Shown here: piece after piece, positions 1 through 57,872 of the stretch | Position numbering within the stretch: the first letter of the stretch is position 1 | Layout of the letters: the number at the start of each line of letters is the position of its first letter | From: Gemmatimonadales bacterium | GTDB lineage: Bacteria > Gemmatimonadota > Gemmatimonadetes > Gemmatimonadales > GWC2-71-9 | Length of the DNA stretch: 57,872 nucleotides | Direction of reading: 5' to 3' | Assembly: GCA_036378855.1 (NCBI GenBank) | Contig: DASUVR010000253.1 | Span: 1 to 57,872, forward strand | Translations under genes and position numbers: made by a program | Notes under the pieces: generated by a model | The model's input: the letters and a program-made list of their open reading frames with translations, nothing else | Databases searched by the model: none | What the model was told of the DNA's origin: nothing

Positions 1-735
1 GTCTACCAGTTCATCCCGGGCCGATCCCATGAGCTCGTCTTCCTGCTGCGTGCCGGGCAGCAACAAGCCTAAAGCCAGGCCGACGATCGCCGCACCGATC
101 CCGATGGCCAGTGGGTTCTCCTCAGCCGCGTGCTCGAGATTGGTCTTGATCCGCTGAGTCTTACGGCGGGCCTGACCGCTGATCTCGTCGATACGCTCAC
201 CCGCGCGGTCCTTGAGCTCTCCGGCCCGCTCGGCTACTTCGCCGGCCGACTCCTTCACACCACTTACTGCGCCGCTGATCTTGCCACTCACACCGGAGCC
301 ACTCTGCCAGTGCCGGCCCTGACGACGCTCCGGGCCGGTATAGGCGTAGCGCGCCATCCGGTCTCCCGACACGTCGCTGCGGGAGCGCTGGGTGAGCAGC
401 CAGGTTACCCCGGCACCCACGGCAATGACCGGCAGGGGGTTCTCCCGGATCACTTCTACCAGCCGGGAGCTGGTCCTGCGGGCTTGCTCGCCAACATTGG
501 ACACGGCGCCCTGAGCGGCATCCTTGATGGCGGTCTTGGCCTCTTCCTTCAGATTGCTGGGGCTCAGCTTGTTGCCCAACTCGTCGATGTCGCGGCTCAA
601 CCGGCTGCGAGTTTGCTCGATCTCCCGTTCGATCTCTTCGGGACTCTTGTCGCCGCGGGTGCCATAGTCCGAGCCGACCTCCTGGGCCCCCGGCTCATAG
701 GCGAGGTCGCGATTCTGCCGTTCGTACTCACTCAT
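1..735 (-). CDS. DUF3618 domain-containing stress protein (partial; C-terminus runs off the left edge)
   Basis: Absent from the ORF track because it has no stop in the window. The reverse complement of 541-735 reads MSEYERQNRDLAYEPGAQEVGSDYGTRGDKSPEEIEREIEQTRSRLSRDIDELGNKLSPSNLKEE, a DUF3618-type SPEEI..IE.TR..L signature. The frame stays open to nt 1. Its ATG (733-735) overlaps the TGA of the upstream gene (ATGA). Confidence 0.75.
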   Translation of the reverse strand, partial: MSEYERQNRDLAYEPGAQEVGSDYGTRGDKSPEEIEREIEQTRSRLSRDIDELGNKLSPSNLKEEAKTAIKDAAQGAVSNVGEQARRTSSRLVEVIRENPLPVIAVGAGVTWLLTQRSRSDVSGDRMARYAYTGPERRQGRHWQSGSGVSGKISGAVSGVKESAGEVAERAGELKDRAGERIDEISGQARRKTQRIKTNLEHAAEENPLAIGIGAAIVGLALGLLLPGTQQEDELMGSARDELVD

Positions 736-1151
736 GACCGTTGCTCCTTTGCCCATTGGACGTCGTCTTTGATGGACTGGACGTCATCTTTGATGTTCTC
801 AACTGAACGACGCGGTGCGAGCTCCACTTGCTTCAGCTCCTTCATACCGCGCTGCAGCATGACGTAACCGATGATGGCGAGAATTCCGCCGACGATCAGA
901 GCGGACCAGGCCAGCGAAATGTTCGCCAGGTCCCTGATTGCGAGGATGAGCGCCGCCATGAGGGCAAGGCCCCCAAGGTAGGCGACAAATCCGCCGGCAC
1001 CCACCGAGATCAGATTAGTGGTGAGCTTGGACAACTTTTCGGTCATTTCCGTGCGGGCGAGCTGGACCTCTTGCCGGACCAGCAGCGTCATGTCCTGGGT
1101 GAGCTGACCGAAGAGCTCCCCAATGCTGCGTTCCTGCCTAAGCTCCGGCAT
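732..1151 (-). CDS. phage holin family protein (holin-X / DUF1469-like small membrane protein)
   Basis: In ORF 732..1307 I choose the internal ATG at 1151 (MPELRQERSIGELFGQLTQDMTLLVRQEVQLARTEMTEK...). GGAGG lies 5 nt upstream. Two predicted TM helices (ISVGAGGFVAYLGGLALMAALIL and ALIVGGILAIIGYVML). It overlaps the upstream gene by 14 nt. Confidence 0.75.
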   Translation of the reverse strand: MPELRQERSIGELFGQLTQDMTLLVRQEVQLARTEMTEKLSKLTTNLISVGAGGFVAYLGGLALMAALILAIRDLANISLAWSALIVGGILAIIGYVMLQRGMKELKQVELAPRRSVENIKDDVQSIKDDVQWAKEQRS

Positions 1152-1770
1152 AGCCGCCTCCGTATCCACCTTCGGAGCCGCCACCATAGCCGCCGCCGAA
1201 ATCCCGTTCGGACCCCGTGTAGCTGCCGCCAATCTCGGCGCCCCTAGTGTAGGGCTGGTTATATCCGGTATAGCCGGAATTCCGCTCCCGGCCGAACCGC
1301 TGGCCATCGCCGTGACGGCCGCCCCGCCGCTCGGAGCTCTTGAGGAAGCGAGCGCCGATCAAGCCGAGCACCAGGGCGCTCCCGATCATCACAGCGGGCT
1401 GCCGGCGGGCCAGATTCTCCAGGTCCTGGCGCATGGCCCGGGCATCCTTGTTCCGGAGATAATCCGCGACCTGCTCCACCTGGCGGGCGACGGTCTCGGT
1501 AATTCCCGCGATCCGTGGCTGATCCTCGGAGCGGAGATGCTCGGTGGTGCGCCGCAGCGCGTCGGCCATGGTCCCGAACTGGTCGGCAAACTGGTTCTTG
1601 CTCTCACCCAGGCTGCTGCTCGCCCGATCCCGAGCCTGCTGGAACGTGTTCTTGGCTTGATCTACGACTTGATTCTTCACGTCCCGGATCTGGTCCCGAG
1701 CATTCCCGCCGGATTGCTGGCCGGACGTCTCGGCTCGGGAGCCGGGGGCTTGGGTATTTGGCGTGGTCAT
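1138..1770 (-). CDS. hypothetical membrane-anchored stress-type protein (charged helical N-terminus, one TM, Gly/Tyr-rich tail)
   Basis: In ORF 1138..1869 the ATG at 1770 (MTTPNTQAPG...) is preceded by AAGGAG with 6-nt spacing. TM segment PAVMIGSALVLGLIGARFL. The C-terminal tail has GGYGGG repeats. It is the first gene of the three-gene coupled unit. Confidence 0.65.
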   Translation of the reverse strand: MTTPNTQAPGSRAETSGQQSGGNARDQIRDVKNQVVDQAKNTFQQARDRASSSLGESKNQFADQFGTMADALRRTTEHLRSEDQPRIAGITETVARQVEQVADYLRNKDARAMRQDLENLARRQPAVMIGSALVLGLIGARFLKSSERRGGRHGDGQRFGRERNSGYTGYNQPYTRGAEIGGSYTGSERDFGGGYGGGSEGGYGGGYAGA

Positions 1771-1904
1771 GTGGTGCTCCTTTGGCTGACAAACCGTCAC
1801 AAGAAACCAGCCGCCGAAGGCGGCGGTACTGAGCGATCGTGTGAAGTCAACAAAAAGCTTCCATATCACTTATGCTGCCGTGTCACAGATCACGATTCTG
1901 AGTC

Positions 1905-1954
1905 CAAAAAAGGCGGGGTCCGAGGCAGTCCAGTGTGGACCCGCCTCGGACCCC
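1905..1954 (-). terminator. rho-independent terminator downstream of the 1977..2327 gene
   Basis: Perfect 12-bp stem GGGGTCCGAGGC (1915-1926) / GCCTCGGACCCC (1943-1954). On the minus strand it is followed by a T6 run (A-run 1905-1910 on plus). Confidence 0.7.
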
Positions 1955-1976
1955 GTCAACTGCAGGCGCGAAAGAT

Positions 1977-2327
1977 CTAAAACGTCTTACCGCTGCGACC
2001 CACCCGATCTTCCTCGAAGTCGGCCATCTTGTCGGTGTCTACGTCGTGCTGGCCGGTGATCCGATGCCAGGCGTCCTTCACGGCATCTTTGACACTCTCC
2101 CAGGTCCCCCCGGCTCCCTTTCTTCCTTCGAACTTGTCCCATCCGGAGCGAAGATCCGTCTCCACATCGTTCCAATTCCGGCCCATATGGTGCTGGCCGG
2201 ACTCGAAGCCGTATTGATAGGCAGGGCGAAAATCTTCGTAATTCCGCCCAGTAGCGTACGGACGCGACGAGAAGTTGTTGCGCCACCAGTTGTCTTCGTC
2301 AATCCAGGTTCTATTCTGCGCCATCAT
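1977..2327 (-). CDS. hypothetical small Trp/Asp/Arg-rich protein (stress-type, no TM)
   Basis: 116-aa ORF (MMAQNRTWIDEDNWWRNNFSSRPYATGRNYEDFRPAYQYGFESG...). Codon usage looks clean and it has its own terminator. I do not recognise a named family. Confidence 0.6.
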   Translation of the reverse strand: MMAQNRTWIDEDNWWRNNFSSRPYATGRNYEDFRPAYQYGFESGQHHMGRNWNDVETDLRSGWDKFEGRKGAGGTWESVKDAVKDAWHRITGQHDVDTDKMADFEEDRVGRSGKTF

Positions 2328-2404
2328 ACCCTCCTTGGTTGAGGTACCCTGATTCCAAGGATTGGTAGACTAGCGCAAGTCCACGTTGCTGGTCGTGATC
2401 CTCG

Positions 2405-3121
2405 TCACTTCATTTTTCGCTCCAGCAGGATCTGCTGCAACTCCTCGGCGGCGGCGGGACCGGCGGGACTGCCTTCTTCATGCTTGAGAAAGACATACGC
2501 TTCGTCCCAAGGCTGGTCCCCTATGCGAGCGGCCCAGGTGCTCAGCTGTGACCTGTCATAAGTGATCCGCCGAAGACGCAGATAGCCCCACGCAGCGGTG
2601 GGAATCAGTGGGGCGCCCTCACCTTCATCCTCATCGACGGCCACAAGCGCTACGTCCCGGTCGCGAAGCAGCTGGTACACCTCCTCGTCGAACCAGGATT
2701 GGTGGCGAAACTCCACTGCGGCATGCCACCGCCGGGGCAACCGACTCAAGAAGCTCTGCAGCCTGGCGGCGTCCTTCTTGAATGTGGGTGGGAGCTGGAA
2801 AAGCGTGGGTCCCATCTGATGCCCCAAAGGGTTTACGGCCTGGAGAAAATACTCCAGGGAGCCATCCTCATTCTTGAGACGGCCGTTGTGGGTTATTCTC
2901 CGCGAAGCCTTCATGACGAACCTGAACTCCGGTGGAACCTGACTCGCCCACGAGGCAAGAACACGATCGGAAGGAATGCGATAGAACGAGTTGTTTACCT
3001 CGACCGTGGAGAAGCGCGCGGCGTAATACGGCAACATCTCATCGGCGGGAATTTTGGGCGGATAAAAGCTCCCTTTCCATTCCTTATAAGACCAGCCACT
3101 GGTGCCGATGTGGATGTTCAT
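2405..3121 (-). CDS. DUF72 (YecE/UPF0759) family protein
   Basis: MNIHIGTSGWSYKEWKGSFYPPKIP..YYAARFSTVEVNNSFYRIP..FRFVMKASRRITH..LFQLPP..EFRH.SW is the canonical DUF72 motif series. Confidence 0.9.
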   Translation of the reverse strand: MNIHIGTSGWSYKEWKGSFYPPKIPADEMLPYYAARFSTVEVNNSFYRIPSDRVLASWASQVPPEFRFVMKASRRITHNGRLKNEDGSLEYFLQAVNPLGHQMGPTLFQLPPTFKKDAARLQSFLSRLPRRWHAAVEFRHQSWFDEEVYQLLRDRDVALVAVDEDEGEGAPLIPTAAWGYLRLRRITYDRSQLSTWAARIGDQPWDEAYVFLKHEEGSPAGPAAAEELQQILLERKMK

Positions 3122-3255
3122 GGTAGTCGCGAGTCACCAGCCACGAGTCACCAGTCACGAGTGGCTGTGGGAAGCCCTGACTGTTGAGGCTGCTGCGTTG
3201 AAGGTGATTACCCAGAGCTCAGATCCAAGCCTGCTCGCGTTCTCGCGACTCGCGA

Positions 3256-4083
3256 CTACTCCACCAGCCGCTTATACGCCCGCAGATGCCGGATGGCTTC
3301 AGCCCGGCGGCCGAGCTGGTCGTAGAGACGAGCCAGATTGAAGTGGGCATCGGCAAAGCTGGCGTCGGTTTCGATAGCCTGCTGGTAGGCCGCCAGGGCA
3401 TCGCGCCAGCGACCCAGCTCCTCCAGCGCCGTGCCCAGGTTGAACGGGGCCGTAGGATCGGTACTCCCGGCTCGGATGGCAGCGAGGTAATGCTCGAGTG
3501 CTTCTTCGGTGCGGCCGGCCAGTTGCAGCAGGCGGCCGAGGTTCACCTGTGCGTCGGAGAGCTGCGGATTCCGCGTCAGCGCTTGAGCATAGGTTCGGAG
3601 TGCCGCCGCCGGATCGCTGGCCTCGAGCTCCAGAGCTGCATCGAACAACTCCCACGCGTCCGGAACCTGGTGACTGGGTCGGGAGTGAGGCGGCAAAGAC
3701 TTGGCAGCATGGGCGGCCGGGACCTTCGGCGCCGATCCAGCGAAGTCGATCTGGACCTGACCGGATTCCGGATTCCAGGCGGTTCCGCCCTCGTGAACCA
3801 GGAGATCGTCGCCATCGGCAACGATCCGCACTTCACTGAGAGACCGGCCGCTGGGTAGGACCCGGGCGAGCCCGCAGAGCGCGGTGCGGATTCGGCGTAA
3901 TGGGATTCTGGCCTGGGCGAGCTCTCGGGCGGTGCGGAGAAGAACGAGATCTTGAAAGGAGAAGCGGTAGCCGTTGCGGGGGCCGCGCTCGAGAGTGAGG
4001 AACCCCGCCCGAGCCTGGGACCGAACTTGAGTCTCGGACAGGCCCAACAAACGGGCCACATCGCGAGTGGAGAAGGACTCCAT
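3256..4083 (-). CDS. MerR-family HTH transcriptional regulator fused to C-terminal TPR repeats
   Basis: The N-terminus FSTRDVARLLGLSETQVRSQARAGFL...YRFSFQDLVLLRTAREL is a MerR-type HTH. The C-terminal half holds repeated A..Y..AL...P....A..NLG units (TPR). It starts 37 nt downstream of the ku stop on the same strand. Confidence 0.8.
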   Translation of the reverse strand: MESFSTRDVARLLGLSETQVRSQARAGFLTLERGPRNGYRFSFQDLVLLRTARELAQARIPLRRIRTALCGLARVLPSGRSLSEVRIVADGDDLLVHEGGTAWNPESGQVQIDFAGSAPKVPAAHAAKSLPPHSRPSHQVPDAWELFDAALELEASDPAAALRTYAQALTRNPQLSDAQVNLGRLLQLAGRTEEALEHYLAAIRAGSTDPTAPFNLGTALEELGRWRDALAAYQQAIETDASFADAHFNLARLYDQLGRRAEAIRHLRAYKRLVE

Positions 4084-4120
4084 GAGCCAACAATTTACGA
4101 CACTACGGCTCGATGGAGAA

Positions 4121-4990
4121 CTACCCCCGTCCTGCTGCCTTCCTCTTCCTCGGAGCGGCTTCGGACTCGTCGGGCTTGGCGGGAGCCCGCTTGGCGGGCT
4201 TCATCTCATCCGTGCTGGCGCCCTTCTTGGCCAGACTTGCCTTCAACGCATCCATCAGGTCGATGATCTTGGTCTCGGGAGGGGCCGCGTCTGCCGTGAT
4301 CTCCTGGCCCTCGACCTTGCTCTGAATTGCCTCGAGCACCCGCTCCCGCACCGTATCGTGATAATTCTCAGGCCGAAACTCGTCGGTAGATGACTGCTCG
4401 ATCAGCTGCCGTGCCAGCGCGAGCTCCGCTTCCTTGACCGGAGTCTCCGGGTGGGGGACTTCGGCGACCGGCTTGAGCTCGGCTGCGTAGTGCAGCTGCT
4501 CCATGACCAGCACTCCATCCAAAGGACGAACGAGAACCAGGTGTTGCTTGCCTCGAGCGGAGTACTGACCGAGAGCCGCGCGGCCCGTTGCCTTCAGTGC
4601 TTCGCCCAGCAGCCGGTAGGCCCGGTCTCCACCTTTGTCGGGTCCGAGATAGTAGACCTTGTCGAGGTACATCCGGTCCACCGCGTTGAGCGGCACGAAC
4701 TCGGCGATGTCGATGGAGTTGGTGGCCTTCTCGTCGAGGGCCTTGATCTCTTCGGGAGTGAAGGTGACGTACTGGCCCTTGGAAAATTCGTAGCCCTTGG
4801 TAATCTCATCCCGTTCGACAACGCCGCCGTCTTTGGGACAGATATACTGCTGCTTAAGCCGGGTCCCACACGACTTGTGCAGCATGTTGAAGCTTACAGT
4901 CGCTGACGACTCGCTGGCGGAATACAGCGACACCGGGACGGAGACCAGCCCGAAGGAGATGGTGGCGTTTCCGATTGATCTGGGAGGCAT
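4121..4990 (-). CDS. ku: non-homologous end joining protein Ku
   Basis: MPPRSIGNATISFGLVSVPVSLYSA...KGYEFSKGQYVTFTPEEIKALD...YYLGPDKGGDRAYRLL, with a basic Lys/Ala-rich C-terminal tail. I take the internal ATG at 4990; the ORF extension to 5176 has no Ku similarity. Confidence 0.9.
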   Translation of the reverse strand: MPPRSIGNATISFGLVSVPVSLYSASESSATVSFNMLHKSCGTRLKQQYICPKDGGVVERDEITKGYEFSKGQYVTFTPEEIKALDEKATNSIDIAEFVPLNAVDRMYLDKVYYLGPDKGGDRAYRLLGEALKATGRAALGQYSARGKQHLVLVRPLDGVLVMEQLHYAAELKPVAEVPHPETPVKEAELALARQLIEQSSTDEFRPENYHDTVRERVLEAIQSKVEGQEITADAAPPETKIIDLMDALKASLAKKGASTDEMKPAKRAPAKPDESEAAPRKRKAAGRG

Positions 4991-5148
4991 TGGCACCCAT
5001 ATACGCTGCAAATCGGGAGCCCGCAAGGAGCGGCCCTTGAAGTGAGCAGTGAACTGGTTGACTCTCACACAGTTGCCGAGATCATCTACATTCGATATGT
5101 CGCAGCGGCGCATCATGCATCGCGCGGTGAGTCTCTTAACTTTCCTCG

Positions 5149-7698
5149 ATGCCCTCGTCACCTGATCGCCTTTCACCCTACCGGGGCAAGCGTTCGCTCG
5201 ACCGGACGCCGGAGCCGTCAGGTTCCGTCGGTGAACGGCGGGAAGGCGGTGGGGTGTTCGTGGTTCATAAGCACGCTGCTCGCCGGCTGCACTACGACCT
5301 GCGGTTGGAGATGGAAGGGGTTCTTCGCTCCTGGGCGGTTCCGAAGGGCCCCTCCTACGACTCAGCCGACAAGCGGCTCGCCGTACTGGTGGAGGATCAT
5401 CCCCTGGAGTACGGGGATTTCGAAGGACTGATTCCAGAGGGCAACTACGGCGCTGGTGCGGTGATTGTGTGGGACCGGGGGAGGTGGGCTCCGCTGGAAG
5501 ATCCAGTTGAAGGCCTCGCCAAAGGCAAGCTCCTGTTCGAACTCCAGGGTATCAAGCTGCGAGGGGTGTGGACCTTGGTAAAGCTGAAGAAGGGAGAGAA
5601 CGAGTGGCTCTTCATCAAGGAGCGTGACGGATACACCGCTTCTCCGGGAAATTTCTCCGAGCAGTCCGTCCTCTCGGGTCTTACCATCGAAGATCTCAAG
5701 GCCGGGAGAACTCCGGCCCAGGAGGTCCGGGCTGAGCTCTCGCGTCTCAGTGTACCCCTGCGAGAGGTGGATGCCGCCACGCTGCGTCCTATGCTGGCCG
5801 AGGCGCAGGAAAAACCGTTCAACGCTCCGGGGTGGCTCTTCGAGCTCAAGCTCGATGGCTACCGGACACTGGCGTCACGAGACCGGACCTCACGGGTGCT
5901 CTCACGGAACGGCAACGACCTCTCGGCCTGCTTCCCGGAAATCGTGCAGGCGCTCAAGGCGCTGCCCTTCGAGCGACTGCTGCTCGACGGCGAGCTGGTG
6001 GCCCTCGACGAACACGGTCGCCCCAGCTTTCAGCGCCTGCAGCAACGCGCCCAGCTTCGGAGAGCTCTCGATATCCGCCACGCGGTGGTGGACTGCCCCG
6101 TGACATTTTACGCCTTCGATCTGCTGGCTTTCGATGGGTTCGATCTTCGCGGGCTGCCGCTGTCGAGCAGAAAACGGCTGCTTCAGCGCGTAGTGCCGCT
6201 GGCCGGAGTCATTCGCTATCTCGATCACTTCGAGGACGACGGCATTGTTCTTTACCAGCAGGTTCAGAAGCTCGGGCTCGAAGGGATCGTGGCTAAACGT
6301 GGTGATTCACCGTACAAGAGTGGCAGATCCCCGGTTTGGATAAAAGTCAGAACCCGGCGCACCGAGGATTTCGTGGTGGTGGGGTTCACCGAGCCCAAGG
6401 GGAGTAGGAGTGGATTCGGCGCCTTGCACCTGGGGTCCTATCACCACGGAGAGCTAAGGTATAGCGGCCGGGCCGGCAGCGGCTTCAGTGACAAACAGCT
6501 CTTCGAAGTTCGGCAGACTCTGCAGTCGCTCCTTCTCAAAGAAGCTCCTTGCTCGGGGCCGTTGCCTTTAGGCGACGGGACCAGGTGGGTAGAACCTCAA
6601 CTGGTCTGCGAGGTGGAGTACACCGAGCGTACCGAGGAAGGGCTGCTCCGCCAACCGGTGTTTCTCCGCTTCCGCGACGACAAGAAGCCGGAAGAGTGCG
6701 TTGCAACCGGGGAAGCGGGGAAGCCGGAAAGTCGGGAGCTAAAAGCTGAACCCAGGCGCAAAGCTACTCGGGCGAAGAGTGCTGGAAGCCAGGAGCGGGG
6801 CGAATCGGCAACCGCCAGCGAGACCCAGTTCACCAATCTGAAAAAGATCTTCTGGCCCGAGGAAGGGTATACCAAGGGAGATCTGATCGAGTACTATCGC
6901 AACGTGTCTCGCTGGATTTTGCCGTATCTCATCGACCGTCCAGTGGTCCTCACCCGCTTTCCCGACGGGATTGCCGGAAAGTCCTTCTTTCAGGTGGATG
7001 CTCCACGCTTCGTTCCTGAGTGGATCCGAACCGAACGCCGCTGGAGCGAGCAGGCCGCGCGTGAGATCGATCATTTCGTATGTGACGACGAAGCCTCCCT
7101 GCTGTATCTGATAAACCTGGGAACCATCCCTCTCCATGTGTGGAGCAGCAGAACCGCCGATATCCAGCATCCGGACTGGTGTGTGCTCGATTTAGACCCC
7201 AAAGGCGCCCCTTTCACGGATGTGGTCAAAGTCGCTGAGGTGGCACACGAGCTTTGCCGGAACATCGGACTGCCCTGCTTGGTGAAGACCAGCGGCTCCT
7301 CGGGCCTCCACCTGATGATTCCGCTCGCAGGGCAGTGTCTGCACGATCATGCGCGTACGCTCGGTGAGCTGCTCGCCCGACTCATTGCGGCAGAGCTCCC
7401 TGAGATAGCCACGCTGGCTCGTCAGATCTCCCGGCGGGAAGGCAGAGTGTATCTGGATTACCTGCAGAACGGTGCCGGCCGTCTCATCGTAGCCCCATTC
7501 AGCGCGCGACCGCTGCCCGGGGCCCCCGTTTCCATGCCGCTCCAGTGGGCCGAGGTAACTCCCCAGTTGAGTATCAAGTCTTTCACCATAGCCAACGCGT
7601 CGGACCGGATGCGGAAGCTCAAGCGTGACCCACTGCGAGAGCTTCTCGATGTGCAACCGGACATCAGTGCTGCGCTGGCGAGGCTGGCGAAACGATAG
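5149..7698 (+). CDS. ligD: ATP-dependent DNA ligase LigD, three-domain (phosphoesterase, ligase, polymerase/primase)
   Basis: N-terminal PE domain (YRGKRSLDRTPEP..FVVHKHAARRLHYDLRLE). Ligase domain with adenylation motif FELKLDGYR. Charged linker. C-terminal Pol domain (FTNLKKIFWPEEGYTKGDLIEYY...VKTSGSSGLHL...YLDYLQN). Divergent from ku. Confidence 0.95.
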   Translation: MPSSPDRLSPYRGKRSLDRTPEPSGSVGERREGGGVFVVHKHAARRLHYDLRLEMEGVLRSWAVPKGPSYDSADKRLAVLVEDHPLEYGDFEGLIPEGNYGAGAVIVWDRGRWAPLEDPVEGLAKGKLLFELQGIKLRGVWTLVKLKKGENEWLFIKERDGYTASPGNFSEQSVLSGLTIEDLKAGRTPAQEVRAELSRLSVPLREVDAATLRPMLAEAQEKPFNAPGWLFELKLDGYRTLASRDRTSRVLSRNGNDLSACFPEIVQALKALPFERLLLDGELVALDEHGRPSFQRLQQRAQLRRALDIRHAVVDCPVTFYAFDLLAFDGFDLRGLPLSSRKRLLQRVVPLAGVIRYLDHFEDDGIVLYQQVQKLGLEGIVAKRGDSPYKSGRSPVWIKVRTRRTEDFVVVGFTEPKGSRSGFGALHLGSYHHGELRYSGRAGSGFSDKQLFEVRQTLQSLLLKEAPCSGPLPLGDGTRWVEPQLVCEVEYTERTEEGLLRQPVFLRFRDDKKPEECVATGEAGKPESRELKAEPRRKATRAKSAGSQERGESATASETQFTNLKKIFWPEEGYTKGDLIEYYRNVSRWILPYLIDRPVVLTRFPDGIAGKSFFQVDAPRFVPEWIRTERRWSEQAAREIDHFVCDDEASLLYLINLGTIPLHVWSSRTADIQHPDWCVLDLDPKGAPFTDVVKVAEVAHELCRNIGLPCLVKTSGSSGLHLMIPLAGQCLHDHARTLGELLARLIAAELPEIATLARQISRREGRVYLDYLQNGAGRLIVAPFSARPLPGAPVSMPLQWAEVTPQLSIKSFTIANASDRMRKLKRDPLRELLDVQPDISAALARLAKR

Positions 7699-8397
7699 AT
7701 GACCACTGAAGCGGCGGATCTCCGGCTCCATGTCTCTCCCAGCATCGGAGAAGTCCAGGCCTTTCTGCTGCGTCCTCCGGACGCCTGGTTGCTCTACGTC
7801 ATGGCCCATGGCGCCGGCGCCGGAATGCGACACCAGTTTCTCGAGCGCATATCAGCATCGCTCGGGGCGAGGGGTGTAGCGACATTCCGCTACCAGTTTC
7901 CCTACATGGAAGCCGGTCGCAACCGGCCCGACCCGCCAGCCATACTCCAGGAAACAGTCCGAGCAGCGGTGATGAAGGCCGGCGAGATCGTTCCTGAGCT
8001 GCCCATAGTAGCGGGCGGAAAATCTCTGGGTGGACGGATGACTTCTTCCGCGGCAGCTAGCGCTTCACTCGATCGCGCCCGGGGGCTGGTGTTTCTCGGC
8101 TTTCCGCTGCACCCTCCGGGGCAGCCCGGCACTCACCGGGCGGATCACCTTCAAGCCGTAGATGTCCCCATGCTTTTTCTCCAGGGAACCCGCGATGGGT
8201 TTGCCCGGCTCGATCTGATTACGGATGTCACCAGCCGCCTGCAATCGCTCGCCACCCTGCACCTGGTGGACGGGGCCGATCACTCGTTTGGCGTCTCCAA
8301 GCGGGCGGGTCGATCTCAGGAACAGGTCATAGACGAGCTAGCCGAAGCCATTGTCGGCTGGGCTCGCGCGCTCGGTGGGGAAGCCGTCCGGGCATGA
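7699..8397 (+). CDS. alpha/beta family hydrolase (COG3571 / KANL3-Tex30-like)
   Basis: AHGAGAGMRHQFLE, the nucleophile elbow GGKSLGGR (G-x-S-x-G), and LQGTRD...H near the C-terminus. Its ATG directly abuts the ligD TAG (TAGATG), and its stop overlaps the next ATG. Confidence 0.8.
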   Translation: MTTEAADLRLHVSPSIGEVQAFLLRPPDAWLLYVMAHGAGAGMRHQFLERISASLGARGVATFRYQFPYMEAGRNRPDPPAILQETVRAAVMKAGEIVPELPIVAGGKSLGGRMTSSAAASASLDRARGLVFLGFPLHPPGQPGTHRADHLQAVDVPMLFLQGTRDGFARLDLITDVTSRLQSLATLHLVDGADHSFGVSKRAGRSQEQVIDELAEAIVGWARALGGEAVRA

Positions 8398-11327
8398 ATT
8401 TCGAGCCCACTGTCCAGCAGCGCCTTGCCATCGAGGCCCCCCTGGGTCCGGTGCTGGTCATGGCGGGGCCCGGTGCCGGGAAGACCTACTGTTTGATTTG
8501 TCGGGTCCAGCATCTCATCCAGGAGCTCGGAATTGCGCCTCGCAGGATCCTGGCTGTCACCTTTACCAACAAGGCAGCTGAAGAGATCGCCCTCCGGCTC
8601 CGCGAGGCGCGGGGGTACGCGGCGGAGGACATCACTCGCGGAACGCTTCACGCTCTGTGCTTCAAGGTGCTGCGAGACTTTCCCGAGCAGTGCGGACTGC
8701 GCCCCGGTTTCGGAGTGGCGGACCAGGAGTACCAGCTTGGGGTGTTGAAGCGATTGCGGGTGCCGGAAAAGCGACGGGCCCAGGTCCTGGCCTTGTTCAG
8801 TCTCTATCGTCTGCAGGGACGGTTGCTCGGCGAGCGCGGCACGGCGTTGCTGGGGCGCTATCAGGAGCGTTTGCGTGATCGCAATCTGGCCGACTTCGAC
8901 GATCTGGTCGTTTTGACCGAGCGCCTCCTCCGGACCGATTCCTCCGCGGCAGCCCAGCTCCGCGCCAGGTGGGACTACGTGCTGGTAGACGAGTTTCAGG
9001 ATTTGAGTCCGGTTCAGTACGGCGTCGTTCGGCAGCTGGCGGAGGGACATCGAAATCTCTTCGGGGTGGGTGATGACGAGCAGGCGATTTTTTCCTGGGC
9101 CGGATCGGACCCGCACATCATTCACCGGTTCCGCGACGATTTTGGACTGACCCATCCCATCGTGTTGGACCGAAACTGTCGCTGCTCGGTGCAGATCTTC
9201 GATGCCGCCAAGCGGCTGATTGCCTGTAACCCTCGTCTATTCGAGAAGCAGATCGAGGCTACCCGGGACTCACGATTCGACGTTCAGGTAGAAGCGTTTG
9301 ATAGCGATGAGGATGAAGTCGCCTGGCTGATCGAGGATCTGCGGAGAGACCAGGCCGAGCATGGCGGCGGGTGGGGTGACACTGCCCTGCTGTACCGGTC
9401 CCATCGGCTGGGACGGTACCTGGAGGAGCGGCTGGTCTGCTCCGGCATACCGTGCCGGCTGGCCCAGGGACACGCTCTCACCGACGACAAAATAGTCGGC
9501 TGGGTCATAGCGTCCTTGCAGGTGATCCGATCCCCCGACGACCCGGTTCGGCTCGGAGTTCTGGCCGAGCACGCGCTCCCTCCGGCAGTGCGGCAGGAGG
9601 TATCGAAGAGCTTCGTTCGGGGAAAGGACCTGGTGACCAACCTCAGGAACTTTGCCGCCTCTCGTCCCCGCGGCGATGCGGATGCCCGGCGAGTCTGGCG
9701 GCTCATCTACCACCTCGAAAACCTTCGAGGCATGGCGCGCTCGCATCACACCCTACCCGGATTGGTGGACGAGCTGCTCACCCGTCCGATCGGGGCGGGA
9801 CGCAATCCCCTCGAGGAGCACCATCACGATCTGAGCGATCCGGGAGCATATCCGGGTGCCGCGTTCCTGGCAGGCCAGATCAGCCGCGCCGTTGCCGCAG
9901 GTCAGCGGATCAGCGTGGAGCCGAGTGGGGGCCTGGAGATCCCGCTGGTGGCGATGTTGCGTGCGGCGGGGCTGCCTCAGGCGCAACCTCTCTCCGGCCC
10001 TCAAGACTCCGCTACTTCCGACCTGGTGCTCAGGCCCGCCGAGGGCAGCAGGGGATGGCCGATCCGGCTGTTCAAGGCGCTCCAGCTGATCCAGACCCGC
10101 GGACTCAAGAGCGACTTCGATGATTTTGTCGCCTTCGATCTCGAGACCAGCGATTTCGACATCGAGACTTGCGAGATCGTGGAGATCGCGGCGGTGCGGG
10201 TGCGTCAGCGCGTGGTGGTAGAGCATTTCCATAGCCTCATCGCCTGCTGCCGGCCCATCTCGGCTCCGGCAACCGAGGTGCATGGTTACACCGATCAGGA
10301 TGTCGCCGAAGCACCCCCGCTGGATCAGGTCTGGGCCCGGTTTCGCGCGTTTGTGGGTACCGATCTGCTGGTGGCGCACAACGGACAGGAGTTTGATGTC
10401 CCGGTGCTGCGCCGGCTTTGCCGAGACCTTCCCGGCATCGACGACCTGGTATTCTACGACACCTTACCTCTGGCCAGGTCGCTGGTCGAAGGGAGCGCCA
10501 GACTCACCGAGCTGGCTGCCCGATTCAATGTGGAGGTGGGTCGCGCGCACCACGCCTTCGATGACGCCTACATGCTGGCAGGCGTGGTTCCCGCGCTGAA
10601 CGAGCTGCGAATGAGGCGGGCCCGGAAGATCGCGGCGGTCAATTTGCTCGATCAGCTGGGCCTTGCCCTCGCAGTTGATCCCAACCGCGGAGACGGAGAA
10701 GAGGAAACTCTGCTCCGCGATATCACCCGACCCTTCACCCTTGGCCGCTACAGCGATTGCCTGGAGGGTTACGCCGCAGAGATTGCCCGGGGCGTCGTGG
10801 GCCCCTCGATCGAGGAAGTGGTGGAGCGATTGGGCGGGCGGGTCCTGATGGAGCGTCTCCGGGCTGAGCGAACGGTCTCGGATCGCTATCCCGTGGCGGT
10901 CGAGCGGCTGCGGATGCTGATACAGGCCAGCACGGGAGAGTCGGTGGCCCATCAGATCGATGATCTGCTGAGCCGGGCTGCGCTCTCCACCAGCGCAGGA
11001 GCAGAGACCCACCCGGATCGAGTCAACCTATTGACCCTCCACTCGACCAAGGGACTGGAGTTCTCCCGGGTGTACATCGTGGGGGTCGAAGATCAACAAC
11101 TGCCCGGATGGAAGGCTCTGGAAGAGAATATGGAGGCCGAGATCCAGGAGGCCAGGCGCCTGCTGTATGTCGGTATGACCCGGGCCAAGGACCGGCTCGT
11201 TCTCACCCGAGCCCAGCGCCGGGCCGGCTTGCCGACGGGCGGAAGCCTTTTTCTCACCGAGGCTGGACTGAGCCAACACCAGAGTGGCATACCTCCTGCA
11301 TTAGCCGCCCCCGTCACAATCAGGTAG
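8394..11327 (+). CDS. UvrD/Rep-family SF1 helicase with an internally inserted DEDDh (DnaQ-like) 3'-5' exonuclease domain
   Basis: Helicase motifs: I AGPGAGKTY, II LVDEFQDLSP, III GVGDDEQAIFSWAG, IV LDRNCRC, and V/VI LTLHSTKGLEFSRVYIVG and LLYVGMTRAKDRLVLT. Between motifs IV and V lie exonuclease motifs FDLETSD (about 10135), AHNGQEFDVPVL, and HHAFDDA (about 10548). Confidence 0.9.
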   Translation: MNFEPTVQQRLAIEAPLGPVLVMAGPGAGKTYCLICRVQHLIQELGIAPRRILAVTFTNKAAEEIALRLREARGYAAEDITRGTLHALCFKVLRDFPEQCGLRPGFGVADQEYQLGVLKRLRVPEKRRAQVLALFSLYRLQGRLLGERGTALLGRYQERLRDRNLADFDDLVVLTERLLRTDSSAAAQLRARWDYVLVDEFQDLSPVQYGVVRQLAEGHRNLFGVGDDEQAIFSWAGSDPHIIHRFRDDFGLTHPIVLDRNCRCSVQIFDAAKRLIACNPRLFEKQIEATRDSRFDVQVEAFDSDEDEVAWLIEDLRRDQAEHGGGWGDTALLYRSHRLGRYLEERLVCSGIPCRLAQGHALTDDKIVGWVIASLQVIRSPDDPVRLGVLAEHALPPAVRQEVSKSFVRGKDLVTNLRNFAASRPRGDADARRVWRLIYHLENLRGMARSHHTLPGLVDELLTRPIGAGRNPLEEHHHDLSDPGAYPGAAFLAGQISRAVAAGQRISVEPSGGLEIPLVAMLRAAGLPQAQPLSGPQDSATSDLVLRPAEGSRGWPIRLFKALQLIQTRGLKSDFDDFVAFDLETSDFDIETCEIVEIAAVRVRQRVVVEHFHSLIACCRPISAPATEVHGYTDQDVAEAPPLDQVWARFRAFVGTDLLVAHNGQEFDVPVLRRLCRDLPGIDDLVFYDTLPLARSLVEGSARLTELAARFNVEVGRAHHAFDDAYMLAGVVPALNELRMRRARKIAAVNLLDQLGLALAVDPNRGDGEEETLLRDITRPFTLGRYSDCLEGYAAEIARGVVGPSIEEVVERLGGRVLMERLRAERTVSDRYPVAVERLRMLIQASTGESVAHQIDDLLSRAALSTSAGAETHPDRVNLLTLHSTKGLEFSRVYIVGVEDQQLPGWKALEENMEAEIQEARRLLYVGMTRAKDRLVLTRAQRRAGLPTGGSLFLTEAGLSQHQSGIPPALAAPVTIR

Positions 11328-11334
11328 GTATCCA

Positions 11335-11943
11335 GTGAGGCTCGTCGCTTATGCCCTGCCGCTTCTGGCTGGGGCTCCGAGCGTGATGGCTGCGCAGGTC
11401 ACCATCGCTCTTCCTCGGGTCCAGCGTCCGGTGGTCCGGGCAACGCTTGGCCCCATCTCAGTCGTTGCAACAGTTGGCGGACGGGGCGTGAACCTTCGTG
11501 CTACACCGGGCACCACCCACCCGACAACTCCTACCCACACTGCCGGCGCAGGGCATGCCACCGCCGCCGGCGTTCTGGCCACCGCCAAACGCTATCTGGG
11601 GGCGCACTATCGCTACGGCGGTGAGAGTCCCGTGTCCGGCTTCGACTGCTCCGGGTTTGTCCAGTATGTGTTCGGGCGACACGGTGTCAAACTGCCGCGC
11701 ACTTCCCGCGGGCAGGCATCGGCCGGTAGCCCGGTATCTCTGGATGTGGCCTCGCTCCGTCCCGGTGATCTTCTTCTTTTTGCCAGCACCGGGACCATTG
11801 TCAACCACGTCGCGATTTACGTCGGCAACAACAGAATTCTTCACTCTGCTGCGGGGGCGGGTGGAGTAGTGTACGACGATCTTACCAGCGCCAGGGGAAA
11901 GTGGTACCTGCAGAGGCACGTGGCCTCGCGCCGAGTCCTCTAA
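11335..11943 (+). CDS. C40 family (NlpC/P60) peptidoglycan endopeptidase
   Basis: Signal-like N-terminus. YRYGGESPVSGFDCSGFVQYVF (catalytic Cys), PGDLLLFA, and HVAIYVG (His). GTG start 7 nt after the helicase stop. Confidence 0.88.
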   Translation: MRLVAYALPLLAGAPSVMAAQVTIALPRVQRPVVRATLGPISVVATVGGRGVNLRATPGTTHPTTPTHTAGAGHATAAGVLATAKRYLGAHYRYGGESPVSGFDCSGFVQYVFGRHGVKLPRTSRGQASAGSPVSLDVASLRPGDLLLFASTGTIVNHVAIYVGNNRILHSAAGAGGVVYDDLTSARGKWYLQRHVASRRVL

Positions 11944-12028
11944 GGAGGTAAACTCACTCTTCTTCTCCGATCATCCTAACCTTCATAGATTGATTCGGGT
12001 CGCTGTCACTCGCCCGGAGCCTGCCACC

Positions 12029-12589
12029 ATGCCTCGCATCGCGCCACTCGAGATCGAAGCCGCGTCCCCTCAGGCGAGAACCGCGGCCGAAGCCCACGTT
12101 CGCAATCATGCTCGCATGACCAACATGAAGCGAACGCTGCTTCACTCGTTGCCCGCATTCGAAGCCCTGATGCAGTGGTATCCCCTGCGCGACGCAGTGC
12201 AACCCATTTTGGGCGAGCGACTGACCACGCTGTTTGCCCACGCAATCTCTTCCGAAACCGACTGCCTGATTTGCTCCACGTTCTTTCGCCGGATGCTCAT
12301 TCAAACCGGGGAGAACCCTGATCGCCTCAAGCTCGATGAGCGGGAAAGCGCGGTGCTCGACTTTGGCCGGGCCTTGGCGGTGTCTCCCTTCACGGTGTCC
12401 GACGAGGTGTATCAACGACTCGCGTCTGACTTCACCCCGGCTCAGATCGTGGTACTCACCGCGTTTGGAGCGCTGATGGTGGCAACCAACGTTGTCAACA
12501 ATGCGCTCGAGGTGGATCTGGACGAGTATCTCCAGCCCTATCGCAAGGGGGTACGGGAGAGTGCGGCCGGCATGGGACCGCAGCGGTGA
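12029..12589 (+). CDS. carboxymuconolactone decarboxylase (AhpD-like) family protein
   Basis: MPRIAPLE...LHSLPAFEALMQWYPL...FAHAISSETDCLICSTFF (CxxC in an AhpD-like fold context). Internal ATG chosen at 12029. Confidence 0.7.
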   Translation: MPRIAPLEIEAASPQARTAAEAHVRNHARMTNMKRTLLHSLPAFEALMQWYPLRDAVQPILGERLTTLFAHAISSETDCLICSTFFRRMLIQTGENPDRLKLDERESAVLDFGRALAVSPFTVSDEVYQRLASDFTPAQIVVLTAFGALMVATNVVNNALEVDLDEYLQPYRKGVRESAAGMGPQR

Positions 12590-13392
12590 TGGGAGAGTTC
12601 TCCGGAAAGGTCGCCTTCATCACCGGCGCGGCACACGGGCAGGGAAGAGCAACCGCGCTGGCCCTGGCCCGGGAAGGCGCCCTGATCGGTGCCTTCGACA
12701 TCGCTCGTCCGCTGAGCTACCCGGGCTATGACATGGGCACCCGCGACGACTTGGCCTCACTGGCTGAGGAGTGCCGGGAGCTCGGTACTGGGTGCCTCAC
12801 CTTTCAAGGCGACGTGCGCGACGATGTTGCTATTACAGCTGCGGTCAGCGCGGTGGTGTCTCAGTTCGGACGGATCGACGTTCTCTTCAACAATGCCGGG
12901 ATCTGTGCCTACGGGCTGGCTCACGAGCTGACTGAAGAGGCGTGGGACACCATGCTGGACATCAATCTCAAAGGGTCCTGGCTGGTGGCTCGTCGGGTGA
13001 TTCCGGTGATGATTGCTCAGAAGTCCGGTGTCATCATCAACAATTCCTCGGTGGCGGGGCTCAGGGGAATGGGTCGCCTCAGTCATTATGCCGCCTCCAA
13101 GTGGGGACTTACCGGCCTGACCAAATCGTGGGCCATCGAACTGGCGCCCCACGGCATCCGGGTCAATTCTTTGCACCCCACAGGGGTAAACACCCCAATG
13201 AACGACGGGTTGGCCGCGTTGGAAGGGCTGACCCCGGCCCAGATCGCCGAACGTTCGGCCGGCAACCTGCTGCCGGTTCCCTGGGTTGAACCGGAGGACG
13301 TAGCCCAGGCTGTGCTTTATCTCGCTTCCGATCGTGCCCGCTATGTCACCGGAGCCCCTTTGATCCTGGACGCGGGCCTGCTCAGCCGCTGA
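12586..13392 (+). CDS. SDR family oxidoreductase, mycofactocin-coupled/carveol-dehydrogenase-like subgroup
   Basis: GKVAFITGAAHGQGRA (TGxxxGxG), an insert ARPLSYPGYDMGTRDDLASLAEE typical of that subgroup, NNAG, and SHYAASKWG (YxxxK). The start is GTG 12586 or ATG 12589, overlapping the upstream TGA. Confidence 0.85.
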   Translation: MMGEFSGKVAFITGAAHGQGRATALALAREGALIGAFDIARPLSYPGYDMGTRDDLASLAEECRELGTGCLTFQGDVRDDVAITAAVSAVVSQFGRIDVLFNNAGICAYGLAHELTEEAWDTMLDINLKGSWLVARRVIPVMIAQKSGVIINNSSVAGLRGMGRLSHYAASKWGLTGLTKSWAIELAPHGIRVNSLHPTGVNTPMNDGLAALEGLTPAQIAERSAGNLLPVPWVEPEDVAQAVLYLASDRARYVTGAPLILDAGLLSR

Positions 13393-13493
13393 GAATCTCC
13401 CGCCCCGGCCAACGTCAGTTATGTTCCGTGGTGTAAAGTCGTTTCGTAGCCGGCACTATCTTCGCGCTCCGCTTGCGCGTGCTCGAGGAAGAG

Positions 13494-13898
13494 ATGTACG
13501 CCACTATTCGTCGGTATAGTCCCAAGAACGGCGCGGTCAACAAGGCTTCGCTGGAGCTTCTGCGCCGTCAGATTCACGATGACTTTCTGCCCATCCTGCA
13601 GCAGATCCCCGGGTTCAGAGGGTACTATGTCGTCAGCGTGGAGAACCGGGAAGTGCTCACCCTGAGTCTCTACGACACCCTCGAAGGCTCCGCGGAGTCG
13701 AGCCGCTGCGTCGCCGAGTACACCCTGAGAAACCCGTTGGTGTTCGAGCTGGGCAAGCCTGAGGTCACCGAAGGAGAAGTGCTTACCAGCGCGGCGGCAG
13801 CGGCTCCGGCTGAACCGGCTGAAGCGGCTGCCGCCACCGCGCTCGCCTTGTGGTACGAGGAATCACGGGCTATGCTTCTTTCGGCACCGGAGGGGTAG
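13494..13898 (+). CDS. hypothetical protein, ABM/dimeric alpha-beta-barrel-like
   Basis: MYATIRRYSPKNGAV...FLPILQQIPGFRGYYVVSVENREVLTLSLYDTLEGSAES resembles antibiotic-biosynthesis-monooxygenase-like small barrels. It has an Ala-rich tail. Family assignment is tentative. Confidence 0.55.
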   Translation: MYATIRRYSPKNGAVNKASLELLRRQIHDDFLPILQQIPGFRGYYVVSVENREVLTLSLYDTLEGSAESSRCVAEYTLRNPLVFELGKPEVTEGEVLTSAAAAAPAEPAEAAAATALALWYEESRAMLLSAPEG

Positions 13899-13928
13899 CC
13901 GACCTGACTCAACCCTTCCTGCTTTCAG

Positions 13929-13960
13929 GGGGCCGGCACTGGCGTCGGCCCCTTTGCTTT
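13929..13960 (+). terminator. rho-independent terminator
   Basis: Stem GGGGCCG (13929-13935) / CGGCCCC (13946-13952), followed by TTTGCTTTCTCTC. Confidence 0.55.
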
Positions 13961-13982
13961 CTCTCTCGATGGGGGCCCCTGA

Positions 13983-14183
13983 ATGACTGAAGTGAAGCTG
14001 AGTGACGAGGACAGCTTGGAGCGCGCGCTCAAGGTTTTTAAGCGGAAGCTTCAAAAGTCCGGTCTCTTCGGCGAACTCAGAAGGCGCCGGCACTACGTAA
14101 AGCCCAGTGAAGCTCGAGCCATCAAGAGTGCAGCTGCCTTGCGGCGCAAGCGGAAGAAAAAGGTGACCAGCGATTCCTGGTAA
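13983..14183 (+). CDS. rpsU: 30S ribosomal protein S21
   Basis: MTEVKLSDEDSLERALKVFKRKLQKSGLFGELRRRRHYVKPSEARAIKSAAALRRKRKKK is a textbook bS21 sequence. Confidence 0.95.
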   Translation: MTEVKLSDEDSLERALKVFKRKLQKSGLFGELRRRRHYVKPSEARAIKSAAALRRKRKKKVTSDSW

Positions 14184-14204
14184 AGGTTGCTGATTGTCCC
14201 GACA

Positions 14205-14244
14205 GAAAAAATCCGGAGCCAGGTTGGCTCCGGATTCGTGTTTT
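14205..14244. terminator. bidirectional rho-independent terminator between rpsU and the convergent DUF1097 gene
   Basis: Perfect 11-bp stem ATCCGGAGCCA (14211-14221) / TGGCTCCGGAT (14225-14235). It is flanked by A6 upstream and TCGTGTTTT downstream. Confidence 0.8.
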
Positions 14245-14261
14245 AGGGTGGGAATACCTGG

Positions 14262-14732
14262 TCAAACCGCAGCGCTCCGTCGAGTCATGGCTCCGGCAAG
14301 CATCTCCGACACGTAACCCAGAATAGCTCCAATGACCAGCGCAATCACCGTCTTGCTCCAGCTCCCGTTGGCTCCAACAACGACGCTCACCGCGGTGGCA
14401 GCGCCCAGGAACGCGCCGGGAATGAACGACAGAGCCGGGATTTTGGCCTGAAGAACCATGAACAGAGCAGCCACTCCCACCAGGACAGACAGCACCGGGA
14501 CCCCACCCCCGAGGCTCTTCCACGCGCTGAGCGCCAAAAAGGCCCACAGCACCCCGGACAGATTGGACGCGATGGTCTTACTGAGTCCGGTGGTCTTACC
14601 GCCGGCAGCAAAAAAGCAGCCCCACGCCACGATACCAGCCCAGACCGGCAAAGCTGCCACTCCCAGCGCAACGTACGTCCATCCGGTTATCAGAATACCG
14701 ATGCTGATGGCAAGTGCGACGAGCACGTCCAT
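14262..14732 (-). CDS. DUF1097 family integral membrane protein
   Basis: MDVLVALAISIGILITGWTYVALG..PVWAGIVAWGCFFAAGGKTTGLSKTIASNLSG, about 5 TM helices. The ATG at 14732 is preceded by GGAGGT. Confidence 0.75.
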   Translation of the reverse strand: MDVLVALAISIGILITGWTYVALGVAALPVWAGIVAWGCFFAAGGKTTGLSKTIASNLSGVLWAFLALSAWKSLGGGVPVLSVLVGVAALFMVLQAKIPALSFIPGAFLGAATAVSVVVGANGSWSKTVIALVIGAILGYVSEMLAGAMTRRSAAV

Positions 14733-14883
14733 GGGCCACCTCCGGCGGAAGGGGACTGCAATGGTCGATCCCGTCACTCAAAGCGGGGAAGGACCGGACG
14801 TAACGCCTTGAACTCGTTCGGTGGGAGTGTTGGCTAGGCTACCACCCGGATCCTAAGCCGTCAAGATCGACCCGCTTTCTGCC

Positions 14884-16671
14884 TTATCGCTGCTCGACCT
14901 CGGCGCGCAGGCGAAGCAGTGCGTCTTCGGTGGCAACCAGCTCGGCGCGGGCCTCGTTGAGGCGCTGCTGTTGGCTCTGAACAAACCGGCGGTATGGGCC
15001 TATGGCCTCGTTGATTCGTGCGCTGGACTGCTCCAGCTCCAGATGAACCTGGCGGGTGAGTGCGTCCTTGAGGCCTGTTCGAAGCTCCGAAATTCGCCGC
15101 TGGAAATCTCGCTGAGACTGGCGGCGTTTGCGGGGAAGGACGTAGAACCCGCCGACGGCGAGTGCCGCTGCCAGTAAGATTCCGGTCACATCAGCCGCTG
15201 CGCCGGTAACGACGGTGACCACAATGGTCCCCAAGCCGAGCGCACCAGCCTCAGCCAGCGCGGTGGTGGCGAAGGCACCCTGGATTTCATTGGCAATGGT
15301 TCGCGACTCGGCTTCCCGATTGTAGCTCCCCACCACTTCGCGGGAGACCCGCCCGATGGAGTCGAGCAGGGCTTGGCGATTGTAGCCGAAGCTGGGGCCG
15401 ACATCGCCGATCATGCCCTCATGGTGCCGGGTGAGCTGCCGCCGCTCGATGTAGCCGCTGATATCCTGCCACAGCCGATGATTCCGTTCCACGATCCAAT
15501 CGATGACCCGGCCAACCTCCTCCTCAATGGACTTCGGCGTATCGCCGATAACCTCCCGTTCGAATGATCGTTTGATGCCCTCGCTGTCCATCAGGCTCCG
15601 GATCCGCCCGATCCGAATGGTCTCCTCGAAGAATCGCGTTCCGCGGTTCTCCATCTCTCCCAGCAGGACGTCGAGCCTGGTGAGGCGGGGCTCGAAGTCG
15701 CGCAGCATCTCCTGATGAAACAGTGCGAGCTGCTGGTCGATGTTTTGCAGCGCCTCGACGTCCTGGGCCAGCAGCTTGAGCCGCTCGAAGGTGGCGTCCT
15801 TGTACTTGGAGGCCAGACGCAGCCCGACGTTGAGCGGATTCAACAGCTTGAGCCGGACCCTCTCCTGCTGGTCCAGGGTATTGAGAAGGAAGTCCTCGAC
15901 TCGTTCGAAGCCACTGCTCTCCCAGAGCTCTGAGGCTACCGGTTCGACTGCGCCGCCGCGGGCCTCCTGCGCCTGCCGCGCACTCACGGCGAAGATTTCC
16001 GGGGTTTCACCCAGCAAGGCTCCAGCATTTTCTCCGACGAACCGTATGACCTCTTCGCGCTCCTGGGGTCGCGGAAGAATGTCGATCTTGTTGACGATGA
16101 AGACGATCTTCTTGCCCCACTCGCGGATCTGCTCCAGGAAAGCCCGCTCACTCTCGGTAAAAGGCCGGTCTGCCGAGGTGACGAACAGGACCAGGTCGGA
16201 TCGGGGAACGAAGTCCCGGGTCAGTTCCTCGTGTCGCCGAATGATCGCGTTGGTGCCCGGGGTGTCGACGATGCTGATCTCGCGAAGCACCTCAGCCGGA
16301 TGGGTACGCTCCAGCAGGTACGCCTCCCGCAGCTGATCGGTGATCTCCGGACCGTGCCGGAGAACGTTGATCCGATCGGTCGTTGGAGTTACTCCCTCCG
16401 GCAACACGCGCTCGCCCAGGAGGGCATTGATGAAGCTGGATTTCCCGGAGTTGAACTCGCCGGCCACAACCAGCAGAAAAAGACCAGTGAGCTGTTCGCG
16501 TGCCTCATGGAATCGGCGCAGATCCTCGGCCGCTACGTCCGAACCGAACCGCTCGAGTGCAGTCGCCAAGCGCTGCAGCAGCTCCTGTTCACGCACCCGA
16601 AGCTCCTGCTCTCGCTTGGACAGAATTCCCTTTCGCGCCAGCAGCCTGCCGATCACGGTGCCTCCGGGCAC
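14884..16671 (-). CDS. bacterial dynamin-like GTPase (dynamin family protein)
   Basis: G1 GEFNSGKSSFINALLG, G3 IVDTPGTNAI, G4 IVNKIDIL. A long helical stalk is followed by a hydrophobic paddle (LGTIVVTVVTGAAADVTGILLAAALAVGGFYVL) near the C-terminus. Confidence 0.88.
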   Translation of the reverse strand: MPGGTVIGRLLARKGILSKREQELRVREQELLQRLATALERFGSDVAAEDLRRFHEAREQLTGLFLLVVAGEFNSGKSSFINALLGERVLPEGVTPTTDRINVLRHGPEITDQLREAYLLERTHPAEVLREISIVDTPGTNAIIRRHEELTRDFVPRSDLVLFVTSADRPFTESERAFLEQIREWGKKIVFIVNKIDILPRPQEREEVIRFVGENAGALLGETPEIFAVSARQAQEARGGAVEPVASELWESSGFERVEDFLLNTLDQQERVRLKLLNPLNVGLRLASKYKDATFERLKLLAQDVEALQNIDQQLALFHQEMLRDFEPRLTRLDVLLGEMENRGTRFFEETIRIGRIRSLMDSEGIKRSFEREVIGDTPKSIEEEVGRVIDWIVERNHRLWQDISGYIERRQLTRHHEGMIGDVGPSFGYNRQALLDSIGRVSREVVGSYNREAESRTIANEIQGAFATTALAEAGALGLGTIVVTVVTGAAADVTGILLAAALAVGGFYVLPRKRRQSQRDFQRRISELRTGLKDALTRQVHLELEQSSARINEAIGPYRRFVQSQQQRLNEARAELVATEDALLRLRAEVEQR

Positions 16672-16728
16672 GGGGTCAGTTAGCGGACTCAGACAATGGT
16701 GCAGCTAGGAAGGCGCTGGGGTAAGGCT

Positions 16729-17391
16729 TCACTTCATGCGCTTGAGATAGCCTGCCACTTTCTTGAGGTCGGCAAAAAACTCTTGTCTCGCCTCCTCCCG
16801 AGCCTCGGCCGGGGCCCGAAGCACTGCCGACGGGTGGACTGTAGCCACAACCGCCTCGGCGAACTCGGTCGGAATCGGCCGACCCCGATCCTGGGTCACC
16901 CGGAACTGTTTTCCCAGCAGCGCTTGCGCCGCGGTGGCTCCAAGCGCCACAACTACACGCGGCTTCACCACGCGGATCTCCTCCTGAAGCCACGGGTTGC
17001 AGGCACGCACTTCTGCGGCGCTGGGCTTCTTGTGCAGCCGGCGCCCCCGCTCGATTACCACGAACTTGAAATGCTTTACGGAATTAGTGACGTACACCCG
17101 AGTCCGATCGATCCCTGCTGCTTCCAGCGCCGCGTCCAGCAGCTGACCCGACGGACCCACGAAAGGATGACCCTGACGGTCTTCTTGATCCCCAGGCTGC
17201 TCCCCCACGAGCATCACATCCGCCGTCCGGGGCCCCTCACCGAACACTGTCTGGGTGGCGTTGACCCAGAGATCACAGCCTCGGCAGCCCGCGGCGGCGG
17301 CTCGCAGCTTCGGCAGCGTAGCGTCGGGTGGAACAAAGTCGGCGGCTGATCCGGTCGAGAGCGGTGTGCTGCTCGCGCGCTGAGAACACAT
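16729..17391 (-). CDS. udgX: family 4 uracil-DNA glycosylase, UdgX-type (His-containing basic loop)
   Basis: CRGCDL (Fe-S ligands), motif A VGEQPGDQED, FVGPSG, VTNSVKHFKF followed by the insertion ERGRRLHKKP (His codon at 17032-17034), and motif B VHPSAVLR. The GEQPG motif plus the K/R-R-R-x-H loop are the hallmarks I recall for Mycobacterium smegmatis UdgX. Confidence 0.8.
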   Translation of the reverse strand: MCSQRASSTPLSTGSAADFVPPDATLPKLRAAAAGCRGCDLWVNATQTVFGEGPRTADVMLVGEQPGDQEDRQGHPFVGPSGQLLDAALEAAGIDRTRVYVTNSVKHFKFVVIERGRRLHKKPSAAEVRACNPWLQEEIRVVKPRVVVALGATAAQALLGKQFRVTQDRGRPIPTEFAEAVVATVHPSAVLRAPAEAREEARQEFFADLKKVAGYLKRMK

Positions 17392-17657
17392 GCTGAGATG
17401 CTACATGCCGAAACCAGCAGACGAAGTGGCGCCGGTCACTAGCGGACTCGCAAACCCAGGCGTATCATAGACCAGGCAGATGTTTTCGGTCTGCCATCCC
17501 ACATACAATCGAGTCGTCCGGCAGGGGTATGCTCCTTGCGCGTCAGCTAGGGGACGCAGCGCAACTTCATGCGCGAAGATCCGTTGACAGCCCGCCAAGA
17601 GGATCTTTCGAGGCTTCGGCGGATAGGCTCCATACGGTCAGCTCCCCGGCGGAACCC

Positions 17658-18788
17658 ATGAATCAGCCACTCAACAGAATTTTGATGGCATTGGTGCCCT
17701 CAGTGTGCGTGGCGCTGAGCCTCCAGGGCTGTGGCGTGTCCACCTCTACCGTGGATCTCACCCCGGGTCCAGAGCCGATCGAGCTCACCGTTACCCCCGA
17801 GGTGATCCAGGCCGGGGGGTGGGCCGAAGTAAAGGTGGTAAGCCCATCCGCCGACAGCATCGGCATTGAGTCATCCAACGGACTGGATCGCTACTGGGAA
17901 CGTGGATCTCAGATTCGTGCCAGACTGGACAGCGACTTCGGAGACAGCCTCCCTCCCATCAGCTATGCGGTGCGGGAGCACGGACACCTGTTCAATGTTT
18001 TGAAGAAGCCGATGAAGGTGGTCGTATGTCGGAAGAGCTATTGCCGGGAATACTATCACGAGATCGCCATCCAGCTGCCCGAGCGCAATGAGCGGTCCGT
18101 CGCAGTCACAGGAGGCTGGAGCAGTGCCTTTACCCGGCGGGCGGTAACCGGGGCGGACAAGTCCGTTCTGCTTCGGGAAGCGCTCAACCACACGGTGTGG
18201 AACCTTCAGGCCGAGGTCGCGACCGGGAAATTCAGTGGGAGAGTACAAGGCTTTTATGGCGCCGACGAGCGAGGCGGATCTCTGGATCTGTCCCGGGAGA
18301 TCAGCAAGATGGGCGAGGGGATGAGCTATGGCTTGGCCATGCACGTCTCTGCCACCCACGCGGAGTGGTTGCCCACCGACCGAAGCGCGGTGCTCACCCA
18401 AGGCACCGCCTACCGGGCCAGCTTTGGGCCCAGCATCATGGTCAAGGGTCTCACCGCCAGCTCTCAGCTGGGCATTTACACCGATGGACGGGAAACGCTG
18501 CAGGAGGTGAGCACGTTTGTCTCGCTCAATGGTGGACTCACCGAGGTCCGGAGCCCGGTGACGGTGACCCTGGAGAAGACCTTTGCCTTCGGCGGCGAAC
18601 CCATGATTCCCCGCCGAAGCGATCAGTTGGAGAGACTGACGCTGGGTCTGGACATCGTGAGGAACTTTGCCGTTCGGTTCGGCATGACCACGCATCGTAG
18701 CGCCTGGCCGACTGAGGACCGGGCCAGCGACCTGCGGGCCAGCGAGGTCTACTATACCATCGGTGGACAGTATACGTTAAGCTGGTAA
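17658..18788 (+). CDS. hypothetical lipoprotein with beta-barrel-like C-terminal half (putative outer-membrane protein)
   Basis: The internal ATG at 17658 gives MNQPLNRILMALVPSVCVALSLQGC (lipobox LQGC). The C-terminus ...EVYYTIGGQYTLSW ends in an aromatic residue, as in OM beta-barrels. No named family recognised. Confidence 0.65.
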   Translation: MNQPLNRILMALVPSVCVALSLQGCGVSTSTVDLTPGPEPIELTVTPEVIQAGGWAEVKVVSPSADSIGIESSNGLDRYWERGSQIRARLDSDFGDSLPPISYAVREHGHLFNVLKKPMKVVVCRKSYCREYYHEIAIQLPERNERSVAVTGGWSSAFTRRAVTGADKSVLLREALNHTVWNLQAEVATGKFSGRVQGFYGADERGGSLDLSREISKMGEGMSYGLAMHVSATHAEWLPTDRSAVLTQGTAYRASFGPSIMVKGLTASSQLGIYTDGRETLQEVSTFVSLNGGLTEVRSPVTVTLEKTFAFGGEPMIPRRSDQLERLTLGLDIVRNFAVRFGMTTHRSAWPTEDRASDLRASEVYYTIGGQYTLSW

Positions 18789-18837
18789 TTGACAGGGACT
18801 TACAAGATCCTCCCCGGTTAACCTCCGGGGGGAGCGC

Positions 18838-18871
18838 CAGAGGCCGAAGCTCGAACGAGCTTCGGCCTCTG
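18838..18871 (+). terminator. strong hairpin (terminator-like, weak U-tract)
   Basis: CAGAGGCCGAAGCTCG / CGAGCTTCGGCCTCTG form a 15-16 bp perfect inverted repeat, 50 nt after the stop at 18788. The downstream sequence TCATTC is T-poor, so intrinsic termination is uncertain. Confidence 0.45.
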
Positions 18872-19040
18872 TCATTCAGCGTGCACGCTGCGACGGGGAA
18901 GGCGTCTCAGGCAGTATGTAAGGGTCTGAGACAACATCAGCTCGCATATCGTGACTGCTTCCGAAGGGAACCCGCTGGAGGCGCCGAATGTTAGCTGTAA
19001 CAGAGATTTTGTCGTTTTCAGCCCCTGAGGGGCTCAACTG

Positions 19041-19946
19041 ATGGGAGCAGCGAACGTGGCAGGCACTAAGAAGACGCGCCGTCGGTCGACTCGCCCTGCG
19101 GCTCTTGCCCGAGCGGTCGACGAGGGACGTGAGAGCCTCGATTTTTACCTCAAGGAGATCAGCCGGATTCCTCTGCTTACGGTAGCGGAAGAGACGGCTC
19201 TGGCACGGCGTGCGTTCAAGGGCGACGTGGACGCCCAGGAGCGCCTCGCTCGGCACAACGTCAGGTTCGTGGTGTCCGTGGCCAAGAAGTTTCAGAACCG
19301 CGGCGTTCCTCTAATGGATCTGATCGGAGAAGGGAACGTGGGCCTGATGACCGCGGCGCGAAAGTTCGATCCCGACCGCGGAGTCAAGTTCATCTCCTAT
19401 GCTGTCTGGTGGATCCGGCAGGCAATTCAGGCAGCTATCGCACGGCATGGACGGCCAGTCCGGTTGCCGCTGAATCGCACCGCCGATCTCACCCGGTTGG
19501 GAAGGGTCACCACCCTTCTGACCGAGAAGCTGGGGCGCGTGCCCACAACCGAGGAGCTGGTTTCGGCTACGGGGCTGACGCCTGAAGCGGTGCGCTCTCT
19601 GGGTGCGCTTCACATAGAGGCCCTGCGTCTCGACCAGCCTATCAGGGAGGGCGAGGACAGGGGTCGGCTGGACCGGTTCGTTCCCCTGACGCAGGAAGGG
19701 ACCGACGCCTCTACCCTGGCGAGCAGCAGGACCCACGATCTCGAGTTGGCGCTGGCCGCTCTGCCGCCTCGCGATGCCAAGGTGCTCCGGCTGTATTTCG
19801 GTCTGGATGACGGCAACAGCCGGACTCTGGAAGAGATCGGCCGGATGATGGGAGTAACCCGTGAGCGTATTCGTCAGCTCCGCGATCGAGCGCTTCGGCA
19901 GCTGAAGGAGGAGCACGGCGATGTGCTGCGGGAGCTGGCTGCCTGA
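19041..19946 (+). CDS. RNA polymerase sigma factor, RpoD/sigma-70 family (group 2/3-like, 301 aa)
   Basis: Region 1.2/2: LDFYLKEISRIPLLTVAEETALARR, HNVRFVVSVAKKFQNRGVPLMDLIGEGNVGLMTAARKFDPDRGVKFISYAVWWIRQAI. Region 4.2: RTLEEIGRMMGVTRERIRQLRDRALRQL. It has a basic N-terminal extension. Confidence 0.9.
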   Translation: MGAANVAGTKKTRRRSTRPAALARAVDEGRESLDFYLKEISRIPLLTVAEETALARRAFKGDVDAQERLARHNVRFVVSVAKKFQNRGVPLMDLIGEGNVGLMTAARKFDPDRGVKFISYAVWWIRQAIQAAIARHGRPVRLPLNRTADLTRLGRVTTLLTEKLGRVPTTEELVSATGLTPEAVRSLGALHIEALRLDQPIREGEDRGRLDRFVPLTQEGTDASTLASSRTHDLELALAALPPRDAKVLRLYFGLDDGNSRTLEEIGRMMGVTRERIRQLRDRALRQLKEEHGDVLRELAA

Positions 19947-19966
19947 TCCGATCTTTCCCAGAGTAC

Positions 19967-19997
19967 AAGGGCCCACCGGTGTTCCGGTGGGCCTTTT
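19967..19997 (+). terminator. rho-independent terminator after the sigma factor gene
   Basis: Stem GGCCCACCGG (19970-19979) / CCGGTGGGCC (19984-19993), loop TGTT, then TTTT. The T-run overlaps the stop codon of the convergent alaX-like gene. Confidence 0.75.
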
Positions 19998-21168
19998 ACT
20001 TGGTGCCCTCTAAAACCGAGAGTACGTGCTCGAGCTGTGCCTTGTCGGGCAGAACCCCCTGAGCCATGGTGCTGGATCCGCCTCCGCGCCCGCCGGCATT
20101 GCTGACCGTCTCCTTGAGAACGCTGGCCGCATCGACACCCGAGTCGGGCGCGGCACTCAACAGCACGGAGGGGGGAGCTTCGGTAGCACCGATGAAGACG
20201 GCTCGGGGGAAGCCGGCAAAAGCCAGGGCCAAACCTCGGAGCTCGTCCAGTCCGCCATCGGCCAGGCGAACGGTTGCTCGTCTGATCCCCGCCGGATCCG
20301 GTTGAGCCGAGGCATAGAGCTCTTGTGCCCGGTACCGGCTGAGATCGGCTTCCAATTCCCGCTTGGATGCCGAAAGCGCTTTGACGTCCGCTCTCTGGTT
20401 GGCTACGACGCGAGGAAGCTCTTCGAACGAGCTGGAAAGGTCGGCCGCCAGGTGGGACAGAATATTGAATTCCAGACGGCTTCGCCCAATCGCTCTCAGC
20501 CCGCAGAGAAACTCCAGCCGAACTCCCTTTCGCGCTCGCTCCACCTTGCGCACCAGGAGAGCGCCTATGGCGCCTGTCGCGCCAACGTGGGTTCCTCCGC
20601 ATGCGCTCCGGTCCACACCTTCGATGCTGACGATTCGGATGGCGCCCGAGCGGTTGGTCGGCTTCCTCAATCCGGTGGCGGAGCCGGCGTCCTCGAATGC
20701 GATCGTGACGGGCCGGTTCTCTGCAATGACTTCGTTGGCCCTCTCCTCGGCCTGGGCGACTTGTTCTGAGGTAAGCTGAGGGGTATCCAGGTCCAGAGTG
20801 GAGGTGAGTTCCCCCAGGTGGACTGAGGTGGTGGAGTAATTCCAGATGTCGGCCAGGACAGCCGATAGAAGATGTTGTCCTGTATGTTGTTGCATGTGGT
20901 CGAAACGGCGAGGCCAATTCAGTTCGCCCCGGACAGTCGGGCCCGAGGCCAAGGGCTCTACCAGAACGTGGGCCACCCTCTCGCCCTCATCGATTACGTC
21001 GGCTACCTCGATCCCCTCCAGCCGCCCGGTATCGTGGAGTTGGCCTCCCGAAGTGGGATAGAAAGCTGTGCGGTCCAGATACACCCGTCTCCCCTCTTCG
21101 GCTCGCTCCACCACGGAAGCCTCGAAGCTGCGCAGATGAGAGTCCAGGTAGTAAAGCCGCTGCGTCAC
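19996..21168 (-). CDS. alanyl-tRNA editing protein AlaX-L (AlaRS second additional domain plus DHHA1-like C-terminus)
   Basis: Editing-site zinc motifs HTGQHLLSAV (HxxxH) and ACGGTHV (CxxxH). C-terminal NAGGRGGGSSTMAQG. I favour the GTG at 21168 (VTQRLYYLDSHLRSF), which matches typical AlaX N-termini. The longest ORF extends to 21255. Confidence 0.82.
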   Translation of the reverse strand: MTQRLYYLDSHLRSFEASVVERAEEGRRVYLDRTAFYPTSGGQLHDTGRLEGIEVADVIDEGERVAHVLVEPLASGPTVRGELNWPRRFDHMQQHTGQHLLSAVLADIWNYSTTSVHLGELTSTLDLDTPQLTSEQVAQAEERANEVIAENRPVTIAFEDAGSATGLRKPTNRSGAIRIVSIEGVDRSACGGTHVGATGAIGALLVRKVERARKGVRLEFLCGLRAIGRSRLEFNILSHLAADLSSSFEELPRVVANQRADVKALSASKRELEADLSRYRAQELYASAQPDPAGIRRATVRLADGGLDELRGLALAFAGFPRAVFIGATEAPPSVLLSAAPDSGVDAASVLKETVSNAGGRGGGSSTMAQGVLPDKAQLEHVLSVLEGTK

Positions 21169-21270
21169 GGAAGCTTGGATCCTGAAGTGCGGTGTCGTCC
21201 CAACTCTACGAATGTCCTTTAGAGGGAGAATAGAGGAGCCACCGACGCGCAACAACCTCGGGTAGGGGGA

Positions 21271-21819
21271 CTAGAGCGCTCGAATCGAGGTGTCCACCGG
21301 CAGTGTGAGCTGGTCGAGAACCATCCTCTGGATTTCTTCGGCAAAGTCAAGAACAGCCGAGAGTTGGAAGGCAAGATCGTGGAGCTCCGCAGGCGCCACG
21401 GCCGGGTCCTGCCCCAGGGCCGCGGCCCGTTCCTGAAGCATGACCAGCCCGGCATGGGCAAACGCCATCCGCTCCCACAACGGGAGAACCAGATCCAATT
21501 GGTTGGTTGATAGTGCCGCCGTGGTGTTTTCGAAGTCGCCTTCCAGCGGGCTGATGACCCGAGCCAACTGATCGGCCAGCGCCCGAGCCCGCTCAGCGCT
21601 GGCGGGCTGCAGGGTGTCGGTAGCAGCGAGAATGGCCTCCGTCCACTGCTGGAGCTCTCCGTATTCCTCACCCAGACTGGCCAGGGCCGCCCGGCTGGTG
21701 TCGGGCCTCAGCTCGATGGGAGCCGGGGCCAGGCTGCCGAGGGTGAAGGTCAACGCTGCCAGACCCGAAAGTGCAAGAATTCGCAGCAGAAAACCTCCGA
21801 GTCCGGGGGGACAATGCAA
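21271..21819 (-). CDS. hypothetical secreted protein
   Basis: 182-aa ORF with a signal-like N-terminus (FLLRILALSGLAALTFTLGSLAPAP) and a helical Ala/Leu-rich body. No recognisable family. Confidence 0.5.
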   Translation of the reverse strand: MHCPPGLGGFLLRILALSGLAALTFTLGSLAPAPIELRPDTSRAALASLGEEYGELQQWTEAILAATDTLQPASAERARALADQLARVISPLEGDFENTTAALSTNQLDLVLPLWERMAFAHAGLVMLQERAAALGQDPAVAPAELHDLAFQLSAVLDFAEEIQRMVLDQLTLPVDTSIRAL

Positions 21820-21924
21820 TGGGCGGAGAAAATGTCTCCGCCCAATCTGTCGTCCCGCGATCCCTCTGTCTGTGATGTTGGCTACGCCTGCGATTTTCAG
21901 ATGTATCCCTCAAAAATGAGGGTG

Positions 21925-22944
21925 TCAAGCAGTGTGACTACCCCAGCCGCGGAGGGCACGCACGTAGTCGTGGAGGACGAGAAATTTTTCGAAGAGGATG
22001 ACTCCTTTGCGCTTTCGGCCAAACTCGCCGAAGAGGTCGCGCAGTCTGCCGCGGCGGGTCACATAGAAGCGGAACGTTTCGGCAAAATCTTCCTGCGGGT
22101 GTTTGGCCGCGTAGGCACTGACGTGATTCGACGGCGCGATCGCAATTCTGCGCCGCTGAAAGTAGACCCAGGTGTTGTCCATGCCCCGATACGCCTTGTC
22201 GACTTCCCCGAAGGCTCGGCGAAACTGCCGGGTACGGGTCCAATCCCAGTGGTGATAGAGAAAGCTGTGTCCCAGCTCGTGTGTAATCAGGCCAACCAGC
22301 ATGGTCCAGGGAATTTCATCGCGCCGCCGTTTGCCGACCACATAGCGCTGCTCGATCTCGACCATATTGGGGTATTTCGGATCGACTCCCGACACTCCCG
22401 GACGCAGCAGGATCCGGTAATCCCAGTCCTTGATTCTGCTGACCAGAAGCAAACGGCGCACCCGGGTCAGTGCCCGCGGGATCAGATCGCGGCCGGTGCT
22501 ATCGTCACCGCACCAGGGGCAGGTGTTCATCAAATCGTCCACGCCGCGACCACAGTGGGGACAGGTCCCCTCGAATAACGCTTCCTCGTTCCATTGTTGA
22601 GGCCGGCTGCACCAGGGGCAGTACTGCATGGGATACTGAACCCCGCCGCCACAGCCCCAGTCGCATCGTGCGTCCTTGCGGAAGCCTCGCGGCGCCTTGA
22701 GCGGCTCCTCGCTGGAATAGCCCTCCTCCTGGATGTCGGCGCCGCACCAGGGGCACGTCGAGAACTTGTCGGAGACGGCCCACCCGCATTTGTAGCATTC
22801 CGCTCCGGTCAGGCCGCCTTCGTCTCCCCAGCGGTACTCTCGACCGCACTCGGAACAGAATCCCATATAGCGCCGAACTCGGTGTCCGCAAATGCAGCGT
22901 ACATCCCGGACCCACGCTCGAGGGCGCCGCCTACGTGCGGTCAT
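21925..22944 (-). CDS. zinc-ribbon-rich protein with C-terminal putative zinc metallopeptidase domain (Peptidase_Mx-like, HExxH)
   Basis: Four CxxC...CxxC zinc ribbons in the N-terminal half (CICGHRV..CSECG; CYKCGW..CPWCG; CDWGCG..CPWCS; CPHCGR..CPWCG). They are followed by LITHELGHSFLYHHWDW and ...HPQEDFAETFRFYV. The start overlaps the ATP-grasp stop by 14 nt. Confidence 0.75.
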   Translation of the reverse strand: MTARRRRPRAWVRDVRCICGHRVRRYMGFCSECGREYRWGDEGGLTGAECYKCGWAVSDKFSTCPWCGADIQEEGYSSEEPLKAPRGFRKDARCDWGCGGGVQYPMQYCPWCSRPQQWNEEALFEGTCPHCGRGVDDLMNTCPWCGDDSTGRDLIPRALTRVRRLLLVSRIKDWDYRILLRPGVSGVDPKYPNMVEIEQRYVVGKRRRDEIPWTMLVGLITHELGHSFLYHHWDWTRTRQFRRAFGEVDKAYRGMDNTWVYFQRRRIAIAPSNHVSAYAAKHPQEDFAETFRFYVTRRGRLRDLFGEFGRKRKGVILFEKFLVLHDYVRALRGWGSHTA

Positions 22945-23968
22945 ACCGGGCGACGGCAGCGTCTACAATTCGCTGGATGAAGTCACAGTATTCCATCCCC
23001 GCCTTTGCAGCGGCGTTGGCCATGTCGTGGCCGTAGCTGATGAAGGGGTTCGCGTTGGCCTCCAGCACCCAGATACCACCATCATCCGTCAGCCGGATAT
23101 CGAGGCGGCCATAATCGCGCAGCCATAGCGCGCGGTAGGCCATGCGGCAGGTCTCGGTAATTCGCTCGCGCACCACCTTCGAAAGGGGCCGCGCCAGGAC
23201 GTTCCGGATTCCCTTGCGCTCCCGGTAGGCCTCGTCCCACTTGGCGAACTGGGTGGCGATTCGTTCCTCGGGGCGGGTTTTCCCCTTGTCGAAAACCATC
23301 TCCGTGAGGGGGAGGATCTCCAGGTTGTCATCATTACCGATGATACTCACGTAGAGCTCGCGTCCGTCCACGAACTCTTCTGCAATGGCGCCTTGGCTGA
23401 ACCGCTCATGAATGAACGCCACCCGCTCCACCAGAGACTCCTGGTCCTGCACCACCGATGCTTGAGCAATGCCGGCGGAGGCGTCGGTCTGTAGGGGCTT
23501 GACGATCAAGGGAAAGGTGAGTTTTGGGGTGCCGTCGACTGACTCGTGCAAGCGGTAGCTCACAAAACCCGGCACCTGAATCCCAAAGTAGGCGAGAACC
23601 TTTTTGCTGATGGCTTTGTTGCGAGTCATCTGCAGCGCCAGGGGAGGAGCGCCGGTGTAACGGTAGCCCTCCGCCTCGAGCAAGCCAGGGAGGAGGTATT
23701 CCAGTGATTCATCTCCCCGATACGCTTCGGCTCCATTGAAGACCAGGTCGGGTTGCCAGTCGCTCAGAGCGCGCAGCAAGTACTCCAGGTCGTCCCGTAC
23801 TCCGAGGAGGCGAACCTCATGGCCACATTCCAGGAGCGCATGGGCAATCTGGTACTCCATTTCCGGCTCGTCGACCTTCCAGTCCCCAACCTCGCGCTCC
23901 ATCTGGCGAGCGTGCTCGGGGTGATCCCAGCCGGAGTAGGGAGTGTCAAAAACGACGGCGACGCGCAT
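22931..23968 (-). CDS. D-alanine--D-alanine ligase-like ATP-grasp family protein
   Basis: MRVAVVFD..., LVFNGAEAYRGDESLEYLLPGLLEAEGYRYTGAPP, KAISKKVL...GIQVPGF, PLIVKPLQTDASAGI, EEFVDGRELYVSIIG, LEANANP. This is the Ddl/RimK-type ATP-grasp layout. Internal ATG chosen at 23968. Confidence 0.85.
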   Translation of the reverse strand: MRVAVVFDTPYSGWDHPEHARQMEREVGDWKVDEPEMEYQIAHALLECGHEVRLLGVRDDLEYLLRALSDWQPDLVFNGAEAYRGDESLEYLLPGLLEAEGYRYTGAPPLALQMTRNKAISKKVLAYFGIQVPGFVSYRLHESVDGTPKLTFPLIVKPLQTDASAGIAQASVVQDQESLVERVAFIHERFSQGAIAEEFVDGRELYVSIIGNDDNLEILPLTEMVFDKGKTRPEERIATQFAKWDEAYRERKGIRNVLARPLSKVVRERITETCRMAYRALWLRDYGRLDIRLTDDGGIWVLEANANPFISYGHDMANAAAKAGMEYCDFIQRIVDAAVARYDRT

Positions 23969-24180
23969 AATGTGTAGCAAGATTTCCGGGCCGGGCCCGT
24001 AACGCCAGGCCAATCCTGCTGTTGCCCCTCCAAAATCTCCTCGCGAAATGCCCGCTCACCACTGCGGCGCTGAGCGGTAAGTGTTTGTCGCGCAACGTAG
24101 AAAGCGATGGCTCACCGATTGCTCTTCCGATAGGCAGAGAATCACTTCTTGCATAACCGCTAACCTATCGAGCCAATCGC

Positions 24181-25689
24181 ATGCACCGACGTCTGAGCTG
24201 GATGCTCGTGTTCTGTGCTCTGAGCAGTCTCACGGCCCGGGCCGCGGCGCAGGACCTCACGGCCGCAGAACGGCTCAGGGTCGACGACTGGTATCGGAAA
24301 ACGAGCGACCGCACCGGCGACGGCGAGTGGGGCATAGCCATTGGCACCATGGGTGGGCGCGTGCTCTGGAGCGTGAATTCGGAGCTGCAGCTGATTCCGG
24401 CATCGACCGCCAAACTCTTCACCGTGGGATTCAGCCGGGCACGCGCCGGCGGCGGGGCCCGTATCTCGACCCGGATCATTGGCCGCGGCACTCTGGACTC
24501 GACCACTGGCCGCTGGAGAGGTAGCTGGCAGCTCGAGTTGGGGGGCGACCCCACTCTGGAGCGATCCGGCCGGGAAGGGCCTACTCTGCGGGAGCTGGCG
24601 CGCCAGCTTCGGGCTCGTGGCATCACCCAGCTCGAAGGTGCGCTGGCGCTGACCAGCCGCACCGGTCCCGCGGCCTCCCACTACCCAGCGGTCTGGTCGG
24701 CCGAGTTTGTGGGCCAGCTGTATGCCCCCCCCGTGGGACCAGTCACCCTGCACGAAAACACCATTTCGCTGACTTTCCGCCCCGGCCAGGATGTGGGATC
24801 GCCCCCCACCCTGGTGTCAGCCTACCCTGCGGGAGTCGAGCGGCTGGTGCGCATGAGCGCCACAACGGTGGGCGGCAGCCGCCGTCGCCTGGTGCTCACG
24901 GCCGACCCGGATGGAGGTTGGACCCTGGGTGGGACCATCGGGATCGAGTCCCGTGCCGCCGGGATATCCGCGGTCGCCCATGAGCCGGTCAGTGTGCTGG
25001 GTTACGCCTGGGCCGCGGCGCTCGACCGGGCCGGAATTCAGTGGGTCAACCGGAGCTCGCCGCCAACTGTCGGGCCCGGTGTTCCGGGGGTCCTTGCCAA
25101 AGTGGAGTCGGCGCCCTTCGACAGCGTGGCAATCGAGATCAACCGGCGAAGCCTCAACATCGGCGCAGAGCTGGTACTGCAGTGGGCGGCTGCCAGCCAG
25201 ACCTCAGGCCCCTCTCTGTTGAATCAGCACGTTCGCGATGTGGTGGGGCCGCAGGCCCAGATCCGGCTGGTGGATGGCAGCGGCCTGAGCGAGCTCGACC
25301 GGGTGAGCCCGATGACCCAGATGCTGTATCTGGCCCGATATCCGCAACTGCGTGGCGCAGAACGGTATCCGCTGCTGCTCCCGGCCAACGGAATTGGCAC
25401 GTTGAGGGGTCTGCGCTACGGCATGGGTAAGGGTGTGGTGCACGCCAAAACCGGCACTCTGGATCGGGTGGCCACCCTCGCGGGATATCTGGGACGGCCG
25501 GACGGCGTACTGGTCATCTCCCTCATGTACAATGGCCGCCGGACCCATGCTGCGCGGGCTGCCGAATGGGAGCTCTTCCGATTGCTGGGCGCCGAAGGAG
25601 TAAACCTGAGCGGCGCACTGGAGACCCAGATGGGTGGCACCACAAACCGTGACGACGAGACCCAGGATGCGGCCCGGGTGTTGCGGTGA
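24181..25689 (+). CDS. dacB: D-alanyl-D-alanine carboxypeptidase/endopeptidase, PBP4 (peptidase S13)
   Basis: Signal peptide. SxxK motif PASTAKLFT, DGSGLS, and the KTG triad AKTGTLD. Size (502 aa) fits PBP4. Confidence 0.88.
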   Translation: MHRRLSWMLVFCALSSLTARAAAQDLTAAERLRVDDWYRKTSDRTGDGEWGIAIGTMGGRVLWSVNSELQLIPASTAKLFTVGFSRARAGGGARISTRIIGRGTLDSTTGRWRGSWQLELGGDPTLERSGREGPTLRELARQLRARGITQLEGALALTSRTGPAASHYPAVWSAEFVGQLYAPPVGPVTLHENTISLTFRPGQDVGSPPTLVSAYPAGVERLVRMSATTVGGSRRRLVLTADPDGGWTLGGTIGIESRAAGISAVAHEPVSVLGYAWAAALDRAGIQWVNRSSPPTVGPGVPGVLAKVESAPFDSVAIEINRRSLNIGAELVLQWAAASQTSGPSLLNQHVRDVVGPQAQIRLVDGSGLSELDRVSPMTQMLYLARYPQLRGAERYPLLLPANGIGTLRGLRYGMGKGVVHAKTGTLDRVATLAGYLGRPDGVLVISLMYNGRRTHAARAAEWELFRLLGAEGVNLSGALETQMGGTTNRDDETQDAARVLR

Positions 25690-25781
25690 GCGGGTAAAGT
25701 CGCGCGCCCCTGGTGCTGTGCACCGGGACTGCGCATAATCTCTCTCCCCCAAACCGCAGCATCTGTTACTTCGGAGCTGGT

Positions 25782-26042
25782 ATGGATTCAACGGCCCGGC
25801 AGGCCAGACTCAAACCCGAATTCGCCGAACTCTACCCCCCGCTCACCGCCGGGGTGTGGGAGCCTGCCGCCGAAATGGGTGCCCGCGTGCTGCTCTGGCA
25901 GTTGCAGCAGCGGGGCACCGAAGCATTGGGGACCCGCCTCCTGGATGAACGCCACTTCGAATTTCGGGGGGGCTGGCACCGGGGCCAGGAAACCGACCTG
26001 CGGACCCGCGTCTGCGACCCGGCTTTCAACGGTCCCTTCTAG
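25782..26042 (+). CDS. hypothetical small protein (86 aa)
   Basis: ATG at 25782 (MDSTARQARLKPEFAELYPPLTAGVWEPAAEMG...). GC3-rich codon usage. Its TAG and the convergent cls TAG share the palindrome CTAG (26039-26042). No family recognised. Confidence 0.45.
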   Translation: MDSTARQARLKPEFAELYPPLTAGVWEPAAEMGARVLLWQLQQRGTEALGTRLLDERHFEFRGGWHRGQETDLRTRVCDPAFNGPF

Positions 26043-27340
26043 TATTGCTCGATCAGGGCCTTGGCCAACCGCTCGAAGCCTCTTCGTAACAGCGATCGCC
26101 TTCTCCACTGCTCCAGCAGGATCTCACGGGAGCGGCCATAATCCTCGATGAGCCCTCTCTCCATCGATGCGGCAAATTCTTTGTCCGCGATCCCGAGCAC
26201 GTTCTCTTCATTGAGCTCCATGCTACGTTCGTCCATGTTGGCCGATCCCACGATCGACCAGGCGCTGTCGATCACCACTGTCTTCGCGTGCATCATCGCC
26301 GGCTGATACTCGAAGATCCGGACTCCACCCTCGAGCAGCTCCTGGTAGTAGCTCTGCCCCGCGGCCTGAACCGGTATCGCATCGGTATGGTTTCCCGGCA
26401 CCAACACCCGCACGTCCACTCCCTTTCGGGCCCGATCGATCACGGCTTTCCTGAGGCGCTTGTCCGGAATGAAGTAGGAGTTGCTGATCCAGAGCCGGTG
26501 GTGCGCGTTGATGAAGCTGAGCCAGAACAACAGGCGAATTGGCTGCATCGCGTCTGAAGGGGAGCTCACCACCGAAAGCCCGCAGGGACCGTCGCCCGGG
26601 GGCGCGTGAGGAAAGAAACGGGGACCAACCAGCACCTCACTGGTACAGTAGACCCAGTTTTCGGCAAAGGCCGATTGGATCCCCGCCACCATGGGGCCTG
26701 TAACCCGGGTCATGCTGTCCCGCCACTCGTGCTTGTTGGTCACATTTCCTTTCCACTTCTTGGATATTGCGGCGCCTCCGGTGAAGCCGATCCGACCATC
26801 GATGACTGTTGCGCGGCGGTGCTCCCGACGGTAGAGCCGCACCAGGTTTCTGAGGGCAAGAGGACGGAAGCGGACCACCTTTACTCCAGCGCGCTCGAGG
26901 TCATCCCGGAAACGCTTCTTGAGCTTGGATCCTCCAAAGCCATCGATCAGGAGACGCACCTCGACCCCATTTCTGGCTCGGTCCTTGAACGCGTCGATGA
27001 ACTGCTGGCCAATCTCGTCGGGCTCGAAGATATAGGTCTCGAAGTTGACCGTGTCCTTGGCCTCCCTGATGGCCTTGAGCATAGCCGGATAGAACCCATC
27101 GCCATTCTGAAGGAGCTGAACCTCACCTCCGCGAAATAGCGGAGAGTTGAGAAAGCCGGCGGTCCACTCTACAAACCGGTCGGAGCCGGGATCGGCTTCG
27201 AAGCCCATGGTGTAGTCGTCGCTGGGCCAGTCCGGAAAAAACAGGGCTCCCAGAACGCTCACGAAGGCAATGAGACCGATGATCATGAGGGCCCAGGCCC
27301 ACCAGGGCAGATCGGAACCGAAACCGAGCAACTCACTCAT
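26039..27340 (-). CDS. cls: cardiolipin synthase (PLD superfamily, two PLD domains)
   Basis: N-terminal TM (WWAWALMIIGLIAFVSVLGALFF). The first PLD motif reads HRRATVIDG (H-x-R, not H-x-K). The second is canonical, HAKTVVIDSAWSIVGSANMDERS. Confidence 0.88.
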   Translation of the reverse strand: MSELLGFGSDLPWWAWALMIIGLIAFVSVLGALFFPDWPSDDYTMGFEADPGSDRFVEWTAGFLNSPLFRGGEVQLLQNGDGFYPAMLKAIREAKDTVNFETYIFEPDEIGQQFIDAFKDRARNGVEVRLLIDGFGGSKLKKRFRDDLERAGVKVVRFRPLALRNLVRLYRREHRRATVIDGRIGFTGGAAISKKWKGNVTNKHEWRDSMTRVTGPMVAGIQSAFAENWVYCTSEVLVGPRFFPHAPPGDGPCGLSVVSSPSDAMQPIRLLFWLSFINAHHRLWISNSYFIPDKRLRKAVIDRARKGVDVRVLVPGNHTDAIPVQAAGQSYYQELLEGGVRIFEYQPAMMHAKTVVIDSAWSIVGSANMDERSMELNEENVLGIADKEFAASMERGLIEDYGRSREILLEQWRRRSLLRRGFERLAKALIEQY

Positions 27341-28307
27341 GTGCGGTGACCGTTGGGTGAAAGTCTATGCGGCCAAGCAGTGGATGATGATCGGAGCCGA
27401 ACACCCGAGGACCGCGGTCCTGCGGGTGCTCGTCCAGCCGATGGACCCGGGCATGCCGAATGAGTCCGGGACCATCCCGGACCAGAAGGTAGTCCAACAC
27501 CAGCCGGGGCAGGGCGTGGAAGGTATGGCGCCAGGACGGCATCGAAGGTGGGACCCCACAGGTGTATCCGGCGTCGGTGAGTGCCCGCCATGCCTTCTCG
27601 TACCGGCCCCTGCCCAGATTGAGATCGGCGCCGAGCACCACCGTGCCGTCGGGTATCGCACTGATCAGATGGCGAGCCTGACGCTCCCTGCCGCGGGTGC
27701 CCAGCCAGCGGTGTCCCGGAGGACCGCGAGGGTCGAGATGAGCGCTGACGACCCGGAGGTTCCGGCTCCCCAACGAAAGCGTAGAAGAGACCGCAACTCT
27801 GCGTTGCAGCACCAGCGGCAACTCGATCGCATGGGTGTCGACGAGCGGCAGCGTCGAGAGAATGGCGTTGCCCCGGTCACTCGGCAGCCCGCCATTTCTC
27901 ATGGAAGGCGCGTAGCGGAGATTCATTCCCTGAGCCCGAGCGGTTTCGACCACGTCCTCCTGGGGGCCCAGTTGCGCGGTCAAAACTCGTCCCGCCGGAC
28001 CCGAAGCGACTGGGGGAAGGCTGAGGTCGCTCCGATAGGCTTCCTGGACGAGCACCAGAAGCGGGAGATCCGGTTCTGCGCCGAGATGCACGAAATCTCC
28101 CTGTCGAACGCGGGAGATCACCGCCTGCAGCCTGCCTCGGCCAATCCACACATTCCAGCTGAGCACCAGCAGGCTCTCCGGTTCGCCTCCGGGCGGCTCC
28201 GCCAGATCCAGGGCAACCGGCGCGCCGACGTTTTGTCGCCAGGCCTCCAGTCTGAGCCGCTGGTCGGGGTGATGATGGATCAGCGTGAATTGGGATGGAA
28301 CCGCCAA
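27333..28307 (-). CDS. endonuclease/exonuclease/phosphatase (EEP) family protein
   Basis: LLVLSWNVW, VLVQEA, VVSAHLD, LGADLNL, FGSDHHPLLGRI form the EEP motif series. Its stop overlaps the cls start by 8 nt. Confidence 0.85.
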   Translation of the reverse strand: MAVPSQFTLIHHHPDQRLRLEAWRQNVGAPVALDLAEPPGGEPESLLVLSWNVWIGRGRLQAVISRVRQGDFVHLGAEPDLPLLVLVQEAYRSDLSLPPVASGPAGRVLTAQLGPQEDVVETARAQGMNLRYAPSMRNGGLPSDRGNAILSTLPLVDTHAIELPLVLQRRVAVSSTLSLGSRNLRVVSAHLDPRGPPGHRWLGTRGRERQARHLISAIPDGTVVLGADLNLGRGRYEKAWRALTDAGYTCGVPPSMPSWRHTFHALPRLVLDYLLVRDGPGLIRHARVHRLDEHPQDRGPRVFGSDHHPLLGRIDFHPTVTAHE

Positions 28308-28310
28308 TGT

Positions 28311-28607
28311 CTACCGCGCGACCTTGAGCCGGTTGTTGACCTCTCGAACACCGGTGACGGAGTTCACCAGGTCCTCTGCCAGCCATCTGGCATCGCGGCT
28401 GTCGATTGTTCCCGTGAGCGTCACTTCGCCGCTCTCGACGTGCAGCTCGACCTCGCTGGCGTCCAGATCCGGACTGTTGGTGAGCAACTCCCGGATTTCT
28501 TCGTAGATCTTGTCATCGGAGCGGCGCTGGAATTGCGAGCCCCTTCCGGCTTGCGAGCCACCCGGCTTTCGCCGCTCCGATCCACCGCGGCCATCTCCCC
28601 ACGCCAT
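28311..28607 (-). CDS. BON domain-containing protein (OsmY-like)
   Basis: DDKIYEEIRELLTNSPDLDASEVELHVESGEVTLTGTIDSRDARWLAEDLVNSVTGVREVNNRLKV is a single BON domain. Internal ATG chosen at 28607. Its stop lies 3 nt before the EEP gene start. Confidence 0.8.
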   Translation of the reverse strand: MAWGDGRGGSERRKPGGSQAGRGSQFQRRSDDKIYEEIRELLTNSPDLDASEVELHVESGEVTLTGTIDSRDARWLAEDLVNSVTGVREVNNRLKVAR

Positions 28608-28698
28608 CCGCAACTCTCCTTCGGCGGTCGAGACTATTATGCGTGTATGTTGTACCACTTCAAAGCCGTGGGACAGCCACTCTTCTGGAGTCGACCTG

Positions 28699-29256
28699 AT
28701 GAAGGCCACAGATATTCGTCGCGGACACGTCATTTACTTCGAAGGCCAACCCTGTCGGGTCATGGAATTCACTCATCGAACACCGGGAAACCTGCGAGCC
28801 TTCGTCCAGGCCCGCATGCGCAACTTGAATTCCGGCGCCACCTTTGAGCATCGCTTCAGCGCCACCGAATTTGTGGAAGAGGCCCGGCTCGACACCAGAC
28901 AGATGCAGGTCCTCTACCGCGACGCCGGCGGAGTACACGTCATGGACGCCGATAATTATGACCAGTTTACCCTGGATGAAGAAACGGTCGGAGATCAAGC
29001 CCAGTGGCTGGAGCCGGGGATGACCTTTCAGGCCGAGTGGCTGAGTGGCCGACCTATCGCAATCGAGCTGCCGGCAGTCGCTGAGCTGGAGGTGGTAGAA
29101 ACTGCGCCGGTAATGAAGACCGCGACCAAGACCGCCAGCACCAAGCCAGCACGCCTGAGCAATGGCGTCACGATCCAGGTCCCCGAGTTCATCAACGAGG
29201 GTGAACGGGTTCGGGTCAATCCCCGAGAGGGCATTTACCTCGAACGCGCGAAGTAG
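28699..29256 (+). CDS. efp: translation elongation factor P
   Basis: MKATDIRRGHVIYFEGQPCRVMEFTHRTPGNLRAFVQARMRNLNSG...VETAPVMKTATKTASTKPARLSNGVTIQVPEFINEGERVRVNPREGIYLERAK aligns without gaps to the E. coli EF-P N-domain. Internal ATG chosen at 28699. Confidence 0.92.
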   Translation: MKATDIRRGHVIYFEGQPCRVMEFTHRTPGNLRAFVQARMRNLNSGATFEHRFSATEFVEEARLDTRQMQVLYRDAGGVHVMDADNYDQFTLDEETVGDQAQWLEPGMTFQAEWLSGRPIAIELPAVAELEVVETAPVMKTATKTASTKPARLSNGVTIQVPEFINEGERVRVNPREGIYLERAK

Positions 29257-29296
29257 CGGGCGTCGGGCGTTATCACGAGTGACTAAATTGCCCGGC

Positions 29297-29863
29297 ATGG
29301 ATGCCATAGTAGCCATTACCTCCCGTACCTCAGTCCGCCGCTTCCTGGACCAGCCGGTTCCTCGACACTTGATCCAGCAGCTGCTCGACTGCGCGGTCAG
29401 AGCGCCCAATCACAAGCTGACGGAGCCGTGGCGGTTTGCCGTTCTCACCGGTGCCGCCAAGGACCGCTTCGCCGAGATCCGGGCGCGCCACCGGCTCAAG
29501 CGTTTCAGTGATCCTGCGGCCGCGGAGGCGCAGGCAGCGGCCGAAAAGGTGCGGCAGGATGCGCGAAGCACCCCAGCATATGTCGTGGAGATGGTTGCCG
29601 TGAGCCCGGACGAGATTACCCGGGAAGATGATTATGCAGCAGCAATGATGGCGATCGGCAATCTGATGACGGCCGCTCAATCGTTTGGGCTCGGCACCTA
29701 CCTCAGAACCGGCGGCGTGATGCGCGATCCAGCCTTGCTCGAGCTGGCCGCTGTGCCCGATGGTTTTCGGGTGGTGGGAATTATCTCCCTGGGCTACCCC
29801 GCTGAACCGGATCCGCCGCGGCGCCGGCGTTCGGCAGCGGAGTTGACTCAGTGGTTTGACTGA
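29297..29863 (+). CDS. nitroreductase family protein
   Basis: MDAIVAITSRTSVRRFLDQPVPRHLIQQLLDCAVRAPNHKLTEPWRFAVL...MMAIGNLMTAAQSFGLGT. Internal ATG chosen at 29297. Confidence 0.85.
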   Translation: MDAIVAITSRTSVRRFLDQPVPRHLIQQLLDCAVRAPNHKLTEPWRFAVLTGAAKDRFAEIRARHRLKRFSDPAAAEAQAAAEKVRQDARSTPAYVVEMVAVSPDEITREDDYAAAMMAIGNLMTAAQSFGLGTYLRTGGVMRDPALLELAAVPDGFRVVGIISLGYPAEPDPPRRRRSAAELTQWFD

Positions 29864-30591
29864 CCCAGCAGCCGCTCCATGGCCTGTGCGTCCCGGATGG
29901 CAAATCCTTCCCAATCGTTGTTGAAGTAGAGATAGACCTCCTTCCCGGCATCAGCGAGCGACCGAATCTGACCGCTCCAGCTCTTGAGCTCCTGACGGGT
30001 AAATCCTCCGGCTGGCTCCTGTCCCCGGTGCATCCGGATATAGGTGAAACTCGCAGTAGTGATGCGGTCCGGATGAAGCCCGCCGCCAACCGGGATGCAG
30101 AGGGCCACGCCATGCTCGGCCAGCAGTCGATAGGTGTCGGTGGTATGCCAGCTCGCATGCCGGAACTCTACCACCCACTGGCGCCCGGGATGGAGCAGCT
30201 GGAGGAACGCCCGGAGCCTCTGAAGATCGATCTGCTGGTTGGGCGGCAGCTGAAACAGCACCGGGCCCAGCTTTGGCCCCAGCAGCTCCGCCCGTTCCAT
30301 GAGGAGCGCGATTTCGTCGGCGACGTCCAGCAACCGCTTGATATGGGTGATGTAACGGCTCGCCTTGACGGCAAAGCGAAACCCCTCAGGGGTGACCTCC
30401 CGCCAGCGGAGAAACATCTCCGGGGTGGGCAACCGGTAAAACGGATTGTTCAGCTCCACGGTGGGAAAACGGGCCGCATAGTAGGCGAGCTCTTCCCGCT
30501 GTTTGAGCTTGGGGGGGTAGAACACGCCCTTCCGCCAGTGGCGGTAGACGTATCCCGAGGTTCCGATCCACACCTTTCCCGGGCCGGACAT
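29848..30591 (-). CDS. DUF72 (YecE/UPF0759) family protein, second copy
   Basis: VWIGTSGYVYRHWRKGVFYPPKLK..YYAARFPTVELNNPFYRLP..FRFAVKASRYITH..LFQLPP..EFRHASW. It is a diverged paralogue of 2405..3121. Confidence 0.9.
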   Translation of the reverse strand: MSGPGKVWIGTSGYVYRHWRKGVFYPPKLKQREELAYYAARFPTVELNNPFYRLPTPEMFLRWREVTPEGFRFAVKASRYITHIKRLLDVADEIALLMERAELLGPKLGPVLFQLPPNQQIDLQRLRAFLQLLHPGRQWVVEFRHASWHTTDTYRLLAEHGVALCIPVGGGLHPDRITTASFTYIRMHRGQEPAGGFTRQELKSWSGQIRSLADAGKEVYLYFNNDWEGFAIRDAQAMERLLGQSNH

Positions 30592-30799
30592 GTGACAATA
30601 TACCGTTGCAGCGGAGCGAGTTCGGAAGTAAAATTGCGAGCCCTCTCCCCTGAGGGGCGAAAACTGCCGGGGTGAGTCACGTCACTGCCCCAAAACCCGA
30701 GGGGTGACAGCCTTTGAGGGCTGGATGCCACAGGCCGGCCTGGCCGCGAAGGACGTGGGCCTAGGCCAGGACGACTTTTACATCTACTCGGAGGGACAG

Positions 30800-31030
30800 A
30801 TGAAGACCGTACTCACAGCACTGGCGCTGGTCGCCGGAATAGCCGCCTGCAATAAGGGCGGTACTGATTCGGCGCGAGTCGGGGAATCGGCCGACACCAT
30901 GGTCACTCCTCGGACCACGCAGGACACCACGATTGTGACCAGCGACACCACCGTGCGCTCGGACACCACCGTGAAGGAAGGCGAAGTGAAGCATGACGGG
31001 AACATGAAGCGGGACACCGCCAAGCACTAG
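30800..31030 (+). CDS. small Thr-rich repeat lipoprotein (76 aa)
   Basis: GGAGGG lies upstream of the ATG at 30800. MKTVLTALALVAGIAACNKGG (lipobox AAC). The mature part contains DTTIVTS/DTTVRS/DTTVKE tandem units. Confidence 0.65.
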   Translation: MKTVLTALALVAGIAACNKGGTDSARVGESADTMVTPRTTQDTTIVTSDTTVRSDTTVKEGEVKHDGNMKRDTAKH

Positions 31031-31054
31031 CCACGTCTCCGGGCGCGATGTTCT

Positions 31055-31843
31055 TTGGCAAGCCGCCCGCCGGCGCCGGGTAACCGGCGCCGGGCAGGTT
31101 CCCCCGCAGGCGCTGAAAGGCTTATCATTCCCCCCGTGTCCTCACACCCCCGCTCATGGCGCTCGGAGCAGATCCTGCTGTTTGGGCGCAATTTTCTTAA
31201 GCATCCCAAAATGCTCGGCAGCCTGATACCGAGCTCTCGTTTTCTGGTCAACCATGTGCTTTCGCAGGTGGACTGGAATCGCGCTCGGGTCTTCGTGGAG
31301 TACGGTCCGGGGGTGGGCACCTTCACTACCGAAATTCTGCGCCGGATGAGTCCGGACGCGGTTCTGGTTGTACTGGAGACCAACACGGACTTCGTGCAAT
31401 TCCTTCGTGCCAAGCTGCAGGATGACCGGCTACATGTCGTTCATGGCTCCGCGGCGGATGCTGCCGCGGTACTGGACCGGCTCCAGCTCAGCCGGGCCGA
31501 TTATGTGATCTCGGGTATTCCCTATACCACGATGCCGCCCGAGCTGCGAGAGTCGATTTTGCGCACCACCCATGCGGTGCTCGATCCGAACGGCGCCTTT
31601 CTGGTATATCAGTTTACCCGGGCCGTGCTCCCGCATCTGCAGCAGGTCTTCGGCTCGGTGTCTCAGGAGTTTGAGCCCCTCAACGTGATGCCGGCCCGGC
31701 TGTTTTATTGCCGACACCACGTTGATAGAAGCTCAGGCGATGGAAACGGCCGTCGGGCTAAGCGTTCCGGGCCACCGAGGTCTCTTCAGCCTTCGGCGCC
31801 TGATCCGACTGCGAATGCCAGACCTGCTCGATCGTCCGGCTGA
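31055..31843 (+). CDS. class I SAM-dependent methyltransferase (phospholipid N-methyltransferase/COG3963-like)
   Basis: FLKHPKMLGSLIPSSRFLV, motif I VFVEYGPGVGTFT, YVISGIPYTTMP. The start is uncertain (TTG 31055 or GTG 31136). The low-complexity C-terminal tail overlaps the convergent gene by 86 nt. Confidence 0.75.
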   Translation: MASRPPAPGNRRRAGSPAGAERLIIPPVSSHPRSWRSEQILLFGRNFLKHPKMLGSLIPSSRFLVNHVLSQVDWNRARVFVEYGPGVGTFTTEILRRMSPDAVLVVLETNTDFVQFLRAKLQDDRLHVVHGSAADAAAVLDRLQLSRADYVISGIPYTTMPPELRESILRTTHAVLDPNGAFLVYQFTRAVLPHLQQVFGSVSQEFEPLNVMPARLFYCRHHVDRSSGDGNGRRAKRSGPPRSLQPSAPDPTANARPARSSG

Positions 31844-32366
31844 TTTCGGGCAGCACATCCTCCCGGACCGGCAGACCATCTTCCCGAAGAAAGCGCACCA
31901 CCGCCCCAGGTATCACGTTGTGAAGCAGGGTCACCGCATGGGCGTAGTCGGAGAAGTGCTGCCGAGCCAGATCGGCTACCTCCTGCTCGCTCAGGGAGAG
32001 CGCGGTGGTGTGAAGCATGACGTAGCCTACCGTAGCCAGGCTGAACGCCGTGTAATCGTCGCGCAGGTTCTTGGCCAAACCCTCTTTTCTCACCAGATCG
32101 ACCGCAGCTGCCCCGAGGCCTAGCAGGCTCGAGCCGGCACGCTTGATCGCATCGGCTGCACCCTTGGCACCTCGCCGATCACTTAGCTCCTTGAGGTCGG
32201 AGATGTGCTGTTCGGTTTTCCGAAGCACCTGCCGGAGGTCACGGGTGACCTCAGGATAATCGGCCAAATCCTCCAATTGTCCGCTGACCGCCTTCTGGAT
32301 GTGCTCCTCCAGAGACAGCATATCCGTGATATAGCTGTTGATCGCTTCGTCCTTGTCACGCGCCAC
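31758..32366 (-). CDS. ferritin-like (DUF892/YciE-like) stress protein
   Basis: The GTG at 32366 is preceded by GGAGGT. VARDKDEAINSYITDMLSLEEHIQKAVSGQLEDL...TEQHISDLKEL... is an all-helical pattern like YciE/YciF-type ferritin-like proteins. Family assignment is moderate. Confidence 0.6.
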   Translation of the reverse strand: MARDKDEAINSYITDMLSLEEHIQKAVSGQLEDLADYPEVTRDLRQVLRKTEQHISDLKELSDRRGAKGAADAIKRAGSSLLGLGAAAVDLVRKEGLAKNLRDDYTAFSLATVGYVMLHTTALSLSEQEVADLARQHFSDYAHAVTLLHNVIPGAVVRFLREDGLPVREDVLPEISRTIEQVWHSQSDQAPKAEETSVARNA

Positions 32367-32384
32367 GTTAACCTCCAGAAGCAA

Positions 32385-32416
32385 GAATGCAGGTGAATTT
32401 GCGAGGGTGGTATAAT
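32385..32416 (+). promoter_or_regulatory. candidate sigma-70 extended -10 promoter for nfo
   Basis: TGGTATAAT (TG at 32408-32409, TATAAT at 32411-32416) with a weak -35 (TGCAGG) at 17-nt spacing. It lies 55 nt upstream of the nfo ATG, which has an AAGGAG SD. Confidence 0.5.
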
Positions 32417-32470
32417 GGGTCGGGCATAGCAGACTATCTGTGCCTACCATCACGTTAAGGAGCACGGGTA

Positions 32471-33355
32471 ATGAGGTATCTGGGCGCGCACACCGTCGCA
32501 AATGGAGGCATCAGCATGGCCGCGCTCCGGGCAGGAAGCGCGGATATGAAGGCGCTCCAGATCTTCACCGCGCCGCCCCAGTACTATGGGGACAAAGCCA
32601 CCATGAAGCCGGACCGTGTGCAGCGGTTCCGAGCGGCGCTCGACAGCGTTGGGATTGCCCCGGAGCAGGTAGTCGTCCATGCGGCGTACGTTCTCAACAC
32701 CGCTACTGAGGATCCGACCAAGTCGGCCAGAGCGCGGGCCGGGCTCACCAAGGAGCTGGAGCGCTCCACCGCACTGGGGGTGGGAGGAGTCTGCTTTCAT
32801 CCCGGTGCCGCCATCGGAGGAGACCGTTCGGCGGCGGCGTCGCGGGTTGCCGAGGCCATTACCCAGGCTTTGGAAACGGTAGCGGGGAAGACCCGGGTTC
32901 TGGTCGAGAACACGGCTGGAGCGGGCACCACGATCGGTCGGACGGCGGAGGAGATGGGCGCCATCCTTGCAGGCGTTCCTCAACGGCTCAAGCACCGCAC
33001 TGGCTACGGCCTGGATACCTGTCACCTGTTTTCCTCGGGACACGACATCACCCGGTCGGAGGAGGAGTTCCGGAAAACTCTCGACCGGTTCGAGCAAGCC
33101 GCCGGATGTCCCCCCTCGTTCTTCCATCTAAATGACAGTGAAGGAGCGTTGGGATCGAACAAGGACCGACATGTGCTTATCGGGCAGGGCAAGATTGGGA
33201 GTGAGGCGTTCCGGTGGCTCCTTCGGGACCAGCGGAGTGAAGGCATCCCTTTGATCCTGGAGACTCCACAGAAGCATTATGACATTCCCGATGACGATCC
33301 CTCCGCCGATCCGTTCGATCTCGCCATGATGAGCCTGCTCGCGTCGCTCATGTAA
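32471..33355 (+). CDS. nfo: deoxyribonuclease IV (endonuclease IV, AP endonuclease family 2)
   Basis: MRYLGAHTV..., VVHAAYVLN, GGVCFHPGAA, VLVENTAGAG, GYGLDTCHLFSSGHD, FHLNDSEGALGSNKDRHVLIGQGKIG are the Nfo metal-ligand motifs. Confidence 0.92.
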   Translation: MRYLGAHTVANGGISMAALRAGSADMKALQIFTAPPQYYGDKATMKPDRVQRFRAALDSVGIAPEQVVVHAAYVLNTATEDPTKSARARAGLTKELERSTALGVGGVCFHPGAAIGGDRSAAASRVAEAITQALETVAGKTRVLVENTAGAGTTIGRTAEEMGAILAGVPQRLKHRTGYGLDTCHLFSSGHDITRSEEEFRKTLDRFEQAAGCPPSFFHLNDSEGALGSNKDRHVLIGQGKIGSEAFRWLLRDQRSEGIPLILETPQKHYDIPDDDPSADPFDLAMMSLLASLM

Positions 33356-33606
33356 GCACCTGGCTGGCAGGTCGCCCGGCCCCAGGCCTTCCTGGCCGAC
33401 AGACAACATCCTACCTCTCGTGCCGCAAGCTCTTATCGTGCAAGCCTCCAGCCCTTCGACCCCTGCCTCGACAGCAGTGTGCACCACTTCTTGCGTAAAC
33501 CGGGCCCCTGCGCACGCTCAATCGCGAAAGGGACCGGATCATTTCTTACCTGTCGAGTGGCTCAGGTTGGACTCAGCTCAGGAAGCCCAGCCGGGCATTT
33601 CTGACC

Positions 33607-34272
33607 GTGCTGGCGGCGGCAGGGTTTGCCGGCGCTTTGCTGCTGACTCCAAATGTCGAGCTGGCCATGCCGTCAATTGCCGGCGGGATCTCGGCTCACC
33701 CGCTGATGCTCCGCCGCGCCGCCGGCGCGGCAAGCAGAGTTCCTATCGATAGCACCACGTGGGAACGGGAGGTCGTCGCCCGCTACGATCATCTGCCCCT
33801 GGCGCAGATCCTCAGCAACTCAGCCGATCCGGCCATGGCCAACCGGGTGGCCCGGGCCATCGTCAAGGAAGCGCGAGAGCTGCAGCTTTCGCCCAGCCTC
33901 CTCACCGGCGTACTGCTGACCGAGAATGCCCGGTTGGAACCGGAGACCGTGAGCAATCGGGGAGCCGTGGGACTAATGCAGGTGATGCGTTTCCATGCGG
34001 GGGTCTTCGACTGTGATTCCGACGACCTGCTCCAGGTCGAGGCAAACATCTGCCACGGCGCTCGCGTTTTTGCCAGCTATCTGAAGCGAACCAGAGATGT
34101 GCGCTCAGCGCTCCTGCGCTACAACGGATGCGTCAAGACCAGGTCAACTCCCAGCTGCCGTCGCTACCCGGGTAAGGTCCTTCGCCAGGCCGACCAGATC
34201 AGGCACCAGTTGCTGCTCTATTTGCCGCGGGAAAAACTCAGCAGCATCGAGACCTCGTCGCCGGCGCTGTAA
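33607..34272 (+). CDS. lytic transglycosylase domain-containing protein (SLT family)
   Basis: LLTGVLLTENARLEP (catalytic Glu), GAVGLMQVM, and a YNG-type motif (LLRYNGC). Signal-like N-terminus. GTG start. Confidence 0.82.
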   Translation: MLAAAGFAGALLLTPNVELAMPSIAGGISAHPLMLRRAAGAASRVPIDSTTWEREVVARYDHLPLAQILSNSADPAMANRVARAIVKEARELQLSPSLLTGVLLTENARLEPETVSNRGAVGLMQVMRFHAGVFDCDSDDLLQVEANICHGARVFASYLKRTRDVRSALLRYNGCVKTRSTPSCRRYPGKVLRQADQIRHQLLLYLPREKLSSIETSSPAL

Positions 34273-34291
34273 GTGTGAAGCGGGGTAAATC

Positions 34292-34315
34292 AAAACGGCC
34301 CCGAAGGGCCGTTTT
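34292..34315. terminator. bidirectional terminator hairpin between convergent SLT and YtxH genes
   Basis: AAAACGGCCC (34292-34301) / GGGCCGTTTT (34306-34315), loop CGAA. The A/T runs are built into the stem ends, so it can act in both directions. Confidence 0.7.
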
Positions 34316-34319
34316 ATTG

Positions 34320-34946
34320 TCAGCTTGCCTGAGGTGCATCGTCTGCAGGAGGCATTCCGGCCCGGCTTTCCGGCTGCGGTTCCTCGGCCGTGCCTTCGCG
34401 GCCTTGACGAAAGCCACCTCGCTGGAACCGATCCCACTGATCGCCGGCGCGGCGCCGCATGTCGGAGGCTGCGCCCTGCACCCGGGAACGCACCGGAGCG
34501 GCCCGATCGCTGGTAAGAAAGTAGGTGGCAGCTACACCAGCCGCGAGCGCGACAATGGTGCCGAGCGGACCCGAATCCTCATCCTCTCCGCTCAGATCGA
34601 TGTCTCGAATCCGGTCTTTGGCTTTGGTCCAGCGCTCCTCAACGTCTTCCCATTCCTCACCGGCGTCCTCCCGGAGCTTGGCCAAACGCTCTTTCGCCCG
34701 TTTGCGAACCTTGCTGCTCGCCTCCTGTACGTCTTCCAGGCTGTCCCCTACGCCCTCTCCGAGGGCCGCCAGACGTTTCCGCAGCAGCTTTCGAGTCTTG
34801 GTTCCAGGTTGAGGCGCGGCCAACAAGCCGATGCCCACCCCGAGGAGCGTGGCAAACAGAAGCGAGCCGGCTCCGGTTCCCCTCCGGTCACGAGCATCGA
34901 ACCAAGGGTCGAGCGGGTCGCCGCTCCCGCGCTGTGGTGTGGCCAT
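34320..34946 (-). CDS. YtxH domain-containing protein (general-stress type)
   Basis: The ATG at 34946 gives MATPQRG...GAGSLLFATLLGVGIGLLAAPQPGTKTRKLLRKRL (YtxH signature). This is followed by a charged helical region and a second hydrophobic segment. Confidence 0.78.
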   Translation of the reverse strand: MATPQRGSGDPLDPWFDARDRRGTGAGSLLFATLLGVGIGLLAAPQPGTKTRKLLRKRLAALGEGVGDSLEDVQEASSKVRKRAKERLAKLREDAGEEWEDVEERWTKAKDRIRDIDLSGEDEDSGPLGTIVALAAGVAATYFLTSDRAAPVRSRVQGAASDMRRRAGDQWDRFQRGGFRQGREGTAEEPQPESRAGMPPADDAPQAS

Positions 34947-35372
34947 GAATCCCCCAATCCCGCCCGGCAGGGGGCGAGCGTGATTGAACCGGATCGGTTT
35001 CGGATCTGCCAGTCCGAAACGTGGTAATCGCACACTAATAAATACCTCAGAGGAGCGAAACGTCTTGCATTACACAGTCTGAGGTCGAAAAACGCACCAA
35101 TTTGCACTGCCCCCAAACCGGTCCCTGGCGGCACCCCGGTGAGGTCGGCGTGCGGGAACGGTGGCCGGAGCTTATGACATAATGCCGCGAATTGATTGAG
35201 CTTACCAGTCCGGCTTCCGTCCGATTCAACCGTTAGCGGAAGCTAATCCCGAAATAAGCACGGAATTGGCACCCCGTCCGGCTAATCCCCGGAGCGGCCG
35301 GCAAGGCCGTTCGATCCTATTTCCCCGGGCCTGGACAGCGTGCCAAGTCCCACGAACCACCGAGTGTGAGCC

Positions 35373-36620
35373 ATGTACCTCGTCGAACTCCGGCCGGGCA
35401 AGGAAGAACTCTATCGATCCAGCGACGAGCTCGCCTTGGCCATCCGCAATGGCGATGTAGACGCGCGCTCCCGGGTGTACCATCGGGCCACTGCCAAGTG
35501 GATCTCGATTACGCTGCATCCGCAATATCGAGCGATAGTTGCTGCCGCAAAGGACGACTCAGGCGGCCGTCCGCTCCGCCGGGTTTGGGGCATGCTGAGT
35601 GGCGGTATCGGCGAACCGGGCCTGCCGCCGCAGCAGCAGGGACCCACGAACGGTCCCACCATTCAATACCGCTGGCGTCGCCCCCTCGCCCTGGGTATCT
35701 CGGCGCTGCTGCTGATGTCGGGCATTCAGCTGGCGTTTTCCGGACCCCGGCCTCAGTGGGGCAGGTCTGGACGAGTCGCCGTGGTAACTAAGGCGGCCCT
35801 CAGCAATCAGAGGGCAGTGCCAGCCGAAAGAAGGGTTCAGGCCGAGGCCTTGAGCGACGAGACGGCTAGCGGGCTGGTGTCCCTGGCCAGCAACAACACC
35901 GTATGGGAAGAGCCGGCAGATACCCTGGAAACGGACAACATCGAGCCAACGCCGGCCAAGCCGTTACTGCCGCGCGCACCGACGCTGCGCTCCAACTCAC
36001 TGCAGGACGCGTTAGCCCCAGGCGCCGTCACCCCGGCCTCAAAGAATTCCTTGCCGGGCCTCCTGGCTCGCTACACTGCCGCACACGATGCCGCGCAAAG
36101 TCGGCTGGAAACCGGCATGCGAGTGGCGCGGCTGACCAAGATGTTTGCCGCATCCCGGCTGAGTCCAGACGGCGGCGTCACCGATACCCGGATGAGCCTG
36201 GCAGGTGCAGCCAACATCATCAGGGTATACCGGCAGCAACAGGCCGCCATCGAGAAGGCCTATCAGGACACGGTGACTTCTCTGGCGCGGCAGCAGAGCT
36301 GGTCTCCCCGCAAGGTGCGCCAGTGGTATTCCCGGCCACCGAGAAAAGAAGCTCCGACACTCGAGTTGATCAGCGGCTCGCTGGTGTCGACTTTTGACAG
36401 TCTTCTCGGAGTACTGAACGCTCAGGCGGGCGCCTACAAGATCCGGGGCACCGCTATTGCCTTCGAGGATCCGGCGGCAAGTCAAGCCTACGGTGCATTG
36501 CGGAGGAAGATCAAGGAGCAGATCGACGGGGCCGTAGCGGCCGGTGGTGCCACGTCTTCAGGTGTTACCAGTCTCCTTTTGCAGGCAATCGGAACCACGT
36601 CGTTACCGCGGGAGACCTGA
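35373..36620 (+). CDS. hypothetical membrane-anchored protein
   Basis: 415-aa ORF with a small N-terminal domain (MYLVELRPGKEELYRSSDELALAIRNGDVDARSRVYHRATAKWISI). One TM (LALGISALLLMSGIQLAF). Helical C-terminal half. No family recognised. Confidence 0.6.
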   Translation: MYLVELRPGKEELYRSSDELALAIRNGDVDARSRVYHRATAKWISITLHPQYRAIVAAAKDDSGGRPLRRVWGMLSGGIGEPGLPPQQQGPTNGPTIQYRWRRPLALGISALLLMSGIQLAFSGPRPQWGRSGRVAVVTKAALSNQRAVPAERRVQAEALSDETASGLVSLASNNTVWEEPADTLETDNIEPTPAKPLLPRAPTLRSNSLQDALAPGAVTPASKNSLPGLLARYTAAHDAAQSRLETGMRVARLTKMFAASRLSPDGGVTDTRMSLAGAANIIRVYRQQQAAIEKAYQDTVTSLARQQSWSPRKVRQWYSRPPRKEAPTLELISGSLVSTFDSLLGVLNAQAGAYKIRGTAIAFEDPAASQAYGALRRKIKEQIDGAVAAGGATSSGVTSLLLQAIGTTSLPRET

Positions 36621-37397
36621 AGCCGAAAGCTCGTCGCGTAACACCCTGCCAGGTACTTCACTCATCGCCCGCTGGGCCAGCACCTGCTCGCCTCGGGCGA
36701 TAAGTGTTTGTGCCGCCTCCTGGGGAGAGACGCCACGACGGCGGCTCCCATGGTGGTCGGTTGCCAGGAGATCCACCAGGCCGGCGTCGACCATTTGCCA
36801 GGCCAGCTGCTCCGAGCCCGGACTCGAGCCCTGGTAGTGGCCGGTGAGACTGCCCACGTTGACCTGCAGCAAGGCTCCCATCTCTTGCCACGAGTGCATC
36901 ACGTCGAGGGGCTCGTGCCCCGCCAGATACCGGTATCGTTCCGGATGAGCGATCACAATGTGCCGGCCGGCATCCGCCGCCTCTCGCACCACATCATTGT
37001 GGTTGCCCTGCAGGTCGAATCCGAACTCTACCAGCAGCGATCTGCCGGGAAGTCCCACACCATATCGGCGTACCACTCGTCGAAGCGACGCCGCGTCGGG
37101 CGCCAATATTTCCTGACCCAGCCAGAGCTCGGGGAGATCCGTCCGCCCAGCCGCGGCAGTGGCCAGCTCGTCGAAGGCGCGTCGCTGGCGCCCCAGCTCG
37201 CGGTCCACGTCCGACGAGGTGCTCAGATGGGGAAGGAGCAAGTGGGGCGTGGTGACGACGGATCGTACACCCTCTCGGTACAAACCGGCGAGGGAGTCCA
37301 GCGACTCGGCCACGGTACGGGTGCCGTCATCCACGCCGGGGACCAGATGGCTGTGTAGGTCGATGATGGGGAACGCGGGTTGGGTCTGCTTGGTCAT
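36603..37397 (-). CDS. CpsB/CapC-type PHP-family protein-tyrosine phosphatase
   Basis: IIDLHSHLVPGVDDG, VVTTPH, VIAHPERY, LLATDHHG form the metal-binding motif series of YwqE/CpsB phosphatases. Confidence 0.85.
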   Translation of the reverse strand: MTKQTQPAFPIIDLHSHLVPGVDDGTRTVAESLDSLAGLYREGVRSVVTTPHLLLPHLSTSSDVDRELGRQRRAFDELATAAAGRTDLPELWLGQEILAPDAASLRRVVRRYGVGLPGRSLLVEFGFDLQGNHNDVVREAADAGRHIVIAHPERYRYLAGHEPLDVMHSWQEMGALLQVNVGSLTGHYQGSSPGSEQLAWQMVDAGLVDLLATDHHGSRRRGVSPQEAAQTLIARGEQVLAQRAMSEVPGRVLRDELSASGLPR

Positions 37398-37495
37398 GCA
37401 GCGAGTCTAAGGCAACGATCGGGCCAGCGACAAGGTGGTCCGGCCGAGCGAGCACGTGTAGTCTTCAGCACGCTATCACACGAGCGGAGTCTTAC

Positions 37496-38725
37496 GTGAG
37501 CACGGCTCGACGCACCCACGGGTTTCGCGAATCGGTTATCAGGGGGATGACCCGGCTTGCCCGGGAACACCGGTCCATCAATCTGGCTCAGGGGTTTCCC
37601 AACTTTCCAGCCCCGGAGCTGTTGAAGGAAGCGGCGAAACGGGCAATTCAGGACGACATCAACCAGTATGCCATTACCTGGGGTGCCCAGCGACTCCGCG
37701 AAGCGCTGGCCCGCACGTACAACCAGTGGTACGGGATGGAGGTGGATCCGGAGCGGGAGATCACGGTAACCTGCGGCGCCACTGAAGCGATGATCTCTGT
37801 TCTGCTCGCTCTGGTGAATCCCGGGGATGAAGTCATCGTGTTCGAACCGTTCTACGAAAATTACGGGCCGGACACCATTCTGGCCGACGCGAGCCCGGTG
37901 TACGTGCCGCTCGAGCCCGGCCGGCCACTGGACCTCGACCGCCTGGCTGCAGCGTTCTCTCCTAAGACCCGAGCCATCATCATCAACACTCCCAGCAATC
38001 CGGCAGGCAGAGTACTGGACCGAGCGGAGCTGGAGGCCATCGGAGAGCTGTGCATTCGACACGATGCTATCGCGATTACCGATGAGATCTACGAGCACAT
38101 CCGCTTCGAGGGGGATCATATCCCCATCGCCACACTGCCGGAGATGCGAAACAGAACGGTGACCATCAGTGGGGCTTCAAAGACCTTCAGCGTAACGGGT
38201 TGGAGAGTGGGTTGGATCATCGCTCCGCTGGGGATGACGGACGCGATCCGTAAGGTGCACGATTTCCTGACCGTAGGCGCGCCGGCGCCGCTGCAGGAAG
38301 GGGTGGCGGTGGCTCTCGATGAGCTGGGACGCGAGTTCTACGACGGGCTGGCCCAGAGCTACCGCGCTCGTCGAGACCTGCTGCATTCCGCACTTATCGA
38401 AACGGGCTTCCGTTGTACTCCGCCGGAAGGGGCGTACTACATCCTTTCGGATTTTTCTGGACTGCGTGACCTGGTACCTTCGGGTCCTCAGCTCGACGAC
38501 ACCGGCTTTGCGGTGTGGCTGTCCCGGGAGATCGGCGTGACGCCAGTGCCCGGCTCCAGCTTCTATCGCCAGGGACGAGGCCAGACCACTGTGCGGTTCG
38601 TGTTCTGTAAGACCGACGATGTTCTGCTCGAGGCCACCCGGCGGCTTCGCACCCTACCTTCCCGGACTGGTGCCTCGGCGGATCGCCCGCTCGAGCCCGC
38701 CACCCGCAGCGGGCTGCAGCGCTGA
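37496..38725 (+). CDS. pyridoxal-phosphate-dependent aminotransferase, class I/II (YbdL/MtnE/KAT-like)
   Basis: INLAQGFPNFPAP, YAITWG, TCGATEA, NTPSNPAG, SGASKTFSVTGWRVGW (PLP lysine), VRFVFCK. GTG start. Confidence 0.88.
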   Translation: MSTARRTHGFRESVIRGMTRLAREHRSINLAQGFPNFPAPELLKEAAKRAIQDDINQYAITWGAQRLREALARTYNQWYGMEVDPEREITVTCGATEAMISVLLALVNPGDEVIVFEPFYENYGPDTILADASPVYVPLEPGRPLDLDRLAAAFSPKTRAIIINTPSNPAGRVLDRAELEAIGELCIRHDAIAITDEIYEHIRFEGDHIPIATLPEMRNRTVTISGASKTFSVTGWRVGWIIAPLGMTDAIRKVHDFLTVGAPAPLQEGVAVALDELGREFYDGLAQSYRARRDLLHSALIETGFRCTPPEGAYYILSDFSGLRDLVPSGPQLDDTGFAVWLSREIGVTPVPGSSFYRQGRGQTTVRFVFCKTDDVLLEATRRLRTLPSRTGASADRPLEPATRSGLQR

Positions 38726-38781
38726 CAGCCGGCTCCCTGCCTGAATCGACCCGACCTCTCGCCCTGGTCACTGGGGCATCG

Positions 38782-39522
38782 GTGGGTATCGGCCTGGAAT
38801 TCTGCCGGCAGCTGGCAGCTGCCGGGTACGACCTGATGGTTGTATCGCGGGATGCGGCTCGACTGGAGGCGCTGCGACTGGAGCTGGAGCAGCAAGCGAT
38901 AGCAGTGGACGTTTTTCCGGCCGATCTCACGCGGGACGACGATGTGACTCGGCTGGTGGGATTGATCGCGGCCTCGCCGAGGCTCGAGCTGCTGGTGAAT
39001 AACGCCGGATTCGGCACTCGCGGTACCCTGGCGGATGCAAGCCCATCGCAGCAGGAGGCCATGCTTCGTCTGCATACCATCGCTCCGATGCGACTGAGTC
39101 AGGCCGCGCTGCCGGGGCTGATCCAGCGGGGGCGGGGAGGGATCATCAACGTTTCATCCGTGGCATCCTTTTCCTACTCGCCCGGAAACGTCAATTACTG
39201 CGCGACGAAGGCATATCTCACCAACTTTAGCGAAGGACTGGCCGCGGAGCTCCGGGGCACCGGAGTTCGGGTACAGGCTCTCTGTCCCGGCTTTACCCAT
39301 TCCGAGTTTCACGAGCGGATGAAAGCTGATCCCCGGCTGGTACCCGGATGGATGTGGCTCTCGGCCCGTCAGGTGGTGAGATCCTCGCTGCGGAATGTGC
39401 GGCGCAGGGGGCCAGTCGTATGTGTTCCCGGTCTGCGTTACAAGCTGATAGTGTTTTTGCTCCGCCACGTGCCCCGCTCCTTCATCGGCTGGGCAGCCCG
39501 GCATCGGTCCACCGGGATGTGA
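38782..39522 (+). CDS. SDR family oxidoreductase (coordinates from the first GTG; the true N-terminus probably lies upstream)
   Basis: NNAG, YCATKAY (YxxxK), and PGFTHSEF. The in-frame upstream codons 38755-38781 encode PLALVTGAS, which completes the TGxxxGIG Rossmann motif. No ATG/GTG/TTG lies between the stop at 38608 and 38782. Confidence 0.8.
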   Translation: MGIGLEFCRQLAAAGYDLMVVSRDAARLEALRLELEQQAIAVDVFPADLTRDDDVTRLVGLIAASPRLELLVNNAGFGTRGTLADASPSQQEAMLRLHTIAPMRLSQAALPGLIQRGRGGIINVSSVASFSYSPGNVNYCATKAYLTNFSEGLAAELRGTGVRVQALCPGFTHSEFHERMKADPRLVPGWMWLSARQVVRSSLRNVRRRGPVVCVPGLRYKLIVFLLRHVPRSFIGWAARHRSTGM

Positions 39523-39587
39523 GATTGAGGGGATTCCTGGGTGCAACTATCTGCAGTGTGGGTCAGATTCGGCACCACTCTTCTCAC

Positions 39588-39616
39588 ACCCCCAGAGAGA
39601 CCGGGGGCTTTTCTTT
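39588..39616 (+). terminator. candidate rho-independent terminator after the SDR gene
   Basis: CCCCC (39589-39593) / GGGGG (39603-39607) stem, followed by CTTTTCTTT. Confidence 0.45.
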
Positions 39617-39763
39617 GAGCTCGACTCCACCTTTCCGGCCTCAAGACCGATACTCCACGGTTGAGGACGGTGCCGGGCTCTCTGGCCGTAGTGGCGTTGC
39701 TCTTGCTGTCTGGAACCTCCTTCTCCTATCCAATCAGCATCCCTAGGTCGAGCAGGAGGTCGG

Positions 39764-40660
39764 ATGAGGTACATCGCGCTTCTCGGAATTCTGGCCGTTG
39801 CGGCCACCGGATGTAACCGCAGCAAGGCGGAGCTGGCCAAAGCACTGGCGGAGTCGAAGGCCGCGGAGGCCCAGAAGGACAGCCTGCTGACCGAGGTTCT
39901 CGAGACCACGCAATTTGTCGGTGACCTGAATAGTGAGCTGGCCAAGGCCAAGGCCGTTGCGGTTTCGGCAGAAGGCGCCGATCGCGGTATGCCCGGTGCG
40001 CAGCTCGATCGGGAAGAGCGCAAGGCCACGCTGGAGCGAATTCAGCAGGTGATTGCGCGGCTCAACGAGAGCGAAGCCAAGCTCACCGCCACAGAAAACC
40101 GGGTCAAGAACGCCAAGATCCGCAACGCGAGACTGTTGGCGCAGATCACCACGTACAAACAGACTATCGAGGACCTCAAGACGGCTGCCGAACAGCAGCG
40201 AGCCGAGCAGGAGGCGGTCATTGCCGATCAGCGCAATCAAATCGCCAACCTTTCCGGTCAGGTGGACGAGTTGAATGTCCAGGCCGCGTCGCTGCGCGAC
40301 ACGGTGGTGCATTTGACCGCTTACAAGAATCGGGTCTACTACGCGATCGGGACCAAGGATGAGCTGCTGAAGAACGGTGTCGTGATCCGGGAAGGAAAGA
40401 AGTTCCTCTTCTTCGGAGGGACTCGTCTGGAGCCCGCGCGCAAACCGAACCTGGATGCGTTCACGATGATCGACAAGACGCAGACCGTTTCCATACCGCT
40501 TCCCCACCCGGGCAAGCGCTACAAGATCATATCCCGTCAGAGTCCAGAGTATCTGACTGGCCAGGTGACCGGGAACGGAGAGGTCGAGGGGGTGGTCGAG
40601 ATCGCGCAGCCTGAAGAGTTCTGGTCAGCGTCGAAATACCTGATTCTCGTCGAAAACTAG
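39764..40660 (+). CDS. hypothetical coiled-coil lipoprotein
   Basis: AGGAGG SD. MRYIALLGILAVAATGC (lipobox). About 170 aa of heptad-like A/E/K/Q-rich sequence, then a globular C-terminal domain. No family recognised. Confidence 0.7.
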   Translation: MRYIALLGILAVAATGCNRSKAELAKALAESKAAEAQKDSLLTEVLETTQFVGDLNSELAKAKAVAVSAEGADRGMPGAQLDREERKATLERIQQVIARLNESEAKLTATENRVKNAKIRNARLLAQITTYKQTIEDLKTAAEQQRAEQEAVIADQRNQIANLSGQVDELNVQAASLRDTVVHLTAYKNRVYYAIGTKDELLKNGVVIREGKKFLFFGGTRLEPARKPNLDAFTMIDKTQTVSIPLPHPGKRYKIISRQSPEYLTGQVTGNGEVEGVVEIAQPEEFWSASKYLILVEN

Positions 40661-40682
40661 ACCCAGTTTCGAGAGCACTCTG

Positions 40683-40719
40683 GCGGGAGCCGGCGAGAGG
40701 CCGGCTCCCGCTACTTTTT
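40683..40719 (+). terminator. rho-independent terminator
   Basis: Perfect 12-bp stem GCGGGAGCCGGC (40683-40694) / GCCGGCTCCCGC (40700-40711), then TACTTTTT. Confidence 0.8.
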
Positions 40720-40905
40720 GTGCACTGTTGTGACGCACATCACAAATCCCGACATGGGCTTACAAACAATTTTGTCAACATCCTCGACATATGTTGATGA
40801 CCTTGAAATCTGTCGTGGGTGATGCGCAGCACGGCCCACCGAGGGAATGCATCCATATTCACGTTGTTACCGATCCCATTTATTTCTTCCTCCCGGAGGT
40901 TGCTC

Positions 40906-41145
40906 GTGCGGAACGTCACACTTGCCCTTGCGTTCGCTGCGGTCTGGACCGTCAGTGGCTGCAAGAAAACTGGAGATGGCCAGTACGAAGTGCAGAAGCC
41001 TGTGGTGGGCACCGAGACCGACACGGTGAACACACCGACCGTCGAGACCGGCACGGTAAAAGACACGGTCACCGTCCCCAAGGTCGAGAGCGAGAAGAAG
41101 GAAGTCACCGTCCCCAAGGTTGAGGTCAAGAAGCCCAATCAGTAG
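40906..41145 (+). CDS. small Thr/Val-rich repeat lipoprotein (79 aa)
   Basis: GGAGG lies 6 nt upstream of the GTG at 40906. VRNVTLALAFAAVWTVSGCKK (lipobox). A tandem 36-nt repeat encodes VTVPKVE(S/V) (41068 and 41104). Confidence 0.6.
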   Translation: MRNVTLALAFAAVWTVSGCKKTGDGQYEVQKPVVGTETDTVNTPTVETGTVKDTVTVPKVESEKKEVTVPKVEVKKPNQ

Positions 41146-41244
41146 TCGCTCTCCCAGTTCGCCCTCTCCAAAATCAGCGATATATTGCCGACACCGCGGG
41201 GGAAACACCGTCTCCGCGGAGTCTGCTTTTCAGTTCGGACTTTT

Positions 41245-42540
41245 ATGTCACCACTGATCCCACATCTCATGCTGTGGGCGATGGCTGCGGTTGCGCCTTC
41301 GCTGATCGTCGCCCAGGACCGGCTCGTCATACGGGCCGGCCGACTGGTGGACGTCGATCGCGGCGAGGTCCGCCGCGACCAGGTGGTGTTGATCCGGCTC
41401 GGAAAGATTGAGGCCATTCAACCTGCCTCGGCTCCGCTACCCTCCGGCATTCAGGTCGTCGACCTCAGCCGCTACACCGTGCTCCCGGGCCTGATCGATT
41501 GTCACAGTCATCTGATCGGTGAGGCCGCCGCCGCGGATGTGCTGCAGCCGCTCGAGCGCTCCGAGGCCCAGGAGGCATTCAGTGGAGTGCGTAACGCGCG
41601 GGCGACACTGCTGGCGGGATTCACAACGGTCCGCGATGTCGGGACCTATCGCGCCTTGGTCGACGTTGCCCTGAGGGACGCGATCAACGACGGTACGGTG
41701 ATTGGCCCGCGGATGAAGGTGGCCGGAGCGTACGTGACGGTTTCGACCGGGGCGGGAGAGTTGGTAGGCGCCGCTCCAGACGTGACCATTCCCGCCAGCT
41801 TCCGATTCGGTGTGGCAAACTCGGTTGACCAGGTCCGGGAGCGGGTTCGCGCCATTCTGAACGGTGGGGCCGACTTCATCAAGATCCTGGCGACCGGTGC
41901 GGTGTTTACCCGAGGCACCAAGCCGGGCGTCTCCGAGTTTACCGAAGAGCAGATCCGGGCGGCGGTGGACCAGGCCGCTGAGTACGGCACCTTCGTCGCC
42001 GCTCACGCGCACGGAGCAGAAGGGATCAAGCGAGCGGTGCGGGCCGGCGTCCGTTCTATCGAGCACGGATCGCTGATGGACGACGAGGCGATCGCCCTGA
42101 TGAAGCAGCGGGGCACCTGGCTTGTGGCCGACATCTGGAACGGCGACTACACCGACAGCGTGGGACGAGCCGAGCGGTGGCCGGAAGACATTCTGCGCAA
42201 GAATACCGAGACTACCGAGATTCAACGCGCAGGGTTCCGCAAAGCGGTTGCTGCGGGAGTCAAAATCGCCTACGGCACCGACAGTGGGATCTATCCCCAC
42301 GGACTCAATGCCATGCAGTTGCCGTACATGGTGAAGTACGGCATGACCGCAATGCAGGCCATTCGCTCGGCCACGCTTTCCGCCGCGCAGCTGATGATGT
42401 GGCAGGATAGCGTGGGCTCCATAGCACCCGGGAAATATGCCGATATCATCGCGGTCGAGGGCGATGCATTGGCCGATCTGAGGAGTTTTCGGAAGATTGC
42501 CTTCATCATGAAGGGCGGAGTTATCTACCAGCGCCCGTGA
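41245..42540 (+). CDS. amidohydrolase family protein (metal-dependent, Xaa-Pro dipeptidase/imidazolonepropionase-like), secreted
   Basis: Signal peptide MSPLIPHLMLWAMAAVAPSLIVAQ. PGLIDCHSHL (HxH), AAHAHGAEGI, IEHGS, YGTDSG form the amidohydrolase metal-ligand pattern. Confidence 0.85.
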   Translation: MSPLIPHLMLWAMAAVAPSLIVAQDRLVIRAGRLVDVDRGEVRRDQVVLIRLGKIEAIQPASAPLPSGIQVVDLSRYTVLPGLIDCHSHLIGEAAAADVLQPLERSEAQEAFSGVRNARATLLAGFTTVRDVGTYRALVDVALRDAINDGTVIGPRMKVAGAYVTVSTGAGELVGAAPDVTIPASFRFGVANSVDQVRERVRAILNGGADFIKILATGAVFTRGTKPGVSEFTEEQIRAAVDQAAEYGTFVAAHAHGAEGIKRAVRAGVRSIEHGSLMDDEAIALMKQRGTWLVADIWNGDYTDSVGRAERWPEDILRKNTETTEIQRAGFRKAVAAGVKIAYGTDSGIYPHGLNAMQLPYMVKYGMTAMQAIRSATLSAAQLMMWQDSVGSIAPGKYADIIAVEGDALADLRSFRKIAFIMKGGVIYQRP

Positions 42541-42547
42541 GGAGATT

Positions 42548-44617
42548 GTGAGCAAAGGTATCGCCAGGGGCCGGTCACGCACGTCCGGCCTGACATTCAT
42601 CGGCATCTTGCTGGGTTTCACCAGTGGCGCGGCGCAGACTCCAGCGCTGCGCAAGCTGACCCTGGACGACGTCTACCGGTTTCGGGAGGTCAGCGCGCCG
42701 GAACTCTCTCCTGATGGTGGGTGGGTCGCGTATACCGTGGGAACCGCCGACAGCATAAAGGATCGCACCACCCGCGACCTCTTTATGACCAGCTGGGATG
42801 GGCGGCAAACCTTGCGGCTTACCACGTCACCTTCGAGCGAGGGTACTCCGCGCTGGAGCCCGGACGGCCGCTACCTGGCCTTTCTCTCCGATCGGGAGGA
42901 TCCCCACGAGGTGCAGCAGGTATGGCTCCTCAATCGGCAGGGAGGAGAAGCCGAACGGGTCAGCAATCTGCCAGGCGGAGTCAGCCAGTATGCCTGGTCG
43001 CCCGACAGCAAGCGCCTTGCTCTGATCGCCAGTGACCCGGATCCCGACACCGTTGCAACGGGCACCGACACCAGCGCACGGCGAACTCCGCCCATCGTGA
43101 TCAACCGGTTCCAATTCAAGGAGGATGAGACCGGCTATCTGGGGAAGCAACGAGACCACCTGTATGTGCTCGACCTGGCGAGCCGCAGGGCAACCCTCCT
43201 GACGCCGGGCAACTACAACGAGCTGGCCCCATCCTGGTCGCCCGACGGGAAACGGATTGCGTTCACCAGCAAGCGCCAGGCGGACTTCGACCGCACCAAC
43301 AACTGGGACATCTATGTGGTCGACGCGAGTCCAGGCGCCACCCCTACCCAACTCACCACATTTCCGGGCCCGGACATGGATCCTGAATGGGGTGGCCGGG
43401 GTCCGGCCTGGAGTCCGGACGGAAAGTCCTTGGCCTATGTGCAGGGAGGGTCGCCCAAGCTGATCTACTACGCAGGGCAAAAACTGGCGGTGGTGCCCTC
43501 AGCGGGTGGACCGGCCAAGCTGTTGACGCCCACCCTGGATCGAAACGTTCTCTCTCCTCGGTGGTCGGCCGACGGCTCCAGGATACTGTTCCTGCTGGAG
43601 GACGACCGGGTCACTCAGCTCGCCAGCGTTCCAGCACAGGGAGGCACGGTGCAACTGCTCACCAGGGGACGCCGGCTGGTGAGCGACTACTCCGCTGCGG
43701 GCGGCCGTGTCACGGTGCTCGCCAGCACGCCCGGTGCGCCCGCTGAGGTGTTTGCCTTGGAGAACAGCGAGCTCCGGCCGTTATCCCGGCAGAATGACGG
43801 CTGGCTTCGCGGGGTTCAGCTGGCTCCAGTGGAGGAGATCTCCTTTCGGAGCCCGGATGGCACCGCCATCAATGGATTTCTCGTGCGCCCGGTTGAATTT
43901 CAGCAGGGGAAGCCTGTTCCCACCATTCTTCGAATTCACGGCGGGCCGGTGTACCAGTTCTCCAATGAGTTCGCCTTCGAATGGCAGCTGTTCGCCGCCG
44001 AGGGGTTTGCCGTGGTTGCGGCCAATCCGCGGGGCAGCTCGGGCCGGGGAGAAAAATTTTCCACCGCTATCTGGGCTGACTGGGGGAATAAGGACGGACA
44101 GGACGTTCTCGCTGCCGTCGACTACGCCGTGGCACAGGGAGTGGCGGATTCCACCCGTTTGGGCGTAGGAGGCTGGAGCTATGGCGGAATTCTGACAGAC
44201 CAGGTGATTGCCCGAGACCAGCGATTCAAGGCGGCGATCAGCGGTGCGGGGCAGGGAAATGCACTTGCCGGGTACGGTACCGATCAGTACGTCAGAGAAT
44301 ACGAGGCGGAACTGGGAACACCGTGGGGAAACACCGAGGCCTGGCTCCGGGTGTCCTATCCTTTTCTTCATGCCGACCGGATCGTGACACCCACTCTCTT
44401 CATGTGCGGAGACCAAGACTTTAACGTTCCGCTGCTCAACTCGGAGCAGATGTATCAAGCGCTGAAGAGCTTGGGCCGAGACGCCCAGCTGGTGATCTAC
44501 CCGGGGGAGTACCACGAGATCAAGAAGCCCAGCTACGAACGGGACCGGCTCAAGCGGTACGTGGAGTGGTATGGCCACCACCTCAAGGGGCAGGCAGAGC
44601 AAGCGGCAACCCACTAG
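42548..44617 (+). CDS. S9 family serine peptidase (prolyl oligopeptidase/acylaminoacyl-peptidase type) with N-terminal beta-propeller
   Basis: Repeated SPDG..(L/I)A(F/Y) propeller units. Catalytic GGWSYGG (Ser), CGDQDFNVP (Asp), and YPGEYHEI (His). GTG start with a GAGGAG SD. Confidence 0.9.
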   Translation: MSKGIARGRSRTSGLTFIGILLGFTSGAAQTPALRKLTLDDVYRFREVSAPELSPDGGWVAYTVGTADSIKDRTTRDLFMTSWDGRQTLRLTTSPSSEGTPRWSPDGRYLAFLSDREDPHEVQQVWLLNRQGGEAERVSNLPGGVSQYAWSPDSKRLALIASDPDPDTVATGTDTSARRTPPIVINRFQFKEDETGYLGKQRDHLYVLDLASRRATLLTPGNYNELAPSWSPDGKRIAFTSKRQADFDRTNNWDIYVVDASPGATPTQLTTFPGPDMDPEWGGRGPAWSPDGKSLAYVQGGSPKLIYYAGQKLAVVPSAGGPAKLLTPTLDRNVLSPRWSADGSRILFLLEDDRVTQLASVPAQGGTVQLLTRGRRLVSDYSAAGGRVTVLASTPGAPAEVFALENSELRPLSRQNDGWLRGVQLAPVEEISFRSPDGTAINGFLVRPVEFQQGKPVPTILRIHGGPVYQFSNEFAFEWQLFAAEGFAVVAANPRGSSGRGEKFSTAIWADWGNKDGQDVLAAVDYAVAQGVADSTRLGVGGWSYGGILTDQVIARDQRFKAAISGAGQGNALAGYGTDQYVREYEAELGTPWGNTEAWLRVSYPFLHADRIVTPTLFMCGDQDFNVPLLNSEQMYQALKSLGRDAQLVIYPGEYHEIKKPSYERDRLKRYVEWYGHHLKGQAEQAATH

Positions 44618-44624
44618 TCCGCGA

Positions 44625-45026
44625 TTGCTGATTCACCTGTTTCGGCTCGCGGTCCCGGTGGGCGCCCTGGTAGCCGCAGTTCCTAGCTGCGGCCTGATCT
44701 TCCCGCAGAACCATCCTGCCCCGAAATCGTCTTCCGGCCAGCCAACCTCCGTGCTGGTGGAAGTCGAGAGTCACAACTGGAGCGACATCACCGTTTACTT
44801 GATGGCTGGGGGTCTTCCACAGCGCTTGGGGATGGTGACGGCTTTGGGCGCTGCCAGCTTTGATTTCCCGTCGGAAAGGCTCAACAACAGCGCCGGGGTC
44901 CGGTTACGAGCCTTGCCCGTTGCGGGGCAGCCGTTCACCAGCGAAAACATCCTCGTGGTACCGGGCCAGGTGATCACCTGGACTCTGGAAAACAATCTCG
45001 ACCGATCCAGCTTCTCCGTTTATTGA
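44625..45026 (+). CDS. hypothetical lipoprotein, tandem paralogue A (unknown family)
   Basis: The TTG at 44625 gives (M)LIHLFRLAVPVGALVAAVPSC (lipobox). The longest ORF starts at 44571, inside the S9 gene. It shares the motifs H.WSD(I/V).(V/I)YLM.G..QRLGMV...VRLRA...PGQ...W.LE..LDRSS.SV(Y/F) with the next gene. Confidence 0.6.
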   Translation: MLIHLFRLAVPVGALVAAVPSCGLIFPQNHPAPKSSSGQPTSVLVEVESHNWSDITVYLMAGGLPQRLGMVTALGAASFDFPSERLNNSAGVRLRALPVAGQPFTSENILVVPGQVITWTLENNLDRSSFSVY

Positions 45027-45031
45027 ATCCC

Positions 45032-45433
45032 ATGGTGGCCCTTCGCCGGGTGCTCAGCTTCGGTGTATTGCTTTCAGCGGGCGTGGGCTGTGGTCTTTTT
45101 TCTTCCCACTCCAAGGATTCCTCCGGGTCGAACGACTCCTCACTTGACTCGGAAATCCTGGTCCTGATCGAGAATCACCACTGGAGCGATATCGTCATAT
45201 ACCTCATGGACGGCAATCAGTCCCAACGATTGGGAATGGTCGCCGGGCTCAGCAACGGGCAGTTCACCTTTCCCTTCCGCAAATTGACCACAGGAGGAAA
45301 CGTCCGGCTGCGGGCCTATGCAGTCGGCGGGTCCGGCTCCACCACCAGTGACGATCTTCGGATCCAGCCCGGCCAGGGAGTCAAGTGGATATTGGAGAGC
45401 GATCTCGACAGATCATCCCTCTCAGTGTTCTAG
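45032..45433 (+). CDS. hypothetical lipoprotein, tandem paralogue B (unknown family)
   Basis: MVALRRVLSFGVLLSAGVGC (lipobox). An alternative TTG at 45023 overlaps the upstream stop. The mature domain is collinear with paralogue A. Confidence 0.65.
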   Translation: MVALRRVLSFGVLLSAGVGCGLFSSHSKDSSGSNDSSLDSEILVLIENHHWSDIVIYLMDGNQSQRLGMVAGLSNGQFTFPFRKLTTGGNVRLRAYAVGGSGSTTSDDLRIQPGQGVKWILESDLDRSSLSVF

Positions 45434-45450
45434 CACCCAGCTCTTAGTGA

Positions 45451-46824
45451 CTACGCGTCCCGGTTCAGGCAGCCTCCACCTGTGCTCGGGACGTTGGGAT
45501 TGTTCTGCTCTCTACGTGGCAGGGGAAGGTTCACGTCGGTCCCATAGGTGAGGCCGCTCTTGAACCAGGCGCCAGTTGGAAACACCGTTTCCGGATCGCG
45601 GCCATACTGCCGAATCAGCCGCCGCATATCACCCAAACGATGTCCGGTGGCGTAGAGCCAGAACGCGCGCTCAGCAAACAGTTGATCAACCGCATCATCG
45701 ACATTGCCGGGGGTGGCCAGCGGATCCAGCTCTACCAGGTCGCGCAGATCGTTCAGTCGCTGGGTCATAGCCGAATACGCACCGGTCTGAAGCTCGCTCT
45801 CGGCAATGATGAGCTGGGCTTCGGTGTAATCCGCCAAGGGGACCGGTGCATCGAATCCGGAGTACTTGCTGGGGAACCAGCTCTCGGTGTTGTTGTCCGA
45901 CGCAATTCCGGAGTCACCGGTGACCCTGACATCGGCGGCGGAAATGTAAGGCAGGCCATTACCGCCCTCCTGGTCTTCCACGCCAAACTCCCCGTTGTTG
46001 AATGCCTCGAAGATCCCGTTGTGCAACGCGGCGGGAGTCGACGAGTGCTCGGTCTCATACAGGAAGTCAGCCGGAACGGTCGCAACGGCAGCAGCCGCCT
46101 CGGCAAAGCGGCCCTCATCCAGCAAGGCGCGTCCGAGCCCGACGGAGGCCAGTGAGTGGATCGGGTCGCCGGCGACGATGCTGGGATGGGCCAGTGCGGT
46201 ATTGAACCGAAGGATCGCTGTATCCAGGACCTGAGCCGTCGTCAGCGCGGTTCCGAACACGATCTGATCATTCTCGATGTGGCTGACCGTAATCCCGGAG
46301 CAGAAACCTTCCGCTAGCATGGTGTATACGTACCCGGCCAGCGAGTGCATCTCCGGAATTCCCGTGTCGGCATCCGGATCAGTGCCGAACGATTGAAGGG
46401 CTACTGCGGCGTCCTCGGCTGCACTCCGAGCGCGATGCAGCGACTGATACAGCTCAGCCAGTCCTGCGGTGGTCGGCTGAGTCAACCGGAGGTCGACCTC
46501 GGTGCGGCTGGGGATGAATCCGGGATTCACGAACTCATCGCCCAGGATGCCGCTCAGCAGGACGTAACCGTCGGAGAAGTCGTTGGAATTGCTCGGGTCG
46601 GTATTGCCCGGAATTCCCACCGGCTGGAAATCACCATCCTTGGCCAGGGTGAAAATGCTGATGGCGCCCAGTCTCTTGGTGGCGGCCCCTGTCGGCGTAT
46701 TCAGATCTTCCGACCCGACGATGTTGGGCGGGTCCGTATCGAGGAGCCCGCACGCGGCGACCCCGGTGAGGAGCAACGGGGCAGCCGAGGCAAACAACCG
46801 GGCGCTCAATTTTGCAGAATGCAT
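45451..46824 (-). CDS. RagB/SusD family nutrient-uptake outer-membrane lipoprotein
   Basis: MHSAKLSARLFASAAPLLLTGVAACG (lipobox). It sits 16 nt downstream of a SusC-type gene. Helical TPR-like body and C-terminal ...FAERAFWLYATGHRLGDMRR typical of SusD-like proteins. Confidence 0.8.
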   Translation of the reverse strand: MHSAKLSARLFASAAPLLLTGVAACGLLDTDPPNIVGSEDLNTPTGAATKRLGAISIFTLAKDGDFQPVGIPGNTDPSNSNDFSDGYVLLSGILGDEFVNPGFIPSRTEVDLRLTQPTTAGLAELYQSLHRARSAAEDAAVALQSFGTDPDADTGIPEMHSLAGYVYTMLAEGFCSGITVSHIENDQIVFGTALTTAQVLDTAILRFNTALAHPSIVAGDPIHSLASVGLGRALLDEGRFAEAAAAVATVPADFLYETEHSSTPAALHNGIFEAFNNGEFGVEDQEGGNGLPYISAADVRVTGDSGIASDNNTESWFPSKYSGFDAPVPLADYTEAQLIIAESELQTGAYSAMTQRLNDLRDLVELDPLATPGNVDDAVDQLFAERAFWLYATGHRLGDMRRLIRQYGRDPETVFPTGAWFKSGLTYGTDVNLPLPRREQNNPNVPSTGGGCLNRDA

Positions 46825-46840
46825 TGCTGTGGTCTCCCGG

Positions 46841-49800
46841 TCAGAAGCCAAGGTTCACTCGCGCGACCCAGTAGCGGACCTGAGGCTGCGAGAAAAAGTC
46901 GGTGGCGGCGAAATTGCTTGAGCCTTCCCGTCCTTGCCCGAAGCCGTTCACCTCAGGGTCGATTCCGCTGTAGTCATCGATGGTCAGAAGATTGCGGCCA
47001 CTGAGAGTCAGGCTGAGGCGGGATGTCCGGAGCGCCCGGGCGATGTTGTCGGGTGCATTGAAGGTGAGTGACAGCTCGCGCAGCTTGATGAACCAGGCCG
47101 GCTCGAAGAAACCCCACTCGGTAAAGCCGTTCGGGTCTCCGTAGGTGTACGCCGCAGCGGCTGCCTGATCCTTGAGGGGAGCGGTGGGGTCGATCAGCGC
47201 CCGACAGTAGATGACGCCGCCGCCGCAGCGGAAGGAGTCGGTCCCATTCTCAATCCAGTGCCCGCCGCGATAATCGAAGAGCGCTCCCACGTTGAACAGG
47301 TTGCGGAAGAAAGACAGTGCGGTCCGGAGGCCGAATTCACGAGTGGGGACGGCTGACCCGCGGTACACCGCCGTGTCGCCGACCTGGTATTCACCCGGCT
47401 CGATGACGCCGTTGCCGTTGGCATCGCCGTACGAGAGGATGGGCCGGTCCCATATGCCACCCAACGGGTAACCCTCCACATGCCGCTGGATGAAGCCCAG
47501 GGTGATCGGTGCCACTCCTTCGCCCAGGTCATCGAGATTGTTCTTGTAAAGTGAGCCGGTGAATGTCAGATCCCAGGCGAACTTGGGCTGGTCGATGATA
47601 CGGGTATCCAGCCGCAACTCGACGCCCTGATTGGACACCTGGCCCAGATTGAAAAACTGGGTACTGGTGGTTCCCAGCGAGGGCACGATCTCACGCTTGA
47701 TCAGTGCATCGCTGGTTTGCTTGTAGAAGTAGGTTGCTTCGAGAGTCACTCGGTTGGAAAAGAGTGTCGCATCGAAGCCGGCTTCGATCTCTTGCGACAG
47801 CTCCGGCTTCAAATCCGCATTCCCCAGATTGGCTATGGTAACGCCACTGCTCGATACCGCATCCTTGCGCACGGCGGACTGACCATAGAAGCGAAGGGCA
47901 TCGATGGTTCCGGGCTGCTGTGTGGACTGGCCATAGGCAGCGCGTAACCGCAGGGTGTTGAGCCATCCCCCAGCCTGCTGTTCGCGGGCCACCCAGGAGG
48001 CGCTGAGTTTCGGTAGGGGCCGGCTGTTGAAGTTCTTACCGAAGGCGCTGTTATCATCCAACCGCATACCGGCGGTGAGGAAGAGCCGGTTTCGATAGCT
48101 CATCTGCTGATCGATAAACCCACCGGCTGACCGGCTCTCCACGTAGTCATCTGAGGCATCGGTGGTTGCCGCACCGAAGATCGACTCAGTGCCCCGTGCC
48201 AGCCCCTGGCCCTGGGAGTAATTACTGGTGTGGAGGTTCCGGAAATATTGGCCACCGAGCGCGGTTCTTCCGCTCCAGGCCGATGTCACCTTATAGCTGG
48301 CGGCAGTAAACAGATCCACCGACAGCTGCGACGTCAGCCCTCGGGTAATGTTGAGCTGACCCTCGGCCTCGGTCGGGTAGGCAAAAGGATTGATTTCTCC
48401 CGTTGGCCAGAACTGGGTGTCCTGATTGTTGGTCACATCGTAGCCGAACGTCGCTCTGCTGCTCAGCCACTGGAGTGGTCGCCAGTTTGCGGTGAGGCCA
48501 CCGGTGAAGCGTCCAACGCCTTGACGGTTTCGCTCGGCAAAAATCTCCGCCGGGATCAGAAACCACCCTCGATTTATGTCCTGAGGCAACCCGCTCCCGT
48601 CGCCACTTCCGATCACCGAGTTGAGGGTATTGTCGTTCTCCAGAAGATGGAGCTGACTGCTGAGGTAGCCGAGCGAGAGCTGCAAATCCGCGTTGGACGC
48701 GACCTTGGCGCTGGCATTGGCTCGAAGGCTGAGCTTGTCCAGTGAGTTGGGCCGGACCTGCTCCGGGGGGATGTTGCCGTTAGTGGCCTGGCTGACCGAG
48801 TCGAAATCGAAACCACGCATCTTGTAGACGCCGACTTCTCCCTCGTATTCAGCGGAGAGAAAGTACGTGGCCGCATCGGTGCCGCCTGCTACGTTCAGCC
48901 CGTACTGCTGGCGGTGCCCCGGAGAAAGGGGACGCTGGGCTGGGTCGTTCAGAGGATTGTAGGTATCGATCCGGCTCTGCACACAGGTGCCCTCGGCTTG
49001 CAGGAGCAGGGTACAACCAGAGGCATCTCCGGTAGCCGGGTCGAAGTTCGGATCGCTCGACCGGCCGAAGTAATTCGTCCGATAGGTATTCTGGTCCTCG
49101 ACCGCCCCCTGTTCAATGAACGCGTTCCAGCGAGGTTTTCCCGCGACCCCTCTCTTGGTGGTGATCAGAACCACGCCGTTAGCGGCTTGAATACCGTAGA
49201 GGGTGGCGGCGGAAGGGCCTTTCACGATCTCGATGTTCTCGATGTCGTCCGGGTTCAGGTCATTGATCCGAGAGGTGGACTGGCCTCCGATGTTATAGGC
49301 ATACCCATTGGGTTGGGCATCGATCCTGACACCGTCCACGTAGTAGAGCGGCTCATTCGACAACGACACGCTGTTGGACCCGCGAATCCGAATCTTGGTG
49401 CCGGTACCGGTGGCGCCGCTACTCTTGAGCACCTGCACGCCGGCGGCTCTGCCACTGAGCAGATTGGTGAATTCCGTGATCGGGGCTTCTTCCGCTACTT
49501 GCGCCGCTGGAATGGTGGCAATGGAGTTGCCGATTTCCAGCCGGCTCTGCTGGCCGGTGGCGGTGGTGACCAGCTCATCGAGCTGCACCGGTGACAACGT
49601 CATAGCAAAATTGTGGGCTACGATCTCACCCGCGGCGACCTGGACGGTATCCCCCATCGGCTGGTACCCGAGCCGCAGGACCTTGAGCAGGTACCTGCCC
49701 GGTGCCACGCCCCGAAAGGTGTACTGCCCGTCCTGGCCGGTGGTTTCGACCCGGTTGGGTCCCGCCAGGACCACCCGCGCAGCCTCCAGCGGCTGGCCGG

Positions 49801-49924
49801 TGGCGGCATCGCTCACCTTTCCGGCGATGGAGCCCTGCTGTGCCTGGAGGTTGAGGCTGACGCCTGCCAGAAGGGCACCGAGCAACAAGTGCACGCGTAT
49901 GGCCTTACCAATGGCAAATCTCAT
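46841..49924 (-). CDS. SusC/RagA family TonB-linked outer-membrane receptor
   Basis: Signal peptide. CarboxypepD_reg domain (GSIAGKVSDAATGQPLEAARVVL...GQYTFRGVAPGRYLLKVLRLGY). Plug (IEIVKGPSAATLYG). 1027 aa, with C-terminal ...RYWVARVNLGF. Confidence 0.9.
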   Translation of the reverse strand: MRFAIGKAIRVHLLLGALLAGVSLNLQAQQGSIAGKVSDAATGQPLEAARVVLAGPNRVETTGQDGQYTFRGVAPGRYLLKVLRLGYQPMGDTVQVAAGEIVAHNFAMTLSPVQLDELVTTATGQQSRLEIGNSIATIPAAQVAEEAPITEFTNLLSGRAAGVQVLKSSGATGTGTKIRIRGSNSVSLSNEPLYYVDGVRIDAQPNGYAYNIGGQSTSRINDLNPDDIENIEIVKGPSAATLYGIQAANGVVLITTKRGVAGKPRWNAFIEQGAVEDQNTYRTNYFGRSSDPNFDPATGDASGCTLLLQAEGTCVQSRIDTYNPLNDPAQRPLSPGHRQQYGLNVAGGTDAATYFLSAEYEGEVGVYKMRGFDFDSVSQATNGNIPPEQVRPNSLDKLSLRANASAKVASNADLQLSLGYLSSQLHLLENDNTLNSVIGSGDGSGLPQDINRGWFLIPAEIFAERNRQGVGRFTGGLTANWRPLQWLSSRATFGYDVTNNQDTQFWPTGEINPFAYPTEAEGQLNITRGLTSQLSVDLFTAASYKVTSAWSGRTALGGQYFRNLHTSNYSQGQGLARGTESIFGAATTDASDDYVESRSAGGFIDQQMSYRNRLFLTAGMRLDDNSAFGKNFNSRPLPKLSASWVAREQQAGGWLNTLRLRAAYGQSTQQPGTIDALRFYGQSAVRKDAVSSSGVTIANLGNADLKPELSQEIEAGFDATLFSNRVTLEATYFYKQTSDALIKREIVPSLGTTSTQFFNLGQVSNQGVELRLDTRIIDQPKFAWDLTFTGSLYKNNLDDLGEGVAPITLGFIQRHVEGYPLGGIWDRPILSYGDANGNGVIEPGEYQVGDTAVYRGSAVPTREFGLRTALSFFRNLFNVGALFDYRGGHWIENGTDSFRCGGGVIYCRALIDPTAPLKDQAAAAAYTYGDPNGFTEWGFFEPAWFIKLRELSLTFNAPDNIARALRTSRLSLTLSGRNLLTIDDYSGIDPEVNGFGQGREGSSNFAATDFFSQPQVRYWVARVNLGF

Positions 49925-50090
49925 GGCTTCTCCTTCGAACAGAAACTGCCGGCTGATCGATTGAGGTGATCGGTCCTTCGACTGTTGAGAATGGAGCTGC
50001 GGTTAGAAGAGCGGCGTCGTGACCCGGCCAGGCCGCGGAAACGTCCCCGCCAATGTGCTAAACCACCTTAGTTCTGTCAAAGTATGCCGC

Positions 50091-50119
50091 TTGACGCCCT
50101 ATTCGCCGGGCCGTATTTA
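50091..50119 (+). promoter_or_regulatory. candidate sigma-70 promoter for the TonB-dependent receptor gene
   Basis: TTGACG (50091-50096), 17-nt spacer, TATTTA (50114-50119), about 57 nt upstream of the GTG at 50176. Confidence 0.35.
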
Positions 50120-50175
50120 CATAGCTATCCGTTGACCGTCCCAATTCCCGCCCGACATTTTCCACGGAGGTCTCT

Positions 50176-52962
50176 GTGCAGAGACACCTCGTCCGAATCA
50201 TGGCTTACGCCTTCGGCCTGGGCTGCTTCGCTGCTCCCCTTGCGGCGCAAGCCGGTACCATAAAGGGGACGGTGAAAGACAGCAGTGGAGCACCCCTTGC
50301 AAACGCCTCAATCACTGTCGAAGGCAGCGCGGTCAAGGCTACCAGCGGTAGTCAGGGGGACTACGAGCTGAGGGGGGTACCCACGGGACCGGAAACGGTG
50401 CGGGCCCGTCTCATCGGTTATACCTCCTCGTCCGCTTCAGTAACCGTAGTAGCCGGGCAGACGGTGCGCCAGGATTTCACTTTGGGACGAAATGCCATCG
50501 AGCTCGCTCCAATCGATGTCGTAGTGGGATCCCGAGCGCGGCACACCGCGGCCGAAGAGCTCGCGGTACCGGTGGATGTCTACACCTCTCAGGATATTCA
50601 AGAGCAGGGCACCACGGAAACGAGCCAGGTGATTGCCTCCCTTTCCCCCTCGATCAACTTCCCCCACCAGACGGTAACCGACGCGACCGATATCGTCCGT
50701 CCGTTTACGCTGCGGGGCCTCTCGCCCGATCATACGTTGGTGCTGGTGAACGGCTGGCGCCGGCATCAGACCGCGCTGCTCAACACCTTTCCCCTGGGCT
50801 CCCCGGCCGGCTCCAGCGGTGTGGACCTGAACGCCATCCCCTCGAGCTCCATCGAGAGAATCGAAGTGCTGCGGGATGGAGCGTCCTCGCAGTACGGCTC
50901 CGATGCCATCGCCGGTGTGGTGAATATCGTGATGAAGGAGGGACAGTTCACGCCTTTCATCAATACGTCTGCCGGCCGGTACTTCACCGGTAAAGGCTTC
51001 AACGATGACGGCACCACCGCGGACGTGAACGGCGGGGTGGGCTTCAAGCTGGGCCGGGGCTCGCTCGGGCTGTTCGGCCAGTTCATGAACCGTGAGCCTA
51101 CCAACCGAGCCTTTCCTGACGGTGGCCTTCAGGACCTGAGCGGCGTCACCGACTCGGTCGATGTGAACACCGGCGAGATCATCCAGAAGCGCAACGGTGT
51201 GCCTCAGCCGGTCAACCATCTGGGTGACGGGTTGGAGCGAGACCTGTTGTCGTTTGCCAATCTCCGCATGCCGCTGGGCCAAAGCGGCAAGAGCGAGTTT
51301 TACGCTTTCGGCGGGTTCAGCAACCGGGTGGGGACCGGGAACGGCTATTACCGCGCTCCGCTCAACAACCGGAACTGGCCCCAGATCTATCCCAACGGTT
51401 TTCTTCCCGAGTTTCGGCCCAATGTGAACGACTACTCGGCCGCGGGCGGATTCCGTTCCAATATTTCAGGCTGGTCGCTCGATGCGGGCGCTTCCTACGG
51501 GCGAAATACTTTCGATTACAACCTCAAAAACACCCTGAATCCCTCTCTCGGTCCTTGCCTGGAAACCGCCTGCGCTCCCGGGCTCGACGGGGTGCTCGGC
51601 ACAGCGGACGACCCCGGGATACCAAATCAGACGCAATTCGACGCGGGTAGTCTCAGACGCGGTGAATTTCTCGTTGGCGTCAACCTGGTGAAACCTCTCC
51701 GGCTGGGGCTGCCCAACCCGGTGAGCGTGGCGTTCGGTGGAGTGTTTCGGCACGAGAATTACGAGATTGTGGCCGGGGAGACCGCGTCCTGGATCAACGG
51801 CGGGCACCTCTCGCAGGACAGCGTGAACACGCCAGGAGACCTGGCACCCGCCGGCTCGTCGGTCTTTTCGGGATTCTCCCCGACGGACGCCAGCAACAAT
51901 TCGCGCGATAACGTCGGGGCGTACCTCGATCTGGAGTCCGATCTCACGAAGCAGGTCCTGCTCAATGTCGCCGGTCGGTATGAGCACTACAGCGACTTTG
52001 GCTCCCGAGTCACCGGTAAGACTGCGCTCCGCTTCCAGCCGAGCAAGGCCCTGGTGCTCCGCGCCGCGGCCAGTACGGGGTTCCGGGCGCCGAACCTGCC
52101 CCAGAGCTGGTTCAGCCACGTGACCACGAACTTCATCGCCGGCAGCCTGGTAGAGATCGGCAACTTCCCCGTAAGCAACCGGGCCTCCCAGATCTTCGGG
52201 GCCCAGCCGCTCAAGGAAGAGACGTCGGTCAACTTCAGTGGCGGTCTGGTATTCTCTCCCAGAGACAACTTCATTCTCACGCTGGACGTGTTTCACATCC
52301 AGATCAACGACCGGATTCTGCTCGGCGCCACCTATGACGCGGGCGATAGTGTGGTCGCCCGAATTCTGGCCGACTCCGGACTCACCACCATCGGAGGCGT
52401 GCAGTTTCCCACCAACGCGGTGGATACCCGAACCAGAGGAGTGGACCTCACGGCGGATCTGAGACTGCCCGCGGGGAACGGCACCCTCGACCTCAACGCC
52501 GCGGTCAACTACACCAAGAACGAGCTCACGCACGTCCAGGGTCTGCCCCCCATTCTGGAAGGGACGGGCACATCGTTTACCGGCTCACTGGATCTGATCA
52601 CCACCCTGGCCATCACCGAGGAACGTCCCGATTGGCGTGCGACGTTCACTCCCACCTGGTCGCAGGGCCGCTTCCATGCGTTGGGCCGGGTGTTGTACTA
52701 TGGCTCCGGACGCTCAGCTGAGTTCGGTGGAGTGAACGCGGATACCTTCGATCCCCGGACGCTCTTTGATGCAGAGGTGGGCTACCGGTTCGACCAGGTA
52801 AACATCTCCGTCGGGGCCAGGAACCTGTTCGACACGTACCCGTCGAAGATGGCCGATCTGGACAACAACAATGGGTACACGTTCCCCTGGGCGGTGGCTT
52901 CGCCCTTCGGCTACAACGGCCGTTACGTGTACGCCAGGACTGAGATCCTGCTTGCCCGATAA
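50176..52962 (+). CDS. TonB-dependent receptor with N-terminal CarboxypepD_reg-like domain
   Basis: GGAGG SD plus GTG. Signal peptide. GTIKGTVKDSSGAPLANASITVEG...YELRGVPTGPETVRARLIGY. Plug (IERIEVLRDGASSQYGSDAIAGVVNIV). Long beta-barrel. Confidence 0.9.
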   Translation: MQRHLVRIMAYAFGLGCFAAPLAAQAGTIKGTVKDSSGAPLANASITVEGSAVKATSGSQGDYELRGVPTGPETVRARLIGYTSSSASVTVVAGQTVRQDFTLGRNAIELAPIDVVVGSRARHTAAEELAVPVDVYTSQDIQEQGTTETSQVIASLSPSINFPHQTVTDATDIVRPFTLRGLSPDHTLVLVNGWRRHQTALLNTFPLGSPAGSSGVDLNAIPSSSIERIEVLRDGASSQYGSDAIAGVVNIVMKEGQFTPFINTSAGRYFTGKGFNDDGTTADVNGGVGFKLGRGSLGLFGQFMNREPTNRAFPDGGLQDLSGVTDSVDVNTGEIIQKRNGVPQPVNHLGDGLERDLLSFANLRMPLGQSGKSEFYAFGGFSNRVGTGNGYYRAPLNNRNWPQIYPNGFLPEFRPNVNDYSAAGGFRSNISGWSLDAGASYGRNTFDYNLKNTLNPSLGPCLETACAPGLDGVLGTADDPGIPNQTQFDAGSLRRGEFLVGVNLVKPLRLGLPNPVSVAFGGVFRHENYEIVAGETASWINGGHLSQDSVNTPGDLAPAGSSVFSGFSPTDASNNSRDNVGAYLDLESDLTKQVLLNVAGRYEHYSDFGSRVTGKTALRFQPSKALVLRAAASTGFRAPNLPQSWFSHVTTNFIAGSLVEIGNFPVSNRASQIFGAQPLKEETSVNFSGGLVFSPRDNFILTLDVFHIQINDRILLGATYDAGDSVVARILADSGLTTIGGVQFPTNAVDTRTRGVDLTADLRLPAGNGTLDLNAAVNYTKNELTHVQGLPPILEGTGTSFTGSLDLITTLAITEERPDWRATFTPTWSQGRFHALGRVLYYGSGRSAEFGGVNADTFDPRTLFDAEVGYRFDQVNISVGARNLFDTYPSKMADLDNNNGYTFPWAVASPFGYNGRYVYARTEILLAR

Positions 52963-52977
52963 CTCGACCGGCTGGTC

Positions 52978-54600
52978 ATGACGCAAATCTTCGACCTTAT
53001 CGTGATCGGCGGTGGCCACAACGGACTGGTCACCGCCGCCTACGTCGCCGGTACCGGCGCCGACGTTCTGGTGCTGGAGCGGCGAGAGGTCCTGGGGGGT
53101 GCCTGCGTGACCGAGGAGCTGTGGCCCGGTTTCAAGGTGTCCACCGCAGCGTATGTGAACAGCCTGCTTCGGCCCGAGATCATCCGTGACCTCGAGCTGA
53201 AGCGGCACGGCTTCAAGATGCTTCCCCGCAATCCTTCGTCGTTCACCCCGTTTCCGGATGGCCGTTCACTGCTGCTGGGTCCGAACAAGGCGCAGACTCA
53301 CGGCGAAGTCGCCAAGTTCTCGACGAAAGATGCCGACGCACTGCCCAAGTATGAGGCCATGCTGGAGCGGGTGGCTGCGTTTATCGAGCCCACACTGACG
53401 CAAACCCCGCCGAACCCCTGGTCTTTCCGGCCCGGCAATTTGGCCAAGCTGGCCAAGCTGGGGATGAGTTTCGCCCGTCTGGGCAGGGATGGCCAGAAAG
53501 CCATCGAGATCCTGACCGGAGCGGCCACTCCCATTCTCGATCGCTGGTTCGAGTCCGAACAGTTGAAGGTCACCTTGGCAACTGACGCCATCATCGGTGC
53601 CATGGCTTCGCCTTCGATGCCGGGAACCGCATACGTCTTGTTCCATCATGTGATGGGAGAGTGCGACGGCATCAGGGGCGTTTGGGGCTACGTGCGGGGT
53701 GGCATGGGAGGCATCAGCAACGCCATCGCCTCAGTTGCCCGGGAGCGGGGGGCGCAGATCAAGACCAATTCAGAAGTCAGTCGCATCCTGGTGAAACGGG
53801 GCGAGGCTGTCGGGGTAGTCCTCAAGGACGGGACCGAGTTTCGCGCACGGCGCGTTGCCTCGGGCGCCGACGCTCACGTCACCTTCCTCAAACTCCTCGA
53901 CCCTCAAGAGCTACCGGACGAGTTCGTCCAGGACGTCCGCAACATCGATTACAGCAGCGCAAGCCTGAAGATCAACATCTCGCTGAGCGAGTTGCCCGAC
54001 TTCAAGGCGATACCGGGCACTGATCCGGGACCGCAGCACCGGGGGACCATTCATATCTCCCCTACCATGCAATACATCGAGCGGGCATACGACAACGCCA
54101 AGTATGGCTGCCCCTCGGAGTATCCTATCATCGAAGCCACCATCCCATCGGTGCTCGACGACACCCTGACTCCCCCAGGCAAACACGTGATGTCGATGTT
54201 CACTCAGTACTTTCCGTACAAGCTGGCGCCCGGGCTTACGCTGCAGGAGGAAAAGGAGAAGTACGCCGAGCGGTGCTTTGATCTGATGAACGAATACGCA
54301 CCCAACTTCCGCCGCTCGGTATTGGGCCGGCAGGTCCTCACGCCGGTGGATCTCGAGCGCCGCTTCGGGCTCACCGGGGGCAACATCATGCAAGGCACGA
54401 TGTCGCTCAGCAGTCTCTCGTTTATGAGGCCGGTGCCGGGGTACGCCGACTACCGGACGCCTATTCGCGGGCTGTATCTGTGTGGCGCTGCCACCCACCC
54501 CGGTGGCGGGGTCATGGGCGCGTGCGGGTACAACGCAGCGCGGGAGATCATGCGAGACATGCGTGTCCGTCCGGTGAAGACGCCCACCGCACCGACGTAA
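52978..54600 (+). CDS. phytoene-desaturase-family (CrtI-like, COG1233) NAD(P)/FAD-dependent oxidoreductase
   Basis: FDLIVIGGGHNGLVTAAYVAGTGADVLVLERREVLGGA (dinucleotide fold) and C-terminal GLYLCGAATHPGGGVMG. It lies 15 nt after the receptor gene. Confidence 0.85.
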   Translation: MTQIFDLIVIGGGHNGLVTAAYVAGTGADVLVLERREVLGGACVTEELWPGFKVSTAAYVNSLLRPEIIRDLELKRHGFKMLPRNPSSFTPFPDGRSLLLGPNKAQTHGEVAKFSTKDADALPKYEAMLERVAAFIEPTLTQTPPNPWSFRPGNLAKLAKLGMSFARLGRDGQKAIEILTGAATPILDRWFESEQLKVTLATDAIIGAMASPSMPGTAYVLFHHVMGECDGIRGVWGYVRGGMGGISNAIASVARERGAQIKTNSEVSRILVKRGEAVGVVLKDGTEFRARRVASGADAHVTFLKLLDPQELPDEFVQDVRNIDYSSASLKINISLSELPDFKAIPGTDPGPQHRGTIHISPTMQYIERAYDNAKYGCPSEYPIIEATIPSVLDDTLTPPGKHVMSMFTQYFPYKLAPGLTLQEEKEKYAERCFDLMNEYAPNFRRSVLGRQVLTPVDLERRFGLTGGNIMQGTMSLSSLSFMRPVPGYADYRTPIRGLYLCGAATHPGGGVMGACGYNAAREIMRDMRVRPVKTPTAPT

Positions 54601-54612
54601 CGCGGTCTGAGC

Positions 54613-55758
54613 TCAGTCCGATTCCAGTTGGGTTCCCGCCGAGCCGAGCGACTTCAACACCTCACGGTCGAACTGCACCGACAGGCTTTCCCGTTTCGAG
54701 TATGGCCCCGGACTATAGGCCCGGGACTGCACGCCAAGCTGGCTCTGCTCGCAAATATGCCAGTCCTGCCGGTTAGTCATGTCCCAAAACTGGATTCCAT
54801 CCTCGGGATTGTGCTCGGGGTTGTTCAACGTGTCCGGATGGAAAAGCCAGGAGCAGGAGATCCGGGTCCGATCTGGCGCCTCAGGCCAGAGCGTGTGAAA
54901 CATGACATAGTCGGGATGCAGGCTCAGTAACATGTTGGGGAAGATGGCGTAGTAGTACACCCGGTTGAGGTCTTCCTCGGGCAGATCTCCCACCATGAGC
55001 CCGCAGGAGCGGCCGCTCATCGTCAGACTCTGATGACCCTCATTGATCACCATGAACCCGCCGGTAAAAGGTCCCTCGATCAGGTCGTTCTCCCCGCTGG
55101 TAGGCGGTGTCAGCTTGGCCAGCGGCGGATGTACCGGTCCGCAGTGGTAACACTCGGAATAATTCTGGAACAGGAGCTTCCAATTGGCTCGGACGTCGTA
55201 CTCGATGGTCCTGGCCACCGCGAGATTGGGCAGGTTGAACCGGCTGAAGCGTCCGATCAGCGGCTGATACGCTTCACTGAACGCCTCAGGATCTTCCGCC
55301 AGGTTGACGAAGAGGAACCCTTCCCAGGATTCAATCCACACCGAGTGGAGCGGGTAATCGGACTTGCTGAAGCCCTCGATGTCTCCGGACGAAGGCGCAC
55401 CGATGAGACGCCCGTCGAGCGAGTAGGTCCAGGCATGATAGGGACATTGTATCGTTTCGGAAAACCGCCCGGTGTGCTCCTCACACAGCCTGGTCCCCCG
55501 GTGGCGACAGACGTTGTAGTAGGCTCGGAGAACGCCCCCCTTGTCGCGCAGTACAATGATGCTTTCCGGCCCGATCTGCTGCAAAAAATACTGGCCCGGC
55601 TGCCGGATCTGGTCCTCCCGGCCGACGCAAAGCCAGCGTCGCATAAAGATCTGCTCGAACTCCGCTGCAAGCACCTCGGGCGCAACGTAGTAGCGGCGGG
55701 GGAGAGTTCTGGCGCCGCCAATAGCGATCTGGGTCGTTTTGAGAAATTGGGTCACCAT
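54613..55758 (-). CDS. aromatic-ring-hydroxylating oxygenase alpha subunit (Rieske 2Fe-2S, choline-monooxygenase-like C-domain)
   Basis: Rieske motif CRHRGTRL...CPYHAWTY. The catalytic domain has NYSECYHCGPVHP. Confidence 0.88.
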   Translation of the reverse strand: MVTQFLKTTQIAIGGARTLPRRYYVAPEVLAAEFEQIFMRRWLCVGREDQIRQPGQYFLQQIGPESIIVLRDKGGVLRAYYNVCRHRGTRLCEEHTGRFSETIQCPYHAWTYSLDGRLIGAPSSGDIEGFSKSDYPLHSVWIESWEGFLFVNLAEDPEAFSEAYQPLIGRFSRFNLPNLAVARTIEYDVRANWKLLFQNYSECYHCGPVHPPLAKLTPPTSGENDLIEGPFTGGFMVINEGHQSLTMSGRSCGLMVGDLPEEDLNRVYYYAIFPNMLLSLHPDYVMFHTLWPEAPDRTRISCSWLFHPDTLNNPEHNPEDGIQFWDMTNRQDWHICEQSQLGVQSRAYSPGPYSKRESLSVQFDREVLKSLGSAGTQLESD

Positions 55759-55931
55759 ATCCTCTGTAGCATCCGTATGGCTGAAGTATGGCCGAGGGCT
55801 CCAGGCGGCGGAAGACGGTATTGATGCGGATTACCGGTGGATGGTGACGCAGGCAGTGGTCGACCCTACCGCGGCGCGGTACTCTAGAGCACCTTGACCG
55901 ACATGGCTATCCCACGGGTGACGGAGGCAAC

Positions 55932-56336
55932 ATGATGGCGATCAAATCGATAGTACCGATGCGCTGGCTGGCCGCGCTCGCAGTAGCTCTGCCGGCCACC
56001 GGTTGTCTCGCGGCCGCTGCCGCCGGAGCCGGTGCCGGGATCTACCTCACTTCCCGAGGAGCGGAGTCGCTCATTGACGGGCCTATCGACCAGGTCGCCA
56101 CCCGGGCGCGCACCGTCATGAACGAGGAAGGCATTGTTCCGGACGCTTCGAGCACCGAGAATGGCGGGCAGAACCGTGAGTTCAAGGGCAAGAAGGGCGA
56201 TCTGGACGTGACCATCCAGATGGAGCAGAAGAGCGACAAGACCACCAGGGTCGAGGTCACCGCCCGCAAGAACCTGGCGGAGTGGGACAAGGACTACGCC
56301 CAGCAGGTGCTGCAGCGCATCGTGCAAAAAACGTGA
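55932..56336 (+). CDS. DUF3568 family lipoprotein
   Basis: GGAGG SD. MMAIKSIVPMRWLAALAVALPATGC (lipobox). ...GAGIYLTSRGAESLIDGPIDQV...VTIQMEQKSDKTTRVEVTARKN matches my memory of DUF3568 proteins. Confidence 0.7.
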   Translation: MMAIKSIVPMRWLAALAVALPATGCLAAAAAGAGAGIYLTSRGAESLIDGPIDQVATRARTVMNEEGIVPDASSTENGGQNREFKGKKGDLDVTIQMEQKSDKTTRVEVTARKNLAEWDKDYAQQVLQRIVQKT

Positions 56337-56357
56337 CGAGCTCGCAGAGCTGAGAGG

Positions 56358-57656
56358 CTAGGCCGGAGTCACTACTCCCCGGCACTCGCCCAGGCCAATC
56401 CGGACCGCACCGGCCCGTTCGCAGTAGGCCCGCAAGATCACCTCGTCTCCATCCTCGAGGAACTTGCGGGTCTCTCCATTTGGGAGGGTCAGCGGCTCTG
56501 CTCCTCGCCAGGTCAGCTCCAGGAGACAACCCCGGGATTCTCGGGAGGGGCCGGAGATGGTTCCGCTGGCGAAGAGATCGCCGGGACGGAGATTGCAGCC
56601 ATTGCTGGTATGATGAGTACACATCTGCGCCATGGTCCAGTAGAGATCGGCCAAACGGCTTTGACTCAACCGGACCGGCTCCAACCCAGCCTTCCGCATA
56701 CCGGCCGAGCCGAGGTAAACCTCAACGACGGCATCGATCCCACCAGCAGCACGATCGCGCTCGGAGTCGAGGTGTGGGAGCGGGCGGGGGTCACCCGAGG
56801 GTCGCGGAAAAGCCGCTGTTCGGTACGGCTGTAACGCCTCGAAGGTGACCACCCAGGGTGAGATGGTAGTAGCAAAGCTCTTTGCCAGAAACGGTCCCAA
56901 CGGTTGGTATTCCCAGGTTTGAATGTCCCGGGCAGACCAGTCGTTCACCAGGCAGAGCCCAAAGAGATGGTCCTCAGCCTGGTCGAGCCGAACCGGCTCT
57001 CCCAGCGGATTACCTGCGCCCACAAAGCACCCAATTTCCGACTCGTAGTCCAGTGCCCGGCTGGGCGCGTACACCGGAACGTCTGCTTCGGGATTCTTGA
57101 TCTGGCCCCGGGGCCGGCGGATCGGGGTTCCACTGGGGACGATCGAGGAGGCGCGTCCATGATACCCGATCGGGATCCACTTGTAGTTCGGCAGCAGCGG
57201 GTTGTCCGGCCGGAACATGCTCCCCACGTTGGTTGCGTGGTGCACGGAGGCGTAGAAGTCGGTGTAGTCCCCGATGTCGGCGGGAACGAGGAGCTGCGCG
57301 GCGTCCATCGGCAGGAGGAGATCGTCCCGCTGCGGGCTCCCGCTCCGGAGGAGCCGGCTCACCGCGCGCCGCAGCGCGCGCCAGTGCTCGCGGCCCAGTG
57401 CCATCAGCGGGTTGAGGGCCGGCGCGTCGCAGGCTTCCGCTGCCCGCGCCGCCGCGCCGCCAAGGAGTTCCGCCCGGCGAGCCGCCGTCACGTCCAGGAT
57501 CTGGTCGCCGATGGCGACGCCCACCCGCGGCACCTCGTCGCGGTCGGGGTGGCGAAAGACGCCGAACGGGAGGTTCTGGATCGGGAAATCCGTGTCCGGC
57601 CGTTCGGCCGCGGCCACCCAGCTCGTGAGCGCAGGGTCGTGCGTTTCGTCGGTCAT
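56358..57656 (-). CDS. fahA: fumarylacetoacetase
   Basis: The ATG at 57656 gives MTDETHDPALTSWVAAAERPDTDFPIQNLPFGVFRH (characteristic FAH N-terminus). Later: YTDFYASVHHATNVG, IGYHGRASS, DYESEIG, GLCLVNDWSARDIQ.WEYQPLGPF, GDLFASGTISG. Confidence 0.92.
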   Translation of the reverse strand: MTDETHDPALTSWVAAAERPDTDFPIQNLPFGVFRHPDRDEVPRVGVAIGDQILDVTAARRAELLGGAAARAAEACDAPALNPLMALGREHWRALRRAVSRLLRSGSPQRDDLLLPMDAAQLLVPADIGDYTDFYASVHHATNVGSMFRPDNPLLPNYKWIPIGYHGRASSIVPSGTPIRRPRGQIKNPEADVPVYAPSRALDYESEIGCFVGAGNPLGEPVRLDQAEDHLFGLCLVNDWSARDIQTWEYQPLGPFLAKSFATTISPWVVTFEALQPYRTAAFPRPSGDPRPLPHLDSERDRAAGGIDAVVEVYLGSAGMRKAGLEPVRLSQSRLADLYWTMAQMCTHHTSNGCNLRPGDLFASGTISGPSRESRGCLLELTWRGAEPLTLPNGETRKFLEDGDEVILRAYCERAGAVRIGLGECRGVVTPA

Positions 57657-57673
57657 CGCGTGGGGTCGGGGCG

Positions 57674-57872
57674 TCAGAGTATGTGGAGGCTGCGGAGGTC
57701 GTCCACCGGCTCGCTGAAGGAGCACGAGCCGAAGGCGATGGCGCCGCGGGAGCGGAGGTGGCGCAGGTCGTCGAGGTCGAGACGGTGCCCGCGCCAGGAC
57801 ACGCCGGCATCATCGAATGCGAACGCGTCCGGCTTCCGCTCGCCGAGGACCGACTCCAGCTCCCCCAGGGCC
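57674..57872 (-). CDS. hypothetical protein (C-terminal 65 codons only; N-terminus beyond the right edge)
   Basis: The reverse-strand frame from 57871 reads ALGELESVLGERKPDAFAFDDAGVSWRGHRLDLDDLRHLRSRGAIAFGSCSFSEPVDDLRSLHIL*, with a strongly GC3-biased codon pattern. TGA at 57674-57676, 17 nt upstream of the fahA ATG. Product not identifiable. Confidence 0.4.
   Translation of the reverse strand, partial: ALGELESVLGERKPDAFAFDDAGVSWRGHRLDLDDLRHLRSRGAIAFGSCSFSEPVDDLRSLHIL

Follow-up and report, generated by a model that had tools for sequence, protein, structure and literature searches.

Introduction

Bacterial end joining (NHEJ) is taught and modelled as the work of Ku plus LigD. To our knowledge, genetic work on mycobacterial NHEJ has yet to settle which enzymes carry out resection or end cleaning ahead of ligation. 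The canonical two-gene systems of Pseudomonas aeruginosa and Mycobacterium tuberculosis consist of a Ku homodimer and LigD. Two further proteins have been proposed as NHEJ-associated factors: a non-canonical PolX, which adjoins LigD in Alphaproteobacteria (PMC9226535), and Sir2 in mycobacteria (PMC3102665). They are precedents for lineage-specific NHEJ helpers, some of which were revealed by gene neighbourhood. Mycobacterial UvrD1 is reported to be a Ku-stimulated SF1 helicase. A large comparative study of NHEJ considered Ku-LigD proximity only and did not cover the phylum analysed here (PMC7719229).

We analysed a 57,872-nucleotide (nt) stretch of chromosomal DNA from Gemmatimonadales, hereafter the window. 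As in the canonical systems, ku and the gene for a three-domain LigD are divergent neighbours, both proteins pass the NCBIfam equivalog cut-offs, and the LigD domain order (PE-ligase-polymerase) is of the Pseudomonas type. In contrast to those systems, the pair is set in a conserved block with an Abhydrolase_11 gene coupled to ligD, an HTH/TPR gene after ku, and a DUF72 gene. These extra genes belong to families other than those of PolX and Sir2, neither of which is an alpha/beta-hydrolase, a DUF72 or an HTH/TPR protein. The Ku/LigD pair itself is known; its conserved partnership with the hydrolase, the HTH/TPR protein and DUF72 appears to be new. We found no paper in the literature searched that describes any of the three as a Ku/LigD partner, which agrees with the original prediction that no Ku/LigD system with such components had been described.

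Results

Gene content of the ku/ligD locus

Profile searches with Pfam and NCBIfam confirmed all seven previously described open reading frames (ORFs), with their coordinates and claimed domains. The locus contains the following features.

2405-3121, minus strand: DUF72 gene (PF01904, E = 9e-61), TIM-barrel protein of 238 aa, last conserved gene of the ku arm
3122-3255, minus strand: 134-nt spacer between the HTH/TPR and DUF72 genes, predicted hairpin of 7-nt GAGTCNN repeats
3256-4083, minus strand: HTH/TPR gene (Pfam MerR_1 HTH plus TPR), 275 aa
4121-4990, minus strand: ku (TIGR02772, 284 bits, cut-off 150; PF02735, E = 1.5e-48), 289 aa from the ATG at 4990
4991-5148: divergent ku/ligD control region of 158 nt, promoter-like consensus matches on both strands
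5149-7698, plus strand: ligD (PF13298, PF01068, PF04679, PF21686; TIGR02776, 523 bits, cut-off 373), 849 aa
7699-8397, plus strand: Abhydrolase_11 (COG3571-type) hydrolase gene (PF20408, E = 1e-51), 232 aa
8394-11327, plus strand: UvrD/PcrA-type helicase with an inserted DEDDh exonuclease (PF00580, PF13361, PF00929), 977 aa
11335-11943, plus strand: NlpC/P60 gene (PF00877), cell-wall peptidase with a signal peptide

The view of this region as a Ku/LigD locus with extra genes on both arms was thus borne out for genes, domains and junctions. On the ku arm, 37 nt separate ku from the HTH/TPR gene, which is followed by the 134-nt gap to DUF72. On the ligD arm, the junctions were read from the sequence: TAG/ATG at 7696-7701 between ligD and the hydrolase gene, an ATGA overlap at 8394-8397 between the hydrolase and helicase genes, and a 7-nt gap before the GTG of NlpC/P60 at 11335.

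The Ku protein is of the bacterial single-domain type (TIGR02772, PF02735), and LigD unites phosphoesterase, ATP-dependent ligase and primase-polymerase in one protein, with all Pfam domains above their cut-offs. In the ORF listing, ku reaches a GTG at 5176. Homology and the MPPRSIGN start place the true ATG at 4990, a position that also fits a promoter-like element upstream. This element (minus strand: TTGCGG, 17 nt, TATATG, then 7 nt to the ku ATG) is kept in the loci L002, L003, L005, L016 and L022. On the plus strand, TTGACT, 16 nt and GATCAT were detected at 5058-5085, 64 nt before the ligD ATG. Both elements were recognised solely as consensus matches.

The hydrolase and its coupling to ligD

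The hydrolase belongs to the alpha/beta serine hydrolases, with the nucleophile elbow G-x-S-x-G, an Asp and a His. Ser109 (in the GKSLGG motif) and Asp166 were invariant across 52 homologues of 38-77% identity, while His195 was kept in at least 90% of them and was invariant in a closer set. The Ser-Asp-His triad is intact, and the oxyanion-hole motif is conserved. The AF2 model has an alpha/beta fold (pLDDT 96) and was matched to serine hydrolases by Foldseek with a probability of 1.0. Its best PDB matches were the lid-less hydrolases 2fuk, 2o2g, 3trd and 2i3d; the structural matches returned by Foldseek were esterases and lid-less hydrolases of unknown function, with no DNA enzyme among them. 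We take the eukaryotic members of this family to include KANSL3 and TEX30, and we know of no serine alpha/beta-hydrolase that acts on DNA ends. The earlier suggestion of an end-cleaning factor was not supported as stated; the lid-less esterase fold is unlike any DNA enzyme.

Hydrolase loci were surveyed in 80 species-representative genomes, and 74 of these loci were informative for the gene upstream. The ligD gene was found within about 3 kb of the hydrolase gene in 39 of the 80 genomes; in 25 of the 74 informative loci it immediately precedes the hydrolase gene on the same strand. When at least 8 kb was available on both sides, ligD and ku were both present in 16/32 loci, namely 14/17 in Gemmatimonadota and 2/15 outside this phylum. 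No ligD was detected near the hydrolase in Acidobacteriota, Bradyrhizobium, Nitrospira and similar loci, and on proteobacterial plasmids, copies of the hydrolase gene have catabolic or toxin genes as neighbours. Beyond a Gemmatimonadota-centred set, the Abhydrolase_11 family shows no tie to NHEJ.

The ligD-hydrolase junction measured -4, -1 or 0 nt in 15 of 31 listed junctions, a sample in which a few contigs are near-duplicates from the window's own species group. Such junctions were also found in loci with other phylum labels (L027, labelled Eisenbacteria, and L070, labelled Binatia), and the predicted codon-level coupling of the two genes is conserved. The recurrent partners of the hydrolase were all DNA-related: LigD, DUF72, an EVE-domain protein and the helicase-exonuclease.

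The HTH/TPR and DUF72 genes of the ku arm

The HTH/TPR protein combines a MerR_1/HTH_17-like HTH, a small conserved beta region and four TPR repeats. Its N-terminal HTH is of the MerR type (PF13411, residues 5-69, 29.5 bits with a cut-off of 21.6), and the motif is kept in orthologues from three phylum labels. MerR regulators have a long antiparallel coiled-coil dimerisation helix, an effector-binding C-terminal domain and an over-long promoter spacer of 19-20 bp. The AF2 model of the HTH/TPR protein contains short helices (43-57, 62-75), beta strands and four TPRs; pLDDT is above 90 in the TPR part and 35-66 for residues 1-140. Consensus scans of the ku/ligD spacer found no convincing MerR-type palindromic operator with a 19-20 bp promoter spacer, the spacers there being 17 and 16 nt. 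The original prediction of a dedicated MerR-TPR regulator stands for the MerR-type HTH and the TPR, but the label of a dedicated MerR regulator is unproven, because the long dimerisation helix is missing from a model whose N-terminus is of low confidence.

Of the 26 Ku-containing loci, 15 have the HTH/TPR gene immediately after ku and 11 lack it; the 15 include Longimicrobiales as well as Eisenbacteria- and Binatia-labelled metagenome assemblies (MAGs). Three look-ups were anchored on the HTH/TPR gene itself. A ku gene was directly upstream in both loci that extend far enough, and in the third (L168) the contig end leaves only an uncharacterised 98-aa gene fragment upstream.

The DUF72 protein of the window is a full-length member of its family (YecE/TM1631; structures 1VPQ, 1VPY and 1ZTV), covering positions 1-216 of the 217 in the PF01904 profile. 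An orthologue was present within 10 kb of the hydrolase gene in 27/80 species-level loci. It adjoins the hydrolase gene in 11 loci, including four without ligD (L017, L020, L039, L051), and it sits at either end of the block, depending on the locus. The DUF72 fold is related to UVDE and endonuclease IV (PMC11791011; PMC3828134). In the literature searched, the only published context link is an enrichment near polB2 damage-response operons (PMC11791011), and no link of DUF72 to Ku/LigD was found.

The repeat-rich character noted earlier for the spacer upstream of DUF72 was confirmed, and inverted repeat arms were found at 3123-3140 and 3242-3259. RNA folding predicted a hairpin of -64.6 kcal/mol (z = -3.2) that ends 2 nt before the DUF72 AUG. 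Its arms co-vary in the relatives L001/L002 and L003; the hairpin is absent from L085, L167 and L168.

Conservation of the block across genomes

The hydrolase-anchored neighbourhood analysis upheld the expected co-occurrence for the hydrolase, HTH/TPR and DUF72 genes, but not for the helicase::exonuclease. The three former genes co-occur with ku and ligD far beyond close relatives. The hydrolase-NHEJ association was detected in three gene arrangements, on at least five branches of the hydrolase tree and in several phyla. Gemmatimonadales and MAGs labelled Eisenbacteria or Binatia show LigD>Hyd>, Longimicrobiales show Hyd>...<LigD Ku> HTH/TPR>, and a single deltaproteobacterial MAG shows Ku>Hyd>. 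The arrangement exceeds chance, and stop/start overlaps recur at the ligD-hydrolase and hydrolase-helicase junctions.

The Eisenbacteria-labelled locus L027 and the Binatia-labelled locus L070 share 78.8% nucleotide identity over 7.4 kb, and their flanks are unalignable. The common stretch comprises one unknown gene, HTH/TPR, ku, ligD, hydrolase and DUF72. The five-gene block appears to travel as a whole between phyla. Some of the conservation is simple synteny: within the window's clade, the block lies inside a region of about 20 kb whose gene order is conserved. Stress-type genes (DUF892, DUF3618, CHAD and polyphosphate kinase [PPK]) form the left flank of the window block. The taxonomic labels of the MAGs may be wrong, in which case the cross-phylum argument would weaken.

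The helicase-exonuclease and NlpC/P60 genes

The helicase carries the 1A and 2A motor domains (PF00580, E = 2.5e-62; PF13361), and its motifs are intact and conserved (Walker A GPGAGKT, VDEFQD, GDDEQ(A/S)I and VGMTRA). An RNase_T/DEDD domain occupies residues 579-731 (PF00929, E = 6e-24). The DEDDh motifs FDLETS, HNGQEFD (HNGQxFD) and HHAFDDA (HHAxDD) are present and are kept in orthologues. The protein matches PcrA (1pjr) with E = 2e-69. PcrA aligns to residues 8-387 and 875-944 only, and for PcrA, UvrD and Rep taken together the aligned parts are limited to 8-418 and 875-944. A canonical 2B domain was not found; residues ~420-875 are an insert that holds the exonuclease.

Like UvrD1, the window helicase has a UvrD/PcrA-family motor (match to UvrD1 chain 9dci, E = 3e-53). 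UvrD1, however, has a normal 2B domain and is encoded away from the NHEJ locus, whereas the window protein has a DEDDh exonuclease and helical flanks at the 2B position. WRN is a eukaryotic RecQ helicase with a DEDD 3'-5' exonuclease and is stimulated by Ku70/80. Bacterial DinG exonuclease-helicase fusions also exist (PMC12525004). The window protein resembles WRN and DinG in joining a helicase and a DnaQ-like 3'-5' exonuclease in one polypeptide. The likeness is architectural only: WRN and DinG are SF2 proteins with an N-terminal exonuclease, while the window protein is SF1A with the exonuclease nested in 2A/2B. With AddAB, AdnAB and RecBCD it has in common a UvrD-like motor combined with a nuclease, and weak NCBIfam matches to AddA and RecB were obtained. 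Those enzymes differ in being heteromers with C-terminal RecB-type PD-(D/E)XK nucleases that serve homologous recombination.

The NlpC/P60 protein, whose N-terminus reads MRLVAYALPLLAGAPSVMAAQV, carries a signal peptide. The gene is missing after the helicase gene in the relative L086, and the hydrolase-anchored survey never found it with the block outside the window's clade. Although it had been counted with the ligD string, we judged this secreted protein to be a passenger outside the system.

Discussion

We consider it moderately likely that the region is a Ku/LigD end-joining locus within a conserved, larger-than-canonical gene block, whose extra genes are added repair parts. The short divergent control region is predicted to drive two transcription units: a leftward one from ku through HTH/TPR to DUF72, and a rightward one from ligD to the hydrolase gene, which in the window's lineage only would continue into the helicase-exonuclease gene. 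Ku would bind the broken ends, and LigD would heal, fill and seal them. The hydrolase would be made together with LigD via translational coupling. It may be an esterase- or peptidase-type deblocking enzyme for ester- or amide-linked adducts, with protein or peptide remnants or acyl groups as its targets, either on DNA ends or on repair proteins. DUF72 may be a nuclease of the endonuclease IV/UVDE kind that takes out damaged nucleotides close to the ends. In the HTH/TPR protein, the HTH would bind DNA and the TPR a partner protein, and the protein might either autoregulate the ku unit or serve as a scaffold. The ligD operon of the window's lineage, and of no other, appears to have recruited a housekeeping-type UvrD::DEDDh enzyme, which might unwind and trim 3' tails there in a manner comparable to that of WRN and Ku in eukaryotes. 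NlpC/P60 would be unrelated to end joining. We infer these roles of the extra genes from sequence. The full version of the proposal, to which we give low credence, is that NHEJ in Gemmatimonadota and some neighbouring lineages would be a four- or five-protein system, in which the hydrolase and DUF72 are true end-cleaners, the HTH/TPR protein tethers or regulates Ku, and UvrD::DEDDh is the 3' trimming nuclease of one lineage.

Other explanations were weighed against the favoured one. The hydrolase, DUF72 and HTH/TPR genes might be stationary-phase or desiccation survival genes that are switched on with ku and ligD and have no direct role in joining. This would suit bacterial NHEJ as a stationary-phase or spore function, the esterase-like fold of the hydrolase, the non-DNA contexts of its homologues in Proteobacteria and Acidobacteriota, and the DUF3618, holin_3_6-like, DUF892, CHAD, His_Phos_1 and PPK genes that flank the block in every close relative. 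However, this flank is not kept in other Gemmatimonadota clades, in which the hydrolase-ligD pair is kept, and the block aligns between phyla without its flanks. The codon-level coupling is specific to ligD, and the hydrolase keeps company with DNA-related genes. We regard such stress co-regulation as rather doubtful. Neighbourhood by common descent alone, with no functional or regulatory link, is already disfavoured and appears improbable. It would explain the relatives at 72-87% identity, whose conservation is little informative because their gene order is identical over about 20 kb. It does not explain why the partnerships recur in three arrangements, on at least five hydrolase-tree branches and across phylum labels, or why stop/start overlaps are preserved; moreover, a random gene would be expected beside ligD roughly 1 time in 2000, as opposed to the 25/74 observed.

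The original prediction also saw in the helicase::exonuclease a dedicated, Ku-directed end-processing module of NHEJ. The predicted overlap of the hydrolase stop with the helicase ATG was confirmed as ATGA and is conserved within the window's lineage; an ATGA/GTGA overlap was found in 11 of the 14 loci where both genes adjoin. Adjacency persists to about 50% helicase identity (L031, L072, L139), the helicase gene flanks the NHEJ block on the opposite side in L033 and L046, the ATPase and DEDDh motifs are intact, and UvrD1 of mycobacteria offers a precedent, being reportedly stimulated by Ku. The pair also adjoins without ligD in L054. From the helicase side, however, the hydrolase gene was upstream in 1 of 51 loci with enough upstream DNA and missing in the other 50, and 11 of 12 loci with at least 5 kb on both sides lacked every NHEJ-block gene. 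Elsewhere, the helicase gene has as neighbours the genes for an SNF2 helicase, kinases, a DsbH-type thioredoxin and a cyclophilin. Its adjacency to NHEJ genes is restricted to one grade of the helicase tree, and most Gemmatimonadales NHEJ blocks have an EVE-domain gene or DUF72 after the hydrolase gene. As a general NHEJ partner the helicase was rejected, and a dedicated module seems unlikely; its place in the ligD operon is a lineage-specific addition, found in the window's lineage alone. An anti-phage defence island, for example a Gabija-like one with the UvrD-type helicase as its motor, was considered in view of PADLOC scores of the helicase against GajB models and of the exonuclease domain against a CRISPR-associated DEDDh model. 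These matches are generic to UvrD and DEDD, the other six proteins gave no defence-family match beyond a weak HTH, and the helicase gene is conserved, phylum-wide and apparently single-locus. PADLOC detected neither GajA nor another defence partner among the neighbouring proteins, and a Gabija identity was rejected. Because the partner genes are absent, the defence reading is effectively refuted, and we give it hardly any credence.

Under the favoured reading, in which the extra genes are added repair parts, the hydrolase, HTH/TPR and DUF72 proteins are testable candidates for additional components of a "two-protein" pathway. A block that keeps three more genes with ku and ligD across many species yields clonable candidates, namely a serine hydrolase, a TIM-barrel protein resembling nucleases and an HTH/TPR protein. 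Should the hydrolase act on adducts at DNA ends, this would be new chemistry for alpha/beta-hydrolases in DNA repair, and such a role, if true, would be the first functional handle on its family. If the genes are merely co-regulated stress genes, the result would still define a dormancy and desiccation survival regulon in an abundant, poorly studied soil phylum.

Organization of the NHEJ locus

According to the original prediction, the window carries an expanded NHEJ locus in which both arms hold extra genes. All seven claimed open reading frames were found, and each domain call was upheld.

Genes of the locus (Pfam/NCBIfam domain calls; for Ku, also homology)
2405-3121 (-): DUF72 protein
3256-4083 (-): MerR_1-type HTH followed by TPR repeats (HTH/TPR gene)
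4990 (start ATG) to 4121 (end) (-): Ku
5149-7698 (+): LigD with phosphoesterase, ligase and primase-polymerase domains
7699-8397 (+): Abhydrolase_11 (PF20408) hydrolase
8394-11327 (+): UvrD-type helicase with an RNase_T/DEDD exonuclease at residues 579-731
11335-11943 (+): NlpC/P60 peptidase

The sequence also bore out the proposed junctions. The ligD stop abuts the hydrolase start (TAG|ATG at 7696-7701), the hydrolase and helicase genes overlap in ATGA (8394-8397), and 7 nt separate the helicase gene from the GTG of the NlpC/P60 gene at 11335. On the other strand, ku and the HTH/TPR gene are 37 nt apart, and the DUF72 gene follows the HTH/TPR gene after 134 nt. The mechanical ku reading frame starts with GTG at 5176 and would overlap ligD. 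Because homology to Ku runs from residue 66, together with the sequence MPPRSIGN, we placed the start at the ATG at 4990, leaving a divergent ku/ligD spacer of 158 nt. Ku and LigD passed the family cut-offs; the core belongs to canonical bacterial NHEJ.

The closest proteins and loci came from Gemmatimonadales MAGs. The rest of the window is ordinary chromosome, with genes for Ddl, a penicillin-binding peptidase, EF-P, TonB-dependent receptors and a ClsB-like PLD protein with an EEP-family partner, among others; the window scan returned no tRNA genes or Rfam matches. The left flank (1-2327) is a run of stress-type genes conserved in five relatives (loci L002, L003, L085, L167 and L168; L-numbers denote homologous loci in other genomes or contigs). 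It comprises two unknown small genes and genes for a holin_3_6-like protein, DUF3618, DUF892, CHAD, His_Phos_1 and polyphosphate kinase; as far as DUF892, all are co-oriented with ku. A sigma-70 family gene (19041-19946, +; 301 aa; regions 1.2, 2, 3 and 4) lies some 7 kb rightward of the locus and holds its position in L085 and L086; its product might serve the region as a stress sigma factor.

The hydrolase gene is recurrently linked to ligD and ku

Relatives with a 72-87% identical hydrolase share about 20 kb of identical gene order. Since such synteny in close relatives carries little information by itself, we scanned one genome per species (GTDB set) with an alignment of 14 hydrolase sequences. 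The 80 loci analyzed were the best-scoring of more than 600, and Gemmatimonadota are over-represented among them. All relatives are MAGs or metagenome contigs with taxonomy labels as deposited. A codon log-odds gene caller reproduced public gene calls and placed some hydrolases of other taxa antisense; all counts were therefore taken from tblastn, by which orthologues of each window protein were located in the 80 loci.

Within about 3 kb of the hydrolase gene, ligD was found in 39 of these 80 best-scoring loci. It was directly upstream and on the same strand in 25 of the 74 loci with sufficient upstream sequence. Where at least 8 kb was available on both sides, half of the loci (16/32) contained both ligD and ku: 14 of 17 in Gemmatimonadota versus 2 of 15 elsewhere. 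The gene partnership takes three arrangements. Most Gemmatimonadales, along with Eisenbacteria- and Binatia-labelled MAGs, have LigD>Hyd>; Longimicrobiales and one Gemmatimonadaceae have Hyd>...<LigD Ku> HTH/TPR>; and one deltaproteobacterial MAG has Ku>Hyd>. In a Bacteroidota MAG, ligD lies 1 kb from the hydrolase gene. In a quick neighbor-joining tree, the NHEJ-linked hydrolases fell on at least five branches. No NHEJ context was found by tblastn in the species-level loci of equally similar hydrolases from Acidobacteriota, Bradyrhizobium, Nitrospira and Verrucomicrobiota, nor around any examined copy on proteobacterial plasmids or megaplasmids. On one of these, Variovorax paradoxus plasmid CP063167 (L170, 6102-7618), the gene of the hydrolase homologue shares 4 nt with the stop end of a gene whose annotation is TatD-family hydrolase, another TIM-barrel nuclease-type enzyme.

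For 31 ligD-hydrolase junctions, the exact stop/start geometry was computed. Nine loci, including the Eisenbacteria-labelled L027 and the Binatia-labelled L070, have a 4-nt ATGA/GTGA overlap. Four (L003, its near-duplicate L004, L035 and L085) overlap by 1 nt, the window and its two nearest relatives show direct abutment, and the remainder mostly have short gaps. The geometry had been read as a sign of translational coupling; across the 31 junctions, overlap or abutment is a conserved feature of the gene pair and not an accident of a single genome. Single-genome insertions of small genes of DNA-damage type between ligD and the hydrolase gene were also seen: a GIY-YIG nuclease gene in L086 (3988-4371) and a DinB-family protein gene in L079 (4741-5262).

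L027 (4021-11375) and L070 (2265-9492) are 78.8% identical in nucleotide sequence over 7.4 kb. The aligned stretch holds an unknown 430-aa gene with no Pfam match, the HTH/TPR gene, ku, ligD, and the hydrolase and DUF72 genes; the other 8-13 kb of the two loci did not align with each other. Either the whole block was transferred horizontally or one of the two bins is mislabelled. On both readings, the block was kept while its flanks differ.

HTH/TPR, DUF72 and EVE partners

Among the 26 loci containing ku, 15 have the HTH/TPR gene directly beyond it. In look-ups anchored on the HTH/TPR gene, ku was directly upstream in two of three; in the third (L168), the contig ends just upstream, and only an uncharacterized 98-aa fragment is present there. 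The orthologues share the N-terminal motif ...DVAxLLGLSxxQVRxxARxGFLxPxRGxR...FSFQDLVLLRTA... and, ahead of the TPR repeats, the segment W-x-P-x-S-G-Q, which is invariant. A PDB profile search with the family returned TPR proteins only. The AF2 model was confident solely for four TPR repeats; its N-terminal half (pLDDT 35-66) consists of the HTH, two short helices and a beta region. The long MerR coiled coil was not seen in this low-confidence half, and we therefore regard the protein as MerR-like in its HTH only.

A DUF72 gene lies within 10 kb of the hydrolase gene in 27 of the 80 loci. Its position varies: it follows the hydrolase gene in some loci and lies beyond ku in others, and in four loci it adjoins the hydrolase gene without ligD. 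DUF72 has been described as a TIM barrel with UV-damage endonuclease and endonuclease IV as relatives and with predicted DNA binding (PMC11791011, PMC3828134), and it is enriched near polB2 damage-response genes (PMC11791011). The window has a second DUF72 paralogue (29848-30591, -; PF01904, E = 4e-71), 27 kb from the NHEJ-linked copy and 43% identical to it.

In many Gemmatimonadales, the hydrolase gene is directly followed by a gene for a 138-aa EVE-domain protein (PF01878; PUA-like, modified-base-binding). This order was seen in 14 species-level loci (among them L010, L015, L032, L033, L038, L043, L046, L049, L061, L062 and L077), with ligD upstream in most. The window has no EVE gene, and a published EVE-domain survey mentions neither a hydrolase/NHEJ context of EVE nor the partner families. 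Since LigD, DUF72, EVE and the helicase-exonuclease, all nucleic-acid proteins, recur beside the hydrolase, the hydrolase is a hub of these neighborhoods.

Probable capture of the helicase-exonuclease in one lineage

In the helicase-exonuclease, the Walker A, DExx and subsequent helicase motifs are intact, as are the DEDDh motifs. Alignments with PcrA, UvrD and Rep are confined to residues 8-418 and 875-944, so that the 2B position is taken by the exonuclease with its helical flanks. No solved structure with an exonuclease in the 2B position of a UvrD-type helicase was found in the PDB.

The protein had been proposed as a dedicated end-processing module of NHEJ. As an independent test of linkage, an alignment of the exonuclease insert was used to scan metagenome contigs; the 80 loci obtained were ranked by similarity to a clade other than the window's. 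The hydrolase gene was upstream of the helicase gene in 1 of the 51 loci with at least 1 kb of upstream sequence, and any gene of the NHEJ block was nearby in 1 of the 12 loci that extend 5 kb or more to each side; L139 was the sole case in both counts. Elsewhere, the neighbors were genes for an SNF2 helicase, a hybrid kinase, a DsbH-type thioredoxin, a cyclophilin, an HD protein and a Ser/Thr kinase. Five loci of one clade (L112, L113, L138, L140 and L143) have a LigB/Lig1-type ATP-dependent ligase (DNA_ligase_A_N + A_M, not LigD) about 8 kb, or seven genes, upstream of the helicase-exonuclease; in this clade, an SNF2-family helicase gene is directly and divergently upstream.

In a quick neighbor-joining tree of the helicase, copies encoded next to the hydrolase make up a single grade (L031, L139, the window's clade and L072); a sister subclade is without the adjacency. 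A separate clade (L046, L087-L091) carries the NHEJ block on the other side. The ATGA/GTGA overlap between the hydrolase and helicase genes is kept in 11 of the 14 loci of the hydrolase-adjacent grade. In L054 (10001-11196), the hydrolase gene precedes the helicase-exonuclease gene with no Ku/LigD in the 10 kb upstream, and hence this pairing can occur without ligD. We conclude that, in one lineage, the ligD operon took in a helicase that occurs throughout the phylum. An end-processing role in the window's lineage is plausible; as a general NHEJ component, the protein is contradicted by the 1/51 count.

The NlpC/P60 gene, which had been counted in the same string, is a passenger. The N-terminus of its product reads as a signal peptide, the gene is lost in L086, and it was absent from every NHEJ block examined outside the window's clade.

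The hydrolase is predicted to be active with an open site

The hydrolase model is a compact alpha/beta fold (pLDDT 96). Its nearest solved structures are four lid-less serine hydrolases without an assigned function, XC6422 (2fuk), 2o2g, 3trd and Atu1826 (2i3d); feruloyl esterases and monoglyceride lipases come next. A PDB sequence search gave only marginal esterase matches. Ser109 and Asp166 are invariant, His195 is at least 90% conserved, and the HGAG oxyanion motif is nearly invariant. Conservation extends to several basic residues: R147 never varies, and R64, R113, H138 and H150 reach at least 90%. The conserved residues and the model show a predicted active enzyme of esterase or peptidase type with an open site, and they do not indicate the substrate. 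Longer Abhydrolase_11 proteins with domain fusions were uninformative save for one DUF1428 case.

Control regions and spacers

On the ku strand of the window's spacer, TTGCGG, 17 nt and TATATG are followed by 7 nt to the ATG, an arrangement conserved in the window's wider clade; it suggests that the ku mRNA may be nearly leaderless. A match to TTGACT, 16 nt, GATCAT lies 64 nt before ligD. In many other Gemmatimonadales, the ku-ligD spacer is only 37-60 nt in total. Such short spacers (L014, L015, L018, L033, L036, L045, L049, L060, L061 and L077) are centered on the 9-bp near-palindrome GTATGATAC (or TACTATA), which each start codon flanks at a distance of about 8 nt, and look like compact bidirectional promoters for two putatively leaderless mRNAs. 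When ku-ligD spacers were compared between loci with and without the HTH/TPR gene, no MerR-type operator motif specific to HTH/TPR-bearing loci was found. Promoter and terminator scans gave consensus-level hints only, with fewer terminator-like sites than in shuffled sequence.

The ku, HTH/TPR and DUF72 genes share one orientation and are separated by short gaps. The 134-nt spacer before the DUF72 gene (3122-3255) contains a long hairpin of 7-nt GAGTCNN repeats with GANTC sites. Its predicted RNA fold is -64.6 kcal/mol (z = -3.2), and the 3' arm ends 2 nt before the DUF72 AUG. Some relatives have other repeat units (GAGTCGG, GGGTCTA) with matching complementary arms, showing that the stem covaries; in other relatives the hairpin is missing altogether.

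Proposed function and relation to known NHEJ systems

The two divergent units are probably expressed together under NHEJ-favoring conditions; the left flank consists of stress-type genes. Ku and LigD would perform the joining. For the hydrolase, which would be produced together with LigD, the most plausible role is the removal of blocking groups attached through ester or amide bonds; for DUF72, it is incision at damaged nucleotides close to the ends. The HTH/TPR protein may autoregulate the ku unit or bridge Ku to DNA or partner proteins. The helicase-exonuclease of the window's lineage may serve to unwind 3' tails and trim them. A reading of the locus as a defense system was rejected.

Known or proposed NHEJ helpers include mycobacterial UvrD1, mycobacterial Sir2 (PMC3102665) and a non-canonical PolX encoded next to LigD in Alphaproteobacteria (PMC9226535). 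Their families differ from those found at the window locus. The largest comparative study of bacterial NHEJ analyzed Ku-LigD proximity alone and does not mention Gemmatimonadota (PMC7719229). Full-text literature searches returned no description of the hydrolase, HTH/TPR or DUF72 proteins as Ku/LigD partners, and no Ku/LigD link was found in the literature searched for COG3571, PF20408/Abhydrolase_11/TEX30, LigD-MerR, DUF72 or UvrD-DEDD fusions. Any specific chemistry assigned to the accessory proteins is considerably less likely than a functional tie as such. We consider it moderately probable that the genes for the hydrolase, the HTH/TPR protein and DUF72 have such a tie to Ku/LigD, at the least by way of co-expression.

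Follow-up and report, generated by a model that had tools for sequence, protein, structure and literature searches.

A UvrD-like helicase with a DnaQ-type exonuclease nested in its 2B domain, encoded beside LigD in a Gemmatimonadales bacterium

A stretch of 57,872 nucleotides from a Gemmatimonadales bacterium, hereafter the window, encodes a UvrD-like helicase that carries a DnaQ-type exonuclease within its motor. A module of about 360 residues (residues 468–830), in which the exonuclease lies between a small and a helical subdomain, sits in a loop of the 2B domain. The protein belongs to a conserved, unstudied bacterial family. It may process 3′ strands as a single-polypeptide machine that has been recruited to end joining in this Gemmatimonadales lineage, a reading whose prospects are evenly balanced.

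Domain organization of the protein

The gene occupies positions 8394..11327 on the forward strand, as do all of its features given below. The reading frame is uninterrupted (977 residues plus a stop) and complete, with homologues aligning from residue 1 at 100% coverage. The helicase motifs appear in order: Walker A (AGPGAGKT, residues 24–31, nt 8463–8486), motif II (DEFQD, residues 199–203, nt 8988–9002), motif III (GDDEQAIF, residues 226–233, nt 9069–9092), motif IV (LDRNCRC, residues 258–264, nt 9165–9185), motif V (LHSTKGLEF, residues 882–890, nt 11037–11063) and motif VI (YVGMTRAKDRL, residues 925–935, nt 11166–11198). Between motifs IV and V lie Exo I (FDLETSD, residues 581–587, nt 10134–10154), Exo II (AHNGQEFD, residues 661–668, nt 10374–10397) and Exo III (HHAFDDA, residues 719–725, nt 10548–10568). 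A first-pass annotation, made from the sequence by a model, had described an internal DEDDh exonuclease between motifs IV and V of a UvrD-family helicase, with no terminal fusion, and Pfam, profile alignment and structure models agree with it. Every motif that it named is found in this frame, in the order and at the places that it gave. Its estimates of about 300 residues from motif IV to the exonuclease and about 150 from there to motif V match the 317 residues measured between motif IV and Exo I and the 157 between Exo III and motif V.

The profile searches that it proposed for mapping domain boundaries delimit UvrD-helicase (2.5e-62, residues 7–250; 211 bits against a cut-off of 23), RNase_T (6.3e-24, residues 579–731; 85.8 bits against 24) and UvrD_C (4.2e-33, best stretch 843–940; 116 bits against 25.6). 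As sequence matches, those of the helicase and exonuclease parts lie far beyond chance. Judged by its motifs and by its catalytic Lys, Asp/Glu, Gln and Arg residues, the protein is an SF1A UvrD-like helicase, and 3′→5′ translocation is predicted from this family membership. Among 48 representatives of the family, K30, D199, E200, Q230, R263 and R930 are invariant, as are K886, G887 and E889 of motif V.

The protein has the four-subdomain plan, in which 1B is inserted in 1A and 2B in 2A. Domains 1A and 1B and the N-terminal half of 2A, matched by the UvrD-helicase profile, span 8394..9470 (residues 1 to about 359, an approximate boundary taken from the alignment to UvrD); residues 8–387 align to PcrA 15–411. 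The C-terminal half of 2A (11016..11243, residues about 875–950) holds motifs V and VI and is matched by UvrD_C and also by UvrD_C_2. A short tail (11244..11324, residues 951–977) ends the protein 27 residues past 2A. It is disordered in the structure model from residue 962 (pLDDT below 50 for 962–977).

The 2B domain is split by the module. Its N-terminal part (9471..9794, residues about 360–467) is helical, with modelled helices at 366–463, and lacks the GIG motif. Its C-terminal part (10884..11015, residues about 831–874) begins where the alignment resumes at PcrA 504 and UvrD 491. Because the family profile covers PcrA 8–493 and 504–652 (E = 5e-192), neither half of 2B is lost, and the module interrupts a loop of this domain; the alignment to UvrD likewise runs through 484 and picks up again at 491. 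The first-pass annotation had placed the nuclease within or in place of 2B. It lies within the domain and does not replace it.

The module opens with a small α/β unit of no recognizable family (9795..10121, residues 468–576). This first subdomain is the least conserved region of the protein and yields no Pfam match and no structural match among the best 50 Foldseek matches. The module closes with a helical subdomain defined from the structure models (10629..10883, residues 746–830), which has no match in Pfam or the PDB. Predicted alone, the module forms a single compact unit (pTM 0.85, pLDDT 91.6). In the full-length model, two low-confidence hinges (residues 465–470 and about 820–830) join it to 2B, and the overall pTM of 0.63 is too low for a reliable placement of the module against the motor.

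The exonuclease domain itself (10122..10628, residues 577–745) is of the DnaQ-like DEDDh 3′-5′ type by Pfam, PDB and Foldseek comparisons. Its closest sequence relatives are of the PolC type (NCBIfam, 5e-27; PolC exonuclease, PDB 2p1j, 1e-18). It superimposes on E. coli epsilon with a TM score of 0.79–0.82 and an rmsd of 2.1–2.8 Å, the score of 0.82 going with an rmsd of 2.1–2.6 Å, and reaches a TM score of 0.82 also with the S. aureus DinG exonuclease and a Cas2-associated DnaQ domain. The DEDDh residues D582/E584, D668 and H719/D724 are all present. D582, N663 and D668 are invariant among the 48 representatives, and E584, H662, H719 and D724 are at least 90% conserved. The central region is thus a true DEDD fold with aligned acidic residues, a point on which the first-pass reading had hung, and the active site appears intact and is predicted to be catalytic. 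A nested DnaQ exonuclease has a precedent in PolC, where it is spliced into the PHP domain; the host there is a polymerase and not a helicase.

The domain might instead act on RNA 3′ ends (in R-loops or primers), proofread on behalf of a polymerase, or have a chiefly structural or regulatory role. The DEDDh clan does include RNases, there is a weak Pfam match to the Rv2179c-like family, and at least one family member keeps the layout without Exo I and Exo III residues. Such roles are nevertheless quite improbable, since the nearest relatives in sequence and structure are DNA exonucleases (the PolC exonuclease, epsilon, ExoX, the DinG exonuclease and TREX) and in 47 of the 48 representatives the catalytic positions vary little or not at all.

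A family apart from known helicases and helicase-nucleases

More than 200 full-length homologues were found in metagenomic and genomic data. Hundreds of assemblies, independent of one another and drawn from several sources, show the layout uninterrupted over 960–1150 residues. Each of the 48 cluster representatives examined, with identities as low as 23%, has it too, with near-constant segment lengths. The exonuclease is conserved about as the motor is (62% versus 59% within the phylum; 38% versus 36% family-wide), and its region has a pN of 0.08–0.17 against a pS of 0.64–0.74. A neighbour-joining tree of the helicase core parts 59 exonuclease-bearing helicases from 60 canonical ones by one split. 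These data indicate a genuine layout that arose once and is under selection. The possibility that a frameshift or a chimeric contig fused two genes, as an artefact of assembly or annotation, was rejected as having next to no chance of being true; nothing was found in its support. The recurrence in independent homologues disposes of the chimera that the first-pass annotation had allowed for, and a simple two-gene fusion cannot produce the frame because the helicase is split around the exonuclease. In at least one member, P0169, the Exo I and Exo III residues are lost and the layout is kept.

UvrD, PcrA and Rep (PDB 1pjr, 2is1 and 1uaa) are the best structural matches of the full protein, with TM scores of 0.62–0.69 normalized to them, and share all helicase motifs and the 1A/1B/2A/2B plan. 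They differ in lacking the nested DnaQ-containing module and in possessing the GIG motif of 2B and a C-terminal Tudor domain. The Tudor profile PF21196 has no match in the protein at E-values up to 0.1; in precomputed domain lists it occurs in most canonical PcrA matches and in none of the 19 exonuclease-bearing ones. The GIG motif, which in canonical enzymes makes the autoinhibitory contact between 2B and the duplex and lies near the dimer interface, is absent from 12 sampled family members. Orthology to PcrA, UvrD or Rep was rejected: the protein falls far under the NCBIfam equivalog cut-offs (pcrA, 326 against 911; uvrD, 272 against 1144; rep, 299 against 951) and in a separate clade of the core tree. 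One 8.08-Mb genome carries a family member together with a canonical PcrA-like protein. By these comparisons the family member appears to be a paralogue and not the housekeeping UvrD.

The same nested layout was not found in the PDB, a viral structure library or the literature searched. Known helicase-exonuclease combinations had been described in the first-pass annotation as terminal fusions, and no internal one in these sources contradicts this. Its internal exonuclease sets the protein apart from such fusions. RecB, AddA and AdnB likewise combine an SF1A 3′→5′ motor with a DNA-end nuclease in one polypeptide, as predicted here. However, their nuclease is of the PD-(D/E)xK type and C-terminal, and they function in heteromeric complexes alongside a second subunit, whereas here a DEDDh exonuclease is internal and no partner subunit gene is evident. 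Helicase-nucleases of this group give weak sequence and structure matches, which cover the motor. Membership in the RecB/AddA type was rejected on scores (addA, 120 against 708; recB, 112 against 696) and on the end of the chain so soon after 2A.

DinG of S. aureus (PDB 8zef) carries the same exonuclease type at its N terminus, and is matched by Foldseek on the exonuclease domain and by phmmer at 1.7e-4. DinG is an SF2 helicase of 5′→3′ polarity. Its fusion is terminal and its two polarities are opposite, whereas the fusion here is internal and the polarities are predicted to match. WRN, a eukaryotic RecQ 3′→5′ helicase with an N-terminal 3′-5′ exonuclease, works with Ku and is associated with Ku-dependent end joining. 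It resembles the predicted protein in joining a 3′→5′ helicase to a 3′-5′ exonuclease of the DnaQ superfamily, but it has an SF2 RecQ motor, is DEDDy and not DEDDh, and is a terminal fusion. The two have no relationship in sequence beyond their fold class.

A proposed mechanism of 3′-strand processing

SF1A motors move 3′→5′ on single-stranded DNA, and a free 3′ end is where DEDDh nucleases start to digest; motor and nuclease therefore share polarity on the same strand. Coupled unwinding and 3′-end degradation in one polypeptide can reasonably be inferred. The motor would load on a 3′ tail, a flap or a nicked strand and peel that strand from its partner, and the tethered nuclease would trim the peeled strand from its 3′ end. 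Coupling on the same strand would work best on short tails, because the free 3′ end may trail far behind the motor. A single protein would thereby do the job of UvrD plus ExoI or ExoX in 3′-directed mismatch excision, a job that RecB and AddA carry out with an unrelated C-terminal nuclease.

Swivelling of 2B switches UvrD-type helicases on and off. Since the module rides on the swivelling 2B and the GIG motif is missing, access to the nuclease is probably coupled to the conformational state of the motor.

Genomic context and a possible link to end joining

The gene lies in a co-directional cluster that begins with ligD (5149..7698, forward strand). LigD has 849 residues and comprises phosphoesterase, ligase and primase-polymerase domains (Pfam LigD_N, DNA_ligase_A_M/C and LigD_Prim-Pol). 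The Ku gene (4121..5176, reverse strand; Pfam Ku, 1.5e-48) is divergent from it. The TAG stop of ligD runs straight into the ATG of an α/β hydrolase gene (Abhydrolase_11; 7699..8397, forward strand; 232 residues, 1.2e-51), which lies between ligD and the helicase gene and whose stop overlaps the helicase start in the sequence ATGA. An NlpC/P60 gene is also among the helicase's neighbours.

The linkage to NHEJ genes seen in the window is shared by 12 related loci of at least 58% identity, 11 of which have ligD or the hydrolase gene directly upstream. Eleven of the 12, L123 among them, likewise keep the hydrolase gene in its place after ligD and before the helicase gene; L094 has no upstream sequence. 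Every locus of at least 65% identity with upstream sequence has ligD or the hydrolase gene directly upstream, and Ku is kept in L001, L002, L086 and L123. Neither Ku nor LigD stands beside the gene in about 25 further Gemmatimonadota loci (49–56% identity, at least 4 kb of upstream sequence), nor was either found in Planctomycetota, Poribacteria and the other distant loci examined. Because only one clade shows the LigD linkage, end joining cannot be the ancestral or general role of the family.

Placement in the same predicted operon as ligD suggests that the protein prepares broken DNA ends for repair. Its task at Ku-bound breaks would be to clean up 3′ overhangs, flaps or damaged 3′ ends ahead of filling and sealing by LigD, and it may thus be the functional analogue, in this genome, of eukaryotic WRN or mycobacterial UvrD1. 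UvrD1 (PDB 9dci, among the top matches) is a UvrD-family motor tied to bacterial Ku, which stimulates it in mycobacteria. It has no nuclease, however, and binds Ku through its C-terminal Tudor domain, whose absence here counts against the end-joining reading. UvrD1 is activated by 2B-2B dimerization near the GIG region, which is not conserved here.

A bolder version of this proposal, which must be called speculative, is that the family forms an unrecognized class of self-contained 3′-strand excision enzyme, that the 2B swivel presents and withdraws the nuclease, and that the protein is a third NHEJ enzyme in the Gemmatimonadales clade. If so, Ku and LigD would be joined by a dedicated activity for 3′-end resection and flap removal, a bacterial counterpart of WRN, and the protein would supply an activity whose source in bacterial NHEJ is so far unknown.

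The neighbours of distant members bring to mind a nuclease-helicase that degrades invading phage or plasmid DNA, like Gabija GajB or Nhi. L167 directly follows AAA_21/AAA_15 ATPase genes and DUF4276 in a Gabija/OLD-like arrangement; another member adjoins a Type ISP restriction enzyme and a Mut7-C RNase; further ones lie beside a HicB antitoxin and transposases or beside a SocA_Panacea antitoxin-like gene. The best PADLOC matches of the protein are GajB models (3e-89) and a CRISPR-associated DEDDh model (2e-32). The GajB matches, however, span only the generic UvrD core, and no GajA-like or other defence gene stands beside the helicase gene of the window, whose locus is chromosomal and syntenic with neither mobile-element marks nor a GC shift. 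The sole plasmid match is partial and takes in nothing but the exonuclease domain; of the viral structures searched, none has the same layout. A defence function is therefore unlikely, and membership in Gabija (GajA plus GajB) was rejected for want of an ATPase-TOPRIM GajA neighbour and because GajB resembles the helicase core only.

Less readily set aside, though still the less favoured explanation, is a general helicase-exonuclease of genome maintenance, acting in gap or nick excision, on 3′ flaps or at stalled forks, with the position behind LigD an accident of gene order in one lineage. Most family members stand alone among unrelated and variable neighbours, the gene is widespread in Gemmatimonadota, where its sequence identities resemble those expected of vertical inheritance, and at one locus PolX and a methyltransferase repair gene lie no more than 7 kb away. 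On the other hand, the abutting and overlapping junctions of ligD, the hydrolase gene and the helicase gene suggest co-translation. In L123, at 58% identity, the full Ku/LigD/hydrolase set is kept upstream although downstream synteny is lost.

Domain organization of the helicase-exonuclease

The open reading frame at 8394-11327 on the forward strand runs without interruption and encodes a product of 977 residues. Walker A (AGPGAGKT, residues 24-31, nt 8463-8486), motif II (DEFQD, residues 199-203, nt 8988-9002), motif III (GDDEQAIF, residues 226-233, nt 9069-9092), and motif IV (LDRNCRC, residues 258-264, nt 9165-9185) are followed by Exo I (FDLETSD, residues 581-587, nt 10134-10154), Exo II (AHNGQEFD, residues 661-668, nt 10374-10397), and Exo III (HHAFDDA, residues 719-725, nt 10548-10568). 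Motif V (LHSTKGLEF, residues 882-890, nt 11037-11063) and motif VI (YVGMTRAKDRL, residues 925-935, nt 11166-11198) complete the series. Each motif thus lies in the order and at the place assigned to it in the first-pass annotation. Profile searches match UvrD-helicase at residues 7-250 (2.5e-62), RNase_T at residues 579-731 (6.3e-24), and UvrD_C with its best stretch at residues 843-940 (4.2e-33), all far beyond chance. The protein is very probably a bifunctional SF1A helicase and DEDDh exonuclease.

With the window protein alone as query, a PDB search aligned residues 8-387 with PcrA 15-411 and residues 804-944 with PcrA 482-624. A profile of the family, built from 48 diverse members, covers PcrA 8-493 and 504-652 and UvrD 6-484 and 491-644, with E values of 1e-183 to 1e-192. 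Since the profile spans nearly all of PcrA and UvrD, the canonical helicase is essentially complete, and neither half of the 2B domain is missing. The additional sequence, residues 468-830 of the window protein, is spliced into a single 2B loop. The nesting is therefore three deep, with 2B inserted in 2A and the module inserted in 2B. The exonuclease had been proposed to lie within or in place of the 2B/2A region; it lies within 2B and does not replace it, as both 2B halves align. The architectural reading of an internal exonuclease is supported and refined by the retention of 2B.

The AlphaFold2 model of the full protein, computed from 86 aligned sequences, has a mean pLDDT of 85.9 and a pTM of 0.63. 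The pLDDT falls below 50 where the insert is entered (residues 465-470) and drops to about 64 close to its exit (residues 820-830). Modeled alone, the inserted segment reaches a pLDDT of 91.6 and a pTM of 0.85, which indicates one compact unit of three parts: a small α/β subdomain (residues 468-576), the exonuclease (residues 577-745), and a helical subdomain (residues 746-830). Foldseek identifies the central part as a DnaQ fold, with E. coli epsilon matched at a TM of 0.79-0.82 and an rmsd of 2.1-2.8 Å; further down come the S. aureus DinG exonuclease, a CRISPR-associated DnaQ domain, the PolC exonuclease, ExoX, and TREX1/2. The RNase_T profile match and the predicted fold together confirm a DnaQ-type exonuclease domain in the middle of the protein. 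The two flanking subdomains have no match among the top Foldseek hits and no Pfam family.

The full model matches only ordinary UvrD, PcrA, Rep, AdnB, AddA, and RecB, with query-normalised TM scores of at most 0.46 in the PDB and at most 0.43 in the viral library. The composite layout is absent from the deposited and viral-predicted structures in the libraries searched: sequence, profile, and Foldseek searches of the PDB found no solved structure of such a protein, and the viral structure library gave no counterpart.

Conservation of the family and divergence from UvrD and PcrA

At least 120 full-length homologues of about 977 residues share 66-97% identity with the window protein over approximately 100% of its length and carry the identical Pfam set; several bear the name Gemmatimonadales. 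Among 1.84 billion cluster representatives, searched exhaustively, there were many further proteins of 960-1150 residues at 23-48% identity, 48 of which were aligned. UvrD-helicase, RNase_T, and UvrD_C are present in 48/48. The segment lengths are stable, with an N-terminal part of about 400 residues, a linker of 176-325, an exonuclease of about 160, a second linker of 57-80, and a C-terminal part of about 165. An artificial joining of two genes during assembly, the objection raised in the first-pass annotation, is excluded by the recurrence of the uninterrupted layout in these two sets of full-length proteins.

Invariant columns of the 48-member alignment include K30, D199, E200, Q230, R263, and R930 in the motor and D582, N663, and D668 in the nuclease, while E584, H662, H719, and D724 are at least 90% conserved. 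The homologous protein P0169 is the one clear exception, having lost the Exo I and Exo III residues with the full layout kept, so the nested module can persist without catalysis. In P0169, Exo I reads DIRAT in place of D-x-E-T, the H-x4-D pattern is missing, and the domain is shortened to 148 residues.

Within the phylum, identity to the window protein averages 62% for the exonuclease and 59% for the motor; across the family the values are 38% and 36%. By this measure, the exonuclease is conserved as much as the motor. Variability is greatest in both halves of 2B and in the subdomains on either side of the exonuclease. When the window is compared with three relatives, synonymous differences far outnumber non-synonymous ones per site in all regions. 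For the exonuclease, a pN of 0.08-0.17 stands against a pS of 0.64-0.74, a difference used only qualitatively because the synonymous sites are saturated.

A neighbor-joining tree of the helicase core (565 columns, without bootstrap support) places 60/60 canonical UvrD/PcrA sequences, sampled as best-scoring matches, in one clade and 59/59 exonuclease-bearing sequences across that split. This split fits a single ancient insertion. A genome scan with patterns for the universal helicase motifs V and VI returned mainly ordinary UvrD/PcrA genes (77 of the 80 loci listed); the family members among those listed were only L003 (Planctomycetota), L004 (Gemmatimonadota), and L005 (Poribacteria).

The window protein scores well below the NCBIfam equivalog cut-offs for pcrA (326 vs 911), uvrD (272 vs 1144), and rep (299 vs 951). 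The profile search found no match to the Tudor domain PF21196, and the C-terminal tail is predicted to be disordered from residue 962. A profile search with a distant subgroup recovered mostly canonical PcrA, together with at least 19 exonuclease-bearing proteins among the matches listed; PF21196 occurs in most of the canonical matches and in 0/19 of the exonuclease-bearing ones listed. In one genome of 8.08 Mb, a family member (P0399) occurs alongside a canonical PcrA-like protein of 721 residues (P0437), and a Gemmatimonadetes MAG contains an ordinary UvrD-type ORF of 768 residues. Since canonical genes coexist with it, the family protein is an extra paralogue and not the sole UvrD of the cell.

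The GIG motif of the 2B domain was not found in the window protein or in any of 12 sampled members. The control of UvrD-family helicases by 2B is under active study. According to a recent synthesis on these enzymes, contact between the GIG motif and the duplex autoinhibits monomers, and this inhibition is relieved by 2B-2B dimerisation, in which the GIG surface sits at the interface of the active dimer, or by partner proteins that switch on monomers by moving 2B. The loss of the motif matters because of this autoinhibitory contact. A family that lacks GIG and bears so large a module on 2B must differ in its regulation from the canonical enzymes; its helicase may be constitutively active or gated by the module, and it may be active as a monomer. 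To a helicase specialist, a 2B domain without GIG but with a catalytic module would come as a surprise. A natural family with such a domain and a catalytic module of 360 residues offers a ready-made test of the tolerance and function of 2B.

Genomic neighborhood and the end-joining association

The helicase-exonuclease gene is the third of a co-directional run. LigD, with phosphoesterase, ligase, and primase-polymerase domains in that order, is encoded at 5149-7698 (+), and its stop codon TAG abuts the ATG of an Abhydrolase_11 (PF20408) α/β hydrolase gene at 7699-8397 (+). The stop of the latter overlaps the start of the helicase gene in the sequence ATGA. A gene for an NlpC/P60 cell-wall peptidase (11335-11943, +) starts 7 nt past the helicase stop. 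Ku is encoded divergently from LigD at 4121-5176 (-); just beyond it lie genes for a MerR-HTH/TPR protein (3256-4083, -) and a DUF72 protein (2405-3121, -), both syntenic in relatives. The interval 4121-7698 constitutes a complete bacterial end-joining locus, consisting of Ku and a divergent three-domain LigD. A promoter and terminator scan found no more sites than in shuffled controls and is not counted as operon evidence.

The neighborhood was compared in 80 metagenomic loci and seven others. The metagenomic loci are almost exclusively Gemmatimonadota-like and inform on LigD linkage, not on breadth. In all loci with at least 65% identity and upstream sequence, the helicase gene is immediately preceded by LigD and/or the hydrolase. 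In L123 (58% identity), Ku, LigD, and the hydrolase are still encoded upstream although the downstream genes differ, which argues for linkage beyond passive synteny. Ku and LigD were not found near the gene in about 25 loci with 49-56% identity and at least 4 kb of upstream sequence, in two long Gemmatimonadales contigs, in a Planctomycetota MAG locus (46% identity in the aligned C-terminal segment), or in two Poribacteria-type loci and four other distant members. The end-joining association is real but confined to one clade. Automated clustering of neighboring ORFs, which was dominated by spurious high-GC ORFs, yielded no universal neighbor; the only recurrent real ones, a DinB-like protein and a sensor kinase, reflect synteny within sub-clades.

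The hydrolase keeps its position in all related end-joining-linked loci with upstream sequence, L123 included. The NlpC/P60 gene is syntenic in relatives of at least 65% identity with downstream sequence but not in L123; it probably travels with the run as a passenger and has no functional partnership with the helicase. A 115-kb contig from a public metagenome (L086, JADMIO011851683.1) contains the region from Ku through NlpC/P60 at 93-98% protein identity, and represents a population identical or very close to that of the window; it would supply flanking sequence beyond the window ends.

Outside this clade, defence-like or toxin-antitoxin-like genes beside four family members keep alive a role in defence for parts of the family. 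In L167 (6064-11018), on a 1.47-Mb contig, the family gene (P0415, with a weak RNase_T match) directly follows genes for AAA_21/AAA_15 ATPases and a DUF4276 protein on the same strand. This OLD/Gabija-like arrangement is suggestive of a defence operon there. In the Poribacteria-type L005 (680-7889), the family gene lies beside a Type ISP restriction-modification enzyme of 1608 residues, encoded upstream, and a Mut7-C/DUF5615 RNase; the RNase gene, divergently transcribed, also occurs in L084 (6397-6885). A HicB antitoxin and several transposases adjoin the gene in L166, and a SocA_Panacea/HTH gene does so in L168. For the window protein, PADLOC matches to GajB were rejected as evidence for Gabija, since they cover the generic core only and no GajA is adjacent.

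Relation to known fusions and a working model

Annotation pipelines already name such proteins 'superfamily I helicase / DNA polymerase III epsilon subunit-like', so the co-occurrence of both domains is visible in databases. An NCBIfam search found no curated family model for the whole protein, and a search of 8 million full texts found no paper on a DEDDh domain lying inside a UvrD-type helicase. The known helicase-exonuclease combinations had been described as terminal fusions, and this holds for those compared. DinG, an SF2 enzyme of opposite polarity, carries an N-terminal DEDDh domain; WRN, also SF2, an N-terminal DEDDy domain; and RecB, AddA, and AdnB a C-terminal PD-(D/E)xK nuclease. 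PolC provides a precedent for a DnaQ domain nested inside another domain, and its exonuclease is the closest sequence relative of the nested one. The window protein belongs among the helicase-nuclease fusions and is not a categorically new system. Its components are ordinary, and the function outlined below is a proposal built on sequence and predicted structure. A nuclease nested rather than appended, with a polarity matched to the motor, would be a new design solution and a compact candidate for 3'-end processing.

SF1A motors travel 3'->5' along the bound strand, and DEDDh nucleases degrade a strand from its free 3' end. The two polarities therefore match, and processing of the same strand would be the simplest working model. 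The motor would load at a 3' tail or flap, or on the 3' side of a nick, and peel that strand off, and the tethered nuclease would shorten it from its 3' end. UvrD and ExoI/ExoX divide labor likewise in 3'-directed mismatch excision, as do the RecB/AddA motor and its rear-mounted nuclease. Carried on a swivelling 2B domain through two flexible hinges, the nuclease could have its access to the 3' end controlled by the conformation of the motor. With such a mounting, short tails like those of broken ends would be favored.

For the window lineage, the operon position behind LigD suggests a role in end trimming. Non-complementary or damaged 3' overhangs and flaps would be trimmed at Ku-bound ends, followed by fill-in and ligation. 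Mycobacterial UvrD1, which is stimulated by Ku, offers a parallel. UvrD1 needs its Tudor domain for Ku binding, and the lack of this domain in the window protein counts against a UvrD1-like mode. A second parallel to the proposed end-joining role is eukaryotic WRN, which combines 3'-5' helicase and exonuclease activities and acts together with Ku. We give roughly even chances to the explanation as a whole, in which the two activities are coupled on one strand and the protein serves end joining in this clade. The operon link to Ku and LigD in this lineage supplies a direct, testable hypothesis on end processing in bacterial NHEJ, namely that some bacteria add a helicase-exonuclease, and a hydrolase, to the minimal two-protein system. 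As a general repair factor, the protein would still fill in the repair repertoire of Gemmatimonadota, a little-studied phylum abundant in soil.
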